A stretch of DNA of 64,000 nucleotides from Candidatus Thorarchaeota archaeon SMTZ1-45 (GTDB lineage Archaea; Asgardarchaeota; Thorarchaeia; Thorarchaeales; Thorarchaeaceae), in assembly GCA_001563335.1 (NCBI GenBank), contig LRSL01000013.1:39583-103582 (forward strand), given 5' to 3'. Under the pieces are notes generated by a model. It saw nothing but the letters and a program-made list of their open reading frames with translations, was not told the origin of the DNA and ran no database searches. Positions 1 to 64,000 of this stretch are shown in pieces. The translations under genes and the position numbers were made by a program. The first letter of the stretch is position 1, and each line of letters starts with the position of its first letter.

Positions 1-706
1 AGAGAGGTCCCTTTGGATCAACTCGAGCTGCTGCTCTGCCATCAAACCAACTAATTGCTCCACAATTGGCATATCTCTGTGGTGTGATTGTACAGACATG
101 TGTTGGAGCGAATGACTGACAGAGTGAACATCCATAGAATGTATCGACTTCTGTATCACTGAGTCCTCGTGCACGTTCATCTCGCTGATTATATCGATTT
201 ATTGCATCATCATAGCGTTCAGCAACTACCTCTGGATCTGTGATGAATGTCACTTGAATTCTTTCAATGATGTTCATCTCACTCTTGAAAAGCCTCATCA
301 AGACCTTTCCTAGAAAATCAAATGAGTTGAATCCCTTCTCAAACGACTTCTTGCTGAGCCTTAACCAGATGTCATATCGCTGGTTAAGATGCATCATACC
401 TTCTACGAAGTTGACATATTCATGAATACGTCTCTCAATGACTCCTTCTAGATCTGGCTCAATCTCCTTACCAGCTACTTCGACAACTATTCCAAGAGGA
501 TGGTAACTTCCTTCCTCCATGTCTTTCAAATCAGGACCTATTATGGTGACTTTTTCATCCTCGATATCGCCCATATCCCGAGCGATTGCAAGTTCGAATT
601 TCTGTTCCATCTTCGGTCCACCGAGCTCGACAAACATATCTTTACCGCGAACTCGCTCACCTTCATATACCACACCAATATCTACAGGAATGTCTTCGAA
701 TGACAA
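1..706 (-). CDS. cdhC: Acetyl-CoA decarbonylase/synthase beta subunit (runs off window edge)
   Basis: Not in ORF track. Manual minus-strand translation from TTG at 706 gives LSFEDIPVDIGVVYEGERVRGKDMFVELGGPK, a typical CdhC N-terminus, directly after cdhB. Confidence 0.92.
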   Translation of the reverse strand, partial: MSFEDIPVDIGVVYEGERVRGKDMFVELGGPKMEQKFELAIARDMGDIEDEKVTIIGPDLKDMEEGSYHPLGIVVEVAGKEIEPDLEGVIERRIHEYVNFVEGMMHLNQRYDIWLRLSKKSFEKGFNSFDFLGKVLMRLFKSEMNIIERIQVTFITDPEVVAERYDDAINRYNQRDERARGLSDTEVDTFYGCSLCQSFAPTHVCTITPQRYANCGAISWFDGRAAARVDPKGPL

Positions 707-707
707 A

Positions 708-1256
708 TTACTTACCTCCTCCTACGAGTTTAAGAATCTCGTCGAGAACAGCATGATACTGCTTCTCCTTCATATTCGGGAAGGACCATTTTGCATGAGG
801 CTGATAATGTCGTCCTAATGCTATTGCAGTTAGATGAGTCCCAAAGTTCATCACAGAAGAGAGTAGGGTCCACTGCATATAATATGGGAGTCCATAGATG
901 ATTACCATATCGTATGGTCCTGTCCCAGATGGTCCTACCCAATCGGGGTCTTGTAACCGGAGTGCCAACTCCATTGCTCCCATTGATCTAGCATTCTCGA
1001 AGTCTTTCTCCAAGAACGCTTTGATTGCGCCACCAGTTGCAATGACAGGCATCTTCATTGCATTTGAAAGGGCAATTGCATAGTCAATCATATCACCCGT
1101 TCCATGCTTTTCTGTCACAGCCTCAGAACCCACAATCAGAAGTGGTTTCTTGGCTTTTGAGAGGTCTCTCTTGAGGACTTCAGGTTTTGTAAGCGATTTA
1201 GCACTATCTGGCCCACAAATCTCTCCTGTCTGCCAAGGTACAGGTCTCATCACCAT
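708..1256 (-). CDS. cdhB: CO dehydrogenase/ACS epsilon subunit
   Basis: KAKKPLLIVG and HYQPHAKWSFPN motifs. Likely start is the ATG overlapping the cdhA stop (TAATG at 1254-1258). Confidence 0.9.
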   Translation of the reverse strand: MVMRPVPWQTGEICGPDSAKSLTKPEVLKRDLSKAKKPLLIVGSEAVTEKHGTGDMIDYAIALSNAMKMPVIATGGAIKAFLEKDFENARSMGAMELALRLQDPDWVGPSGTGPYDMVIIYGLPYYMQWTLLSSVMNFGTHLTAIALGRHYQPHAKWSFPNMKEKQYHAVLDEILKLVGGGK

Positions 1257-3598
1257 TAGGTTCCACCTCCCATTATTTGCTCCTTTAGGAGTGTTGGGTC
1301 TATAATCCTCCGCTCTTTCCACTTGTTCTCCTTCATCTGAGCCAGTATCTTGTCTTTCAGAGTGATTGGAATATCCGTATCACGTCTGATGTATTTCCAG
1401 ACATCATCAGGGAAGAAGCCATAGTATTTCTCATGAATATCGATATAATGGCTTAGTTTAATTGACCGTCCCTTTCCTGTATCGTTGGGTCGAAGAACAA
1501 GTTTCGCTGTCATTACATTCGCTTCTGCAACTGTTTCTGCTGCATAGAACAAATGTTCTGGACCCGGCGCAGTCAACACTCGATCTCCAGTACGTGCATC
1601 ATAGACTGTCCAAGCTCTTTCTTCTTCAGCTTTTCCAAGCAACATTCTTCGGTATTTCGAACCGTGTGGCCCCACAATCACAGGAACCCCGAGTCTCCAG
1701 AAACCTGAAGCAATCGAAGCCGCTTTCTGAGACATAGCTCCCCAAGAGATACCAACTGCACCCACACGATTGTGAATATAATCGGCTATCTCTGCGTAAT
1801 TTCCACGAAGGTTTCTTTTAGCGAAGATTGCTGCAATTTTGATAGCAGCACCAGCGATATGTGGATTGGATACGCATGATCCGACGTTGAGTACGCCGCC
1901 TGCATCGAATTCACCACTACGTCGCTCGTAGATTGATTGTCCGTTCTCATCTTTTACATGTCCAGCTGATATTGCTGCGCAACCTGATGTTACGATGATA
2001 TAACGTCGTTTAGCAAACTCTTCAGCCATGTCATGAACATCCTTACCTCCCTGGGGGTAATTTGCACAACCAACATGCGCAATCACACCAGGTATCTCAC
2101 CAAAGACGATTGGCTGACCGACATTTCTGATTTCAGTGTCTTGGATAGCTCCTCGACCAGTCCGCACCATGTGTGTTTCATCTTTGCAATCTTGCTGAGC
2201 TGCAACAACCATCCAACTGTGTAAATCGTAGTCATTTGGACACGCAGACTCACAACGTGCACATCCAATGCAGTTCTGATAGACCTCCCGGAGTGGTTCA
2301 AAATTGCCTAACTGAGCTGCAAGTACAGCTTCCATTACAGGTTGATCATTTGGACATGCCCTAATGCACTCACTGCATTTTTTACAATTTTCAGCCATCT
2401 TCTGAATCTGTTTCTTTGATGGGAAAAACTTCATTTTCCTTCTCTTTGGCATGACCGCAAGAGCGACCCTTGTGGCAACTTCACCAACCTTATGATGATC
2501 ATGGATAAAGGCACCATCTATTTTGCCTGAAACAAGCTCCTCCACTATTGAGTCGACAGGGTCATCCGACCTCTCAGGTAATCCCATGACAGCTTTGTCA
2601 CTAGTTGAGATGACAGGTGCTTTGACTTTCTTCGCCTCATTAACAACATTGGTCTGAACACACTGTTCGTCAACTACAACGACATCTGCCATCCCACTTC
2701 GAATATATCGAAGCTGCCATGAGATAGGTCCAATTACCTTTGCATTTGGATCTCGTCGTGTGATATCCCATGCAGTGCAACACATTCCTCCAACCTCAAC
2801 CTTGCTACCAATTTTCTTTTCGGTAATATAATCGGTTATCGAAGCGGCTGGTACTATATTGTGACCAATAGTCAATATGATGGCTTTACTAGTGTCCATC
2901 ATGCCTATTCCTGACTCAACAAGTGGTGCGTCAGGATCAGCTTTTGGAAAACCGAGAGTCGAAATTTGGACAAGGTCTGCAATCTCCATACTGACTTGGT
3001 CCACCATTCCAACATGGAGCACTTTGCTTTCAAAATCCAACCAACTCCCCTCTTGACCAGTATGTGTAGCTGAAAGGGTATGTGCCAATTGAGTTTCGCA
3101 ATAATCAAGTATAATGCTCGCATCCTCAAGTTTTCTTGGTCTCATGCCTGTGACTAATCGAGAAACAGGTGCATGTATCTCAATTCCCGCTCCCTGAATG
3201 AGATCCGTACGAGGTCCATACTCCTCAATCAGATGGTCGACCAGATGCCGAGCATGTGCAAGATGAGCTGAGCAACCTATATTGGCTGCTGCTAGCACAA
3301 TCCTTGCTTGTTGACCCTTGATATCAATCCCACAAGCTCCTCTCTTGTCACCAGATAAATCACACTTCCCAAAAGTACAGAGACAACAAACCTGACAATA
3401 AGGCATGTATGAAGGGTGATAACGAGATAGTAGCTTGTGATCCCATGCGCGGAGGTCAGTTGGATTTGGCATTGGTGTTGGACCCATAGGTTCATCCCAT
3501 TCATCATCGACTATAGTGCCAATGCGAACTTCAAGTCCCTTGAACCTGCCAAGTCCAGTTTCTGCTTCGTCCGCTTTGAAGTAAGCTTTCTTCTTCAT
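1256..3598 (-). CDS. cdhA: CO dehydrogenase/ACS alpha subunit
   Basis: WDEPMGPTPMP, CCLCTFGKC, GMCCT, two CxxCxxCxxxCP ferredoxin motifs and GSCVSNPH. Start moved to MKKKAYF. Confidence 0.97.
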   Translation of the reverse strand: MKKKAYFKADEAETGLGRFKGLEVRIGTIVDDEWDEPMGPTPMPNPTDLRAWDHKLLSRYHPSYMPYCQVCCLCTFGKCDLSGDKRGACGIDIKGQQARIVLAAANIGCSAHLAHARHLVDHLIEEYGPRTDLIQGAGIEIHAPVSRLVTGMRPRKLEDASIILDYCETQLAHTLSATHTGQEGSWLDFESKVLHVGMVDQVSMEIADLVQISTLGFPKADPDAPLVESGIGMMDTSKAIILTIGHNIVPAASITDYITEKKIGSKVEVGGMCCTAWDITRRDPNAKVIGPISWQLRYIRSGMADVVVVDEQCVQTNVVNEAKKVKAPVISTSDKAVMGLPERSDDPVDSIVEELVSGKIDGAFIHDHHKVGEVATRVALAVMPKRRKMKFFPSKKQIQKMAENCKKCSECIRACPNDQPVMEAVLAAQLGNFEPLREVYQNCIGCARCESACPNDYDLHSWMVVAAQQDCKDETHMVRTGRGAIQDTEIRNVGQPIVFGEIPGVIAHVGCANYPQGGKDVHDMAEEFAKRRYIIVTSGCAAISAGHVKDENGQSIYERRSGEFDAGGVLNVGSCVSNPHIAGAAIKIAAIFAKRNLRGNYAEIADYIHNRVGAVGISWGAMSQKAASIASGFWRLGVPVIVGPHGSKYRRMLLGKAEEERAWTVYDARTGDRVLTAPGPEHLFYAAETVAEANVMTAKLVLRPNDTGKGRSIKLSHYIDIHEKYYGFFPDDVWKYIRRDTDIPITLKDKILAQMKENKWKERRIIDPTLLKEQIMGGGT

Positions 3599-3661
3599 GC
3601 TTCGTTCAGTTCCTGTGCGTGGTAAATCGGCCAACACATAGCACCATAATAAGGTTGCGAA

Positions 3662-3690
3662 TCTCACACAAAGTTGTGAGAATGTGCACA
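3662..3690. promoter_or_regulatory. Candidate operator dyad upstream of cdhA
   Basis: TCTCACA-caaagt-TGTGAGA (3662-3681) overlapping TGTGA-gaatgt-GCACA (3675-3690). Confidence 0.35.
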
Positions 3691-3774
3691 TAACTAAAAA
3701 TTAACCCAGTTAAGTAGTTCATTTAGGAAAGGAAACAATATTCCCCCTAGACTTTCAATTCGTAAGTGAGATAG

Positions 3775-4572
3775 CTAATTTCTAGTTTCTTCAATTAGAT
3801 TTGTTTTAATCTCACGAATCGCTTTCATTCCTATAGAATCAGGATCTAGATCTATGGGTGCTACACCTTTTCGATCCGCCTGCCTTATTTTTTCATCAAG
3901 AGGAACCATTCCAATAAGTGGAATTCCCTCACTCTCAACCCATTTTCTAATCATCTCATCATCATCAGAGCTTGCGACCTTATTACCAACTGCAAAAACC
4001 CGTCCAACATCTATATCCTTAGCAAGGGTTTTAATTTTTCCAAGAACGTCAAGTGAACGTCGACCAGGTTCTGCTACCACCAGTAATGCATCCATCCCTC
4101 TAGTTGTTCCTCGACCAAGATTCTCGATACCTGCATCCATATCCATTACGAATGCTTCATCAGTCCCAAGAATAAGATGTCGCATGAGCGTCTTGAGAAG
4201 TGTTGCTGAAGGACACATGCATCCTGAGCCTCCAATCTCAACAGTACCAGCAACCAAGAGACTCACATTGTCAGGACCCTCTATAGCAAATTTGTTGGCA
4301 AGGTCATCTACATGAGGATTGAGTTTGAAGAAACCACTATATCCTTGAGCTCCGTCAATTTGGAGTCGTTCCTCGATAAGTGTTTTGTTTTCAGTGAGTG
4401 GAACAATCTTCTTTGCAACCTCTGAAGGTATCCCTAGGGCGGACCAGAGTGTGTAACTTGGATCTGCGTCAACTGCAAGTATCTTGAGTCCATCTCTGCC
4501 AAGTAGTCTTGCTAGTGTTCCAGCGATGGTAGTTTTACCAACGCCTCCTTTTCCTGCGACAGCGATTTTCAT
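3775..4572 (-). CDS. cooC: CODH nickel-insertion ATPase CooC/AcsF
   Basis: GKGGVGKT deviant Walker A, DADP, GCMCP metal site and DMDAG; lies next to cdhA. Confidence 0.93.
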   Translation of the reverse strand: MKIAVAGKGGVGKTTIAGTLARLLGRDGLKILAVDADPSYTLWSALGIPSEVAKKIVPLTENKTLIEERLQIDGAQGYSGFFKLNPHVDDLANKFAIEGPDNVSLLVAGTVEIGGSGCMCPSATLLKTLMRHLILGTDEAFVMDMDAGIENLGRGTTRGMDALLVVAEPGRRSLDVLGKIKTLAKDIDVGRVFAVGNKVASSDDDEMIRKWVESEGIPLIGMVPLDEKIRQADRKGVAPIDLDPDSIGMKAIREIKTNLIEETRN

Positions 4573-4587
4573 TTTATAGTCTCCATT

Positions 4588-5784
4588 CTATGTTCTCTTC
4601 GTTCGTACAAGCTTGTGCAGTTTCATCAAAACTTCACTATGTTTCTCAGTGGCCACACTGGCTCTCCATTTTTTGAATTCTATCTCTTTCATATCCACTC
4701 TAATCATTGTTCCAGTGCCTGCAATGATAGCATCACTTGTGTGGACTGAAACAGTAGCCCTCTTGTCAGTCAATCCACCAGGTGGTCCTACATACAGAAT
4801 TTGAGTCTTTGCAAGCGCCTTAGCTACAGAGCCTGGAAGATGTGCTAGAACATCATCACCTACCACTAGAGTAGTATCAAACTCTCCACTAGATATTCTA
4901 TGCAACAACTCACCTACAATTTCATGATCGTGAGTGGCTTTGATAACTCCCATAGTATTCGATTGAACAAACATTGGAAGCGCATATGCCTTTTTTCCAG
5001 TAGCTCGCAATGTTTCAATAAGTTTGACCATTCCTGTGAGGTTAGTATCCTGATTTCCTGAATTTAACACTCCACTGCCATAGAAGATAATGATACAATC
5101 AGCTTTTTGGAGGTTTCTTACAAATCCTACCAACTCAATTCCAGGTATACCCAGAATCTTATCTTTGATTACTGATTTACCCTCAAGCTCAGAAATTACA
5201 GTATTTAGAAGTTCAACATCTGATCCAATTGGAATGATGAGTCTGTGGTTTGCCATCTTCATTGTTTCAGTTTGTCGGACATCAACCACACCAATAGTTC
5301 GACTCTCTATTCCCTCAGGTATCTTCTCGCCACGCGGCAAGACAGCAAATCTGCTAGGATGCCGGTGTAGGCTCTCTGATGGGTCTGTTCCCCAGTAAAT
5401 GATGAACTCACCATTGTTGCGAACATACTCGAGATCAATGTCAAGTCCTTCTGCATGAATAGTGTGTGACATTGCTTGCATGGGTCCCAAGTTTACGTTT
5501 GATCCAAAGTGTCCTTTGAGGGTCGCTGCAAGTTCAAGTCCCTCTCTAATTGCTTCATCAGTTGCATGAGTCCATCCAAAGAGAAGTAGGTTCGTTGTAT
5601 TCATTAGAAGGTCTGCTGCTTTTTCTAGTTTCTTTTGAGTTGCTACTATTTTATGTGCTGTAACTGTTTCTAAATGCGTATGTCCCAATTTGCAGAGGCC
5701 AAGTGAATTTACACCTTTACTAGAAATCTCAGCAGACACATCGTCACAGAGCAAAGAACAACCGTTGCACACGATATTTTCCAT
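4588..5784 (-). CDS. Formylmethanofuran dehydrogenase subunit B-like protein (metal-ligating Cys apparently absent)
   Basis: CNGCSLLCDD..CKLG Fe-S motif, IIYWGTDPSESLHRHPSRF, VVDVRQTET and GTMIRVD, all FwdB/FhcB-like. Confidence 0.8.
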   Translation of the reverse strand: MENIVCNGCSLLCDDVSAEISSKGVNSLGLCKLGHTHLETVTAHKIVATQKKLEKAADLLMNTTNLLLFGWTHATDEAIREGLELAATLKGHFGSNVNLGPMQAMSHTIHAEGLDIDLEYVRNNGEFIIYWGTDPSESLHRHPSRFAVLPRGEKIPEGIESRTIGVVDVRQTETMKMANHRLIIPIGSDVELLNTVISELEGKSVIKDKILGIPGIELVGFVRNLQKADCIIIFYGSGVLNSGNQDTNLTGMVKLIETLRATGKKAYALPMFVQSNTMGVIKATHDHEIVGELLHRISSGEFDTTLVVGDDVLAHLPGSVAKALAKTQILYVGPPGGLTDKRATVSVHTSDAIIAGTGTMIRVDMKEIEFKKWRASVATEKHSEVLMKLHKLVRTKRT

Positions 5785-5794
5785 TCAAAACCAC

Positions 5795-6253
5795 CTACCA
5801 TATCTCAATAGCATCCGTGCAACAGTATTGCTCACAGACTCTGCAATTCAGTCTATCCGGTGGAAATCTCCGACATTTCTCTAGATTGATGATTTTCGAT
5901 ATGCCATTCTCAACCCTAAACACTGTGTCTGTACTCATGGCGGCTTTTCCCTCACTCGTAGGAGGTTCTGCTGCGACGTCCACCGGGCACACTACTACGC
6001 AATTGTTACATCCTGTGCATTTACTCTCATCAAGTTTTATTCCGGTTGCTTCTGCAGAGAGCATCGGGGCAACTAGCTCTCTGATCCTTTCAAGGTTCTT
6101 TTCGAAACCAGATTCGAGGAGTGGCGGACAATCATCAGGGGAGATATCTCCTAGAGCAAGCTTTGTGGCAAATGCCATACACGTTTTTGGTTCACAGAGC
6201 CGGCAGTTCGTCTTTGGGAGCAAGTTATAGAGTTCCATTGGGTTGAGTTTCAC
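5795..6253 (-). CDS. Fe-S domain plus ferredoxin protein (FwdG-like)
   Basis: LPKTNCRLCEPKTCMAFA..CP (RnfB/CdhE-type Fe-S domain), followed by CTGCNNCVVVCP and CRVCEQYC. Confidence 0.8.
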   Translation of the reverse strand: MKLNPMELYNLLPKTNCRLCEPKTCMAFATKLALGDISPDDCPPLLESGFEKNLERIRELVAPMLSAEATGIKLDESKCTGCNNCVVVCPVDVAAEPPTSEGKAAMSTDTVFRVENGISKIINLEKCRRFPPDRLNCRVCEQYCCTDAIEIW

Positions 6254-6374
6254 TGTCTTATCTCCGTTATAGCTTATTTTGATATATCACAAGAATTATC
6301 CGGTATGACACAAGTCGTAACTAGTTGTCCTATACAGCTTTCCATATGGAACATTGAACAAATTGGTGTAGCTC

Positions 6375-8804
6375 TTGAGCCGCAGTAAAAAGTCATCGAA
6401 AAAGGAAACGAAGAAGGATAAACTAGCTGTCTTTCTATGTCGCTGTGGTTCTAATATTGCCGATACAATTGATATCGACTCATTAAGGGAAAAATACGAA
6501 ACCCAAGGAATTCCCCTTGTTGACGTTGACGACCACCTTTGTTCTGAACAAGGCGTCTATGATTTAATTGAGAAAATTAAGAAGAGTAGAGCCAAACGTG
6601 TTGTTATTGCTGGATGTTCACCGCTTCTCCACAGAGAGCTATTTGCAGATGCAGTGAAAGAGGCTGGAATTGACCCTGGTCATTTACACATGGCAAACAT
6701 TCGTGAGCAGTGTAGTTGGGTTCACTACGACGATCCAGAAGCAGCAACGAAAAAAGCCGCTGCAATAATTGACACTGGGATTGCTGAGGTTCGTGATGCT
6801 AACCCAATCCCAACCCAAGGACTTCCAATGACACAACGAGTTATGATAGTTGGAGGTGGGGTTGCTGGAATTACAAGTGCACTTGAGCTTGCTGATGCAG
6901 GTATAGATACTGTGATTGTTGAACGTGAAGGTTTTCTTGGCGGCCATATGGCAAAGTGGGACAAACTTTTCCCAACATTCGACTGTAGTATTTGTATACT
7001 AGGACCAATGATGGCAAGAATGGCGCGTCATCCTAATATTAGAATCATGACTCTGACTGAAGTGACTGATGTACGCGGCAACGTTGGTCGATATCGAGTT
7101 ACTGTGAAGCAGAAGCCTCGATATGTGGACATAGAAACCTGTACAGGATGCAACAGATGCCTTGAAGTTTGTCCCGTTGAAGTTGCTGATGAGTATAACA
7201 ATGGTCTTGGAAAACGAAAGGCTATGGTTCGACCATCAATCGATGCAGTGCCAATTGCTCCATACATAGACCCCAACAACTGCATTGGATGCCAGTCATG
7301 TTCTGGGGTATGTGAACCAAAATCTCTCCGATATGATGAGCTCGAGCAGACTGAGGTCATTGAGGTGGGAGCTGTTATTCTTGCTACAGGCTTTCAACCA
7401 TTTGATCCCACTATCGTGGAAGAATTTGGTTATGGTCAGATTCCAGACGTCATAACATCACTTGAGCTTGAACGATTAGTCAATCCTGAAGGTCCAAGCG
7501 GGGGAAAACTTGTACGTCCCTCAAATGGAAAACCTCCTCGAAATATTGTATTTGTGCCATGCGTTGGAAGTCGGTCACACAGATTCAATCGTCCATATTG
7601 CAGTAGAGTCTGCTGCACTGCTGCGGTTAAAGAAGTGATGCAGGTTAAACAACAATTGCCTGATTGTGAGGCTTATGTCTTTTATACAGACATGCGTGTG
7701 TTTGGTAAAGGCCAAGAGGAACTGTATGTTCGAGCTGCCGATGAATACAAGATTAATTTCATCCGAGGAACCATAGAAGTTGTCCATGACCCAATTTCAG
7801 GTACGGTTTCAGTTCGAGCTGAGGACACTCTTGTGAGAAAAATGCTTGAGTTTGAAACCGACTTGATTGTCCTAATGATTGGTATGGATGCTGAACCAAG
7901 CAATATAGAACTCTCAAGAATGTTCAAAACACCTCTGGATGAGAATGGATTCTTTCTTGAACAACATCCCAAACTTGGTCCCAGTACAACTGCCTCAAAA
8001 GGAGTTTTTCTTGCTGGAGTTTCTCAAGGTCCAAAGGACATTGCGGATACAGTAGCACATGCAGGTTTAGCTGCTTCCAAGGTGAAAACACTGCTTACTT
8101 CTGGCGATATAATTACTGAAGCATGTATCCCCTCCTTTAACCAAGATCTTTGTATTAGTTGTAGATTATGTGAACAGATCTGTACACCCAAAGCAATCAA
8201 GTTCAGCGACGAGAATATACCTGAAGTTGATCTTGCTGCATGTCGTGGTTGTGGGGCTTGTGCTGCGGCATGTCCTTCTGGCGCACTTGACTTACCCTGC
8301 TTATCGAATGAACAACTCGAGAATGCGACAAAGGCAGCAATTGAGTTCAACCCCCTTAAACCTGCAATCGTGGGATATCTCTGTCGTTGGTGTGCTTACA
8401 TTGCAGCTGACAGAGCTGGAACTGCTCGTATGAAATATCCGCCCAACGTAATTCCTATACAAGTACCTTGCACAGGTCGAATCAATGTTGATACCCTTCT
8501 CACTGCGTTTGCTGAAGGTGCTGATGGTGTTACAGTCATGGGATGTCACATTCAAGACTGTCATTACAGATCAGGTGCTCGTTATGCAAAGGATAGGACT
8601 GATAATATGCGAGAAATACTTGAGGTTGCAGGTATTGATCGGCGTAGATTGTATTTTGGTAGTGCGTCTGCATCAGAAGCAGATAGTTTTGCAGAACAAA
8701 TAACTCAGTTCGTTAATGATATTGTCAAACTAGGTCCACTTGGAAAGGAATCGCCTCGTAATTTGATTGGAAAACAAGATGTAGAAGGAGTTCCTGGGAG
8801 GTGA
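6375..8804 (+). CDS. hdrA: Heterodisulfide reductase A fused to MvhD
   Basis: GGGVAG FAD motif, FPTFDCSIC, CSRVCC and ferredoxin motifs. The C-terminal CRWCAY..PCTGR..GADGV..GCHIQDCHY is an MvhD domain. Confidence 0.93.
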   Translation: MSRSKKSSKKETKKDKLAVFLCRCGSNIADTIDIDSLREKYETQGIPLVDVDDHLCSEQGVYDLIEKIKKSRAKRVVIAGCSPLLHRELFADAVKEAGIDPGHLHMANIREQCSWVHYDDPEAATKKAAAIIDTGIAEVRDANPIPTQGLPMTQRVMIVGGGVAGITSALELADAGIDTVIVEREGFLGGHMAKWDKLFPTFDCSICILGPMMARMARHPNIRIMTLTEVTDVRGNVGRYRVTVKQKPRYVDIETCTGCNRCLEVCPVEVADEYNNGLGKRKAMVRPSIDAVPIAPYIDPNNCIGCQSCSGVCEPKSLRYDELEQTEVIEVGAVILATGFQPFDPTIVEEFGYGQIPDVITSLELERLVNPEGPSGGKLVRPSNGKPPRNIVFVPCVGSRSHRFNRPYCSRVCCTAAVKEVMQVKQQLPDCEAYVFYTDMRVFGKGQEELYVRAADEYKINFIRGTIEVVHDPISGTVSVRAEDTLVRKMLEFETDLIVLMIGMDAEPSNIELSRMFKTPLDENGFFLEQHPKLGPSTTASKGVFLAGVSQGPKDIADTVAHAGLAASKVKTLLTSGDIITEACIPSFNQDLCISCRLCEQICTPKAIKFSDENIPEVDLAACRGCGACAAACPSGALDLPCLSNEQLENATKAAIEFNPLKPAIVGYLCRWCAYIAADRAGTARMKYPPNVIPIQVPCTGRINVDTLLTAFAEGADGVTVMGCHIQDCHYRSGARYAKDRTDNMREILEVAGIDRRRLYFGSASASEADSFAEQITQFVNDIVKLGPLGKESPRNLIGKQDVEGVPGR

Positions 8805-8808
8805 TTAT

Positions 8809-10161
8809 ATGGACAAATCTCGTGTTCTGATTGGTGAGAAGCCTGTCATCTCAATGGATGTAGTTGATGGCAAGATTCGACTGACATGGGAAACCTCACT
8901 TCTCAAAAGAACACTTGATCATAACATCTCAAAGTGTGTCGGCTGTAGCCTATGCTTGCCATGTCCTTGGGAGGCAATCACCCTTGGTCCAATACAAGAA
9001 ACTGCATCAGGTCGCATTGAGGGTGCGCCATTGGTAAATGTAGACCCAGATGTCTGTACCTTCTGCGGTTTGTGTGACTCCTCTTGCATTTTTGGAGCAT
9101 TTGAAGCAAAGTATGAAGGTGACAGTGCAGTCAATGAGTTCATTCGGATTGAAGGAACACACGAGATTGATGAGGAAAAATGTGCTCCCTGTTTATTATG
9201 CGCCAAGATTTGTCCCACAGACTCTCTTGAAGTAGAGGTCAAGGTTGATCGAAAAGAGAGTCTTGTGACCTACAAAGGTGAAGAACATGCTGAAGGTACA
9301 ATAAAAGTAGATGAGGATAAGTGTTCGTATTGTGGTCTCTGCGAGCTTTTGTGTCCTGAAGCTATCAAGATTTTCTGGTCTGACGAAGTAAAACCTCCTG
9401 ACTTCAGACCAGCGGTTGGAATTAGAGTCGATGAGGATCACTGCGATTATTGTGGTCTTTGTCAAGATATCTGTCCTGATGATGCGATTGAGGTAAAATG
9501 CACCGAGTCGAGCACTCGAGAGATAAAGCAACCAACCATAACTGGAAAGTTGACACATAACGATGAAACCTGCTTGAAATGTGGACTGTGTGCAATTGTC
9601 TGCCCATATGAGGCATTGAAGGTTGAAAAACCATTCACAGGGGAAGTCAAAATTCCTCAACTTGAGAAATGTGATCCAACAGGATGCAATAACTGCTTCA
9701 ATATATGTCCAGTAGATGCAATCTACCCTACCGGCACAGCAGATAAGATTGCCATACTTGACCATTGTGTTTACTGTGGAGCTTGCGAACATTCCTGTCC
9801 CTATGATGTTCTTGATGTGCAGCGAGAGGGATACAAGCTAGATGAGCTCGAGCGAGAAAGAGAATGGGAACGTGCACGTAGGCTCTTCTTTGATGCAGTC
9901 ATAGGTAAAGATCCACCACCAAGTGGTCTCTTTGAGAGAGATATTTCTGTAAAACCTATTCAGAGACTTCAGGTTAAGACATCATCCCGAAAAGATTGGG
10001 AATCTGAAGATGGTGAACGAAATAGAGCTATGTTGTCTGCAAAGCGAGTTAAAGAATTACTGAAAGATGATCCTCGTCTACATCTACAGCTTGAACGGGG
10101 TAACACTGAGAAAGTTGTTGAAAGGATTAGGAACTCTCAAGAAGTGACTCAAGAGGAGTGA
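8809..10161 (+). CDS. Polyferredoxin, FwdF-like
   Basis: About eight CxxCxxCxxxC motifs, including the FwdF-type CDPTGCNNCFNICP. Confidence 0.85.
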   Translation: MDKSRVLIGEKPVISMDVVDGKIRLTWETSLLKRTLDHNISKCVGCSLCLPCPWEAITLGPIQETASGRIEGAPLVNVDPDVCTFCGLCDSSCIFGAFEAKYEGDSAVNEFIRIEGTHEIDEEKCAPCLLCAKICPTDSLEVEVKVDRKESLVTYKGEEHAEGTIKVDEDKCSYCGLCELLCPEAIKIFWSDEVKPPDFRPAVGIRVDEDHCDYCGLCQDICPDDAIEVKCTESSTREIKQPTITGKLTHNDETCLKCGLCAIVCPYEALKVEKPFTGEVKIPQLEKCDPTGCNNCFNICPVDAIYPTGTADKIAILDHCVYCGACEHSCPYDVLDVQREGYKLDELEREREWERARRLFFDAVIGKDPPPSGLFERDISVKPIQRLQVKTSSRKDWESEDGERNRAMLSAKRVKELLKDDPRLHLQLERGNTEKVVERIRNSQEVTQEE

Positions 10162-10525
10162 CTTCATCTTCAGTTCTAGTTACTGTTAAAGAAACTCCAT
10201 GAAATTGTGGTGGTGAATCATCAACTGGAATCGAAACGAGTGCAAGAGCCCAGGGACCATATGGGATGACTGCTAATCCCTCAGTGACTTTCTCATCACT
10301 ATAAGCAGCTAGAACAATATGTCCTGCTTTAGATTTGATACTCGCATGACCTCCATCCTTAAGACCCAATCTCTGTAGATCGACCTTGTTCAATCTCACT
10401 CTAGCTGCACTGGTGAGGAACTCATTTGAGAGGATATTTCTAGCAGACTCTACATCCGCTTCAAAGGAGTGAGCAATGACTAGCTTCAGCTCAACATGTG
10501 GGAATAGAAAATCACCTAATGCCAT
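10127..10525 (-). CDS. FwdD-like molybdopterin dinucleotide-binding domain protein
   Basis: LNKVDLQRLGLKDGG..IKSKAG..GLAVIPYGPWA matches the FwdD pattern. Likely start MALGDF. Confidence 0.8.
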   Translation of the reverse strand: MALGDFLFPHVELKLVIAHSFEADVESARNILSNEFLTSAARVRLNKVDLQRLGLKDGGHASIKSKAGHIVLAAYSDEKVTEGLAVIPYGPWALALVSIPVDDSPPQFHGVSLTVTRTEDEVTPLESLLESS

Positions 10526-10659
10526 ATCTAAGTCATCCGAGCTATCGTGTATTTTATGATGCATATTATGTTTCTGTTATCACGATTTATCTATTGAGCC
10601 GCAATCAGCACGCTTTTTTAACATATGAGCGTTGGATTTCTAATTCACAGGTGGTTTCA

Positions 10660-11442
10660 GTGCGAATCGGAACGATATATGGCGATGTGTTTGCGGAACG
10701 AGTCATTGGAAATCTGATCAATTTCAAGACATTCTGTGAGGGTTGCGAGCCTGTTTGTGCTGAGTGCAGGAGTGGCTATGGTTCGTTTGTTGGTGATATT
10801 GTAAGCATTCACCCCACTGATCCTCCCTCTCCAACTATGATTGAAAATCCTGAAGAGTTCATTAAGAACCTAAATCTAACTCCCTGCGATCTTCTCCTGA
10901 TTGTAGCAATCCATCATGATCTCCTAGCAGCTGTCGATTTGTTGGTTGAAGCCACTGGTGCAAAGGCGGTCTTAGTACCAATAGAAGATCCCACTTGGGT
11001 GCCACCTGGTTTAAGAGCGCAAGTGAAAGAAACTCTGGACAATATAGGTATTGAATCAGCTTTTCCCAAACCATTCTGTACACTTGAACTTGGAGAAGGG
11101 AAGCTAATCGATGAATTCATCCAGACCTATAAAATCGGAAGTCCAATTCACTATGTAGACATGAATGACGATGTAATTGCTGAAATTGGTCCAGTAAGGT
11201 CCGCCCCATGCGGTTGCACTTGGTATGTAAGTCAAAAAATCAGAGGGAAATCAATATCTGATACTGATGCACTATTTGATGAGATTGCGAAAGCACACCA
11301 CTCATATCCGTGTACTGCATCAATGGCAAAGGATAGAGAGATTGGAGATGCTCTCCTTCATATTGCTGGATACAATGCACGCTATGCAGTCTGTAATGCG
11401 ACTGGGATTAAGGATTGCAAGTTCTCCACCGACAAAAACTGA
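10660..11442 (+). CDS. DUF166 family protein
   Basis: PKPFCTL, RSAPCGCT and YPCTASM motifs. Likely GTG start at 10660. Confidence 0.8.
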   Translation: MRIGTIYGDVFAERVIGNLINFKTFCEGCEPVCAECRSGYGSFVGDIVSIHPTDPPSPTMIENPEEFIKNLNLTPCDLLLIVAIHHDLLAAVDLLVEATGAKAVLVPIEDPTWVPPGLRAQVKETLDNIGIESAFPKPFCTLELGEGKLIDEFIQTYKIGSPIHYVDMNDDVIAEIGPVRSAPCGCTWYVSQKIRGKSISDTDALFDEIAKAHHSYPCTASMAKDREIGDALLHIAGYNARYAVCNATGIKDCKFSTDKN

Positions 11443-11452
11443 GTGATGATAA

Positions 11453-12094
11453 ATGCCAGACGAGATATACGATTATTGGATGGTCGTAGCAAAGGACCTT
11501 GCTGTGAGATTTAATATCGACCAGTTTGATACGAGCTCTGCTATGTGGAGTTGGGACAATTTCTCTGAGGACATTCAATCTCTGAGGAGTAGGTTAGGAC
11601 TAGGTGACATGAATGCCGAGATTCTTGGATTGAGATTAGATTTTGAAACTGGTGAGGTTTATGATGTGCTAGTGGACAAACCTTCACACAGTAGTCGTTT
11701 AATACCATACCTGTTCTATTACAGTAAAGCAAAGGATGAGGGGATAAGTGGCGAGTGGGTCAAGTTCAATACACTTCGTGGATCTTGGGCATGTAGATAC
11801 TCATTCGATGAAGAAGATGTGGGCAAACTAATCACAGTCTTCAATGAGAATCAGGATGCAATGTTTGCTGCCATTGAGAAATTGGGTGGAAAGCGAGTCG
11901 ATTTTGGAAACGCTGCGTTTGAGGTATCATTCCTTCCATATGTGAAGGTGCTCTTGATTTTCGAGGAGGCTGATGAAGAATTCCCTGCAGATGTTAGGTT
12001 ACTCTATGATTCAAACTCAGTCTTCTATCTACCACATGAATTACTAGGAACTATCAGTTGGTTTCTCGCGGAACGAGTTATGAAAGCCATCTAA
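11453..12094 (+). CDS. DUF3786 family protein
   Basis: GEWVKFNTL..LPYVKVLLIFEEADEEFPADVRLLYDSN..LPHE pattern. Confidence 0.8.
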   Translation: MPDEIYDYWMVVAKDLAVRFNIDQFDTSSAMWSWDNFSEDIQSLRSRLGLGDMNAEILGLRLDFETGEVYDVLVDKPSHSSRLIPYLFYYSKAKDEGISGEWVKFNTLRGSWACRYSFDEEDVGKLITVFNENQDAMFAAIEKLGGKRVDFGNAAFEVSFLPYVKVLLIFEEADEEFPADVRLLYDSNSVFYLPHELLGTISWFLAERVMKAI

Positions 12095-12288
12095 GAATCT
12101 GCAAAAAGTGCATTTTACATCACATATCCGTTCGAAAACGAAAAACGAAGTTCCAAATTCGCCCTAGGGCTTTTAAGGCGGATGTTTTTCAGTATTGCTT
12201 GCAAAGTAAACCAGATTTGTGTTCCTGTTAGTCATTTTTCAGACACATAATCTGGTTAACATGAAAAGTTACAAAGGCGAGGAACAAA

Positions 12289-13347
12289 ATGACTGAAAAA
12301 GTTTTGAAGACCGTCTGTGCTGGAGTAGGTTTTGTTGGCGGTGCAGCTCATGTTCCATCATTCCGTAAGGTACCTAACTCTCAATTATATGGCCTACTAG
12401 CCAGGAAGGGTAGGGACAGTGAGAAGTATGCTTTGAAATTGAAGGAAAAGATGGCGAAGAAAGATAATTTCGACATCAAGATCTACTACGATTGGAGTGA
12501 TGTCTGTAAAGACCCTGAAGTTGATGCTGTATGTGTTGCTACACCTACACCATTCCACTATCCAATGGGCAAAGAAGCACTTGAAGGTGGTAAACATGTC
12601 TACTTGGAAATGCCAATAGCTCCAAAACTCAAGGAAGCCGAAGAACTGGGTAAACTTGCGGAGAAGAAGGGCGTGGTCCTCATGCCTATCCTGAATTTCA
12701 GACGTTGTCCTGGTTATTTGAAGGCAAAGGAACTCCTTGATTCTGGTGCGATTGGAAAACCGATTGCTATCACATTTAGAGAGTTTATTGCCGCAGAGGA
12801 TTTAGCGGACCAGTGGCCTCTAAGTGGATGGGCTTGGGACATTGAAAAGGCTGGAGGGTATCCAGATTACACGTTATCAGTATGGAGTCTTGATATGCTT
12901 CAGTGGTTCTTTGGCAGTCCTCTCGAAAACGTCCAGTGGACTGCAAACTACAAACCCATAGAAGGGATTAATGATTTCAAAGGTTACCAAACTGTGGGAA
13001 TAATGAAGTTTGCCAATGGCGTAGTTGGTACAACAATGCTTGGATCAACTGTAGCAAAAGGTCTAGATCTCAGCAGGTTTGAGATTTTTGGAAACAATGG
13101 CAAAACCATTCTTGTTGATTGGATTCCAAGTAAAAACCGAGAGGTCTTTGATGTAACCCTCTTTGGTAAGGATGATGATAAAGAGAATTGGCAGGTTGAA
13201 GGACCGGGTCCACAAATTTGGGGACACAAACAAATGATCTCTCACTTCGTCCAAGCGTGTCTTGGTAACGAGAAACCCGAGTGTGGCTACAAAGATGCAA
13301 TTGCAGCACAAAAGTGGGCAGATAAGATTGTAAGCAATCTTATGTAA
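12289..13347 (+). CDS. Gfo/Idh/MocA family oxidoreductase
   Basis: GVGFVG Rossmann start, DAVCVATPTPFH and GKHVYLEMP. Confidence 0.88.
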   Translation: MTEKVLKTVCAGVGFVGGAAHVPSFRKVPNSQLYGLLARKGRDSEKYALKLKEKMAKKDNFDIKIYYDWSDVCKDPEVDAVCVATPTPFHYPMGKEALEGGKHVYLEMPIAPKLKEAEELGKLAEKKGVVLMPILNFRRCPGYLKAKELLDSGAIGKPIAITFREFIAAEDLADQWPLSGWAWDIEKAGGYPDYTLSVWSLDMLQWFFGSPLENVQWTANYKPIEGINDFKGYQTVGIMKFANGVVGTTMLGSTVAKGLDLSRFEIFGNNGKTILVDWIPSKNREVFDVTLFGKDDDKENWQVEGPGPQIWGHKQMISHFVQACLGNEKPECGYKDAIAAQKWADKIVSNLM

Positions 13348-13364
13348 CGAGGTCTATCTAATAT

Positions 13365-13396
13365 AGAGGGGGATTTCCCCTCTTATCCTATTTTTT
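13365..13396 (+). terminator. Hairpin plus T-run between convergent genes
   Basis: AGAGGGG-gattt-CCCCTCT followed by a T-run. Confidence 0.55.
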
Positions 13397-13412
13397 CATT
13401 GGTATACTGGCT

Positions 13413-14393
13413 CTACTTCCAAATATGGATAGAAACCTTTTCGTCTTCAATTTTCAAATATGAACCACGTGTGCTCAGCCAACATCCCGCATCAGCAACC
13501 ATTGTTTCCTGACTAATATATGGTGTATGACCATGACCACTAATCAGGAACTCGTCATCCTTTAGATCCACTGTAAGTGAGGCCGCCTTTCGCTTTATTT
13601 GATTCGCCTCATTTGCTAGGCGAGGTGGCAAGGATGTTCTATTCGGATATGGATCGATATTTCGAAGCATTTGTTCCCAGTCTGTGTTGAACTTCTCTAT
13701 CTCGCTTAACAACCTTGAACTTCTATGAGCAACATCTTCAATATCACTTACTTCTTTGAGCAACTCCCATTCATATTGTAGCCCTTTCTTTTCCTCTTTC
13801 ATACTTCCATCAAGAGGTCCAGCGAGCTCCTTTTCAATAGCTATCTGAGTTTCGTGACTAATATTTCTCACTTTATTTCTCGTCTTCTCTGGTAGGGTTT
13901 CAGCAAAACGATAGATTATATTCCATACATCTGAAAGGTCTTGATCACCACTGTCCACAAGACACATAGCTTGACTAAAGACCTCGTAGAAACTTAATGC
14001 AGACCAATAGTCGATTTGATGACCATGAATGAATCTTAGTTTAAGTCCATCGCTCTGAATCTCTAGGGTTTCTGAAACCTTATCTAATACTCCTGTGGAG
14101 CTCTCAGGAACTAAAGAAGAGTTCTGATTCAGTATGCTGAGAATTGCATAGTCATGATTTCCTACCAAGTAATTCTTCGTCATATCTAGTCCACTAAGCT
14201 CTGTGAGAACATCTAAATTCTGTTGCAAAACGTGTGAGTTTGTATATCTCCACAAATCCAGAATATCTCCAAGCAAAACAATACGAGAAATATCACTCTG
14301 ATTAGGTTCCAGGAATTGGTGGATAAATTCATAGAATCCCGATTTATTTGCCATTTGACTTCCCAAATGCAGGTCAGCTAAAACGATAATCAT
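13413..14393 (-). CDS. Calcineurin-like metallophosphoesterase (LpxH-like)
   Basis: DLHLG, GDILD, GNHD, HGH and GHGH motifs. Confidence 0.88.
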   Translation of the reverse strand: MIIVLADLHLGSQMANKSGFYEFIHQFLEPNQSDISRIVLLGDILDLWRYTNSHVLQQNLDVLTELSGLDMTKNYLVGNHDYAILSILNQNSSLVPESSTGVLDKVSETLEIQSDGLKLRFIHGHQIDYWSALSFYEVFSQAMCLVDSGDQDLSDVWNIIYRFAETLPEKTRNKVRNISHETQIAIEKELAGPLDGSMKEEKKGLQYEWELLKEVSDIEDVAHRSSRLLSEIEKFNTDWEQMLRNIDPYPNRTSLPPRLANEANQIKRKAASLTVDLKDDEFLISGHGHTPYISQETMVADAGCWLSTRGSYLKIEDEKVSIHIWK

Positions 14394-14403
14394 GCTATCT
14401 TCC

Positions 14404-14838
14404 TCAATGATTATGTGGATGATTTTCATCTTCTCCCTCAGGCAAGAAGAAGGTGAAGAGTCTTACATACTCGATTCCTTTCAGCCCTGAAATCTTGTTT
14501 GCTAGATCTTCAATTGGTTCTTTCTTTCCTCTCAGTGTGATCACTTCCAAACAATGACTTTTCGAAACATGGACGTGAACAGTGGAAACTACATTAGCAT
14601 GTCCATCATGTTGTACTCTCATGAGTTCCGCCATCAACTTTGGTTTATGTTGATAGACTATGTTCAAACTAGCCATGGTGCCCTCTTGATTTTCCTCCCA
14701 TTCAGTTTGCGAAATAAACTCCCGCATTGCATCTCTGATTGCTTCCGATCTACCAACATATTTCTTCTTCTCAACCAGCTTGTCAAACTTCTCCAACAAA
14801 TCCTCTGGAACTGATACACCAAATCGCTTGAGTGCCAT
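14404..14838 (-). CDS. nikR: Nickel-responsive regulator NikR
   Basis: RFGVSVPEDLL..RSEAIRDAMR RHH domain plus the HVH..HCLE nickel site. Confidence 0.95.
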   Translation of the reverse strand: MALKRFGVSVPEDLLEKFDKLVEKKKYVGRSEAIRDAMREFISQTEWEENQEGTMASLNIVYQHKPKLMAELMRVQHDGHANVVSTVHVHVSKSHCLEVITLRGKKEPIEDLANKISGLKGIEYVRLFTFFLPEGEDENHPHNH

Positions 14839-14858
14839 AACACGAATCACCCATAATA

Positions 14859-14885
14859 GTAACACGATTTCACTAGAAGTAACAC
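14859..14885. promoter_or_regulatory. Candidate NikR operator
   Basis: GTAACAC-N13-GTAACAC in the divergent nikR/nikM intergenic region. Confidence 0.65.
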
Positions 14886-14933
14886 ACTTAAGTAAATATG
14901 TTTGCATCTTTGAAGTGGAAAGGTGCGAGAAAA

Positions 14934-15641
14934 ATGCATGTTCCTGATGGTGTGTTACCATTTTGGGTCTATATCCTCTTCATAGCCATTAGTCTTCCAA
15001 TGCTTGGATTTGCAATTCGTAATGTCAACAAGCGGTTTGATGATAGATTAACTCCCTATATGGGAGTATTAGCAGCAGTAATATTCGCCGCGCAATTTGT
15101 AAACTTCCCAGTCCCTCCCTCAAGTGGGCATCTTGTGGGCACGACGCTTCTTGCTGTGTTGCTTGGACCATGGGCTGCAATGGTGATAATGGCATTAGTT
15201 CTGTTTGTCCAAGCTCTATATGGTGATGGAGGATTACTTGCATTTGGTCTCAATTTCTTCAATATGGGCATCTTGGGTGCCATCTTTGGATGGGGGATTG
15301 CAATGGTCATTTTCAAAGGACTAGCCAGATTTCAAGATGAGAAAATATCTGTTCTTGTTGCGACTTCAATTTCTGCATTCATTACAACAGTAGCGACAGC
15401 TTTTGTGTTGGGTCTTGAATTACTTGCAATTCCTGGATTGAGTTTTGATTTTGTGTATATCATTACTGGTATTCACGGACTCATAGCTGTCGGTGAGGCT
15501 ATCCTTACATTTGTGATACTCCTTTACTTTGTCAAAGCATCACCAAAGATGATTTCCTTCCTAAAAGGCAGTGATACTGGTAAGGCTCTCAGAAGATCAA
15601 AAAAGTTAGAAATTGAACCAACACTCGAGGAGGGAATTTGA
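14934..15641 (+). CDS. nikM: Ni/Co ECF transporter substrate component (NikM/CbiM)
   Basis: N-terminal MHVPDG metal-binding motif, FAAQFVNFP..SGHLVG and GDGG. Confidence 0.9.
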   Translation: MHVPDGVLPFWVYILFIAISLPMLGFAIRNVNKRFDDRLTPYMGVLAAVIFAAQFVNFPVPPSSGHLVGTTLLAVLLGPWAAMVIMALVLFVQALYGDGGLLAFGLNFFNMGILGAIFGWGIAMVIFKGLARFQDEKISVLVATSISAFITTVATAFVLGLELLAIPGLSFDFVYIITGIHGLIAVGEAILTFVILLYFVKASPKMISFLKGSDTGKALRRSKKLEIEPTLEEGI

Positions 15642-15928
15642 TGGATAGGAACACCAATTTGAGGATATTAATCCCTGTTATTGTACTACTGTTTACGATT
15701 ATATCTGTCCTGATTTTGACTGGTCTTGCCTCTGAGAATCCTGATGGATTCGAATGGTCGTTGTTCGAATGGGCTGGAATCGCAGAGCCTGAAGGCGGGT
15801 TTGGAGGTATATTCTCCTTTCTTGGAGAAGGTCCTCTTGTAGATGTCGTAACAGGAGGCATAGGAATTGTTGCAATTCTAGTAATTGCCTACCTTTTCTT
15901 CAAATTCACTTCTCTTAGAACAGAATAA
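15638..15928 (+). CDS. PDGLE-domain NikN-like membrane protein
   Basis: ASENPDGFEW between two TM helices, within the nik operon. Confidence 0.85.
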   Translation: MMDRNTNLRILIPVIVLLFTIISVLILTGLASENPDGFEWSLFEWAGIAEPEGGFGGIFSFLGEGPLVDVVTGGIGIVAILVIAYLFFKFTSLRTE

Positions 15929-15982
15929 TCCACCTTATAGATTAACATCAACAAATGGAACGAATCTCGGAGAAATATAATA

Positions 15983-16768
15983 ATGGCAACATTCCTATTA
16001 CCCTTTAGCGAAGGCCGAGCGAATATGCAACGGTTTTCACCAACAGCTACTTTACTATTTGCAATTGGTTTAGGAATATACATTGCCATCCAAACAAATC
16101 CCTATACTGTTCTCTTAATTCTGCTATTGATATTTGCTGGAGGACTCATCTCCTATACAAGATGGAGGGTAGTTCTTTCTCTTGCAGCTAAATTCGAACT
16201 CCTCATTCTATTTTGGATGTTCTTTATGCCTTTTCTATACGGAGAAACAGTGATACTTTCAATAGCTCATCCTTGGGGATCTTTGAATGTGTATTATGAA
16301 GGTCTTTCGTTTGGAATTCTAATTGGTCTTAGAATGATGACAATGGTTATGCTCTTTATATCCGTTCTCTCTCATATGTCACTTACTGAGTTCATCGGAG
16401 CATTACGTACTTTGCGAGTTCCAAATATAATTCTTGGCTCCCTACTGATAATGCTTCGGTATATCCCACTATTCATGACTGAGCGGAAACGTATGCATGA
16501 TGCACAACATCTACGCGGTTATAGTCATGGTAAACGGTTTGAACGAATCAAGTCCCTAGGTTATCTTGTTGGTACAACTATCAATCGTTCATTTGAAAGA
16601 AGTGCAAATGTCTATGATGCCATGAGTCTTCGAGGATTTGGAAAAGGGCCGATGGTATCAGGTAGTGGTTTCAAGCGTACTGACATTCTTCTCCCAGCCT
16701 TATTGCTCGTCTTTGTTCTAAGTCTTCCTTTTCTAGTTTCAATAATTATGGAGGTCCTAATGTTATGA
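15983..16768 (+). CDS. ECF transmembrane component (NikQ/CbiQ)
   Basis: ALRTLRVP, RYIP, AQHLRG and AMSLRGF motifs. Confidence 0.9.
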   Translation: MATFLLPFSEGRANMQRFSPTATLLFAIGLGIYIAIQTNPYTVLLILLLIFAGGLISYTRWRVVLSLAAKFELLILFWMFFMPFLYGETVILSIAHPWGSLNVYYEGLSFGILIGLRMMTMVMLFISVLSHMSLTEFIGALRTLRVPNIILGSLLIMLRYIPLFMTERKRMHDAQHLRGYSHGKRFERIKSLGYLVGTTINRSFERSANVYDAMSLRGFGKGPMVSGSGFKRTDILLPALLLVFVLSLPFLVSIIMEVLML

Positions 16769-17523
16769 CATGTGCGATCGATGTTGATCATGTGTTTTTC
16801 AAATATGATGAGTTTAAAATGGAAGACATCAACTTCCAACTACATGTTGGTGAACAGAAAGCTCTTGCTGGCCTGAATGGGTCTGGAAAAACCACCTTGT
16901 TCAAGCTTCTCCTCGGACTGCTTGAGCCAGACTCAGGTGATATTTACATTTTTGACAAGAAACTCACAAAAGACACACTCTGGGAAATCAGACAGGATGT
17001 TGGCTTTCTATTTCAAAATCCAGATGACCAGCTCTTCGCACCTACTGTATGGGAGGATGTTGCTTTTGGTCCTCGTAATTTAGGACTGTCAAAAGAAGAG
17101 GTCGAAGATAGGGTTGAGTGGGCACTTGATAGAGTTGACATGTCCAAATTTGTGAACCGACCAGTAAACCAGATGAGTCATGGACAAGCAAAACGAGTAG
17201 CACTTGCTGGTATCATTGCAATGAGACCTAGCATTTTGATTCTTGATGAACCCTTTTCGGGACTTGACTTTAAGATGGTCACAAATATGATAGATATAAT
17301 CGGGAGATTAAGACAGGAAGGTGCTAGTATACTCTTTACTACTCACAACAGTTTCTTCATAGAAACTTTGTCTGACTCAGTTGCCGTGATAAAGGAAGGT
17401 CGGATTGTTTACGATGGACCTACCAAAGAAGCAATGAGAAGTAGAACAGTGTTTGAGAATATTGGTGATTGGGGCCAACTGAGAAAACAGATTATGTCTA
17501 CCAGAAGTTCTCTTTTAGAATGA
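16765..17523 (+). CDS. ECF ATPase (NikO/CbiO)
   Basis: GLNGSGKT, FQNPDDQLF, MSHGQ and LDEP motifs. Confidence 0.92.
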   Translation: MTCAIDVDHVFFKYDEFKMEDINFQLHVGEQKALAGLNGSGKTTLFKLLLGLLEPDSGDIYIFDKKLTKDTLWEIRQDVGFLFQNPDDQLFAPTVWEDVAFGPRNLGLSKEEVEDRVEWALDRVDMSKFVNRPVNQMSHGQAKRVALAGIIAMRPSILILDEPFSGLDFKMVTNMIDIIGRLRQEGASILFTTHNSFFIETLSDSVAVIKEGRIVYDGPTKEAMRSRTVFENIGDWGQLRKQIMSTRSSLLE

Positions 17524-17568
17524 GTTCGATATGGTTAAAAGGCACTTTCCAAGAACTCCAATTTGAAC

Positions 17569-17656
17569 GCGGAGGTTGCCAAGCCAGGTCAAAGGCGTAG
17601 GGTTCAGATCCCTATTTCGTAGGAATTCGCGAGTTCGAATCTCGCCCTCCGCACCA
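17569..17656 (+). tRNA. tRNA-Leu (CAG), encoded CCA, no intron
   Basis: GCGGAGG/CCTCCGC acceptor stem, TAGGG-TTCAGAT-CCCTA anticodon arm, long variable arm, GTTCGAATC T-loop and ACCA end. Confidence 0.95.
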
Positions 17657-17668
17657 TTTTCATTATTG

Positions 17669-18109
17669 TCATTCATCTTGCGGGAGAATGAACATTGTTT
17701 CTATCCTTTCCACACCTTCCAGCTTCTCAAGTTCTCCTGTGATAAATTTAGCAAGTTGAGGTATGTCTTTAACTCGAACCTTACAAATGAAGCTGGCTGG
17801 TCCTGTAGTTCTAAGAATCTCTGAAATCTCATTGTATTTAGAGAGCTTCTGATAGATTTCATAAGAATCTCCAGGTCTAGAAATGATTAAAACGACTACC
17901 TGAGCCTCATATCCAAGTTTCCTATGATCCAGCTCAAGTGTATATCTTTTAATGACGCCTTCATCGACAAGACGTTCCATTCGGTTTCTAACTGAACTAG
18001 GACTAAGTTTTACGATAGCTCCAATCTCTCTTAGAGACCTTCGGGCGTTCTTTGTGAGCATCTCGATGATTCTAAGGTCCGTGTCATCAATCCTTTCAGT
18101 TGAGCCCAT
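17669..18109 (-). CDS. Lrp/AsnC family regulator
   Basis: DDTDLRIIEMLTKNARRSLREIG..RMERLVDEGVI HTH plus RAM domain. Confidence 0.92.
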   Translation of the reverse strand: MGSTERIDDTDLRIIEMLTKNARRSLREIGAIVKLSPSSVRNRMERLVDEGVIKRYTLELDHRKLGYEAQVVVLIISRPGDSYEIYQKLSKYNEISEILRTTGPASFICKVRVKDIPQLAKFITGELEKLEGVERIETMFILPQDE

Positions 18110-18143
18110 CTAGAACATCCCTTTCTTGAAAAGATTGAATGCT

Positions 18144-18542
18144 CTAAGTTTTCACCCTAGTAATTACCTTGGTGCCCATGACATCCCATACTTCAACTGC
18201 TACATTGAGCTCAATTTTCGAAGCAATATCATCATCTGTTGGCTTTGGAACCTCATAAGTCACAAAGGTTTCACTATCCATGAGGCTGTAGGTTTCACCC
18301 ATATCAGCTATTACTGTTGCACTCGTTTTTTCAATAACTGGAACATCAACCATCCGGTCTGCTGGCATGATGACATTACGTTTCCGGTTGTCAAAGAAAC
18401 CAATGGCTACAATGTTTGCCTTGGCTGCGCCATGCTTTCCAGGCTTTGATTTTTCTATTGATACAACTTTGCAGGGTTCACCATCTATCAGAAAGTAGCT
18501 TCCAGGTTTGAGGCCCTTGGCTTCAGACTTCTTAATGCTCAC
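18144..18542 (-). CDS. eif5a: Translation factor aIF5A
   Basis: SKPGKHGAAK hypusine loop. Confidence 0.97.
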   Translation of the reverse strand: MSIKKSEAKGLKPGSYFLIDGEPCKVVSIEKSKPGKHGAAKANIVAIGFFDNRKRNVIMPADRMVDVPVIEKTSATVIADMGETYSLMDSETFVTYEVPKPTDDDIASKIELNVAVEVWDVMGTKVITRVKT

Positions 18543-18677
18543 TCTAAATCACCAACTTCGTCTTGCAGACCTGTGTTAGTCCCCCTCCATTCCTTTCATG
18601 TATATATATTTGGGGGCGGTAGAGTTTTCTTTCCATGACAACAAGTGTAAAAGGGGCTTGAAAAAAGCCAAGCTTGG

Positions 18678-19559
18678 GTGTGTTCTAATTTGATTGAAGA
18701 GGACCCACAGATTCTCACTGAGAAAAGGGCTGTAGGACTTATCTGTAGACCTGACCGCCCTGAAATTGAAGAGATTGCTAATCAGATAGCTGAATTTCTA
18801 ATTTCGGAAAACCTGAGCGTGCAGGTTGATCCTGGTTCCTGTAATATCGTTCACAAGAAAGCACAACCCACCTTGATAGAGAAAATGGATGTTGACTTTG
18901 TAGTTACAATTGGTGGGGATGGAACAATTCTCTATACACTGACAAAGCTGAAGGATCGCGAAACTCCCTTATTCTGTGTCAATCGAGGAACTGTAGGATT
19001 TCTCACGGAGAGCGACACTGAATCTGCTATCTCATCACTTAGGAATATTCTAGAGAATGAATGCATCATCGAAAACAATGTTAACATTAGTTCTGGGGTT
19101 GGCGAGCGGAGATTCGAAGATGCTCTAAATGAAGTGTATGTCGTGTCCAAAATACCTGGACGACTCTTAAGTCTGCAAGTATATGTTGATGGGGTTGAAA
19201 TTGATTCTGGACGAGCTGATGGAGCAATGCTTGCAACACCAGTTGGATCCTCTGCTTATGCTCTTGCAGCAGGTGGGTCTATTCTTGCACCAAATGTTAA
19301 TGGGCTCATTTTTGTGCCAGTATGCCCGCCTAGATTTGAACTCAAATCAGTCGTAGTACCGGATTCTGCAACTGTAGAAATCGAGCTTGTCAAACCAGGA
19401 GTTTCTGCCTATGCTGTGATTGACGGTCAGACAAGATGGGAGATTGCTCCGCATGAAACAGTGTGGATGAAAAAGTCTGAGGGTGTTTCTCGATTCATTA
19501 GACTTTATGATAATTACTACGATCGATTGAACACGCGTCTTGTTCCTCGTGTCTTATAG
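18678..19559 (+). CDS. nadK: NAD kinase
   Basis: GGDGT, LNE and TPVGSSAYALAAGG motifs. Confidence 0.95.
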   Translation: MCSNLIEEDPQILTEKRAVGLICRPDRPEIEEIANQIAEFLISENLSVQVDPGSCNIVHKKAQPTLIEKMDVDFVVTIGGDGTILYTLTKLKDRETPLFCVNRGTVGFLTESDTESAISSLRNILENECIIENNVNISSGVGERRFEDALNEVYVVSKIPGRLLSLQVYVDGVEIDSGRADGAMLATPVGSSAYALAAGGSILAPNVNGLIFVPVCPPRFELKSVVVPDSATVEIELVKPGVSAYAVIDGQTRWEIAPHETVWMKKSEGVSRFIRLYDNYYDRLNTRLVPRVL

Positions 19560-20084
19560 GTGACTCAAATGTCACAGGTCTATGTTGTTGATGCAGGCGT
19601 CTTGTTTTCAACATGGACTAAGAAAATCCCAGATGCAACCCTTGTGACAACTAGTAATATTCTGTCTGAGCTTCACAATAAGCCTAGCCAGTTTAGGTCA
19701 GAAATTCTTATGGTCATTAATAGGATGCGTGCTATTGATCCGGAGGAAAAAGAGATCCATAGAACAACTGATGCTGCTTCTCAATCTGGCGATATCTCTG
19801 TTCTCTCAGAAAATGACATAGAACTGATTGCTCTTGCACTTAAAATCAAAAATGAGGGCAAAAAAGTAACACTGGTGTCTACAGACTTTGCAGTGCTCAA
19901 TACTGCGAGTCATCTAGATATCGCAATTCTTGACCCATCAGGTAAGTTCAAGGAACAAATTACTTGGGTAAGGAGATGTCCTGCTTGTAAATACAAGTCT
20001 AAGACCCCATCGGATGATATTGAATGTCCCGTATGTGGCACAGAAATGCGTAGAATGTCCTTGCGAAAGCGAAAGATGTCTTAA
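19560..20084 (+). CDS. nob1: Nob1 rRNA-processing endonuclease
   Basis: PIN domain (VVDAG, LSENDIELIALA, STDFAV) plus CPAC..CPVCG zinc ribbon. Confidence 0.9.
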   Translation: MTQMSQVYVVDAGVLFSTWTKKIPDATLVTTSNILSELHNKPSQFRSEILMVINRMRAIDPEEKEIHRTTDAASQSGDISVLSENDIELIALALKIKNEGKKVTLVSTDFAVLNTASHLDIAILDPSGKFKEQITWVRRCPACKYKSKTPSDDIECPVCGTEMRRMSLRKRKMS

Positions 20085-20158
20085 AACTGGTAATACTCTG
20101 GTCTTACATCATGTAATATGGTTACATTGAGAGGATACTTGTTGGAGAGTTGTCCTGA

Positions 20159-20428
20159 TTGAAAGATAAACCTGGACTCACGATACAACGAGATTTAGAT
20201 GACATAAAGACCCAGGTCAAGAAAGAGTTAGATACCATAAGAGACCTCATGGACTCTTTTGAGTATCGCAATCCATCCTCCAACTGGAGTGCTCCTTTTC
20301 AGATACATCGTCTGCGTAGAGCTTTGAGAATTCATTATCTTGCTCTAAAGATCAGAGACTCTACTCCTCAAAGTCCAAGTATGCGAAACTTATCTTGGGA
20401 TTTACATAATGATCATGATTTACCATGA
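20159..20428 (+). CDS. Hypothetical protein
   Basis: ORF fills the gap and has a GGAG-like upstream sequence; no recognisable motif. Confidence 0.4.
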   Translation: MKDKPGLTIQRDLDDIKTQVKKELDTIRDLMDSFEYRNPSSNWSAPFQIHRLRRALRIHYLALKIRDSTPQSPSMRNLSWDLHNDHDLP

Positions 20429-20848
20429 TTACTCGCCAATGAGAACAACTTCAAGTCGTCTGCTTCTTGGTTTATTATCAAAGTCAATGAATGTTATTTG
20501 TTGCCATGAGCCTAGTGTTAGACTTCTGTTTACAAAAGGTACAGTGAGACTAGGTCCAAGAATAGATGCTCTGATATGAGAATGTCCATTACCATCCCGC
20601 CATCTTAGATGATGCTGATATACTGCTTCTTTTGGTGCAATCCTCTCCATAGCGACGGGAAAATCCTGCAAGAGCCCATCTTCGTATTCGATTGTTGTTA
20701 CCGAACCTGTTGAGCCAGTACAGAATAATGTACAAATTCCTGTCTTTATTCCGCTCTTGGCTACGGTATTTTCAACAGCGTGTGTGATGTCAATCATATC
20801 ACAATTTCCCCTTGTTTCAAACGTGATTTTATCATGAAATGTACTCAA
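20429..20848 (-). CDS. YjbQ/UPF0047 family protein
   Basis: DGNGHSHIRASILG..LGSWQQI..DFD..RSR. Confidence 0.92.
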   Translation of the reverse strand: MSTFHDKITFETRGNCDMIDITHAVENTVAKSGIKTGICTLFCTGSTGSVTTIEYEDGLLQDFPVAMERIAPKEAVYQHHLRWRDGNGHSHIRASILGPSLTVPFVNRSLTLGSWQQITFIDFDNKPRSRRLEVVLIGE

Positions 20849-20914
20849 CTTGCTTCACCAGTCAATATAATACTCATTGAGAGTGGAGATGACACTTTTA
20901 TCTTCCGTAAACTT

Positions 20915-22720
20915 CTACTTAACAGCTCGTTCAATCTTCGACTTTTCAATCAGAGTTCGAATTCTCATTTCCTTATCCAGCAAGGCTTCTTCGTTCTCTT
21001 GAAGTATAAGCAGTGCTCCAATGTGATTACCTGCATTAAGAGCACGAACTAAAGACATTATGGCAAGCATCACCTCATCTTGAGTTGATACAGCAATCTC
21101 ATCCATTTGCTTTATGGCCGCATTAATAGGACCTAGTTTCTGTGGATAGTGGATGAAGCGTGTTTCAAAAACGGTGAAGAAATCCTCAAACGCCTCTTTG
21201 AGTTCATTCGCCTCCTTGAACCCTTCTCCAGATTTTTCAAGCAGGTCAATAGCTTTCTCAATCATCTCAGGTGAGTTAGTCAAGAGCGCTTCCATACCTG
21301 CTGTACGTACCCAAATCGTTGCTAATTCAGGGACACCAAGTTCTTGATAATACTCTGCTGCGTTCTCAGCCTTTTCACTTGCCAACCAATGGAATGACTC
21401 ATACCGTTCTTTGTCTCCGAGCTTCATAGCACATTCTGCAGCTTTGCTGTACAGTTTTGATCCTCCTTCATGGTCTCCGGAGGTGGATGATTCATCAGCA
21501 AGTTCCACATAGAGTTCTAATGCCTGCTCTAGATACCCCCGAGCCTCTGTTTCATTTCCAGACTCATCTAGAACTTCAGCGGCTTCTTCGAGAGATACAG
21601 CTTGTAATTCCTTATTACCACCCTCCTTCTCCTCTACAGCCTGCTGAAGATAATGATTGATGACCTCTTTGTATAGATTGTCTGCATCTTCTGTTTGTCC
21701 CCACTTTTGTAGACACATAGCTTGGAATCGAAGGTATTTCTTTTCGGACTCCACATCATGTTGACTCTTGGCTTTCTCTGCAAGTTCTCCAAAAAGCTCG
21801 TTCGCACGTTTGAAAGCCCATTTAGCTTTCATTGGTCGACCGATCTCAATGAACATATTTCCCCCCTTTACTAGAAGTGGAGCCACAGATTCAGCTGTAC
21901 CTTGCATTTTCAGGTAAGCTTCCGCAGCCTTTGAGATAGCCTGATTCCGAGCAGATGTTAATCTCTGCAGTTTATATGCCTCTTGAGCTGCATCATAGAT
22001 ATTACCCGCCTTCTCATACAACTCAGCTGCTTCGTAGAGTTCTCCTGCGTCCATCATAATTCGCGTTGCTTCGGGAGAATCGCCCTTTGTTTCCATAATC
22101 TGTGCTGCTTCAGCCATTGCATTCCCTGCAGAAAGGTAATCGCCAGAGCCTTTCGCAATCTCAGCCCAACGTTTTGCAAGTCTGGCTGCTCGATCGTTGA
22201 TTCGTTCGCCCAGCTCATCATCTCCTGCAGTATAATAGAGTCTACTGACTTTTCTAAGGAGACTAACTGCTTCATCAAAATTCTCCTCAACTTCTCGCGC
22301 ATCCGCAAGGTTTTCGAGTGCATCTGCCGCTTTGATGTTAAGCTCGTTCTTTTTCTCGTCTGTTTCTACAAAATCCTGAGCTCTAAAGTAGAAATCAGCT
22401 GCTTTCTTGTATTCTGTTGCATCTTCTGCAACCTTTGCAGCACTCATGTTAAGTCTTACAATTTCTTGATAGACCTCTGGTCCTTGAGGTAATCGGATGA
22501 GCATTAGAGTGGCATTGTCGAACGCTTTGAAAGCATCCTCTGCTCTATAGATGTCTTGATATACTAGAGCGCCTTCTTCATAGATTTTTGCTGCTTTTTC
22601 ATAGTCCATTTTTGTAGCGAAACGGCTTGCTGCAGCAATAAGCAACTTTGCTCCTTGCTCTTTGTTGCCATCTTTCAGTGCATTTCTCGCTTCTTTCAGG
22701 ATCTCTTCATCAGTAGTCAA
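20915..22720 (-). CDS. Long alpha-SNAP/TPR-like helical repeat protein
   Basis: Repeated A/E/K-rich helices (YEKAAKIYEEGA, YKKAADFYFRA, YEKAGNIYDAA). Confidence 0.75.
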   Translation of the reverse strand: MTTDEEILKEARNALKDGNKEQGAKLLIAAASRFATKMDYEKAAKIYEEGALVYQDIYRAEDAFKAFDNATLMLIRLPQGPEVYQEIVRLNMSAAKVAEDATEYKKAADFYFRAQDFVETDEKKNELNIKAADALENLADAREVEENFDEAVSLLRKVSRLYYTAGDDELGERINDRAARLAKRWAEIAKGSGDYLSAGNAMAEAAQIMETKGDSPEATRIMMDAGELYEAAELYEKAGNIYDAAQEAYKLQRLTSARNQAISKAAEAYLKMQGTAESVAPLLVKGGNMFIEIGRPMKAKWAFKRANELFGELAEKAKSQHDVESEKKYLRFQAMCLQKWGQTEDADNLYKEVINHYLQQAVEEKEGGNKELQAVSLEEAAEVLDESGNETEARGYLEQALELYVELADESSTSGDHEGGSKLYSKAAECAMKLGDKERYESFHWLASEKAENAAEYYQELGVPELATIWVRTAGMEALLTNSPEMIEKAIDLLEKSGEGFKEANELKEAFEDFFTVFETRFIHYPQKLGPINAAIKQMDEIAVSTQDEVMLAIMSLVRALNAGNHIGALLILQENEEALLDKEMRIRTLIEKSKIERAVK

Positions 22721-22879
22721 AGTGGAATCTCCTTGGTTCTACCTAGATTGCGATGTTAACTACAGGTTCTTGAATTCATGTACCTCATAACAGTTGTCGT
22801 TATGATTCAATAACCCTCATGTTATTCTCAGAACACTCAAATATCAAAGTTCCACATAGAAAATGGTAGTTGAAACCCA

Positions 22880-23986
22880 TTGAGCGGTGATGCAGAACTA
22901 CGGCTTGGAATCATCGGGATAGGGAAAGTTGGACTGACTCATCTTGCCGCTTTAAAATCTTTGAAAGACACAGGTCTTCTGAACATCGAAATTAATGCAG
23001 TGAGTGACAGTGATATAGGAAAATCGAAAGAAGCTGCAAAGGAATTCAATGTTCCCTCCGTCTATGATGATCATATTGATTTAATCAATGATGCGAATGT
23101 CGATATTGTCTATATCTGTACTCCTACTAGCAAGCACACAGACATGGTGAAAGAAGCAGCTCGAGCAAACAAGGCTATCTTTTGTGTGAAACCGATTGCC
23201 CATAGTTGCCCACAGGTTCGAGATTTGAATGCGGTTGCTCTGGCTTCCTCTGTTCCAACAAGTGCAGGATTGGTGTTAAGATATGATCCATTCCTGTTAT
23301 ATGCCAAACGCCTTATTGAGAAGAACGATTTTGGAAAACCTTTGCTAGCGAACATTCGTGATGACCAGCATTTTCCCCTAGAACAAGAGGAATATTCACA
23401 GTGGAGAAGTGATACTTCTGTTCCTGGTGGTGGAATACTCCTCCATCAGGGCATTCAAGATATTGATGTATTAAGCTGGTTCTTTGGTGATATTGTAAAC
23501 GTCTACGCGCAAGTAGGTTTCTATAGCGAAAGTGGCGTTGAAGACCAAGCTTCCTTAATTATGCGCCATGAAGATGGAACAACAAGTACAATTAATTTAG
23601 TTTGGCATTGGCTAGAGCGTCCTAATGAAAGAAAAATCGAGTTCTTCTTTGAGAAAGGACTCATAGAAATAATCCTAGAATCTGGGAGCACTCATCTAGA
23701 CTATCATATTCGGGGAGAAGAACCAGTTCGTATAAACTCTGAAAATACTGAGCAGGTGCTCCTTGAACATCTAGATTTATCATCGGATAATCTTGCATTA
23801 GATATTCACGAGACTCTATCTAATGCTGGAATTAACAAACAGTTAGCGTTAAACTACTCCTTCTTGAAAGCTATACAATCTGGCGAAACCCCTTATCCAA
23901 GCTTCCAGGAGGCTGTTCTAGCACATAAGATTGTAGATGCAGCATACGAATCCTCGAATAAGCAGACTCCAATTGATATACTCTAG
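22880..23986 (+). CDS. Gfo/Idh/MocA family oxidoreductase
   Basis: GIIGIGKVG, ICTPTSKH and GGGIL motifs. Confidence 0.85.
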   Translation: MSGDAELRLGIIGIGKVGLTHLAALKSLKDTGLLNIEINAVSDSDIGKSKEAAKEFNVPSVYDDHIDLINDANVDIVYICTPTSKHTDMVKEAARANKAIFCVKPIAHSCPQVRDLNAVALASSVPTSAGLVLRYDPFLLYAKRLIEKNDFGKPLLANIRDDQHFPLEQEEYSQWRSDTSVPGGGILLHQGIQDIDVLSWFFGDIVNVYAQVGFYSESGVEDQASLIMRHEDGTTSTINLVWHWLERPNERKIEFFFEKGLIEIILESGSTHLDYHIRGEEPVRINSENTEQVLLEHLDLSSDNLALDIHETLSNAGINKQLALNYSFLKAIQSGETPYPSFQEAVLAHKIVDAAYESSNKQTPIDIL

Positions 23987-24042
23987 AATCCAATTGGACA
24001 TCCTTAAGTAGTCCCAAACAACCCACAAAGGCGAGCTCAGTA

Positions 24043-25413
24043 ATGCAAGAAATCACCCTAGACCAAGTAGACCTCTCTAAATATGATGTCATCATTGCAG
24101 GCGGAGGTGCTGGAGGTCTTCTAACCGCATTAGCATTGACTGCTGAGGGAAAATGTGTTCTTGTTCTTGAAAAAGCTGAACGTCTGGGTGGAGTTTGGAA
24201 TAGTTATTGGGTAGATGGATACCGTGTGGATCAAGGACTGCATGTAATCACACGAGTTACAAGAGGTGCATTTACCAAATTCCTAAGAACATACTTGTCC
24301 CCACCACCAAAGTTTGTTCTACATGAGGGATGGCATTTCCGCGTCTATGATAAAGTTGGTACAATCCCATCAAGCGTTGGAGAAACACTCCGTTGGCCAC
24401 TTACTGGCTGGAGAGGTCGTTTGGGTTTACTCCGTATCGGTGCAAAAATCAAAACGATGAGACTTGAAGAGATGAAAAAGTACAAAGACATCTCATTTCT
24501 AGAGTTCATGCAGTCGAAAGGTGCCACTAACCAAGTCATGTTAGACGTAATGCAGAGTGCAATATACCTGGCTGCAGGGGTACCAATTTCTGAGGCTTCT
24601 GCCTATGAAGCTCTTAGAACCTTGAAAGACACGGATAGAGAGTCATCCAAATTGAATTCTGCCAAGAGATTACTCCTGGGTTCAAGAGAGTATGATGAGG
24701 GCTATGTAATTGGTGGCATGGAGGAACTCATCCGAAGGACAATTGAAACCATCAATGGTGATTATGTACTCAACGCTTCTGTGAATCAGATTCATGAGCA
24801 AAATGGTAGTGTCACAGGATGCACTGTTTCAGGAACGACATTATCACACAAGTGTATTGTGAGCAACATCCCCCTCTGGGCTATGCCTGACATAGTTAAA
24901 TCAGAGAACGCGGAAATTGTTGAGTTCTTCAATCTATGGAGTAATATGAAACCAACTCATGGTATAACACTTTGGCTAGGTCTCAACAAGGTGGTGATTG
25001 GTGATAGGAAAAACAGAGTGCTTGTTCATCCCACACCTAACCGATGGATTGTATCCATTTCGAGCTTTGATCCAAGTTGTGCTCCTATGGGCAAAGAGCT
25101 AGTTGCCATTGCTATGATGAAAATCCATGGAAAAAACAAGAATGAAATGGTTGAGATCATGAAGGGAAATGGTCTAGAAAAGTATCATCCTGGAATTCTT
25201 GACAATGTTGAGATGGAGCACGTTCAAATGTCATATGCGACTCGTGCTGCCCTCATTCCTGGTCAAACTGATCTTGACCGACCAGGACCACGGACTCCGA
25301 TTAAAGGTCTATATATTGTAGGCACAGACACTGCAGGTTCAGGTGTTGGTCTGCAACAGGCTGCCCAGTCAGCTGCTTTCAGAGATAACATAATTGGCAT
25401 CATGTCCGGGTAG
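24043..25413 (+). CDS. FAD-dependent oxidoreductase, phytoene dehydrogenase-like
   Basis: GGGAGGL..EK..LGG..DQGLH and RTPIKGLYIVGTD. Confidence 0.85.
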   Translation: MQEITLDQVDLSKYDVIIAGGGAGGLLTALALTAEGKCVLVLEKAERLGGVWNSYWVDGYRVDQGLHVITRVTRGAFTKFLRTYLSPPPKFVLHEGWHFRVYDKVGTIPSSVGETLRWPLTGWRGRLGLLRIGAKIKTMRLEEMKKYKDISFLEFMQSKGATNQVMLDVMQSAIYLAAGVPISEASAYEALRTLKDTDRESSKLNSAKRLLLGSREYDEGYVIGGMEELIRRTIETINGDYVLNASVNQIHEQNGSVTGCTVSGTTLSHKCIVSNIPLWAMPDIVKSENAEIVEFFNLWSNMKPTHGITLWLGLNKVVIGDRKNRVLVHPTPNRWIVSISSFDPSCAPMGKELVAIAMMKIHGKNKNEMVEIMKGNGLEKYHPGILDNVEMEHVQMSYATRAALIPGQTDLDRPGPRTPIKGLYIVGTDTAGSGVGLQQAAQSAAFRDNIIGIMSG

Positions 25414-25532
25414 GACTCATCTTCCAGTTTCATCATCTGGTCTTATCATGCATTTCAATCATAAAGTGGGAACGTAAAGGTTATGTTTGACTGTTGCCCC
25501 GCAAGGCTTGGCAACATCAGGAGTCATTCCCA

Positions 25533-26090
25533 ATGAAGATGATTGAAATACGTTGGCATGGCCGAGGTGGACAAGGTGGTGTCACCTCTGCAGAACTGCT
25601 TGCAAAGGCTGCATACATTGATGGCTACAAGGGTGTCCAAGCATTCCCATACTTCGGTGCTGAACGTCGAGGTGCCCCAGTTAAAGCATTCACTCGGATT
25701 GCAGATGAAGAGATAAATGTCAGAAGTCAGATTTATACTCCTGATATTGTGGCTGTCCTTGATTCCTCGATTCTTGATTTGATAGATGTCACTGAAGGTC
25801 TCGTAGATGATGGTAAAGTCATCATTAACACCCCCAAGGCACCTAAAGAGATTGAGCTACCCAAAGGACACATCTACACATATGATGGAACTGGTATTGC
25901 CTTGAAGAACGGATTACTTGTTGGAGGATTACCAGTCATTAATACCACAATGCTAGGTGCATTTGCCAAGGCTACAGGACTAGTTAAACTTGAAACAGTC
26001 CAGAAAGTAATTTGTGAGAAGTGGTCCGGAAAGGTGGGAGAACGTAACGCTCATGGTGCGAAGGAAGCATATGATGCCTGCACAGACTGA
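25533..26090 (+). CDS. porC: 2-oxoacid:ferredoxin oxidoreductase gamma subunit
   Basis: EIRWHGRGGQG, FGAERRGAPV and NTTMLGA motifs. Confidence 0.93.
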   Translation: MKMIEIRWHGRGGQGGVTSAELLAKAAYIDGYKGVQAFPYFGAERRGAPVKAFTRIADEEINVRSQIYTPDIVAVLDSSILDLIDVTEGLVDDGKVIINTPKAPKEIELPKGHIYTYDGTGIALKNGLLVGGLPVINTTMLGAFAKATGLVKLETVQKVICEKWSGKVGERNAHGAKEAYDACTD

Positions 26091-26093
26091 ATA

Positions 26094-26873
26094 TCATGCG
26101 TACATTCTTTCATAACCAGGTCGACCAGCACTTGGTTGTTGTCTTCTAAGTCCATCAACCTGCTGCGCCATGTCTTCCATTTTCTTTCGTATCTCTGATG
26201 CACTCTCTTTTAGATCGGAAACATCAACATCTACACCGTAGAGTCTGTTAAGAGCCTCAAGAAGCTGAACTGCTCCTTCTGGATCTGGGACCATTGCAAT
26301 GGCTGGAGTAAGAAGTGCAAATCCAACCATGTCTCTACACAAGGTTTCGGAAAGAATTGAACCTGCAATTCCAGTAATGATTCCCTTTGTGAGTATCTCC
26401 ATTGTTTTGTCTTCTTTCAATTCACTAACTTTCTCTTCTTCTGCTGCAAATAACACCTTTCGATCTGAAGGTAAGCCTTGAACTGGAATTCCATCAAGAA
26501 TGACAGTTTCTTTGACCCCCACTGTTGCTCCCCAATCCAGAAGAGCAGAACTTACAGCGTACAGTCCATCATCTGCAACTGGCAATTCTGCGGTCACAAC
26601 AAGCAAGTTCTTCTGTTTGTGTCCATAGATTCTAAATGGATGACGTAATCGTCCATCCAAAAACACCGCTGCTGAAGGCATAAATCTTGATCTAACATGT
26701 GCAACTTCTTCCATCTCAAACTTTTCAATCAGAGTGTTTGCAGCTATCGTTCCAACAACCCCTGCTGAGGGAAAGCAACAAACGAGAAGAGGCTGATCCA
26801 TCTCAATCTCCTTCGTTTGTACTACTTGTGCCTCTGGAGCTCCTAGTATTTTCACTGCACAATCTTTTTCCAT
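26094..26873 (-). CDS. PAC2-family proteasome assembly chaperone with C-terminal HbYX motif
   Basis: FPSAGVVGTIAA, GIITGIAG and PDPEGA motifs; ends in RMYA. Confidence 0.9.
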   Translation of the reverse strand: MEKDCAVKILGAPEAQVVQTKEIEMDQPLLVCCFPSAGVVGTIAANTLIEKFEMEEVAHVRSRFMPSAAVFLDGRLRHPFRIYGHKQKNLLVVTAELPVADDGLYAVSSALLDWGATVGVKETVILDGIPVQGLPSDRKVLFAAEEEKVSELKEDKTMEILTKGIITGIAGSILSETLCRDMVGFALLTPAIAMVPDPEGAVQLLEALNRLYGVDVDVSDLKESASEIRKKMEDMAQQVDGLRRQQPSAGRPGYERMYA

Positions 26874-26924
26874 CTTTCCAGCACCTCTGCATTTCTTCAA
26901 TCGTGGCCGAATATTAAGCTTGGG

Positions 26925-28367
26925 TCAGACCGGGTCAAAGTGAACATAGACCGTTTTGACAATCTGGAGATTTTCTATTATCTTCTTCTTAATCATTTCA
27001 GCAATCTCATGGCTCTGCGTCAATAAGATTTCACCAGGGATTGTGCAATCTAACAAGACCGCGACTCCAGAACTTTCCCTCTTTATTGTTGATTCTTTGT
27101 AAAAGATTGGTGGAGAGAATTCTGATACGATTTTCTTAACAGATTCGATAATCTCTGATGATTCAGATGTGATGTCGATGCTTTCATCTTTTGTAAGAGT
27201 TGTTTCCAAGTGAAGTGTTATTGAATTGATATTACTAACTAATGCTCTAAGTTCTTCTTCAAATCGCTCAGAAACTGTGTGAGCTTCTTCTAACGTCAAG
27301 TCTGAAAGCATCTCTAGATCAGCTGCTATGTCTAAATCATTGGATATCTCGAAAACCCGTATATTGTGGACACTTTGCACTTCAGGCAGTCTTCTAGCGA
27401 CTACCTGCATCTGGTCGTATATATTCATCTCAGAGTATTGTTCCATGTTCACTTCAGCAGGTTCTATGTGGACAATAACGTCGGCTCTTGGAGCCAAATC
27501 TTCAAGCTTCTTTTCAATAGTTTCCGCAATATTATGAGCTTCGCTTGTTGCTACATTTTCATCAACCTTCACTACAATGTCTGCAAACAACTCGGGACCA
27601 GAGTGACGAACACGAACACGTGTGCAATCAATAACTCCCTTCACTTCTGATACTAAGCCTACAATCTCATCTTGTATTCCCTCAGGAGCTTTATCTGTTA
27701 AGGCATCAAAAGTTCTTCTACCGAGCCTATATGAAATTACGAAAATGATGATTGCAACACCAATAGCTGCGATCGGATCTGCGATTGGAAAGTCTATTTG
27801 GACAAATCCTAATCCTAATAGGACAACCGCTGAACTAATCATATCTGTTCGAAAATGTAGAGCATCTGCCTCCAAAGCTTGACTTCCATGTTTATTTGCT
27901 GCATCGTATAGTACTCTGCTCTGCAAGTATGTCACAACGACACCAATTACCATGACCAAGATTCCCCATTCTGAGGCTTCTGGCCACTCTTGAAGATCTA
28001 TTCGCCTCAGGGCTTCATATATTATCCATATTGAAGTTACCCACAGAATTATTGTTTCCGCAAGGGCCGCGAAATTCTCAATTTTCCCATGACCAAATTG
28101 GTGTTCCGAGTCCGGAGCTTTTGAAGCTCTCCTAACTGCTAATAGAGTAATACCTGCAGCCAATAGATCTAATCCACTATGGAGCGCTTCAGAGATTACT
28201 CCGAGAGAATTTGTCACTATTCCCGTGACTAGTTTGATGATTGTGAGGAACATGGCAGACAGTACTGACCAAGCTGCAGCTCGCTGTACTTCTTTTCTGC
28301 CTAAAGTGATTGGGTCCATACTAGTCACATCGAAGTGCCTAACAAACTCAGATATAATGCTTGTCAA
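26925..28367 (-). CDS. Cation diffusion facilitator with three cytoplasmic dimerisation domains
   Basis: HSGLD, HQFGHGK and ADALHFRTD motifs, then three EAH/QSH..H(I/L/F)(E/D) repeats. Confidence 0.9.
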   Translation of the reverse strand: MTSIISEFVRHFDVTSMDPITLGRKEVQRAAAWSVLSAMFLTIIKLVTGIVTNSLGVISEALHSGLDLLAAGITLLAVRRASKAPDSEHQFGHGKIENFAALAETIILWVTSIWIIYEALRRIDLQEWPEASEWGILVMVIGVVVTYLQSRVLYDAANKHGSQALEADALHFRTDMISSAVVLLGLGFVQIDFPIADPIAAIGVAIIIFVISYRLGRRTFDALTDKAPEGIQDEIVGLVSEVKGVIDCTRVRVRHSGPELFADIVVKVDENVATSEAHNIAETIEKKLEDLAPRADVIVHIEPAEVNMEQYSEMNIYDQMQVVARRLPEVQSVHNIRVFEISNDLDIAADLEMLSDLTLEEAHTVSERFEEELRALVSNINSITLHLETTLTKDESIDITSESSEIIESVKKIVSEFSPPIFYKESTIKRESSGVAVLLDCTIPGEILLTQSHEIAEMIKKKIIENLQIVKTVYVHFDPV

Positions 28368-28497
28368 TTGAAACCGACTTTTGGGTATAGTTATATCGTG
28401 CAGAACGCACTTTGTAACTAGGGACGCTATTTACACATTTTCAGAAGACAATTCGTTTCTGATAAACCCTAGATAGTATATGTAAATGGTGCAATGA

Positions 28498-29655
28498 ATG
28501 AAGTATCGCACTAATGGTATCATCCCACCTCCTATTGTCAAATTAGCTGAGGCTGCAAAACGTTTTAGCTCATCTCCAAGATTCTTGAACCTGGGTCAAG
28601 GATTGCCCGGTCATATACCTCCGGAAGATGCACTTAGTTCACTAAAGGAACGAATCTCCCATCCTACTACACATGTATACACCCCTGATGAAGGACTTCT
28701 TGAGTTACGTGAAGAAATTGCACTTTACGTTCGCCAGAAATTTGACATCGATTCTGATCCTCATAATGAGATCGTTATTACTGCAGGTGCAAATAATGCA
28801 TTTGCTGGTGTCATCCTTACTCTTGTGGAACCAAATCAAAATGTGATCATGCCCTCCCCATATTACTTCAACTCAGTAATGGCTGTAAATCTTGCCAGTG
28901 CTGAGATAAAAGCGGTTTCAGTTGACTCAAATTTTCAACCTAATGTTAATGATATTGAAACTGCTATAGATGAAAAAACATGTGCGATATTCTTAATCTC
29001 TCCAAATAACCCGACTGGAGCAGTTTATGATAGAAACAAAATTGATGCAATTGTCGATCTGTGCTTGCAGCATGATATAATGCTAATATCTGATGAAACA
29101 TACTCTAGCATGGTTTTCGAAGGAGCTGAACACTATAGTCCTCGAGTTCGTCGAGAAGCTGAACACAACGTTATCACTATTGGGAGCTTCTCAAAGGACT
29201 TCGGGATGAGTGGATGGCGTGTTGGATATGTTATTGGTTCTCAAGAGTTCACCAAGGAGTTTCTTAAGGTGCAAGATACAATGACCATTTGTGCCCCCAC
29301 AGCTGGTCAAATACTTGCTTTGGAAGTGCTGAAAAAGGGACTAGACACAGTTGAACTTGAGCTACAAAGGTTGAGTCATCTTCGTAATCTGGCATATCTT
29401 CGCGTACGTGAAATCGATGCGCTTGATGTTGTTCATACAAAAGGCACATTCTATCTTTTCCCAAGAGTGAAAGACTGCCAAGACTCACGAAAGCTAGTAA
29501 TGGATATCCTTCAATCCACTGGAACACTTATTCTTCCAGGCGCAATATTCGGAGAAGATGGTGAGGGTCATGTACGTATTTCAATTGGACCATTGACTCC
29601 TGAGGCAGTTGATGAAGCCTTTGATCGACTCTCGGATTTCTTCAAGAAGAACTAG
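28498..29655 (+). CDS. PLP-dependent aminotransferase class I/II
   Basis: SPNNPTG, DETY and SFSKDFGMSGWRVG motifs. Confidence 0.93.
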   Translation: MKYRTNGIIPPPIVKLAEAAKRFSSSPRFLNLGQGLPGHIPPEDALSSLKERISHPTTHVYTPDEGLLELREEIALYVRQKFDIDSDPHNEIVITAGANNAFAGVILTLVEPNQNVIMPSPYYFNSVMAVNLASAEIKAVSVDSNFQPNVNDIETAIDEKTCAIFLISPNNPTGAVYDRNKIDAIVDLCLQHDIMLISDETYSSMVFEGAEHYSPRVRREAEHNVITIGSFSKDFGMSGWRVGYVIGSQEFTKEFLKVQDTMTICAPTAGQILALEVLKKGLDTVELELQRLSHLRNLAYLRVREIDALDVVHTKGTFYLFPRVKDCQDSRKLVMDILQSTGTLILPGAIFGEDGEGHVRISIGPLTPEAVDEAFDRLSDFFKKN

Positions 29656-30959
29656 CTATCCTCATACATGTCCCATTCCCAATCAGTCACAATGCTGCTT
29701 GTGTATTCTCGCCATTCCTTTCGTTTAATTCTTACAAATGACTTCACAATATCATGACCTATTGCATCACAAATAACACTATCCACTTCTAGGCTATCAA
29801 GTGCATCCTCCAGCGTGGTTGGGAGCATTCTAATTCCTAGCTTCTCTCTCTCTTCATCACTCATTTGGAAAATATCTTCACTTCTTGGGTCTGGTGGTGA
29901 GAGTTCTCGATTGACACCATCCATTCCCGCTGCGATAATTGCAGTGAAAAGCAAATAGGGATTTGTTAACGGGTCTGCAGAACGTAACTCTATTGCAGCT
30001 TTCTCTCCAGATCCAAACATTGGAACTCTGATTAGGACAGTTCTATTTTTGAACCCCCATGTAATGTATACTGGAGCCTCATGATGTGGCACTAGTCTTT
30101 TGTATGAGTTGATAGTGGGATTAGCTATGGCGGTAATAGCTGGCGAATGCTCCAAGAGTCCTGCAATAAACATTTTCGCTGTTTCCGATAGCTCAGATGC
30201 ACCATCAACACCGAACAGATTCTTATCACCCTCCCATAGCTGCAGATGGCAATGAAGACCATTTCCAGCTGCCCCTTCAAAGGGTTTTGGCATAAAGGTT
30301 ACATCAATCCCCTGATTTTGAGCTATTGACCTAGCTAAGTTTTTGAACAACAATATATTATCCGCCATTCTTGTTGCATCGTCAAAATCTAATTCTATCT
30401 CCTGCTGTGATTCACCAACCTCATGATGAATCACTCTGGTTTTTATTCCCAGAGCTCTCAGAGATGATGCCAAGTCGAGAAGTGTATCCATACCTGGACT
30501 ATTAGGAAAAGTATCCGCATAACCTGCTTCATCAAAAGGTTCTCCATCTGGCGTAATGAAATGGAACTCTGGCTCAACTTTGACCTTCAGCTGAATATTT
30601 CCATGAAATAACTCATTGCTTACAGTATTCAAGCGTCCCCTACTATCAAGCGAGAAATATTCCGCAGACTTGCCTTCTGCAACTCTCTCTCTAATGTAAC
30701 ACATTGCAGCTGCAGTTCTTCTTGCTACAAAGGGTAACTCAATCAAAGATGTTGGATCTGGCTCTAGGTTGAGATCTGATGACTCCACTTTTGCTAGACC
30801 AGTCACTGAGCTTCCATCACAACTTGTTCCACGTTTTAAAGCTGGGTCCTTTGCAACTTCCTCGATAGTTCCTGCTGGATTGCATGGTACAATCATAGCT
30901 TTCAATCTACCAAGTAAGTCCGGGAATCTCAACTCAATGAACTCTATCTTCTCAGACAT
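29652..30959 (-). CDS. glnA: Glutamine synthetase type I family
   Basis: DGSS, HHEV, FMPKPF, GNGLHCH, NSYKRLVP..EAP and NRTVLIR motifs. Confidence 0.9.
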   Translation of the reverse strand: MSEKIEFIELRFPDLLGRLKAMIVPCNPAGTIEEVAKDPALKRGTSCDGSSVTGLAKVESSDLNLEPDPTSLIELPFVARRTAAAMCYIRERVAEGKSAEYFSLDSRGRLNTVSNELFHGNIQLKVKVEPEFHFITPDGEPFDEAGYADTFPNSPGMDTLLDLASSLRALGIKTRVIHHEVGESQQEIELDFDDATRMADNILLFKNLARSIAQNQGIDVTFMPKPFEGAAGNGLHCHLQLWEGDKNLFGVDGASELSETAKMFIAGLLEHSPAITAIANPTINSYKRLVPHHEAPVYITWGFKNRTVLIRVPMFGSGEKAAIELRSADPLTNPYLLFTAIIAAGMDGVNRELSPPDPRSEDIFQMSDEEREKLGIRMLPTTLEDALDSLEVDSVICDAIGHDIVKSFVRIKRKEWREYTSSIVTDWEWDMYEDS

Positions 30960-31020
30960 AACTAAACCACCAGGGACTTGCTTTTCTCGTTCGTTTTAAC
31001 TTCCGTTTAAGTGTCTTGGT

Positions 31021-31332
31021 TCATCCCCAAAGTTCCCTATACCATTCCTCAGCATCGTCACCTAGCTCAAGTCGAATGGATCCACTAACAACGCTCATGT
31101 CATCGCCCTCTTTAATCTCGAAATTCAAACCCGCAATTCTGATTGCCTTTTTCTCAAGATGAACATTACCGATATTTCGAGCGTGCATCGTTGCTATTCT
31201 CTTTCCCCCATCCATGACAAGTAGCTGATCATAATACATGACACTGCATTTGAACTTAAACTTGGTATCCTTAAGTGAGCCTATATGAATCTCAAGATTG
31301 CTGAATTCTGCTTTCACATTTTCTGCATTCAT
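31021..31332 (-). CDS. Hypothetical protein (possible PH-like fold)
   Basis: Beta-rich chain ending in the helix DAEEWYREL. Likely start MNAENV. Confidence 0.65.
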   Translation of the reverse strand: MNAENVKAEFSNLEIHIGSLKDTKFKFKCSVMYYDQLLVMDGGKRIATMHARNIGNVHLEKKAIRIAGLNFEIKEGDDMSVVSGSIRLELGDDAEEWYRELWG

Positions 31333-31425
31333 CGGTCGCACAACCCGAATGTGCTGCATGCTATCTTATGAACTTCATTATCAGGATAATTCTCTCCGGA
31401 AGATAGATAGTCATTTTCGACCATA

Positions 31426-32253
31426 ATGAAACTGAGAGAGATGAAAAAAGGACTATATATCGGCACAAGCGGATGGTCTTATGAAAAGGACTGGAAAGGA
31501 ACTTTCTACACTACAGGGGGTTCAATGCTGAAGTATTACCTCACATATTTTCAAACCGCAGAGATTAACTCGACTTTCTATGCACTCCCTAAACCCACTT
31601 TCATCAAGCATCTCTCGACTTTAGATAAGAGTGTATTTTTCACAGCTAAACTACCCAAAAAGGTCACTCATGATAATCGTTTGAATCTCACAGGAGAAGG
31701 AGGTGAAACACTAACGGAATTCTTTAGGTTATTAGCACCTATCCAAGACAGAATTCCTGTTCTCTTGATACAACTGCCTCCTTGGGAAATTTCAACGATG
31801 GGTGATTTAGAGAGCTTCTTATCGTCATTGGATTCATCGTATAGATATGCCATTGAATTTAGAGATGAATCTTGGCTAGTTAGTAAAGTTTGGAAGATAC
31901 TAGAACAATATGAAATTGCTAATGTAATAGTTGATGAACCCAAACTTCCGATTGACCTTCGAATTACAACTGATTTCTCCTACATTCGCTGGCATGGTCA
32001 TGGTGCAAACCCATGGTTCAATTACAGGTTTTCAATTGATGAATTAGAGAACTGGGTCCCTCGACTGGAAAAAGTCACTGAGAGTGTTGAAACAACCTTA
32101 GGTTACTTTAACAACCACTTCGCAGGTAATGCACCACTAAATGCACTTCAAATGTTATCATTGCTGAAAACAATAACACCAAAACAACAAGCAAAACTTG
32201 ACCGAATGCTGAAATCTACCACAACCAAGCAAACAACTTTGGAAGATTTCTAA
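31426..32253 (+). CDS. DUF72 family protein
   Basis: IGTSGWSY, EINSTFY, QLPP, EFR, YIRWHG and YFNNH motifs. Confidence 0.93.
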   Translation: MKLREMKKGLYIGTSGWSYEKDWKGTFYTTGGSMLKYYLTYFQTAEINSTFYALPKPTFIKHLSTLDKSVFFTAKLPKKVTHDNRLNLTGEGGETLTEFFRLLAPIQDRIPVLLIQLPPWEISTMGDLESFLSSLDSSYRYAIEFRDESWLVSKVWKILEQYEIANVIVDEPKLPIDLRITTDFSYIRWHGHGANPWFNYRFSIDELENWVPRLEKVTESVETTLGYFNNHFAGNAPLNALQMLSLLKTITPKQQAKLDRMLKSTTTKQTTLEDF

Positions 32254-32471
32254 TTCTTTACCACCTCGAAAGCCACTCTGACCGAAATGCCCAAGGTTAT
32301 AAGGACACTCTATGATGTTTCATTGCGTAAAGTGAGAAAGGAAGAGTCAGGTTAACAAATAACTATACTAAAACCAGAACGTTTTCCCTGGTATTTGATG
32401 TATCTGCTTTTTCAGCAATCACAGACTTAGTCTGTATGATATACTACACTCACAAAAGCAGGATAAAAACA

Positions 32472-32615
32472 ATGGAAAAAATGAAGATTGATTCTAAAAC
32501 GAGCTACACTAGAAACAGAGTGATTAGTGGGCATGGACCTCATCGAATATTGGACATGAAACGACAAGAAATGTTGGATCGATTAGTTGAGAAAGAATCC
32601 TTGGAGGAGCGGTGA
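32472..32615 (+). CDS. Small hypothetical protein (47 aa)
   Basis: Manual translation MEKMKIDSKTSYTRNRVISGHG...ESLEER; ends 4 bp before the next small ORF. Confidence 0.3.
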   Translation: MEKMKIDSKTSYTRNRVISGHGPHRILDMKRQEMLDRLVEKESLEER

Positions 32616-32619
32616 AAGA

Positions 32620-32748
32620 ATGAGTACGAGAAATTATGACCACTGTACATGCGGTCACAAACGTGAGAAACATGAAGACTTCAAGGATGGATGTTCTAAG
32701 TGTAGCTGTAAAGTCTTTCACAGAGGTATGATTCATAATTCAATGTAA
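32620..32748 (+). CDS. Small Cys/His zinc-finger-like protein (42 aa)
   Basis: MSTRNYDHCTCGHKREKHEDFKDGCSKCSCKVFHRGMIHNSM, preceded by GGAGG/GGTGA. Confidence 0.6.
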   Translation: MSTRNYDHCTCGHKREKHEDFKDGCSKCSCKVFHRGMIHNSM

Positions 32749-32803
32749 ATTGATATCAATGTCCATCTGGAAAGCCTAATACACGCAAGAATGTTTCTTA
32801 GCG

Positions 32804-33043
32804 TTAACTCAAAGGCCTGTTCGAGCCATCCTTTACTTTATGTCTACCTTCAAGCCAACGCAACACAAGACCGCCTACAGTGTATAGGAATACAATCTGA
32901 AACACCAACATAAAAACACGTTTTCCGTCAATCGTCAAAGTTTCATAGTAAGACGGTCCAAATATGAGAAATATCAGTATTAATGGAATAACCAATACAA
33001 TTGCAGCTATCCACTTTCTTCTGCCTTCATCCATCTCATTCAC
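32804..33043 (-). CDS. Small two-TM membrane protein
   Basis: Two hydrophobic segments; lies between repeat copies 2 and 3. Confidence 0.65.
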   Translation of the reverse strand: MNEMDEGRRKWIAAIVLVIPLILIFLIFGPSYYETLTIDGKRVFMLVFQIVFLYTVGGLVLRWLEGRHKVKDGSNRPLS

Positions 33044-33229
33044 CTTCCTTCATGCCCTTTCATCTTTCTACTCTCTCACAGAACAGAATGAATCAGCCTA
33101 TGTCACTTTTTGGACTTTGCCTTCCAGCGTACACGAATATGCGAGTCTTTGCCATCTCGAAAGCCTAATAGGCGGACCTCTGCTACCACGTATATACTTA
33201 AGCGTACATCTAAGAAAAATCAAATCGCT

Positions 33230-33706
33230 CTATCCGGACATTGCATCTCGCCAAGTTGCATCTTTTCCATAATCAAACGAAGCCATCTTAGTTGGGCTCA
33301 CAACGACTTTCATCCACTTTGAAACTTTCAAAACTCGTTTCGCTGCGGGTTCAGCTTGTTCCTTGGAATAATACTTCTCGAACAGTGATATACCCCACTT
33401 GAGATCTGCTTCGCCAACAATCTTGGCTTCTCCATAGACAATAACACCTTTGGTTGGGTCGTCTGGAGTACCAAGTTCATCGACCAAAACGGTCACAGTC
33501 GGGTTACGTACAATGTTCCTTGCCTTACGGCTTGCTTCAGGTGTAGCGACGAATATTCTGCCATCTTCATATAAGAACCAAACAGGGGCAACATGGATGG
33601 TCCTGTTCTTGTTCATACTACAGAACCTGGCAATCTTGGCCTTACTCAAGAATGAGTCTATCTCAATGTCTGTAAGTGGAGGAGGTTGAGTATACATTTG
33701 AATCAC
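33230..33706 (-). CDS. Pyridoxamine 5'-phosphate oxidase-like (FMN/F420 split barrel) protein
   Basis: IHVAPVWF..SRKARNIVRNPTVTVLVD..GVIVYGEA. Confidence 0.88.
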   Translation of the reverse strand: MIQMYTQPPPLTDIEIDSFLSKAKIARFCSMNKNRTIHVAPVWFLYEDGRIFVATPEASRKARNIVRNPTVTVLVDELGTPDDPTKGVIVYGEAKIVGEADLKWGISLFEKYYSKEQAEPAAKRVLKVSKWMKVVVSPTKMASFDYGKDATWRDAMSG

Positions 33707-34105
33707 TCTACAATTTTGACTAATGCAGAAGTAGGTATAACTAGCTAATTAGTCAATCGAAGATTGAATATGATTGCACTTAGAATCATTGTTTCAATCT
33801 GATTTGTGTAGTCATGATTACCGTGATTACAAAATGAGAGATCTTTTATCTCCTAGAGGATATTATCTTTCAATCTTTGCGAGAAATATCGAATATTTGA
33901 TGCAATGCTATCTTGAAAGCCTAATACGCAGACCTCTGCCACCACGCGTATACTTAAGCGCACATCTAAATAAAATCTTCACGTGTTGATTCCCTTCTTT
34001 TATAGAACTAATGTGAATCATAGACAATGAAACCGCTTATACAGCGATTCGCTGCTTGATAAAACGTATAACTGCAAATGACTCATTTATTGCTGGGAGA
34101 ACGAT

Positions 34106-34516
34106 ATGGTTTCGCGGGGTAGATTGAACTTTCTCATCTTAGTATGTTCCATTCTGATTCTTCTAACCGCTTATCACATAGGATTGGTTGCCATCCCTCT
34201 AGGTATGGATACCGAAGTATCTCTCGTAGTTGCCATTGGCGCTCTGGCTGTCATCACTCTCTTAGGAGCGTTTGGAAGGAAACGTGGAATGGATGAAATT
34301 GCTACGTACAAACCTGGAACAATCATTTCCAGCATTTTCATAGGTGCTATTGCAATTATGGTGATAATTATGCTCTTACTTGCTGGTATTCACCCACCAG
34401 GTATGGATCCTGAAGTACCATTCCTATTTGTAATCCCCCCTCTAGCACTTGTCATTGTACTAGCAGTATTGATAGAGGAAGTAACCTTAGGATTGAAACT
34501 CGACCAATCGAAATAA
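34106..34516 (+). CDS. Four-TM membrane protein with internal duplication
   Basis: Hydrophobic, with the repeated loop PLGMDTEV/PPGMDPEV. Confidence 0.7.
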   Translation: MVSRGRLNFLILVCSILILLTAYHIGLVAIPLGMDTEVSLVVAIGALAVITLLGAFGRKRGMDEIATYKPGTIISSIFIGAIAIMVIIMLLLAGIHPPGMDPEVPFLFVIPPLALVIVLAVLIEEVTLGLKLDQSK

Positions 34517-34593
34517 GATGGACCGTAACCTTTGCCGCCTCGAAAGCCTAATAAGTGGACCTGAGGCTCGAAGCCGAGTCAGGTGAATGACCG

Positions 34594-35043
34594 ATGAGCT
34601 TTGATATTATCGCTGAGCCAACAGTAAAATCACCACGAGATGCTCGTTCCAAGAGAGGTCGTGGTTTTAGTATTGAAGAAACCGTTCAAGCCGGCCTAAC
34701 TATAACCGAAACTCGGCGAATGGGATTAATTGTTGATAAGCGAAGGAAAACCGTCCATCCTGAGAATGTTGAAGCCCTCAAACAGTATATGAAGGATCTC
34801 GAAGAGTTAGTTGCCGCTTTAGCTGCAGAAGCTGAACCTATCAAAGATAAAGTTGAAGCAGCAGTTGATGATCTTGCCTCACTTAAGGCTGTAAAGAAGT
34901 CTGAGGTTCCGTTGCTTGCAAAAGCTGATATCAAGACATTCGAAGATCTTGCATATTGTGATATAACAAAGGTTGCTAAGAAAACTGGAATCGAAGAAGA
35001 CCGAATCACAGAGATGGTAAAAGCAGCTCTCAAAAAGGTCTAG
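34594..35043 (+). CDS. rpl13e: Ribosomal protein eL13 with C-terminal HhH-like extension
   Basis: RGRGFSIEE..AGL..GLIVDKRRKT..NVEAL. Confidence 0.9.
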   Translation: MSFDIIAEPTVKSPRDARSKRGRGFSIEETVQAGLTITETRRMGLIVDKRRKTVHPENVEALKQYMKDLEELVAALAAEAEPIKDKVEAAVDDLASLKAVKKSEVPLLAKADIKTFEDLAYCDITKVAKKTGIEEDRITEMVKAALKKV

Positions 35044-35078
35044 AAAATCGCTTGACTAAGTCTTAGGGGAAGAGCGAG

Positions 35079-36179
35079 TTGGACTATACTCGTCTCATAT
35101 CAATATTGCAGAATCCTCCAAAGGTGAATTACCCAGTAGTACTCCCTGATTTTTTTGTAGATCACTTTGTACTTTTCAAGACGCTAGATAGTTTCCTAGA
35201 TGGTTTGAAACGACTTGCTCAGCAAGGTGGAGGCAACTTGCTTAAGAATGAGCAGTTCATTCGAAAAGGCGGAAATGCAGTAAATACAGCATCTGCCTTA
35301 CTTTCTCTGGGCTTGAATCCAAAATTAATTGTCACAACCGATTATTATGGGGCATCTCTTCTGAAAGCGTTAGTTAGTCCTAATTTAGATTTGAGTCATG
35401 TTCACACTGATGGTCGGCTTTCCTCAACAGTATCGATTGAAACAGAATACTCAGGAAGAAAGGTCAACCTGATGGTCAGTGATAGTGGTTCGGCATCAGA
35501 ATTTGAATTCTCTGACCTTTCTCGACATGATATCGATGCCATCAAAGGTAGTGGAATTGTTGCTCTGGTTAATCTAAATCATAATAGAAAAGCTGCGGAG
35601 CTTGCTCATGACCTCTTTCAGATGATAAAAAAGTCATCAAAAGCTATGACATTCATGGACATGGGTGACCCCTCAGGAAACCCCAAAATAGTTACTAAAC
35701 TTGTTGAAAATGTAATTAAAACAGGTTTGGTAGACATCATCGGACTGAATGAGAATGAAGTTGGTTGGATTGCTCAGGTTCTAACAAGTAATCGCGAGCG
35801 TTGGAAAAACATATCGGAAAAGCCTGAACTTTGGCTTGAAGGAGCTCAATTGATTGCCAACGATACAGGAGTCCGGATAGATCTTCATACGCCACATTAT
35901 TCTTCAACAATCAAAGGAAATGAGATAACTTCAGTTCCAGCATTTGATGTTGAAAGTCATATTGTATGTGGTGCAGGAGATGCGTGGAATGCTGGTGACA
36001 TCTATGGTACACTCCTCGATTTATCCCCGTTTGATCGATTAACTCTAGCTAACGCTGTAGCGTCACTCTATATTTCCTCAGCTTCAGCAACACATCCACA
36101 AATAGCTGATATAGTGGAATTCCTAGAATCCAATCCAATCCTCTCACGAGATGGTACAAAGTTACTTAAAGTTCAGTGA
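35079..36179 (+). CDS. PfkB/ribokinase family kinase
   Basis: GGNAVNTA, NENE and CGAGDAWNAG motifs. Confidence 0.88.
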   Translation: MDYTRLISILQNPPKVNYPVVLPDFFVDHFVLFKTLDSFLDGLKRLAQQGGGNLLKNEQFIRKGGNAVNTASALLSLGLNPKLIVTTDYYGASLLKALVSPNLDLSHVHTDGRLSSTVSIETEYSGRKVNLMVSDSGSASEFEFSDLSRHDIDAIKGSGIVALVNLNHNRKAAELAHDLFQMIKKSSKAMTFMDMGDPSGNPKIVTKLVENVIKTGLVDIIGLNENEVGWIAQVLTSNRERWKNISEKPELWLEGAQLIANDTGVRIDLHTPHYSSTIKGNEITSVPAFDVESHIVCGAGDAWNAGDIYGTLLDLSPFDRLTLANAVASLYISSASATHPQIADIVEFLESNPILSRDGTKLLKVQ

Positions 36180-36225
36180 CTTTTGTACCAATTGTATCTG
36201 TAACGCTAGGCTAGGTGTATGACAG

Positions 36226-37206
36226 TTGGAATTAGAGCGCGTTCTGACCAAACTGAAGTTTGATGAATCAGTTAATGGGTATGCGCTCATAACAAGCGAT
36301 GGTCATCCCTTCCTGTCTTTCTCGCTACCTGATGAAGTTTTACCTCAAATCAAAGGAACTCTTCGAATCCATGGTTCTGATTTGAAACTCGTCAACATCA
36401 TGACTGGAAAAGGAATTGTAATTCTTGCAAGAATTGACCCTCGATGGGTACTTGCTGTTCTATTCGACCCTGACTTCCAACTTGGTGGTGCTCTTTCACG
36501 AACAAAGGCTGTAGTCGATCTTCTCGCGCAAGTATCATTACCTCCACCACCTATTTCAATAGCTGAAGAAGAAGATGTGAATCTCCCTTCAGAGGAAGAA
36601 TCCATCGGTGAAATTCAGTCTACCATGTCCGACATTTCCCAAGAAACAGTTATGGAATCTGCACCATCTCTTGAACCTGTAGAACCAGTAACAACAGAAA
36701 TCACTGAGGAACCACCTCAAGAACCAGTTGAGGTGAAACATTGGTGTATCGTACATAGGGGCGAGAACTACAAAGACTCAGTGACCTTAGAATCTGAGCT
36801 TAATGTTTCGATTAAGCGATTGTTTGCTAATGTTGGCATTGACATCCTTCTTGTTGTTGATGAGAAGATGACTGTCTATAATTTAGCTGAACATTTAGCT
36901 AGACCAGTTGAGAAGATTATTGAGATTGTGAAATGGTGTGTTTCACGTAAAATTCTCTGGGTTGAATGCCCCAAGGAAAAAGAACCAAGTCAGAAGGAGA
37001 TAATAGAGTTGCCTCTATTTGAGGGGAAGATTGACAAGGTCAAGAAAAAACATCGTCCAGTTCTTGAATTATGTGACGGGAAGAGGACTTTACAAGAAAT
37101 TGCCACTGAACTTGGCATACCCTATTTCGAAGCGTTGCAAATGATTATACCCTACCGTGGGAAATCCGTCCGATTCATTCGCACGGATAAAGTGTCAAGA
37201 TTCTGA
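36226..37206 (+). CDS. Roadblock/longin-like N-domain + acidic linker + two wHTH domains (paralog A)
   Basis: VNGYALITSDG..VILARIDPRWVLAVL..QLG, then VDEKMTVYNLAEHL and LCDGKRTLQEIATELG. Confidence 0.7.
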   Translation: MELERVLTKLKFDESVNGYALITSDGHPFLSFSLPDEVLPQIKGTLRIHGSDLKLVNIMTGKGIVILARIDPRWVLAVLFDPDFQLGGALSRTKAVVDLLAQVSLPPPPISIAEEEDVNLPSEEESIGEIQSTMSDISQETVMESAPSLEPVEPVTTEITEEPPQEPVEVKHWCIVHRGENYKDSVTLESELNVSIKRLFANVGIDILLVVDEKMTVYNLAEHLARPVEKIIEIVKWCVSRKILWVECPKEKEPSQKEIIELPLFEGKIDKVKKKHRPVLELCDGKRTLQEIATELGIPYFEALQMIIPYRGKSVRFIRTDKVSRF

Positions 37207-37227
37207 TATTGGAGGTTGAAATAATAA

Positions 37228-37731
37228 ATGGGTGTAAAAGGAAAAATAGCTTGGAATTTCATGACTGATAAGGTGAGTAAGGTTTTGTTCCAAGCAAGCT
37301 ACCGTGAGCTGATGAACCTTCTCATGAGCACTAGTGATAGCGTTGACGAAATAAACCGAAAGATGAAAGATATCGGTTTTCGTGTTGGAGAAACTCTTCT
37401 GATGGACTATGCTGACAGAATCCGCCAACATGCTGGGAAGTTTCATGAATTTGCAAACACTCTGCAACTTGCCTATAAGGTGAATTCTGGACAGGAATTC
37501 ACAGATATCTGGGTTAGTAGTGATAAGCGAAGTATCAAATTCACAGACGCAGATTGTCCAATATGTGCAGGGGTTCATATTACAGATATGCCTGGCTTGC
37601 AATACTGTGTAATTGTGAGTGGAGTGTTTGATGCTGTCATGAAGCTTCGTGGATTTCAAGCTGAAAGTTTTCAAGAGTCTTGTAGGGCACTAGGTGATGA
37701 GGCCTGTACTTGGACTCTCTCACTGCTTTAG
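37228..37731 (+). CDS. Bet3/TRAPP-like (V4R-fold) protein A
   Basis: LFQASYRELM..VDEINRKMKDIGFRVGETLLMDY resembles Bet3 helices 1-2; also CPIC, YC..SGV and ESC..C. Confidence 0.75.
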   Translation: MGVKGKIAWNFMTDKVSKVLFQASYRELMNLLMSTSDSVDEINRKMKDIGFRVGETLLMDYADRIRQHAGKFHEFANTLQLAYKVNSGQEFTDIWVSSDKRSIKFTDADCPICAGVHITDMPGLQYCVIVSGVFDAVMKLRGFQAESFQESCRALGDEACTWTLSLL

Positions 37732-37837
37732 AAGTGTATCTCGCATGCCGCAGAAATCAAGTAACTCATCCGGCATAGGTATAAAACCTAATAACCAGAA
37801 GTAGAGATATAGAACCATTGCAAACGGAGGACCTCAA

Positions 37838-38371
37838 TTGGGTCAAGTTTTAGGCACGCTATTTGGATTAATAACAGCATTTGCAATGACTTTCGTAGTG
37901 TTGATGCTCGGTGTCTTTATGCCTAATGATCTTATTGCATCAACCATTGTAGATGACTTTCTTGCAACAAGTGAACTTGAAATACGTCTGGCAGTGGTTG
38001 GTACTATTTTGTATCCTGCTCCCACACTTCTTGGTTCAACCAGCCTGGGTTCCTTAGTAGGTTATGGTGCTCCTGGAGCAACTGTTCTCATGTGGCTAGC
38101 TTGGGGCACTGGTGGTCTTATTGCTGGTTTGATGACCAAAGAGATTTTTCCTGGGATTCTATCTGCAGTTTTTTCAGCCATCATCGGTGCTTTTCTTACT
38201 TGGCTCCTATTCTTTATGATAAGTCCCTCTTTTGCGAGTACAGGTATCGCTGCGATATTTCAACAGGGATCGCTTCTGATCATGCAGGCATCACTTGAGG
38301 GAACCATTTACCCTGCAATAGCATGTGCAATTGGTGGACTCTTGGGTGGAGCAATAACAAGAGACCGCTGA
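37838..38371 (+). CDS. Four-TM membrane protein
   Basis: Four hydrophobic, Gly-rich helices. Confidence 0.75.
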   Translation: MGQVLGTLFGLITAFAMTFVVLMLGVFMPNDLIASTIVDDFLATSELEIRLAVVGTILYPAPTLLGSTSLGSLVGYGAPGATVLMWLAWGTGGLIAGLMTKEIFPGILSAVFSAIIGAFLTWLLFFMISPSFASTGIAAIFQQGSLLIMQASLEGTIYPAIACAIGGLLGGAITRDR

Positions 38372-38938
38372 TTATTCACTGCTTACGATTAAAGTCCTAC
38401 CACACTCTGAGCATATCATAGGAATAGACTTGAAAACAGCACCGCATTCACACACAGTTTCAATCTTCAACGGAATAGGAGGCTCAGCCTGGCGGCCAAG
38501 TCTTTCTATTATCATTGCAGTTGGTTGTGCTAAAGGTAACGCAAGAATGGACACCATCAAAGATGCTAGGAATTGAAAGAGCAGGTCGAAGTTTCTATTA
38601 GCGCTACTCCAAAATCCTGGATTAATGAGTAGTAGGGATATCAGTGCTAAAACTGCATGGATAAGCCCAACCCAAATTGCAGATCTGACTGTATTCCACC
38701 CAGGTTTGGAGAATAATCCAATCATAAATCCAATTATGCACCATGAAAAGATATAGAATAAAACAATCCAAGATGTGATTGGGTTAAATAGAGTAGTCTG
38801 AAGTGCACTACTTCCTGCTAAGAGAAACCAAACTATGTTGAATGGCTCTGGGTATATTGGTTGAGGAAGTTCCATCAGGATTGATATGACTATAGATCCA
38901 ATAATAACCCCAATTAAGCCGCCAACAAAGTTTCTCAT
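38372..38938 (-). CDS. Four-TM membrane protein with C-terminal Zn ribbon
   Basis: TM helices followed by CECG..CSECG. Likely start MRNFVGG. Confidence 0.75.
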   Translation of the reverse strand: MRNFVGGLIGVIIGSIVISILMELPQPIYPEPFNIVWFLLAGSSALQTTLFNPITSWIVLFYIFSWCIIGFMIGLFSKPGWNTVRSAIWVGLIHAVLALISLLLINPGFWSSANRNFDLLFQFLASLMVSILALPLAQPTAMIIERLGRQAEPPIPLKIETVCECGAVFKSIPMICSECGRTLIVSSE

Positions 38939-39095
38939 TGCACTTATTCGGCATATACGAATCCCTCTTAATGCTTTTTGACAAGCCATTGAAAAAACAA
39001 TCTTTGGCACCACAATCCTTTTCAGATGACCTTCAGACAATAGCATGACAAAGCAGTCAGTTATTGGTCCGGCCTGTGTTCGTTGGGTGAATAAA

Positions 39096-40103
39096 ATGTC
39101 CAAGGATTTGGAACGCGCTCTATCTAAACTGAGATTTGATGATCAGGTTTTAGGTTACTCGTTAATGACCAAGGTAGGCCGCCCCTTCGTCAGTTTTGCT
39201 TTCCCAGACGAATTGTTTCCACGCATCAAGGATAGCATTAACCTATACAAATCAGATCTCCGCCTCATGACCATTGATACTGACCGTGGACTGGTGGTTT
39301 TATCCCCTGTTGATGATAATTGGATTTTAACTGTTCTATATGTGCCAGAGCTGCAACTTGGCTTGGCTATTGCGAAAACTAAGAATGTCCTCCGACTTCT
39401 GGAGGGAATTGAACTCCCACCACCACCTGAGGAGTTTGAAGAGTCCGTAGAGTCAAACCTTCAAGTTTTGGAGAGCATAGCGATTAAAGCTGCATCTGTT
39501 GAATCAGCGGCATCAAAAGAAACACCTCCTGTTCCTGAGGTTAAGATGACTCTACCACCTCAGGTAGAAACAGCTCCCGATTTAAGTATAGAACTACCCT
39601 CTCCTGAATCGTTCAATATTCAGCCTGTAACAATTCCTAAAAGGGGTTCGCAGTACTCAAACGCACTTTCTCTGGATTCTGAACTTTATAGTGAAATGAA
39701 GAAATTGTATCGCAATTTCGGATTTGATGTTCTTATGCTTGTTGATGGTAACATAAGTGCTGAGAAAATCGCAGATTCGATGTTCCAACCAAATGACAGA
39801 GTTATTGACCTTCTCAAATGGGGCGCCTCAAGAGGTATAATTACTGTTCCACAGATATCAGAAGATGAAGAAGACGCAACAGGTGCAGGTAAAAGTGCAA
39901 TAGGTCGTTATGTCAAGTGTCCCCACTTCGAAGGTGACATGAGCAAAGTTGCGAGTGGTGATCAAAACATCATTAGGTTGTGTGATGGAACTCGCACAAC
40001 CGAACAGATCGCAGAGTCCCTAAATCTTCCTTTACCAAAGGTCGTACAGACAATTGCAAAATACAGAAAACACGGTTTGAAAGTCATTGGCAAAACCCTC
40101 TAG
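39096..40103 (+). CDS. Roadblock/longin-like N-domain + linker + two wHTH domains (paralog B)
   Basis: Aligns with 36226 (LERALSKLRFDD..PFVSFAFPDE..LQLG; LCDGTRTTEQIAESL). Start MSKDLER follows GGTGA. Confidence 0.7.
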   Translation: MSKDLERALSKLRFDDQVLGYSLMTKVGRPFVSFAFPDELFPRIKDSINLYKSDLRLMTIDTDRGLVVLSPVDDNWILTVLYVPELQLGLAIAKTKNVLRLLEGIELPPPPEEFEESVESNLQVLESIAIKAASVESAASKETPPVPEVKMTLPPQVETAPDLSIELPSPESFNIQPVTIPKRGSQYSNALSLDSELYSEMKKLYRNFGFDVLMLVDGNISAEKIADSMFQPNDRVIDLLKWGASRGIITVPQISEDEEDATGAGKSAIGRYVKCPHFEGDMSKVASGDQNIIRLCDGTRTTEQIAESLNLPLPKVVQTIAKYRKHGLKVIGKTL

Positions 40104-40114
40104 AGAATAATCAG

Positions 40115-40600
40115 GTGAAACAAACTATGCCAAAGGTAGAGAACCCGTTACTTATCAGCCTATATTCACATTATGTCGAGCAAATTCTTTCGGAAACTAA
40201 TAGCATCGATGATGCAAATCAGAAACTTCGAGACTTAGGGAAGGAATTAGGTCAGCAGATATACCTCAACACAGAGATTGTCGAAAAGACAAAAGAAAAT
40301 GTTACAACACGTGAAGAGGTAGCAAAACTGATTGAAAATGTATACAAAGTTCTCTTTGATAAGAAACCAAAGGATGTTGACATGAAGACAGCACGAGGGT
40401 CTGTACGAATAACTGACGATAACTGTGTCTGGTGCCAAGAAGTGAATCTTGAGGGAATGAGAGGATTTGGATACTGTGAGATATTTAGTGGTATTCTTGA
40501 ATCAATTCTCGAGTTCAAAGGCGTTGATGCCAAAGTCTTTCAAGAAATGAGCAAAGCCACTGGTTCAGATGTCTGCGTTTGGAATGTCCGACTTGTATAA
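40115..40600 (+). CDS. Bet3/TRAPP-like (V4R-fold) protein B
   Basis: LLISLYSHYVEQIL..DDANQKLRDLGKELGQQIY, CVWC and YCEIFSGILESIL. Confidence 0.75.
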   Translation: MKQTMPKVENPLLISLYSHYVEQILSETNSIDDANQKLRDLGKELGQQIYLNTEIVEKTKENVTTREEVAKLIENVYKVLFDKKPKDVDMKTARGSVRITDDNCVWCQEVNLEGMRGFGYCEIFSGILESILEFKGVDAKVFQEMSKATGSDVCVWNVRLV

Positions 40601-40669
40601 GTGTATCACATACACATAAAGCACTTAACTCTCAATTCATCTTCATCCATTGCCGACGAGGCTTAAGAC

Positions 40670-41224
40670 ATGTCTAGTGAAGAAAAGGTTATTCCATGGT
40701 GGCAGGGTCGACTCAAGGAACGCGATCTTATGGTTGCATTCTTTGCGAAGACTTGGAACAAGCTCGGAAGTAGGATTGCAGTAATGTTCCCTGACCGAGT
40801 TAAGGACCTATACTACTCTGCTGGGCGTCTTGCAGGACTTGAAGCACAACGAGAATACTTCAAAGTAGGAAAACAAAAGCCTCCTGGGGATTTCAAGGGT
40901 ATCATCGAGTTCATCAAGATGTCTCTTGAAACACTGATTGTACCTTTCGGTGATATTAGGATCGCAAAACTCTACAAGTTATGGCTGGATGAGGAAGCGA
41001 TAATTGAGATAGGTGATAATCCCTATGCGTCAGGGTATGAATCTGAAGAACCATCATGTTTCTTTCTGAAAGGTTTTGTAGAGGCTGTTCTTGAATATCT
41101 AACCGATTTCAATAGAATTGAGTATGAAAAATTGCTTGTCACAGAGGAAACATGCATATCTGCTGGTCAAGAAACTTGCACTTTTAAGATTACATTGACT
41201 TATCCTGCACGTGGAGCAACATAG
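40670..41224 (+). CDS. V4R domain protein
   Basis: LYYSAGRLAG..NPYA..PSCFFLKGFVEA..EETCISAGQETCTF. Confidence 0.8.
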   Translation: MSSEEKVIPWWQGRLKERDLMVAFFAKTWNKLGSRIAVMFPDRVKDLYYSAGRLAGLEAQREYFKVGKQKPPGDFKGIIEFIKMSLETLIVPFGDIRIAKLYKLWLDEEAIIEIGDNPYASGYESEEPSCFFLKGFVEAVLEYLTDFNRIEYEKLLVTEETCISAGQETCTFKITLTYPARGAT

Positions 41225-41296
41225 TAGTGCGAAATTTCAACAAACGCAGTTTTTAACTACAAAAGGCTAATAGGGTTTGACAATGGATGTTAGAAC

Positions 41297-42112
41297 ATGA
41301 ATAGGCAGATCACCAAACATATCCTAGTAGGATTCTCACTCATCCTCCTCACATGGGGAATATTAGGTGTAGTCCTATCTGGGTCAAGTTTTGGTGACAT
41401 TGAACCTATGGCTCCGGATCTATCTTCTTCTCTAAATAGTGAGGAAAGTTATGCACACTTTAAGGCTCTTTCAATATGGATTGGTAGTGCTACAAGTATT
41501 GAGAACATAACCCTGCACATCGAACTATTTACTTGGAATTCGGGAGGTACAAATGTAGCTTGGTCTGATGCACTCTTCATAGTGCTTGATCTTGGATGTT
41601 TTGTTATTGCTATTGGTACAGTTTCAGTTGAGAGGAGAGAAGACCGCAGACTTCAGAAGTTACGAGATCGAGTCATTGATGAAGTTGCCATCAATCCTGG
41701 GATACATCTTCGCGAGCTTCATCGGATAATTGGGTGTGCAATGGGTGCTTTACAGTATCATCTTCGTTTTTTGGAGCGGGATGGGCAGGTAATATCAATG
41801 AGAAACGGTAATGTCAGACACATTTTTCCACCTGATTTCTCCTCAGATGACAGAGTAATGCTGTTGACCGCCTTAGCACGAAATCCTACAGTAAGCTCCA
41901 TACTCAGCGAATGTGCATCGAATGGACAGACCACACAAGCCGCTATTAGCAGAACACTGGAAGTAGACAAGAGTCTCATCTCCTACTATATCAACAGTCT
42001 GTTAAAAGTAGACATATTGCGCACTGTGAAAGTCTTTGGCCGTGAGAAACCAGTGCTGATAACTGACTGGGCCCGTGCAGCTATTGATTGCCATGATATT
42101 TTGGTACAGTAA
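41297..42112 (+). CDS. Membrane-anchored double wHTH regulator (COG3398-like)
   Basis: TM segments, then NPGIHLRELHR..ALQYHLRFLER and a second HTH. Confidence 0.8.
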   Translation: MNRQITKHILVGFSLILLTWGILGVVLSGSSFGDIEPMAPDLSSSLNSEESYAHFKALSIWIGSATSIENITLHIELFTWNSGGTNVAWSDALFIVLDLGCFVIAIGTVSVERREDRRLQKLRDRVIDEVAINPGIHLRELHRIIGCAMGALQYHLRFLERDGQVISMRNGNVRHIFPPDFSSDDRVMLLTALARNPTVSSILSECASNGQTTQAAISRTLEVDKSLISYYINSLLKVDILRTVKVFGREKPVLITDWARAAIDCHDILVQ

Positions 42113-42176
42113 TTGTCCAACCCTTATGCTTATCTTGGGTTGAGAGTCATTTCGCCACTATCCGAGGTGGTATACA

Positions 42177-42929
42177 ATGGCTGATGATGATTATCTTGAT
42201 GCAATAGATTACACAAGAGATGATTTGGATATAGAGGATCTTGAAGAAGTTAAACATGCAGTCAGACTCCTTGATGTCCACAGAACCTTCACAATGGGAA
42301 AAACAGAAATTGCGGCAGTTAGCGGAGTAAACCTGATAGTTGACGTTGGCGATTTTGTTGTAATCTCAGGCAAGTCTGGCTCTGGAAAAACAACTCTTCT
42401 GAACATCATTGGTGCAATTGATTTGGCGACCCATGGACGTGTATTTGTCATGGATGTGCCCATAAATGATTATGATGAATCGTTTAGAGCCTCATTCAGA
42501 CTCAACAATACTGGTTTTATCTTTCAGAGCTACAATCTAGTGTCCACCTTAACTGCTGTTGAGAATGTCTTGTTTCCAATGCAGCTCTCTGAAAAAAGTC
42601 GTTCTGAATTGAGAGAGGATGCTATGAAACTCTTGGAGAAGGTCGAGATGGACCATCGGGCGGAACATCTTCCTTGGCAGTTAAGCTCAGGAGAACAGCA
42701 ACGGATAGCTATAGCACGGGCGATGGCTAATGATCCGCCAATAATTCTGGCTGACGAACCAACCGCCAATCTTGATGGGGCCAGTGGACAAATGATACGT
42801 GAACTGCTGATTAAATTGAATAAAGAAGGAAAGGTAGTGATAGTTATGACTCATGATGAGGGGATACTAAATCAACCAAATATACATCATTACAAAATGG
42901 ATCGTGGAGTGTTAACTCGTCATGACTGA
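42177..42929 (+). CDS. ABC ATPase, LolD/MacB type
   Basis: GKSGSGKT, LSSGEQQR and ADEPTANLD motifs. Confidence 0.92.
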   Translation: MADDDYLDAIDYTRDDLDIEDLEEVKHAVRLLDVHRTFTMGKTEIAAVSGVNLIVDVGDFVVISGKSGSGKTTLLNIIGAIDLATHGRVFVMDVPINDYDESFRASFRLNNTGFIFQSYNLVSTLTAVENVLFPMQLSEKSRSELREDAMKLLEKVEMDHRAEHLPWQLSSGEQQRIAIARAMANDPPIILADEPTANLDGASGQMIRELLIKLNKEGKVVIVMTHDEGILNQPNIHHYKMDRGVLTRHD

Positions 42930-44775
42930 TCATCAATTGTTTGCTTCAGCAGACTTGAAGAGACGTCCATTTCGTACAACACTCACACTAATTTCTTTGA
43001 CTAGTGTTGTAACAGCAACAACCTTTGTATTCCTGTTTGGCAATGTCTTACTGGATGTTTCGTCTTTTGCAGTTACGAGTGCTTTGTCTTCATCCTTTGG
43101 TACGTTCTTTTCAACGTTCGTTTGGACAATACTCCTGCTTGTGTTTGTCCTAGGAGCTGTAGTTGTGTCCACGACGATCTCGTTAGAAATGGTGACTCGT
43201 CGTCGTGATATTGGACTTATGAAATCAATTGGCACACTTCTTGATACTATCTTTGACTTCTTCATGGCACAATCGGTAATTATTCTTCTAGCAAGCATTG
43301 CACTTGGTTTAGGTTTTGGCACAATACTCTACATACTTGGAATGATTTGGCTTGGGACCGTTGTCCCAACAATACAACTCACAAATGCCTTCCCAATATT
43401 ACAAATAGCCGTTCTCGCGCTAGTACTCATCATTGCAGGATATCTATCAGCCCAAAAACCAATTTACGACACAGTTCAAGAATCTCCATCACTTGCCCTG
43501 AATCCAGATGTTGGCACAAAGGTTAGAGTTGTTGGATATTTAGATAGTTTTGGACTGCCATTTCGAATAGCAACAAAAGGTACTGGAAGACGAATAAAAG
43601 GAACTAGGAGGACTATAATCTCCCTTTTCCTGAGTTTCACAATTGCATCACTCCTCTGGATTGGGGGTGGGGTCGTACATACCACATCAATATCTTATGT
43701 TACCCGCTCCATGGGAACAAATGTAGTAGCTGTGGGTAATCCTGACCTTCTAAACTCCTACTATAACTCATATTCACTCTATGGTTCACCTCTAAATGCT
43801 TCATTCAATTATCTTAGTGGTCCAGATATGGTCCCCACACAGCTTATTGATGATATTGGGGACATTCTAGGTGTTTATAGAGTAGAATCCCGGCTTGTTG
43901 TATATTCAGAGGTGGAGGAGCTACCTGCTATCCTTTGGAATGAGGAACTTGAACAGTACGAATATATTGGATTAGATCGTACATCCTCTGCAGCTTTAGT
44001 TGGTATAGACTGGGATTCAACAATATCCGATTGGTATTATGAAGGCAGCCAGTTAAACAATCCTCAACAAGTCTGGATTGGGGGCAGAATGGCTACTGAA
44101 ATCTTCGTAGATCCACTCGTTCAGAGTCTAGGTGTGCAGGGCATTTCACTAGAAATCCAAGCTCAGGCATTTGACACTCTGAATGGCGGTATGATGGCAT
44201 TGATGGATCTTTCACAACTGCAAACTGCATATGGTGTGTCAGGAACGAACCTGCTCCTTGTTCAACTTGAAGAATACGATGACTCTCTAATCTCGCAAAT
44301 TGATATAATTGCGGAAAGCTACGGGTTGGATATCTCTAGGCAGCAAGATGTGTTGGAAGGAAATCTCGAAACAATCGATGCAATATGGGCACTATTGAAC
44401 CCACTCGCAATTGTGACCCTCCTGAGTGCATTTCTGAGTCTTATGAATTACTTGCTGGTTTCAGTATTTGGGCGTCTTCGTGACTATATCATCATGAGAT
44501 CCATTGGAGCAAAACCATCATTTCTGGCAAAAGTCATGATTGCAGAAGGATTGGATGTAGGATTGAGAGCAGGTATTCCCGCGCTCATAGTCAGCACAAT
44601 GCTCAGTATCTATGCACTGATTCCTGAGGCTGCTGTTCCCTCCTTGGCATATCTTCCGGTATCAGTTATAATCGTCTTGATTGCTATGATTGCTGTCATA
44701 TTACTAGCAGCAATTCCCACCTACGTCTTCTTCGCTACAAGGAATGACCTGATAGTTTCTGAATTCTCATCTTGA
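42922..44775 (+). CDS. FtsX/MacB-like ABC permease
   Basis: RRRDIGLMKSIG and RDYIIMRSIGA FtsX repeats. Confidence 0.88.
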   Translation: MTDHQLFASADLKRRPFRTTLTLISLTSVVTATTFVFLFGNVLLDVSSFAVTSALSSSFGTFFSTFVWTILLLVFVLGAVVVSTTISLEMVTRRRDIGLMKSIGTLLDTIFDFFMAQSVIILLASIALGLGFGTILYILGMIWLGTVVPTIQLTNAFPILQIAVLALVLIIAGYLSAQKPIYDTVQESPSLALNPDVGTKVRVVGYLDSFGLPFRIATKGTGRRIKGTRRTIISLFLSFTIASLLWIGGGVVHTTSISYVTRSMGTNVVAVGNPDLLNSYYNSYSLYGSPLNASFNYLSGPDMVPTQLIDDIGDILGVYRVESRLVVYSEVEELPAILWNEELEQYEYIGLDRTSSAALVGIDWDSTISDWYYEGSQLNNPQQVWIGGRMATEIFVDPLVQSLGVQGISLEIQAQAFDTLNGGMMALMDLSQLQTAYGVSGTNLLLVQLEEYDDSLISQIDIIAESYGLDISRQQDVLEGNLETIDAIWALLNPLAIVTLLSAFLSLMNYLLVSVFGRLRDYIIMRSIGAKPSFLAKVMIAEGLDVGLRAGIPALIVSTMLSIYALIPEAAVPSLAYLPVSVIIVLIAMIAVILLAAIPTYVFFATRNDLIVSEFSS

Positions 44776-44824
44776 TGATAACGTTCTTTAGGCTCAGTCC
44801 TTGGGAATATTTGAGGAGTGATAG

Positions 44825-46495
44825 ATGCCCCCTGAAGACTCACAGGAAGATGAGTTCTCAATACACTGGATTAGTGATATTGTAAACGAGGTGTTGGAAC
44901 GAGATGTCAGTGTCTATCGCATCTCCACTGGAAAAAGTACCAGTGGCAGCATCCACATAGGATTCGTGCGTGAGCTCATTATCGCAGATGTGATTAAACG
45001 CAAACTCCTCGAGGCGGGAAAAAATGCTCACACTCTTCTTGTAATCGATGACTTCGATCCAGTACGTTCCTTTCCTCCGAGTGTTTCACTCTCCCTTGAA
45101 GAATGGCTTGGGAAACCCTATTCCGATGTGCCTGATGAGTTTGGATGTTGTGAAAGCTTCGGAGCACATTCAGCAAGAGAACTTATTGATACATTTCCAG
45201 AATTTGGAGTTAATCCTGAAACAATATGGCAAAGTAAGATATACGAATTACCTGAGATGCTGGAAGCTGTCAGAACCTCTCTGAAACATACAGAAACCAT
45301 TCGAAAAATTCTCATTGATTATGTAGCCCGCGACTTCAATGATGAGCAGAAAGCTGACTATATTGAGTCAATGAAAACTTGGTATCCCGGTTCTGTGATA
45401 TGCCCATCCTGTGGTCGTATTCAATCTGGTGCAAAGGGTGCTATCGTTCCTAACAGAATTACAAACTATGACCCTACTACTGACAAGGTCACATTTTCAT
45501 GTCCATCATGCGGACATAGTGCTGAAGCTCTTCTCTCTGATCTTCGAGTAAAGCTTTCATGGCGTGTTGATTGGCCAGTGAAATGGTACGTTCTCAATGT
45601 TACGTGTGAACCCGCTGGGAAGGATCACTCTGTGAAAGGTGGATCTTTTGATACAGGTCTAGAGATATCCAAACAAGTCTTTGGATGGGATGGTCCTGTT
45701 AAGGTTCCATTCGAATGGGTAGGCATTGGTGGTCGGGATATGGCAACTTCAGAGGGGATCGTATTTCTTCCAAAGGATTGGTTAGCAATCGCGCCTCCTG
45801 AACTATTTCGATATTTAATGTTAAAAACTGGTCTTACTCGTGCCTATGATATTCGAACAGAGCGAATACCAGATCTGGTTGATGAGTTCGAGAGGTTTGA
45901 GAGAGTCTACTATGGTCTTGAGGTCGCCTCTGAAGAGCAGAAAACAATAGCTAAACTTCTGTATCCACTCTGTCTACCTGGAGATGTTGCACAGGAGTAT
46001 ATACCAAAACTACCATTCAAGTTTGCAATCATAACATCTCAAATGGAAGAAATTCTAGGGACAAAGACAATTTTGGAACGGTGCGAGATGGTTCTGAAGA
46101 AGCAATACGGAATCGAGAAGGTACCAACAGATGCAAAAGAATTGATTCCAATTAGACTTAGAAGAGCAAAGAATTGGGCCTTGGAGTATGGAAGTGAACG
46201 GGATAAGGTAGAGGTTTCTGAAACAGTTCCCAAGGAAATCAAGGCCACTCTTACTGATGATGACCGTGCCTTCCTCAAAAAATTCGTAGAGGTTCTGAAA
46301 GGAACCCCTCTTGACGATGAGGAATTACAAGGGAAAGTGTTTGAAACAGCTCGAGACGTTGGTTTGAAGGACAAACGGGCATTCATTGTACTCTATAGGA
46401 TTTTGATATCCCGAAAATCAGGGCCTCGACTGGGTGGATTCTTGAATCTCCTTGGAAACGAATGGGTCCTTGACCGTATCTTGAGTGTGCTGTGA
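44825..46495 (+). CDS. lysS: Lysyl-tRNA synthetase class I
   Basis: SGSIHIG, KLSWRVDWP, EPAGKDH and SGPRLG motifs. Confidence 0.96.
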   Translation: MPPEDSQEDEFSIHWISDIVNEVLERDVSVYRISTGKSTSGSIHIGFVRELIIADVIKRKLLEAGKNAHTLLVIDDFDPVRSFPPSVSLSLEEWLGKPYSDVPDEFGCCESFGAHSARELIDTFPEFGVNPETIWQSKIYELPEMLEAVRTSLKHTETIRKILIDYVARDFNDEQKADYIESMKTWYPGSVICPSCGRIQSGAKGAIVPNRITNYDPTTDKVTFSCPSCGHSAEALLSDLRVKLSWRVDWPVKWYVLNVTCEPAGKDHSVKGGSFDTGLEISKQVFGWDGPVKVPFEWVGIGGRDMATSEGIVFLPKDWLAIAPPELFRYLMLKTGLTRAYDIRTERIPDLVDEFERFERVYYGLEVASEEQKTIAKLLYPLCLPGDVAQEYIPKLPFKFAIITSQMEEILGTKTILERCEMVLKKQYGIEKVPTDAKELIPIRLRRAKNWALEYGSERDKVEVSETVPKEIKATLTDDDRAFLKKFVEVLKGTPLDDEELQGKVFETARDVGLKDKRAFIVLYRILISRKSGPRLGGFLNLLGNEWVLDRILSVL

Positions 46496-46560
46496 GCATT
46501 CCACAACACGTTTATTAACACTATACCAGTCGGCGAAGCCCGGCCAATAGTACCGGATTT

Positions 46561-47298
46561 GTGAAACCTATGCTCGGATCTTTAAGAGAACGATACCAGC
46601 GTGCAATGATGCCAGTTGGCAAAGCACTTGCTCGAACTGGTATCACTCCTAACATGATTACAGGACTCACAGTTATTATTGCACTCGCTAGTGCCTGGTT
46701 CTTTGTAATGGGTGATCTTATTATTGGACTCCTTTTCATGATTCTAACAGTCGTCATGGATATGTTTGATGGTGCAGTCGCACGAGCTGCAGATCTTGCA
46801 TCAAAGTTTGGTGCGACATTTGATCACACACTTGACAGGTACGCAGAGTTTCTTTTCATGCTAGGCTTAATGATGGGACCAATTAATACAGTCACTATAC
46901 CTTGGTGGCCTAATAGTGCAGGTGATACATTCATCCCATGGTTTTGGGGTTTCTTTACGCTCTTTGGAATGATTATGGCTAGTTTTGCTCGTGCAAAAGC
47001 CGAATCTGTTGGGGGCATGGAGAGTTGCACAGTCGGTATAGCCGAACGTCAAGAAAAGCTGATTCTCACTATTGCAGGAATCTTACTTCTAGCTGTTCCT
47101 AGTACAAACATCTGGATTGAACTTCTGACACCTGTGCCTGTCTTACTTGACATCTTTGTGATACTGAACATCACCAACATCCTAACTCTTTGTATTGTAA
47201 TCGTCGGAATCCTCTCTCACATTACAGTAGCTCAGAGGTTATTCTACGCAAAGAAGATTATAGGAGCAGCAGAACGGAGTGAAGCCACCAATGTATGA
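46561..47298 (+). CDS. CDP-alcohol phosphatidyltransferase (archaetidylinositol phosphate synthase-like)
   Basis: TPNMIT and the signature DMFDGAVAR..SKFGATFDHTLDR. Confidence 0.9.
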   Translation: MKPMLGSLRERYQRAMMPVGKALARTGITPNMITGLTVIIALASAWFFVMGDLIIGLLFMILTVVMDMFDGAVARAADLASKFGATFDHTLDRYAEFLFMLGLMMGPINTVTIPWWPNSAGDTFIPWFWGFFTLFGMIMASFARAKAESVGGMESCTVGIAERQEKLILTIAGILLLAVPSTNIWIELLTPVPVLLDIFVILNITNILTLCIVIVGILSHITVAQRLFYAKKIIGAAERSEATNV

Positions 47299-48169
47299 TC
47301 TTGTTGTGATTGGAAATCCAACATTCCACAATGGAGAACTCACTGGATCAAGTGTGTACGCTGCTGGAACTGCCGCAAAGATTGGTATTGAACAGATGGC
47401 AATTGTGAGTTCAGTGGGTGCGAAAGTGATTGATGATTTCATCAAAGGAGTAGATGCTCTAAATATTCCTGAACACTATGTAATTCAAGCAAAAGATAAG
47501 GGTGCGGTTGAGATTCATAATCCCTCCATTAATAGAAACATGCACATCACGGTCAATCCTGATAGAATAAACATCCGAGATATTCCTGATGAGTTTCTAA
47601 ATGCACGGTCTATTCTGTTGAGTCCATCTCTTCAAGAGATAAATGCTGAGTTTGTTGAATGGATATGCAATTCAACAGAAGCTCTTGTCTTTCTTGACCC
47701 GCAACTTCGGAAGTTGAACTCATCAGGTCGCTTAGAACTTATTCAAGACTTTAGTGTAGCAGAAAAGACACAGAGCTACCTAGATGTTATCAAACCAAAC
47801 CAATTAGAATCTGATCTATTAACAGGAGAATCAGACTTATTTCTAGCAGCTGAACTAATTGTAGAATGGGCATCAGAAATCTGTGTCATTACCCTCGGAG
47901 AAAAGGGGAGTCTAATCTATGATGGAAAAGATTTCAGCATTATTCCATCCTATACGACCAAAGAGATTGATTCTACTGAGGCAGGAGCTGTCTATCTTGC
48001 AGCTTTTGCTTCAAAATTAATCGATGAATCTTCAATAATTGACTGTGGTGTTTATGCATCATCAGTTGCAAGCCTGAAGGTTGAGAGTCAAGGTATGGAT
48101 TTCACAATCGATGAAATCAATATTCGTCGTAGATCTGAGATAATTGCGAGTTCTGTTGAATCCCGATAA
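47279..48169 (+). CDS. PfkB family kinase-like protein, catalytic motif degenerate
   Basis: LDPQ, IKPNQLE and ITLGEKGS motifs; DSTEAGA in place of DxxGAGD. Confidence 0.8.
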   Translation: MKPPMYDLVVIGNPTFHNGELTGSSVYAAGTAAKIGIEQMAIVSSVGAKVIDDFIKGVDALNIPEHYVIQAKDKGAVEIHNPSINRNMHITVNPDRINIRDIPDEFLNARSILLSPSLQEINAEFVEWICNSTEALVFLDPQLRKLNSSGRLELIQDFSVAEKTQSYLDVIKPNQLESDLLTGESDLFLAAELIVEWASEICVITLGEKGSLIYDGKDFSIIPSYTTKEIDSTEAGAVYLAAFASKLIDESSIIDCGVYASSVASLKVESQGMDFTIDEINIRRRSEIIASSVESR

Positions 48170-48185
48170 AGAAGCAGCTATGAAT

Positions 48186-48542
48186 TTATGATGTCTTATC
48201 AAACACCATTTCAATGGTTTTTCCAAGGAATGCCTTTGCTTCAGACATTGCTCTGCTACCCTTTTCTGTTATTACATAGTACTTCCTTGGTGAATCATCG
48301 TTTTGCTGTTCTTCGATGAGACCATCCTTGGTCAATCTATAGATAATTGCATAACCACTGACAGTGGCTGGTGAAAAACCAAATCGTTTGGTGATTAGTT
48401 CCTTAATCTCGTAACCATAATGTGGTCTTTCCTGTAACAAACGAAGAATGTACATCCAAAGCATCTCTTTGGTCAGCTTGTTCACAAGTCTTGTCATTGC
48501 TTTTGGTTGCTGCGTTGGATTGTTTTCCTCGTCGTCTGGCAT
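48186..48542 (-). CDS. PadR family regulator
   Basis: PHYGYEI..RKYYVITEKG. Confidence 0.9.
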   Translation of the reverse strand: MPDDEENNPTQQPKAMTRLVNKLTKEMLWMYILRLLQERPHYGYEIKELITKRFGFSPATVSGYAIIYRLTKDGLIEEQQNDDSPRKYYVITEKGSRAMSEAKAFLGKTIEMVFDKTS

Positions 48543-49132
48543 TATCTGAACTTCCTTTCGAACTCAGAGATTATAGTAGCCAGGCAGTGGCTGCTAAGAT
48601 AACTCTTTTTCCCAAGAGATACTTTTTGAATATCGAATTGCGAAATGAATTTCTTTGTCTGAGAATCGAAGCCCTTATGGTCTCCAAGCATAAAACTGTT
48701 CTGAGTAGTTTTTTGATATGAATCAATCTCAGAAAGATACACACCTTCTTCATCTAAAACCCACAATTTAGACACCTTGGGTTGGTTGAGTTCCTTAATA
48801 ATATCTTCAACATATCCTTCAGAAACCTCAACAAATGCAGGTGGATCACCTCGTAATGAATCTCTTATCACAGATGCCCATCCAACTTCTCCCTTAGGTA
48901 TCTGATTCTGTGGGTCCCTAAAAGTAAGAATGATTGATTCCCCAATTACAGCAATTAATTCAAGATTAGATTTGGACCATGATATTGGCCCCCAATCAAA
49001 ACAAGCCGCCAGGTCTCGACAAAGAACATCTATACGTTTTCCAGAGCCCGGCAAATCCTTCAAAAGAAATTCTCCTTCAGGAGCAGCTTGAGGTAGAAGT
49101 TGCACGAATCTTAGCATGGTGGATCCTACCAT
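48542..49132 (-). CDS. trmY: tRNA (pseudouridine54-N1)-methyltransferase
   Basis: LKDLPGSGKRIDVLCR, LGDHKG and SLGKKSYLSSHC motifs. Confidence 0.85.
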   Translation of the reverse strand: MVGSTMLRFVQLLPQAAPEGEFLLKDLPGSGKRIDVLCRDLAACFDWGPISWSKSNLELIAVIGESIILTFRDPQNQIPKGEVGWASVIRDSLRGDPPAFVEVSEGYVEDIIKELNQPKVSKLWVLDEEGVYLSEIDSYQKTTQNSFMLGDHKGFDSQTKKFISQFDIQKVSLGKKSYLSSHCLATIISEFERKFR

Positions 49133-49207
49133 CGGGCATACCAGCTGTTTTGTTAGACATTCGGTGAGGTCTGGCTATCAAGATCAAGCGCGTACATGAT
49201 GTGTTTG

Positions 49208-49495
49208 TTATCGACGACCTGTCGTAGTTTTCCGTTCTGAGGCCTGTCTTATTTGCACTCTTCCTGCATGAACAGCACAGCTAACACAGTAGTATGATGT
49301 AATTCTTCTAGTCTGGATGTAGCTTCCTTGTTGTCTTAGCTCACGAGCGAGTTGAGGTTCAACAGTTGATACTCTCTTCGTGTATTTTTTGGCTTTATCT
49401 GCTGGAACAATGCGCCCGCATTTCGAGCATTGAACTGTTCCTGTTTTTCCTGCTTTGCCTTTGCTTCTGCCGCCAGATTTTCTTTTCTTACCCAA
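49208..49495 (-). CDS. rps26e: Ribosomal protein eS26
   Basis: KKRKSGGR, CSKCGRIVPADKA and YCVSCAVH motifs. Confidence 0.96.
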   Translation of the reverse strand: MGKKRKSGGRSKGKAGKTGTVQCSKCGRIVPADKAKKYTKRVSTVEPQLARELRQQGSYIQTRRITSYYCVSCAVHAGRVQIRQASERKTTTGRR

Positions 49496-49580
49496 TATTC
49501 AGTTCCACCATGATTGATAATGCGCCCGCCAACTCGACTAGCCTTAAAATCTTGTTCATGTCACCAGCTGAATTGGAACC

Positions 49581-50654
49581 TCACCAGTAGGGCTCAATTG
49601 TTTCAAGTACTTTATCCAAGACTTCATTATTCGCATCAATGATGTGTTGAAATCTTTCTCTCTTTATTTGATCGTCAAGTTTCGGAACATCTTCTCCCAC
49701 AAGTCCCTCCAGACTTGCATGAATTGATGGTCCTAGAACAAATGGATTATATCCTCCTTCAAGCACCCAAATCGAACCCATTGCGCCAACAGTTTCCACT
49801 ATTTTGCGAATGAAGTCGCCAAACCTCCAAAAGATTTGGGAATCAACATCCATATTTCCCACTGGATCCGCATAATGCGCATCATACCCTGCAGAAACCA
49901 TAATGATGTCTGGATTAAACCTCTCCAGGGCTGGTCCAATCACTCTTTTTATTGAGGTTTCATAAGACACATTCGGAGAGGTTTCAAGAAGAGGAATATT
50001 GATGTTTGTTCCTTTTGCAGGACCATAACCGAGCTCTGCATAATGCCCCAGACCAAAATTCTCGTAGTCATATTCATGAATAGATATTAGCTGAACATCG
50101 GGGTCTGAGTAAAAAATCTCTGATGTTCCATTTCCATGATGATCATCAAAATCGATGATAGACACTCTATTGATCTCTTGGTAGCTTAAAGCACGACGAG
50201 TTGCTATAGCTATATTATTGAAATAACAAAGGCCCATTGGATTTGATGAAGAGGCGTGGTGTCCGGGAGGTCGCATAAAAGAAAATGCATGTTTAACCTC
50301 ACCTGATAATACCATCTCCGAGCCTCGTACTGCTCCGCCCGCTGATAATAAAGCAGATCTAAGTAAGCCTGGACTGGCATATGATGCCTCACCAAGTTGC
50401 CCTGCTCCTATATTCGACATTAAACTGACAGAATCAACCAGATACGCCGAGTGAACGAGTAGAATTTGTTCTAACTTGGCTTTGGGTGCCTTGACCTTAA
50501 TGGTATTATCAAGTACACATTGTTTCTCAAGATAATTCAGAGCAATTTGAGTTCTTAGAGGACTCTCGAAAGCTTCTATGTTAGGTTTGGGGAATGGCAT
50601 CCTATGAAAGTATGATTTTCGATGGGAGATGAAAGCAACCTTGTCTTTTGACAC
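49581..50654 (-). CDS. Histone deacetylase family protein
   Basis: RPPGHH, GLCYFNN, DFDDHHGNGT, SAGYDAH and LEGGY motifs. Confidence 0.94.
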   Translation of the reverse strand: MSKDKVAFISHRKSYFHRMPFPKPNIEAFESPLRTQIALNYLEKQCVLDNTIKVKAPKAKLEQILLVHSAYLVDSVSLMSNIGAGQLGEASYASPGLLRSALLSAGGAVRGSEMVLSGEVKHAFSFMRPPGHHASSSNPMGLCYFNNIAIATRRALSYQEINRVSIIDFDDHHGNGTSEIFYSDPDVQLISIHEYDYENFGLGHYAELGYGPAKGTNINIPLLETSPNVSYETSIKRVIGPALERFNPDIIMVSAGYDAHYADPVGNMDVDSQIFWRFGDFIRKIVETVGAMGSIWVLEGGYNPFVLGPSIHASLEGLVGEDVPKLDDQIKRERFQHIIDANNEVLDKVLETIEPYW

Positions 50655-50663
50655 GATGACTCA

Positions 50664-52148
50664 CTATGTTTTTTCTTGGTCATTATCCTTAACTTTTGTT
50701 ATTCTCTCGAGGAATGAAGATTCAATTGGTAGAACATACATGTATAGTACATTGAGAACCTTCTTTGTAACTTCTGTCGTTTTTGTTGTTATATCTAATC
50801 CCTTTATTGGATTATCTTCTAGGATATTGTCAACAAGCTTCTGTGGATCGTTCCATTCCCGTTCTTCAGTTGTCCAAAGGAATCCATCACGAACCTCGAC
50901 TTGACTATGACTCTTTCGAAACTCTTCTACTGCATCAACAAGATCTATTGGAGGTCCTCTTCGTGTATAATGCTTAGAGATTTCTGATTCTTCAATAAGC
51001 AATCCAATAGAATATCTATCGTTTTCAAAGTAAATCTCTGCAAGAGATTCTCCAAACCTACGCTCTCCTGTTCTCTCAGATTGTAGAGCAATTTGAATCT
51101 TCTTAGACAGCCGGTAAAGTTTGTCCCTTAGAATTGTGTAATGCTTTGAGCCATCAGAAATGAACTCTGTAGCGTATGAATGTTTTCTTATCCATTGTGG
51201 CAAACTATCGGTAGGAATCGATGACTCAAGGAAAAGCTCACAAACTTCATTCTTGTTGCCCAGTGTGGAAGCTTCTCGAAGTCTACCTATTCGATACTTG
51301 ACCCATTCATAGGCTCTTGGAGTAAAGCTAGAAGCTATATTCCTTTGTTGGTCTGTTGGATCTATAAGAATAATATAGTCATCTTTAAACGTTGAAATCT
51401 TTCGTAGCTCACTCAATGATCTTTTTTGCAGGTCAATTGGTTCGCTATCAAGATGTTCAAGAGCATAGAATGCGTCATCCAATGTTTTCGAGAATAAAGC
51501 CAGTAATTCTAGAGAAACCCCCGTTATCCCCATTCTCCCTACTGCACACCGGTCACCATATGCATGACTGGCTCTTACAAACGACTTCAAGATTCTTGCG
51601 TCATTTCTTTTATCATCATTCAATCTATCTGCAATATAGCGTGTATGATGTACAGTTCTATCAACTGCTGTGATTGGTCCTTTTTCTGCTAGATATTCCA
51701 AATCGATGTCAAAACAACCGAGAATATCAATATCTAAACCCATTTTCTTCAATGACAGATATGGGTGTTGCGAATATGCTCGCTGTACATTGGTTGTATC
51801 TAATCCTGATATGGCTGGCTCAAACCAATCCTTTACCATCATATCCATCAGACGATCGATCTCACGGTGCCGTTTTTGCTGTGATTGATCCAAAATTGTT
51901 GAGTAATCTTCTGGTACAAGTCCCACAAACAAATCTATGTCTGCTACACTCCGTAGTTGCGTCTGTTTTCTTCCTGTAGAACCCTGTTCCTCAATGAATG
52001 AATATGAATAGTTCTTCGAACATGAATGGTTTGATAAAGCCTGCTTCAATGAATTGATTACTGTCCTTTGTACATCTAGTTCCTTCTTTGTGGGTGTTAC
52101 CTGTGATAGGATGCGTTCCCGAATGTTATCAGTGAGCAGTTTGTCCAA
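50664..52148 (-). CDS. cca: CCA-adding enzyme, archaeal class I
   Basis: GS..DIDLF, YSQHPY, TAVDRT and IDPTD..RNIA motifs. Confidence 0.88.
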   Translation of the reverse strand: MDKLLTDNIRERILSQVTPTKKELDVQRTVINSLKQALSNHSCSKNYSYSFIEEQGSTGRKQTQLRSVADIDLFVGLVPEDYSTILDQSQQKRHREIDRLMDMMVKDWFEPAISGLDTTNVQRAYSQHPYLSLKKMGLDIDILGCFDIDLEYLAEKGPITAVDRTVHHTRYIADRLNDDKRNDARILKSFVRASHAYGDRCAVGRMGITGVSLELLALFSKTLDDAFYALEHLDSEPIDLQKRSLSELRKISTFKDDYIILIDPTDQQRNIASSFTPRAYEWVKYRIGRLREASTLGNKNEVCELFLESSIPTDSLPQWIRKHSYATEFISDGSKHYTILRDKLYRLSKKIQIALQSERTGERRFGESLAEIYFENDRYSIGLLIEESEISKHYTRRGPPIDLVDAVEEFRKSHSQVEVRDGFLWTTEEREWNDPQKLVDNILEDNPIKGLDITTKTTEVTKKVLNVLYMYVLPIESSFLERITKVKDNDQEKT

Positions 52149-52253
52149 TTTCAGACCTATTCATTAGAGGTCTATTGCTTGCTATGAATGTTAGCCTCAT
52201 CAGGTTTTGAGTAGCCTCTATCTTTAAAGCACAAGTCTTCTCTAACCTCATAA

Positions 52254-52769
52254 GTGGTTCACTCAATGACAAAGATAGTGCCTATCGCAATTTCGATACT
52301 CCGTTGTGGTGAAGGATATCTGTTTCTGCAAAGACGAAATGCACCTTACGAGAATCTCTGGAGCATGGTCGGTGGCAAAATAAGTCTGGGGGAGCATATA
52401 CGTTCTGCTACAATTAGAGAGGTTATGGAAGAGACTGGTGCACCTGAGGTCCACAATTACAAGTATCGTGGTCTTGTTTCTGAGAGACTTGTTGATTCTA
52501 ATGGATTTCTTTCAGCTCACTTCCTTATCTTTGTCGGTTACGCTGAAATCCCCACTTTCAATGCGAATCATCGAGAGGGAAACCTTGCGCTTTTCTCTGA
52601 GAACGAGATATTTTCCACAAGAGAACATTTTCTACCCTCTGATTTCCAGATGTTTAAGTGTTTTAACAATCAGGAGTCAATTCAGACGACCTATGAAGCT
52701 GAATTATTGTACGATGGAAACAGGTACCATTTGATTTACTACAGGAAGTCTGGTGATGAAGTTAGGTGA
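52254..52769 (+). CDS. NUDIX hydrolase
   Basis: Nudix box GGKISLGE..REVMEETG. Confidence 0.92.
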   Translation: MVHSMTKIVPIAISILRCGEGYLFLQRRNAPYENLWSMVGGKISLGEHIRSATIREVMEETGAPEVHNYKYRGLVSERLVDSNGFLSAHFLIFVGYAEIPTFNANHREGNLALFSENEIFSTREHFLPSDFQMFKCFNNQESIQTTYEAELLYDGNRYHLIYYRKSGDEVR

Positions 52770-53745
52770 TATTGAAATCACTCCATTGGCTGCAGAAAGT
52801 CTTGGGACTCGCTCATTGTGCACTCATGTTAGTACGCCTGATATTAGCATTTTATTTGACCCCTCAGCAGCCCTTGCGAAAAGATTCAAACTAGAACCTC
52901 ATCCAGAAGAATACTTGACCCTAAAGAAATCGCTGAATAAAATCCTGGGTTTTGCTGAAGCATCAGATGTTCTGTCAGTGTCTCATTATCATTATGACCA
53001 CATCAGACCTGGTTTTAAAAACCATGTCTACAATTTGAGCACCCGAAACGAGCGCCAAGAGATGTTCTCTGGGAAAATTGTGCTGATAAAAGACAATCGT
53101 GAGAACATTAACCCATCACAGAGACGTCGAGGATTTTATTTCGAAAAGGACATCAAAAATATCGTCACGAAGCTTGAATGGGCTGATGACAGGTCTTTCA
53201 GATTCGATGATACCAAGGTAACATACTCTCAACCACTACCCCATGGTCCTAATCAATCACCACTTGGATATGTCCTCGCTACCTGTGTTGAGTATTCTAA
53301 TAAACGGTTTATGTTCACACCCGATGTTCAAGGTCCAGTTGTCAGTGACACACTTCAGTATATTCTACAGTGCTCGCCTGACCTGCTTATTGTTGGCGGT
53401 CCTCCCATCTACCTGTCCAAATTTACTGACAATGAGCGTGAGATAGCTTTGAATTCTCTCGTTACTCTTGCATCCACAATTCCCACACTTGTTGTAGATC
53501 ATCATCTTATGAGGGATAAAACATGGACCGATTGGATGATACCGGTCATGAAAACTGCAAACAAATCTGGAAACAGAGTCTTGACCATGGCTGAATTAGC
53601 AGGCAAGGAAAATCTGCTTCTTGAGGCTGAACGCGAGGAGCTCTATAGAATGAATCCACCTAGTGAGGAATTCATGAATTGGACACAAGCCTCAGATGAG
53701 TACAAGCTTAGACATTCTCCCCCAGTGCTTGGTCTTGATGAATAG
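52753..53745 (+). CDS. Metallo-beta-lactamase fold hydrolase (UPF0282-like)
   Basis: AAESLGTRS, SHYHYDH, PHG, DVQGP and DHHLMRD motifs. Confidence 0.88.
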   Translation: MMKLGDIEITPLAAESLGTRSLCTHVSTPDISILFDPSAALAKRFKLEPHPEEYLTLKKSLNKILGFAEASDVLSVSHYHYDHIRPGFKNHVYNLSTRNERQEMFSGKIVLIKDNRENINPSQRRRGFYFEKDIKNIVTKLEWADDRSFRFDDTKVTYSQPLPHGPNQSPLGYVLATCVEYSNKRFMFTPDVQGPVVSDTLQYILQCSPDLLIVGGPPIYLSKFTDNEREIALNSLVTLASTIPTLVVDHHLMRDKTWTDWMIPVMKTANKSGNRVLTMAELAGKENLLLEAEREELYRMNPPSEEFMNWTQASDEYKLRHSPPVLGLDE

Positions 53746-53869
53746 AAACAGAAAAACGTCTTATTGGAGTAGTACGCAACCACATCAATGGTCTGGCCCA
53801 AAAAATACGTTCCATGGACACATTAGTCGGGTCATTGTTGAACGGAATAAAACACAGGTGGACTTCTAA

Positions 53870-54406
53870 TTGGAAGATATTGAAGGGGCATCTACAAAGG
53901 CACTTCTTGATCGTTTTAAACAAGCAGTAGATCGTGCCAACGAATGTCTCTCAAACGAAGAGTATCAACAAGCAATGGCTCTTTACTATGATGCTAGCTT
54001 ATCTGCTGACGAAATGACACAACGGTTTCTCAGTTTGCTCATTAAAACAGCTCCAAGTACTGCACACACCACACTTCTTGTAGAGGTTCTAAGCTGGCGG
54101 CTCCGGTATTTCACTGCTCAATATGATTATCATCTTGCTGTTGCACAGACATTGTCCGGGTTGCCGCGAGAAGAATGGATTGCCAGATTGGAAACTATTC
54201 TTGTTCTTTCACAGAGCCTAGTTGATATGATTCTTCCAATCTATAAGCAAGAAAAAGATCCAGGTATCAGAAGGAGAATCCATGACCTTTTTGATGATTG
54301 GATAACAGGGATTCGAAACCTAATTATCAATCTTCGTTCTTGGGGAATGGCTAGTGCTCAAGCAGCCCGTGTTCTTGAATGGGCTATGGATAATGAGATT
54401 GGATGA
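53870..54406 (+). CDS. Hypothetical helical protein
   Basis: Full-length ORF filling the gap, all-alpha pattern. Confidence 0.7.
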   Translation: MEDIEGASTKALLDRFKQAVDRANECLSNEEYQQAMALYYDASLSADEMTQRFLSLLIKTAPSTAHTTLLVEVLSWRLRYFTAQYDYHLAVAQTLSGLPREEWIARLETILVLSQSLVDMILPIYKQEKDPGIRRRIHDLFDDWITGIRNLIINLRSWGMASAQAARVLEWAMDNEIG

Positions 54407-54433
54407 ATGAAATAAAACGAATATTCCTGGGGA

Positions 54434-54661
54434 TTATTTCTTTTCTTTCCCCTCTACCGATGCCATTGCAATTTCGGTATCTGCAAGTTGATGATGGCTA
54501 TCTAAATAACAAACAAGATAATGGTCCTTATGCTTCACAACGACTGGGGCTGGAAATCGCTTGACTTTCTTCAACTTGTCCTTTGGAACCTCCCAGTAGA
54601 GTGATTCCTTGCAGACAGGACACTGCATCCATTTCAGCCCTTCAGCCATTTGTAGTTCCAC
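54434..54661 (-). CDS. Small CxxC..H..H zinc-binding protein
   Basis: CPVCK..VVVKHKDHYLVCYLD. Confidence 0.7.
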   Translation of the reverse strand: MELQMAEGLKWMQCPVCKESLYWEVPKDKLKKVKRFPAPVVVKHKDHYLVCYLDSHHQLADTEIAMASVEGKEKK

Positions 54662-54753
54662 CTGTATTGGGTTTGGCGGGCAATTGAAGGAATCTGCAAT
54701 GGTACTAAAAAGGATTTTCTAGGGGCTTTGCACCTTTGGGTTCGCTGTTTTGA

Positions 54754-55587
54754 TTACTCATCATCAAAATCAATATCCCATGCACCGGGGTCTTCAAGAT
54801 CTCTGCTTTGAATAGGTCTTTTTCTTGTTTCAAGAGCGTCAATATCATAGCGATCACTATCAACAACCAGCTCATTTGAAACCTCATCCAGATAGGCTGG
54901 GATATACCCGTTCTCTATGAGTCTAACAATCAATCTCTTCAACTGTCTTCTTTCTAAGCCTGTACTCTCCTCAAGACTGGCAAGTGTCACTGCGGCCTCA
55001 GACTCAAGGGAGGTTCGTACAAATCCTGCTAGAACTAATTCGAAGGAACGTCTAAGTTTGTAGAGTTCGTCCCGATTTATCTCATCTGCAAGAACCGTTT
55101 CCATTAGCTTGTTTGCATCTCCGAAACGATACTCTGTAAGCATTAAGGCGAGATCAATGAGACCTGTTACTTCCCCCTTGGTGACCTGAATGACTCCATC
55201 AATCAGCTGTCGAGATAGGTCAAGATCACCTCCAGTAATTGCACAAAATGCTCCTTCTAATAGCAAATAGGGGTTTCTATTTTTCTCAGCAGCTGATACA
55301 TATGCTTGAGCAGCAATCTGGCAATCAATCTCAAACTTATCATGTTCACCATGCTTGACCCATGCTGCGCTTGCACTAGTCATGATTATAGCCGCATCTA
55401 GATACTCGTGTGCTAGCATTCCATGTTCATATGCTCGCTCATAAGCTTGAGCTGCTTTTGAGAAAGACTCCCAGTTTTTCCAGCAGTCACCTGCTCTCTG
55501 AAATAGTGTCATAGCTTCCTGGTTCTTTCCTGAGTCTGCCATCTCCTCAGCCAGTTTTTCTAGTTTCTGGCATTCAGACTGACCCAT
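54754..55587 (-). CDS. SNAP/TPR-like repeats plus C-terminal PCI-like wHTH
   Basis: AMTLFQRAGDCW..KAAQAYERA, then VTLASLEESTGL..LIVRLIENGYIPAYLDEVSNELVV. Confidence 0.7.
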   Translation of the reverse strand: MGQSECQKLEKLAEEMADSGKNQEAMTLFQRAGDCWKNWESFSKAAQAYERAYEHGMLAHEYLDAAIIMTSASAAWVKHGEHDKFEIDCQIAAQAYVSAAEKNRNPYLLLEGAFCAITGGDLDLSRQLIDGVIQVTKGEVTGLIDLALMLTEYRFGDANKLMETVLADEINRDELYKLRRSFELVLAGFVRTSLESEAAVTLASLEESTGLERRQLKRLIVRLIENGYIPAYLDEVSNELVVDSDRYDIDALETRKRPIQSRDLEDPGAWDIDFDDE

Positions 55588-55610
55588 GATTATCAGGACC
55601 TCGTATTGAA

Positions 55611-56297
55611 CTATCCAGCCCTTCTCAATACTCCATCTTTCATATTGAGTGTATGTCTAGCGAATTTTGCTATGTCATGATTGTGTGTGACTAGAACAAC
55701 AGTCATCCTTCTCTCTCTATTCAATTGAGCAATGATTTTGAGGATGTTCTCACCAGTCTTTGAATCGAGGTTCCCAGTTGGCTCATCACAGAACAGGATT
55801 GGAGGGTCATTCACTAAGGCTCTCCCTATAGCTACTCTCTGTTGTTCTCCACCAGAAAGCTGTTTTGGAAAGTGGTCTCTTCTCTCTAACATATCTACTT
55901 CGCGGAGTACTGCTAATGTTCTATTTTCCTGTTCTTGCTTAGTCAGGTCGTTTCTGGGCCAAAGTACGGATTCGATGTTCTCGTAAGCCGTGAGATTCTC
56001 TACTAGTAAGAATGATTGAAACACAAAGCCAATCTTCTGAGCGCGTACCTTTGGCATGTCTCTCTCACTAATCAAAGTGACATCCACTGCATCAACAAGA
56101 ACACGTCCGGAAGAAGGAGCTTCAAGTCCTGACATAACATGTAATAGTGTTGACTTGCCGCATCCACTTGGTCCTAATACAGCGACGAAGTCTCCTGCTT
56201 CTATCTCAAGATTGACATCTTTTAATGCTGCCACAGTATTCTTGCCTTTTCCAAACTCTTTGTTGACTTCTTCAAGTTGAATTATTGGTTTTGCCAT
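55611..56297 (-). CDS. ABC ATPase, LolD/FtsE type
   Basis: GPSGCGKST, LSGGEQQR and DEPTGNLD motifs. Confidence 0.93.
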   Translation of the reverse strand: MAKPIIQLEEVNKEFGKGKNTVAALKDVNLEIEAGDFVAVLGPSGCGKSTLLHVMSGLEAPSSGRVLVDAVDVTLISERDMPKVRAQKIGFVFQSFLLVENLTAYENIESVLWPRNDLTKQEQENRTLAVLREVDMLERRDHFPKQLSGGEQQRVAIGRALVNDPPILFCDEPTGNLDSKTGENILKIIAQLNRERRMTVVLVTHNHDIAKFARHTLNMKDGVLRRAG

Positions 56298-56300
56298 TTT

Positions 56301-56813
56301 TTACTCCTCCCTTAGTGCGCGCATTGGTGGGACTTGCGTTGCTCTCCACATGGATAATAGCAAACCTGGAATCTGGGCAACAATTATCCAAAAGAGTGTT
56401 ACAAACATGGAAATCAAATCGACATAAATCAAAGACCAAATCCCTGTTACACTTGTGACTCCCAGGAAGTATGCTGTCAAACCAAGAATTTCAACACTCA
56501 CCTGGAACACTAAAAGAAATGCAGTGAATGATACAAGTATAACTTCACCTACGACGAGAAGCATCACATTCGAATTATCCCAGCCTATGCATTTGAAGAT
56601 GGAGATATCTCGGCGTCTGAATTGTGAAACTAGTATTGCGTATATTGTTGCTACAATAAAGGCGAGTCCAATATATGATAGATCTCCTGGACTTGTTGTA
56701 AGCCCTCTTGCAACAATTATATACAATATTGCATAAATTAGGATGAATGCGAAGACTCGCATCCTGGCGCGATATGCGAATTTGACGCTTTTGAAAAATA
56801 CCCTGAAGTTCAA
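56301..56813 (-). CDS. Minimal FtsX-like permease
   Basis: RRRDISIFKCIGW and C-terminal RATQVPPMRALREE. Confidence 0.82.
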   Translation of the reverse strand: MNFRVFFKSVKFAYRARMRVFAFILIYAILYIIVARGLTTSPGDLSYIGLAFIVATIYAILVSQFRRRDISIFKCIGWDNSNVMLLVVGEVILVSFTAFLLVFQVSVEILGLTAYFLGVTSVTGIWSLIYVDLISMFVTLFWIIVAQIPGLLLSMWRATQVPPMRALREE

Positions 56814-56897
56814 ACAGTTGTCCTCCCTGCATTAGACGCAGTTATAGACAATTTCAACTCACTTGGCTTAATGTGTCTTGTGGGCATCAAATCCGGA

Positions 56898-57077
56898 TTA
56901 CTGATTGTCCTGCTCCATGTTTATCGGACTTCCGTTAGCCGGCCATAATTCTCTTCGTAGAAGGTCTCTAATCGCTACTCTGATTGCTTCACTTCTAGAT
57001 GGATACATCCCTATCTCAACTAACTTGTCAAGTCCCTTTACGTAAATATCGCTCATTTTCACTGTAACAAGCTGCAA
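56898..57077 (-). CDS. Ribbon-helix-helix regulator, CdrS/CopG-like
   Basis: (M)QLVTVKMSDIYVKGLDKLVEIGMYPSRSEAIRVAIRDLL. Likely TTG start at 57077. Confidence 0.85.
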   Translation of the reverse strand: MQLVTVKMSDIYVKGLDKLVEIGMYPSRSEAIRVAIRDLLRRELWPANGSPINMEQDNQ

Positions 57078-57328
57078 AAGGCATTCCTCATGATAGGTAT
57101 CAACCGGGTAATACCAGATATAAGTCGATGGAAAGTCGTATGAGCTCCGCGCCAACTGTTTGTTTCTTTGCACGAAGATTTTCGCTCAAAGACATTCGGC
57201 CCATAAAAGGCTAAATATAGTAAGACCAAGTTCGAACAAGGAAACCTGCGGGTGGAAGCAATCGAAAGCTCCCTTACATGATTCACTGTCATCAAGTAGA
57301 TATCCCACTTATGGGGTGAGGTGAAGAT

Positions 57329-57871
57329 TTGAGTAGTAGCGGATTCGACTACATGCGTAAAGTCGTCATGATTGGCGCTGGTGGTAGCGGAAAGACTGCT
57401 CTTGTAAATAGATTTCTCACCCACAAATTTTCTGAAGAATACATTGTTACAATTGGTTCGCAATTTGCAGTCAAGACTGTTGCAGTGGAAACTACAAACG
57501 GCCGTAGTGTGAATGTGAAACTTCTTGTTTGGGACCTTGCTGGACAGCAGCGATTTGATTTTATTCGAGGAAGCTACTACCGCGGATCCAAAGGTGCACT
57601 TCTGGTTTACGACACGACTCGTAAAAGTACTTGGTTGGAACTTCCAAAATGGATCAAGGAAACTGAGGATGCTTTAGGAGAGAGAATCCCGATAATTCTT
57701 CTAGCTAACAAAGTGGATTTGGTTGACCATCGTGTAATAACTCGTGAGATGGGTGAGGAATTTACACGTGAATTCAATCTCACGGATTATCTTGAAACAA
57801 GTGCACTCTCTGGACAGAATGTCGAAAAAGCTTTTCATATACTTGCCAAGAGTTCCTTAGCAATGTCTTAA
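57329..57871 (+). CDS. Rab-like small GTPase
   Basis: GAGGSGKT, TIG, WDLAGQQRF, YYRG, NKVD and ETSA motifs. Confidence 0.95.
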   Translation: MSSSGFDYMRKVVMIGAGGSGKTALVNRFLTHKFSEEYIVTIGSQFAVKTVAVETTNGRSVNVKLLVWDLAGQQRFDFIRGSYYRGSKGALLVYDTTRKSTWLELPKWIKETEDALGERIPIILLANKVDLVDHRVITREMGEEFTREFNLTDYLETSALSGQNVEKAFHILAKSSLAMS

Positions 57872-57950
57872 CCAATCTTATCTCAGTGCTCTAACCAAAA
57901 CCACTAAAGAGGGGTAATTGTGGGTCTGAATGTAATCTAAGCAAAATGTA

Positions 57951-59099
57951 GTGAGTCCAATGACTAAACCAGACTTGAATTTAAAATTCCTAGAGCAACT
58001 CTGTGATGCCTTTGGTCCTAGTGGACATGAGGAGGAAGCACAAAAAGTTGTTCACAAATATGGAAAAGAATACGCAGACGAAATACTCCAAGATGGGCTT
58101 GGATCATTGATCTTTAGAAAGGGAAAAAGTGGTCCCAAAATAATGATTGCTGGGCATGTTGATGAGATTGGTTTCGTCATCACAAACATCAAGAAAGATG
58201 GCTATCTAGAATTTCATCAGCTTGGTGGCTGGTGGGATCAGACGCTCCTAACCCAGGAGGTCGTGATTCTACCATTCAAGGGCGAGAAAGTTGTAGGGGT
58301 AATTGGTGCACCTCCGCCTCATGTTCTTACTCCTGAAATGCGCAGCAAAGTAGTAACGAAAGATAAGATGTACATCGATATAGGGTGTTCATCTGCAAAA
58401 GAGGTCAAAGATCTCGGTATTAGAGTTGGTGATCCTGCCGTCCCAGTGTCTTCTTTTCGCACAATGAAGAGAACGAGGAAGGAAAAGAAGAATGAAGACG
58501 ACAAGGATGCAAAGGAAGAAACCCGCGAGGTAACCCTTGCAGTAGCAAAGGCGTTTGATGACCGAATTGGTGTATTCATTGCACTTGAGGCACTACGAAG
58601 GATTTCTGAAAACAACATTGAGCTTCCCAACACTGTGTACTTCTGTTCAACTGTGCAAGAGGAGATTGGACTTAGAGGTGCCAAGACCTCTGCTCAAATG
58701 ATCAATCCTGATATTGGCTTTGCAATAGATGTGGACATTCCCGGTGACTCACCAGGAACTGAAGGAATTGTCCCAAAGATGGGTAAAGGTGTCACAATCT
58801 CAGCAGGTGACTCATCGATGATTCCAAATCCAAAACTACGAAAGTTTGTCATGTCAATTGCTGAAGAAAAAAGTATACGCCATCAGCCATCCTTTACGAA
58901 GGCCGGCGGGACTGATGCAGGCCAGATTCATCTTGCAGGGATGGGTGCTCCATCACTCTATCTTGGGATTCCGACACGATACATACACTCTCACCATGGA
59001 ATGCTAGATACAAATGATGTTGAGAGTGCTGTTCAACTAATTGTTGAAGTTTTGAAGGAACTTGATGAAAAAACTGTCAAGAGTTTCTTGACGCTTTAA
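57951..59099 (+). CDS. M42 family aminopeptidase (TET-like)
   Basis: GHVDEIG, AFDDR, QEEIGLRGA, GGTDA and RYIHS motifs. Confidence 0.93.
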   Translation: MSPMTKPDLNLKFLEQLCDAFGPSGHEEEAQKVVHKYGKEYADEILQDGLGSLIFRKGKSGPKIMIAGHVDEIGFVITNIKKDGYLEFHQLGGWWDQTLLTQEVVILPFKGEKVVGVIGAPPPHVLTPEMRSKVVTKDKMYIDIGCSSAKEVKDLGIRVGDPAVPVSSFRTMKRTRKEKKNEDDKDAKEETREVTLAVAKAFDDRIGVFIALEALRRISENNIELPNTVYFCSTVQEEIGLRGAKTSAQMINPDIGFAIDVDIPGDSPGTEGIVPKMGKGVTISAGDSSMIPNPKLRKFVMSIAEEKSIRHQPSFTKAGGTDAGQIHLAGMGAPSLYLGIPTRYIHSHHGMLDTNDVESAVQLIVEVLKELDEKTVKSFLTL

Positions 59100-59110
59100 A
59101 AGACGAAGAG

Positions 59111-59132
59111 CAGCCTAGTGATTCCTAGGCTG
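59111..59132. terminator. Hairpin between convergent genes
   Basis: CAGCCTAG-tgattc-CTAGGCTG, a perfect 8-bp stem. Confidence 0.55.
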
Positions 59133-59149
59133 ACTCACAAATTCTCTTC

Positions 59150-60238
59150 TTAGCGTTCACGCTTACCTTCGATAAACTCATCAACTCGTTTTCTTGCTTC
59201 GAAGTCATCTATTTGATAACGTGGGTGTTTGAAGCTATAGGAGCTGATGCTTGAGAGCTCTCCTCCTATTCCTCTATCTAGTGCGATTTTCACAGCACGT
59301 GCGACATCAATAATGACTCCTCCGCTATTTGGTGAATCCTGAACGGAAAGTTTCAGCTCAAGGTCAATTGGGAGGTCTCCAAAAGCTTTCGATCTCATGG
59401 TAATGTAGCAGACCTTATTGTCCCTCAAGAAGGGTACATAGTCACTGGGACCTATTTTAGTTGGTAGTTCATAATCAACACAACTTGTTACAGCTTCAGT
59501 CTTGCTAATTCTCTTTGAACTTAATCTGTTCTCAACTTGCATGTTCTCAAAATCAGTATTTCCACCAATATTTAGCTGATACGTGTTTTGAAGAATAAGC
59601 CCTCTCTTATCGAAGAGCTGTGCAAGAACACGATGTAGGATTGTGGCACCAAGTTGACTCTTGATGTCATCCCCTGCACATGGGATGCCCTCTTTTTCAA
59701 AAGCCTGTGCAATTGGTGATTTTGGATCAGAAACAATAAACTCGGGTATTGCATTGATGTAACCAACACCAGCGTCCAACGCTGCCTTTGCATATATCCT
59801 GGAACTTTCTGCGCTTCCTACAGGGAGGTAAGAAACAAGCATGTCAGCTTTTGCCTTTCTTAATTCCTCCGCAATATCCACAGGTTCTATTTCCTTCTCG
59901 TCATATGCGAAGAAGGACTCTCTCATATGAGGTGCAACACCATCAGATATGGGTCCTGGCAATACTTTGACACCAGTCTTTGGAACATCGGGAGCAAAAG
60001 CAACGCAGCAGTTTGGCTCTGCCCACATAGCCTCAGCAATATCAAGACCAATCTTTTTCCTGTTTACTTCAAAGGCTGCAACAAACTTGAGGTCTCTTGG
60101 AAAGTATCCGCCAAAGTCCACATGCATTAGACCTGGAACTTCCTCATCAGCTCTTGAATTTCTATAATAATGTGTACCTTGAATTAACGCAGAAGCACAG
60201 TTCCCAAGTCCTGCGATTGCGATTCGGACATCTCCCAT
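59150..60238 (-). CDS. ino1: myo-Inositol-1-phosphate synthase
   Basis: GLGNCAS, SYLPVGS, GDDIKSQLGAT, GGNTDF and DSPNSGG motifs. Confidence 0.95.
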   Translation of the reverse strand: MGDVRIAIAGLGNCASALIQGTHYYRNSRADEEVPGLMHVDFGGYFPRDLKFVAAFEVNRKKIGLDIAEAMWAEPNCCVAFAPDVPKTGVKVLPGPISDGVAPHMRESFFAYDEKEIEPVDIAEELRKAKADMLVSYLPVGSAESSRIYAKAALDAGVGYINAIPEFIVSDPKSPIAQAFEKEGIPCAGDDIKSQLGATILHRVLAQLFDKRGLILQNTYQLNIGGNTDFENMQVENRLSSKRISKTEAVTSCVDYELPTKIGPSDYVPFLRDNKVCYITMRSKAFGDLPIDLELKLSVQDSPNSGGVIIDVARAVKIALDRGIGGELSSISSYSFKHPRYQIDDFEARKRVDEFIEGKRER

Positions 60239-60311
60239 TATTGAATCATCTCTCTGAGTATTTTATAGCCATAGAATAGTTGTTTCTTTTAAAATTTGCG
60301 AGCTGGCAATA

Positions 60312-61145
60312 TCACAAATCTGATGCTATCTCGTCATCTTTGGCTTTTTCAGGCTCGCCAGTTTCGTACCTTGAGAAAAGCATTCTCTTTGCAGAGGCAA
60401 TAGTTTTGGGGCCAATCCCAGGAATCTGTCCCCATTCATCAGTTTGGAGAATGACTTCTTGTGGTGACCCAAACCGTTCAAGCAGACTCTTAGCACGAAC
60501 GACATTTACTCCAGGAAAACCCGCGATGAAGAACTCTTGTTCATCATTCATAGAGTCAAGTCCTTTCCTTGTTCTAATAACAGGCAATCTCTGACCCGTC
60601 TGTCCTCTTTTCTCATCTTCCCCAATGAGGATTCCATAAAGGAGACCCGCTGAGTGAAGTGCATTAAATCCTTTAATCACTTCGATGCCTCTTTCACTTA
60701 TACTCTCAATTAAGGCATCCAGAGAACTTGGATGAATATAGCTCACACGTTCCATCGTGACAAGGTATGGCTTTCCCTTTGTTTGTTTAGTAGAGAATGG
60801 AATATAGATACAACCCTTCAAAGGATCCCTTCTAATTGAAAGAATATTCTCTATCAAAACATAGGGTTTATCATACTCAAGCAAGGCTTCTAGCTGTTTT
60901 GTAAGCCTTGGTACGCCAGCAGCGCTGCCTTTTAACGAATTCACCAAATCATTTACAGTCTTTCTTTCAATCGCAATACCATCAAGACCAAGAATGTCTC
61001 CGATTGGTATTTTCTGAACTGAGTAAGTAATCTGCTCTTTGTCTAACATCGACATAAGATGTTTTACAGCGTTCTTCCCCTTGCCACCAGTTTCATGTAC
61101 GTCAATGACAATCTCTGGCACGTTTCCAAAAAGATCTGATTGCAT
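60312..61145 (-). CDS. xpf: Short XPF/ERCC4 nuclease with (HhH)2
   Basis: IDVHE, GD..IERKTVND nuclease motif and IPGIGPKT HhH. Confidence 0.85.
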   Translation of the reverse strand: MQSDLFGNVPEIVIDVHETGGKGKNAVKHLMSMLDKEQITYSVQKIPIGDILGLDGIAIERKTVNDLVNSLKGSAAGVPRLTKQLEALLEYDKPYVLIENILSIRRDPLKGCIYIPFSTKQTKGKPYLVTMERVSYIHPSSLDALIESISERGIEVIKGFNALHSAGLLYGILIGEDEKRGQTGQRLPVIRTRKGLDSMNDEQEFFIAGFPGVNVVRAKSLLERFGSPQEVILQTDEWGQIPGIGPKTIASAKRMLFSRYETGEPEKAKDDEIASDL

Positions 61146-61147
61146 TA

Positions 61148-61786
61148 TTAGTCCTCATTAAAGAGTGTCATGACTGCTGCCATCGAAACCTCTCTTGCTA
61201 AATTTGGTTCATCAGCAGAACCTATCACAATTACATCATTATTTTCAGGTCGCAAACTCTCAATTATTAGAAGTGTTTCAGACTCATACGCCATTAGAAT
61301 ATGAAAGTCATCTGGGGGCATGACCAAGCGTATGTTCTTTTGGATAAGTGTTGTTGCTCCAGCTTTTCCATATCCTCCCTGAATGATTGCTTCATCTCTT
61401 TGTCGGACACCGTCTTTTACCATTGAAGCCTTATTCTTGACTAGATTGGCATAGGCATATTCATACATCACAAGTTGCCCAACATCTAACAATAACCCAC
61501 TGGGGACATCACGAGAAACCTCATTGAACAATCTCTGTCCTTTTACAGTCAATCTTTGTCCTTGCTTTCCTTCTGGTTCAATGTAATCGGCCTCAGTGAG
61601 CCGTTTCAAAAGAGTTCTTACACTACCCTCCCCAATCGACATTTTTTCACAGAGTTCGTATCTACCAAGAGGTTGTTCTCTGCCTATCATAATCAACCCC
61701 ACAGCTGCATGATGAGGTTTGAAAACTGGAGCAACACGACCATCCGCAGGTTCAGAGAGTCTGATGAACTCATCTTTCCACGTCAT
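61148..61786 (-). CDS. wHTH protein, DUF4443/DUF2111-like
   Basis: GRYEL..IGEGSVRTLL..DGVRQRDEAI..GATT. Confidence 0.75.
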   Translation of the reverse strand: MTWKDEFIRLSEPADGRVAPVFKPHHAAVGLIMIGREQPLGRYELCEKMSIGEGSVRTLLKRLTEADYIEPEGKQGQRLTVKGQRLFNEVSRDVPSGLLLDVGQLVMYEYAYANLVKNKASMVKDGVRQRDEAIIQGGYGKAGATTLIQKNIRLVMPPDDFHILMAYESETLLIIESLRPENNDVIVIGSADEPNLAREVSMAAVMTLFNED

Positions 61787-61787
61787 A

Positions 61788-62390
61788 CTATACACTCTCC
61801 AACATCTCAACTTTTACTTTTGATTCAGAACTCCAGATAAGGTCTTTGAGCTGTTTCTTTAGTGCTATATCTAGCATTGGCACCACCTGTGAGAAAATCA
61901 CTGCATTTGATAGGATATGAATAATGGAGAATGGAATTGCAGCTGTTATAGCTATTAGGAAAGGAATCCCAAAAGTAACTGCATATCCAAGGTTAGTAAT
62001 TTGTTCGAATATGAATGTGACAAACGCGCCAGTGATGACCAATTCCCATTTTTTTGGTTCAAGACGTTTCCCATCTGGTCCTCGTTTTCCCATTATTGTT
62101 CCAATTGTTATAATGTAGAACCAACCTATGACTTGGGATGCCCAAATCTGTGGGATGAATCCACCCCAGGGGTTGATTAAACCAAAAAGCAGAGACATGA
62201 TTAGAGTCGACCAAACTGCCATTTGTGCACCAAATATGTATGCTGTGACAAACAAAACTGTTGATCCTAACTCTAAGTTTGGTATCGCCACTAACGCATA
62301 GTTTCCAACCAATGCTAATGCTGTCATGATGGCTGTTATTGAAACCCATCTACTATCGCTTATTCTTCTGCGTGAAGATTGGATTTCCAT
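61788..62390 (-). CDS. ECF transporter S component (possibly cobalamin)
   Basis: AIMTALA..IPNLEL..HILSNA, about six TM helices. Confidence 0.8.
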   Translation of the reverse strand: MEIQSSRRRISDSRWVSITAIMTALALVGNYALVAIPNLELGSTVLFVTAYIFGAQMAVWSTLIMSLLFGLINPWGGFIPQIWASQVIGWFYIITIGTIMGKRGPDGKRLEPKKWELVITGAFVTFIFEQITNLGYAVTFGIPFLIAITAAIPFSIIHILSNAVIFSQVVPMLDIALKKQLKDLIWSSESKVKVEMLESV

Positions 62391-62396
62391 TTTTCT

Positions 62397-63122
62397 TCAC
62401 CTGGCTCTAGTTCGGCGATTCCATTGTACATATACTATCACTATTGCAACGAGTGCTCCCGCACCAATAAATCCGATTACTAGAATCATTGAAACTGGAC
62501 GGTTTATCTCTTGTAGCGCAATTACGAGTCTATACACACTGCCAAATGTAACCATGGTTTCAGCCCTTACAAGAACACCAGTTTCCAATGAATAGACTAA
62601 GTGTGTAATTTGTGTGCCAGGGGGGTCCTGATAATAGTGGAACTCAATACATTCTTGGGTTGTCTGACCAATATCGTAGTTTGCATAAAGGGAGTCTATT
62701 GTTCCGTTCATCCAGTTCCCTGCAACCCTCTCTGCAGCAGCGTATGCGGATGCATTCAGACTATCGATGTTTTCTTGCCCCACCTCTACAAATAACCCAG
62801 TCAGCCAAGCTGGCCATATCCCTAAGGTCAGATCGAGTGCAACTACTGTATCATTTGCTGCAACAGTAACGTTTCCAAGGTACAATGAACCATAAACATC
62901 CTCATTAACATGGGATATATCATAAATCATCTCACTCTCATTCTCCACAACACAATACCCTCCACCAGAGTACCACATTGTGAAGTTAGTTCCTACACTG
63001 ACTTCCCAAGTTACTCTAGTACCAGGTGCAACAAAAGAACTGTAGTCATTTGTCTGAGCTTCAACACCTGCTGGGAATATGAACAATGTAATTACTAGCA
63101 AAAGGGTGATTTTTTGTTTCAT
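62397..63122 (-). CDS. Secreted protein with C-terminal membrane anchor
   Basis: Signal peptide, beta-rich body, C-terminal TM plus basic tail. Confidence 0.75.
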   Translation of the reverse strand: MKQKITLLLVITLFIFPAGVEAQTNDYSSFVAPGTRVTWEVSVGTNFTMWYSGGGYCVVENESEMIYDISHVNEDVYGSLYLGNVTVAANDTVVALDLTLGIWPAWLTGLFVEVGQENIDSLNASAYAAAERVAGNWMNGTIDSLYANYDIGQTTQECIEFHYYQDPPGTQITHLVYSLETGVLVRAETMVTFGSVYRLVIALQEINRPVSMILVIGFIGAGALVAIVIVYVQWNRRTRAR

Positions 63123-63123
63123 C

Positions 63124-63627
63124 CTATAGTATTCTCCTTGAGGTTTGTATGTAGACTATGACAATGAAACCTATGCCTGAAATTAATACAAAGACTACAC
63201 CAGGAATGAATGTTGGATCATACTCAGATTTGAGTTCAGGTCTTGTGTATTTCCACAGCAAGACATCATTATCTTGGAGTGTGTATAAGTTAACTGCAAT
63301 CGATGCAAATTCACCATTCACCCAATACTCCCAACCTTCTGCTCCTTCACCAACCAGTCCTTCAATTCCTCTAATATACGCAAGTGGACCATACCAATTA
63401 ACCTCTACATTAAGAACTGATGAGGTGACATCAAGAACCGTGGATCCGTTGAGGTTCTGATAGTTTCTGATGGTTCCATTACCAAAGTCTATCGTGAGTG
63501 TGATTCCCTTAGCTGAAGTAATTGCTCCCGAGTTACTCTGTGCATGAACTATGCTGGACAGACTCGTTACTACTAACAGAACTATTCCTATTGATATGAG
63601 AACTTCTCTCCTGATCAGGATTTTCAC
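63124..63627 (-). CDS. DUF4430 (transcobalamin-like) membrane-anchored protein
   Basis: IDFGNG, TVLD, YIRGIEG..WEYWVNG..Y.LQDND..WKY. Confidence 0.82.
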   Translation of the reverse strand: MKILIRREVLISIGIVLLVVTSLSSIVHAQSNSGAITSAKGITLTIDFGNGTIRNYQNLNGSTVLDVTSSVLNVEVNWYGPLAYIRGIEGLVGEGAEGWEYWVNGEFASIAVNLYTLQDNDVLLWKYTRPELKSEYDPTFIPGVVFVLISGIGFIVIVYIQTSRRIL

Positions 63628-63782
63628 ACTCTAGGATAGGTTAACCTGTCCTACAATATTCGACATTTAAACTTTCTTTTCCTTAAACCAACCGAAGCAT
63701 CTAATACGAGTTCGAGTTTGAGAAAACTAGTTCGTAATTTAGGAGAACTCCTGCTTGACTGATATAACTCAAAAGGAATACA

Positions 63783-64000
63783 ATGGCTTTCTATTCGTTC
63801 TTGAGGGAATCGATGGTTCGGGAAAGACCTGTGCCTGTAAAGAGTTGAAAAAGAAATTAGAGTCAGTTGGTTATGACGTGGTTTATCTTAGAGAACCAAC
63901 AAGCGAGAGTCCTTGGGGAAAAGAGATGAGGGAGAGGTCTCCAAGTGGAGAACTAACACCAGAGGAGGAACTTGAGCTATTCATCAGAGACCGTGAATGG
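63783..64000 (+). CDS. tmk: Thymidylate kinase (runs off window edge)
   Basis: Not in ORF track. Manual translation gives MAFLFVLEGIDGSGKT..LREPT..LFIRDR. Confidence 0.9.

Follow-up and report, generated by a model that had tools for sequence, protein, structure and literature searches.

The interval between a DUF72 gene and rpl13e in a Thorarchaeota genome is built of small gene units separated by five co-oriented copies of a short sequence from the presumed rpl13e promoter region. The array probably formed by tandem accretion at this site of units that descend from a promoter-targeting integrative element and have lost the integrase, with the enzyme acting in trans. The window, that is, the whole stretch of 64,000 nt that was analysed, derives from a genome (G000) of 3.54 Mb that is 87.7% complete. 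All five repeats reported by the first-pass annotation are present at the places it gave (Table 1), the first as a partial core, with spacings of 502, 389, 756, and 627 nt; copies 3 and 4 share 82% identity across 88 nt. Its labels for the DUF72, PNPOx-like, and rpl13e proteins are borne out by Pfam matches. The Zn-finger, two-TM, and four-TM proteins, labeled from the look of their sequences, have no Pfam match at cut-off.

Table 1. Features of the DUF72–rpl13e interval (positions in the window)
Feature	Position	Strand	Remarks
DUF72 gene, conserved left flank	31426..32253	+	PF01904, E 4.5e-51; synteny kept in relatives
Copy 1, left half of core, stops after GAAAGCC	32259..32274	+	attL-like remnant; right box absent
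Unit 1	32275..32760	+	small ORF and Cys/His-rich microprotein
Unit 1 small ORF	start 32436 or 32472, end 32615	+	
Unit 1 Cys/His-rich microprotein, 42 aa	32620-32748	+	
Copy 2 core	32761..32784	+	
Copy 2 right (LE) box, degenerate	32792..32817	+	matrix score 17.0; near-identical in G077
Unit 2 cargo, two-helix membrane protein, 77-79 aa	32804..33043	-	
Copy 3 left (RE) box, integrase-leader type	33118..33143	+	score 12.3, from a matrix trained on right boxes only
Copy 3 core	33150..33173	+	
Copy 3 right (LE) box	33181..33206	+	conserved tail reaching ~33221
Unit 3 cargo, PNPOx-like protein, 158 aa	33230..33706	-	PF01243 (PNPOx_N), E 1.4e-14
Copy 4 core	33906..33929	+	
Copy 4 right (LE) box	33937..33962	+	score 24.4
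Unit 4 cargo, four-helix membrane protein, 136 aa	34106..34516	+	
Copy 5, terminal core	34533..34556	+	BRE/TATA-like rpl13e promoter region; putative insertion site
rpl13e, conserved right flank	34594..35043	+	PF01294, E 1.7e-10

The 24-nt core corresponds to a single-copy region upstream of rpl13e that is kept across the family, with one copy ~61 nt before the rpl13e start throughout the relatives. Its right part resembles an archaeal BRE and TATA box; from this likeness and its position, the terminal core would be the rpl13e promoter. A 20-nt core pattern occurs in 58 of 86 family genomes, compared with 2 of 86 for a reversed control, and rpl13e itself was found in 78 of the 86. Lineages with very short intervals and no array often keep only the right part of the core. 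Within G000, the 12-mer GAAAGCCTAATA occurs five times, four of them inside the DUF72–rpl13e interval, against a genome-wide expectation of ~0.7 from base composition, and a genome-wide weight-matrix scan places copies 3, 5, 4, and 2 within its top five matches. The core is locus-specific and therefore neither a genome-wide promoter consensus nor a dispersed MITE, the two readings that the first-pass annotation had set against its own. The core pattern has no match in the viral contigs. A CRISPR-like or structured RNA repeat finds no support: an Rfam search over 31000-36000 returns a single chance-level match and no known RNA family.

Empty and filled alleles of the site coexist in the family. 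DUF72 and rpl13e lie on one contiguous stretch in 57 genomes, and these complete intervals were compared. Near-empty intervals of 160 nt or less number 22, with a recognisable core in 12 of them, and the other 35 carry cargo of variable content over 195-6875 nt; two to five cores are present in 15 of the 57. Vacant sites and a variable content and order of cassettes are what had been predicted for related genomes from the window sequence. The predicted cargo ORFs (77) fall into 36 clusters, some of which are spurious frames. Pfam matches are found for 8 of 20 cargo representatives (hydrolases, acyl- and acetyltransferases, an oxidoreductase, and a beta-helix protein), and nuclease or transposase families are absent among the 20 scanned. 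Unit 1 alone adjoins the terminal core in G014, G020, G042, and L055, units 1-2 are present in L054, and units 1-4 in the window; this nesting of alleles suggests that new units enter at the rpl13e side. Four genomes (G072, G073, G083, and G084) have an rpl13e that is matched in two parts inside a single longer open frame of ~223-238 aa, which suggests an internal insertion.

At the DUF72 end, most filled relatives have no core, and duplicated DUF72 3′ ends lie inside the array in G009 (L048, ~225 nt) and G024 (L040, ~75 nt); for these reasons, a second, homology-driven process probably adds DNA there. Copy 1 had been read as a crossover point because it diverges after GAAAGCC. The core does end at that motif, but the copy is atypical in having no right box and in lying where most filled relatives lack a core. 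Its right flank recurs in G002, where it comes after a partial core that is internal. In G059:C250 (L078), G070, G057, and G045, the query finds no DUF72 in the space that separates the upstream gene from the array or rpl13e.

Whole units are shared between genera. The two-TM unit is 90.9% identical to G077 over 363 nt and 91.8% identical to G096 over 222 nt, both of a different genus, against 64-68% for host genes in the same comparison. The whole four-TM unit, with matching ends, is 76% identical to its counterpart in G072, again a different genus, where host genes are at 64-67%. Unit 1 shows 80-90% identity in several relatives and 90.5% to L054, whose host genes are at 75-77%. The PNPOx unit has no DNA match of at least 100 nt in any other locus compared. 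In alignments of the shared units, identity begins and ends at the cores. Flanks that are only 64-68% identical are too divergent for easy homologous exchange.

Internal junctions have a tripartite anatomy in which 26-bp dyad boxes lie 32 nt to the left and 31 nt to the right of the core. The core and both boxes start with TGCC and finish with GC(A/G), and the arm 3′ of internal cores is conserved in four genera. The earlier description of the repeat as a BRE/TATA-like element thus holds for the core, but the repeated element extends to the flanking boxes. A box matrix was trained on the 26-nt box 31 nt to the right of internal cores, with scores >3 counted. It detects the right box at 37 of 46 distinct internal sites, a circular count in that these are the training set, and at 1 of 43 terminal sites. 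Left flanks lay outside the training; across 100 filled ones the matrix peaks at -32 (mean -5.0, compared with -12.6 +/- 1.2 at other offsets), and there is no peak in 10 empty ones. A left box scoring >3 is present in 19 of the 100 (null, 0.9% of 800) and absent in 81, among them the flanks in which units 1, 3, and 4 of the window end. The window accordingly has a right box at copies 2-4 and a left box at copy 3 only, of a type that in L054 and G096 is followed by the remnant of an integrase start codon.

Sequence variants within the core indicate where strands may be exchanged. Positions 0-1 track the left unit and position 15 onward tracks the right side; named site pairs place the exchange between core positions 2 and 14-15. 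The overlap region is probably GAAAGCC, which is both the dyad centre and the break point of copy 1. The right arm is shuffled relative to the cargo over its first half. Folding of both strands at 12 junctions gives no significant attC-type single-strand structure (z -1.4 to +1.9). A dif-like 11-6-11 reading of the right box was unconvincing when judged by eye. Elsewhere in G000, a right-box-like sequence (C69:16847, score 27.9) lies beside what appears by eye to be a minus-strand tRNA gene with an intron, at its 5′ end.

A candidate enzyme adjoins the same site in relatives. The absence of a recombinase from the window, remarked on in the first-pass annotation, extends to the whole of G000 at its 87.7% completeness, in which PF00589 has no match and tblastn with nine members of the integrase family finds no tyrosine recombinase; the proposal of an enzyme acting in trans is supported by the tyrosine recombinase found next to the site in relatives. 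Among the 86 family genomes, 29 have a PF00589 match and 19 a close integrase homologue (E<=0.001). An intact integrase gene is found at the rpl13e site in two genomes, G101 and G097, where the ORF starts ~56 nt to the left of the terminal core and, in G101, points away from it. Both assemblies are broken at the integrase; the remainder of the G101 gene lies on the DUF72 contig, which overlaps the rpl13e contig by 130 codons, and G097 is arranged likewise. Between DUF72 and the integrase of G101 or G097, no core or right box marks a left end of the integrase-bearing element. Integrase 5′ stubs occur at a similar distance from the core in G002, G018, G011, G043, and G077. Starts or stubs thus occur in 7 of 120 distinct flanks (2 intact starts and 5 stubs), and start-codon remnants in 11 of 113, including the two-TM unit of L054 and G096.

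The integrase family comprises 17 matches, 10 of them at >=40% identity over >=40% of the query, and its members are ~291 aa long. Residues R124, K150, H215, R218, W241, and Y251 are invariant in 10 of 10, and the R-K-H-x-x-R-H/W-Y set together with a lambda-Int fold places the family in the tyrosine recombinase superfamily. The nearest structures are those of XerA, at ~20% identity. Scores lie under every NCBIfam cut-off, at 88-93 bits for NF040815 (XerA; cut-off 220) and 36-50 bits for TIGR02249 (IntI; cut-off 265). In a comparison with IntI4, 13 profile positions span 54 IntI4 residues, of which the integrase lacks ~40. Alignment against viral contigs gives six loci at 27-28% identity, and a scan of a genome collection gives six loci, consisting of five Thorarchaeota contigs that appear to be among those already counted and one distant partial match. 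Two further finds concern the gene: a short Holliday-resolvase-like ORF beside the integrase in G101 and, in G097:C17 (L226), a second near-identical integrase that heads a 21-kb contig with a CAP12/Pycsar TIR-domain gene (PF10137).

The site before rpl13e has a counterpart. A different promoter-like core precedes an acyl-CoA dehydrogenase gene and is flanked in relatives by the same arms and by integrase stubs; the integrase distance is fixed at two different cores. This core was found in 22 of 86 genomes, with four copies at G000:C113:5908-8730 (L241, L258). Its right box is present at 5 of the 44 sites listed, terminal ones included, and at none in G000, and most internal copies in the array carry a leader of variable length. 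One 99-aa cargo unit with related arms lies between rpl13e cores in G002 and, in G014, between those of the acyl-CoA dehydrogenase gene. A frameshifted family integrase lies beside a third core-like promoter sequence at G073:C1:828107-828500 (L230); G000 has a single copy of that sequence (C37:43365), with no array seen. Further arrays of G000, at tRNA ends and elsewhere, have no boxes. At C113:11599-20358 and C116:1448-4343, a GAGAGAGG/CCTCTCTC hairpin element is repeated between blocks of 0.6-2.4 kb, and at C15:51553-59397, C34:10514-11537, C86:74728-76495, and C43:1644-3981, copies of tRNA 3′ ends and other short repeats form arrays.

In the most likely mechanism, the ~291-aa Thorarchaeota recombinases would integrate small circles at the rpl13e promoter region. 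The donor circle would carry a left box, a core, and a right box, that is, three dyad boxes at a 31-32-bp period, in which the outer boxes may serve as accessory sites, and the host site would be the bare core. Each event would leave the old left arm, a core, and the new right box at one junction and rebuild the new left arm, a core, and the host TATA and leader at the other. Since the host TATA and leader stay put, rpl13e would keep its promoter after each event. Integrase-carrying elements would lose their interior and give rise to one- or two-gene units that retain their ends, and these reduced units could be moved, between genera as well, by an enzyme in trans or a passing element. At least some units are evidently deletion derivatives of an integrase-carrying element; among those in the window, such a derivation is visible only through the left box of unit 2. 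No complete autonomous element with both ends was found at the site. The contigs of four sequencing runs contain no circle or excision joint, and contigs, which drop rare forms, could easily miss these. A joint of 33174 to 33946 was considered as an excision of unit 3 and rejected on account of extra letters between the two and a match to a relative's junction. The scheme leaves the scarcity of DUF72-side cores and the duplicated DUF72 ends unexplained, and the 99-aa unit between two different cores and the box-less arrays of G000 count against it, as do the lack of a PF00589 match in G000, the limited spread of the integrase (any PF00589 match in only 29 of 86 genomes, an intact gene at the site in only two), the missing left end, and the 81 of 100 filled left flanks that have no scoring left box.

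A broader version is tentative and somewhat doubtful. It envisages promoter-docking gene capture, in which one small recombinase family would target the BRE of housekeeping promoters (rpl13e, acyl-CoA dehydrogenase, and perhaps a third), three-box sites would set direction, and a shared pool of one-gene cassettes would be moved in trans among genera and promoters. Such a system would be equivalent to the integron but independent of it and acting on double strands, and the host promoter would survive unharmed.

Arrays of this kind could in principle grow without a recombinase. Donor DNA would be anchored at one end by homology to rpl13e or DUF72, and the second end would be joined illegitimately or through a short stretch of homology, so that extra copies of gene edges stay behind. 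The integrase would be a single ancient passenger, and later units would have inherited its ends. The DUF72 3′ ends duplicated in G009 and G024 fit this account, as do the variable leaders and sparse right boxes of the acyl-CoA dehydrogenase array, the many G000 arrays that lack boxes, and the shuffling of the right arm's first half against the cargo. It is nevertheless unlikely as the explanation of the array, given that boxes on both sides of the core are fixed in position and dyad in form, that the integrase keeps a constant distance at two different cores, and that whole units have crossed between genera despite the low flank identity. A process of this kind probably operates alongside integration, at the DUF72 end. 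Rather improbable is a duplication of ~20 bp of target, by a staggered cut or by a homing-type cut and templated repair, in which the units would own only their two arms and the core would be copied from whichever promoter was hit. Host-clade variants are often common to internal and terminal cores, as this would predict, and the 99-aa unit lies with related arms between different cores; however, its copies in G002 and G014 share 78-97% identity in the interior but 52-73% at the ends, which fits a cargo swap between related elements. The sole enzyme at a fixed place is, moreover, a tyrosine recombinase, and tyrosine recombinases are conservative. The cargo representatives offer no nuclease or transposase family in its stead, with the Holliday-resolvase-like ORF of G101 being short.

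The look of the array, together with the enrichment of integrons in Asgard MAGs reported in the available part of PMC9668308, might instead suggest a true integron or CALIN with attC cassettes and IntI in trans. This is very improbable here in view of the insignificant single-strand fold at 12 of 12 junctions, an enzyme that scores far under the IntI cut-off and lacks ~40 IntI4 residues, and cargo of mixed orientation. Chance, a generic promoter consensus, or an assembly artefact, to which the BRE/TATA-like character of the core might point, can practically be dismissed: the core is locus-specific in G000, its pattern recurs in the family far above the reversed control (58 of 86 genomes compared with 2), and contigs of other sequencing runs cross the junctions. 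Public runs provide contigs that span copies 1, 3, 4, and 5; among the pieces listed, copy 2 is spanned only by a run that may be the source.

Trans-acting integration at the promoter would give a concrete and testable account of how accessory genes move in Asgard archaea, a group in which gene gain is a frequent topic. Stacks that lack an integrase are numerous in Thorarchaeota genomes, and for the present one a candidate enzyme can be put forward together with a defined site of recombination. The 291-aa recombinase, with its ~25-bp host site and three-box donor site, could serve as a new integration tool. Cassette arrays also exist that attC-based screens cannot detect.

A search of the literature, mostly of open-access main text, found no description of such a system, and the available parts of PMC13247210 and PMC8813620 do not describe it. 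Several known systems share some of its features. In Xer/dif, a single chromosomal XerA acts on one 11-6-11 dif site, whereas the present family has a patchy, element-linked distribution and multiple sites. The enzyme resembles the XerA, pNOB8, and SNJ2 tyrosine recombinases in fold and size, with XerA the nearest, but identity is ~20%, the XerA profile score is 88-93 compared with 220 bits, and the gene is not split by the att site. Extra recombinase-like boxes beside a core, used by an enzyme without an arm-binding domain, are known from the direct repeats of IntI1 attI1 and from the TnpI IRS; the candidate boxes described here differ in flanking the core on both sides, three helical turns away.

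Accretion of ICEs, IMEs, and CIMEs, as outlined in the accessible part of PMC5704250, proceeds by integration, loss of the integrase with retention of att sites, and further integration on the host-gene side, giving tandem stacks. The Thorarchaeota arrays are alike in that direct, att-like core repeats bound the units, the site is empty in relatives, and units appear to derive by deletion from an integrase-bearing element. They differ in their size (0.4-1.5 kb, mostly one or two genes), their archaeal host, and their three-box sites; the target is a promoter upstream of a gene instead of a gene 3′ end, and no conjugation genes were seen. Archaeal integrative elements are known to undergo tandem integration and integrase loss, with some intergenic targets and, for pTN3-like elements, the 5′ half of the target (PMC8371274, in part). 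A promoter-centred target, a three-box site, and an Asgard case are not mentioned in that part of the account.

Integrons and CALINs likewise have small unrelated genes between repeated sites, shuffled among genomes, often with the enzyme absent, and the present array is one of exchangeable units in the same sense. By the integron features given in the available part of PMC9668308, it differs in having no attC hairpin and an enzyme that lacks the added domain specific to IntI; the integrase is also located within a unit, on the array side, orientation is mixed, and the core is host promoter DNA. The first-pass term integron-like therefore stands for the outcome and falls for the attC fold and the enzyme: the system works like an integron, yet has neither of the two defining integron features. 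It fits the pattern of tandem accretion at one att site; its target centred on a promoter, the very small size of its units, and its three-box sites are features that the available part of PMC8371274 does not describe.
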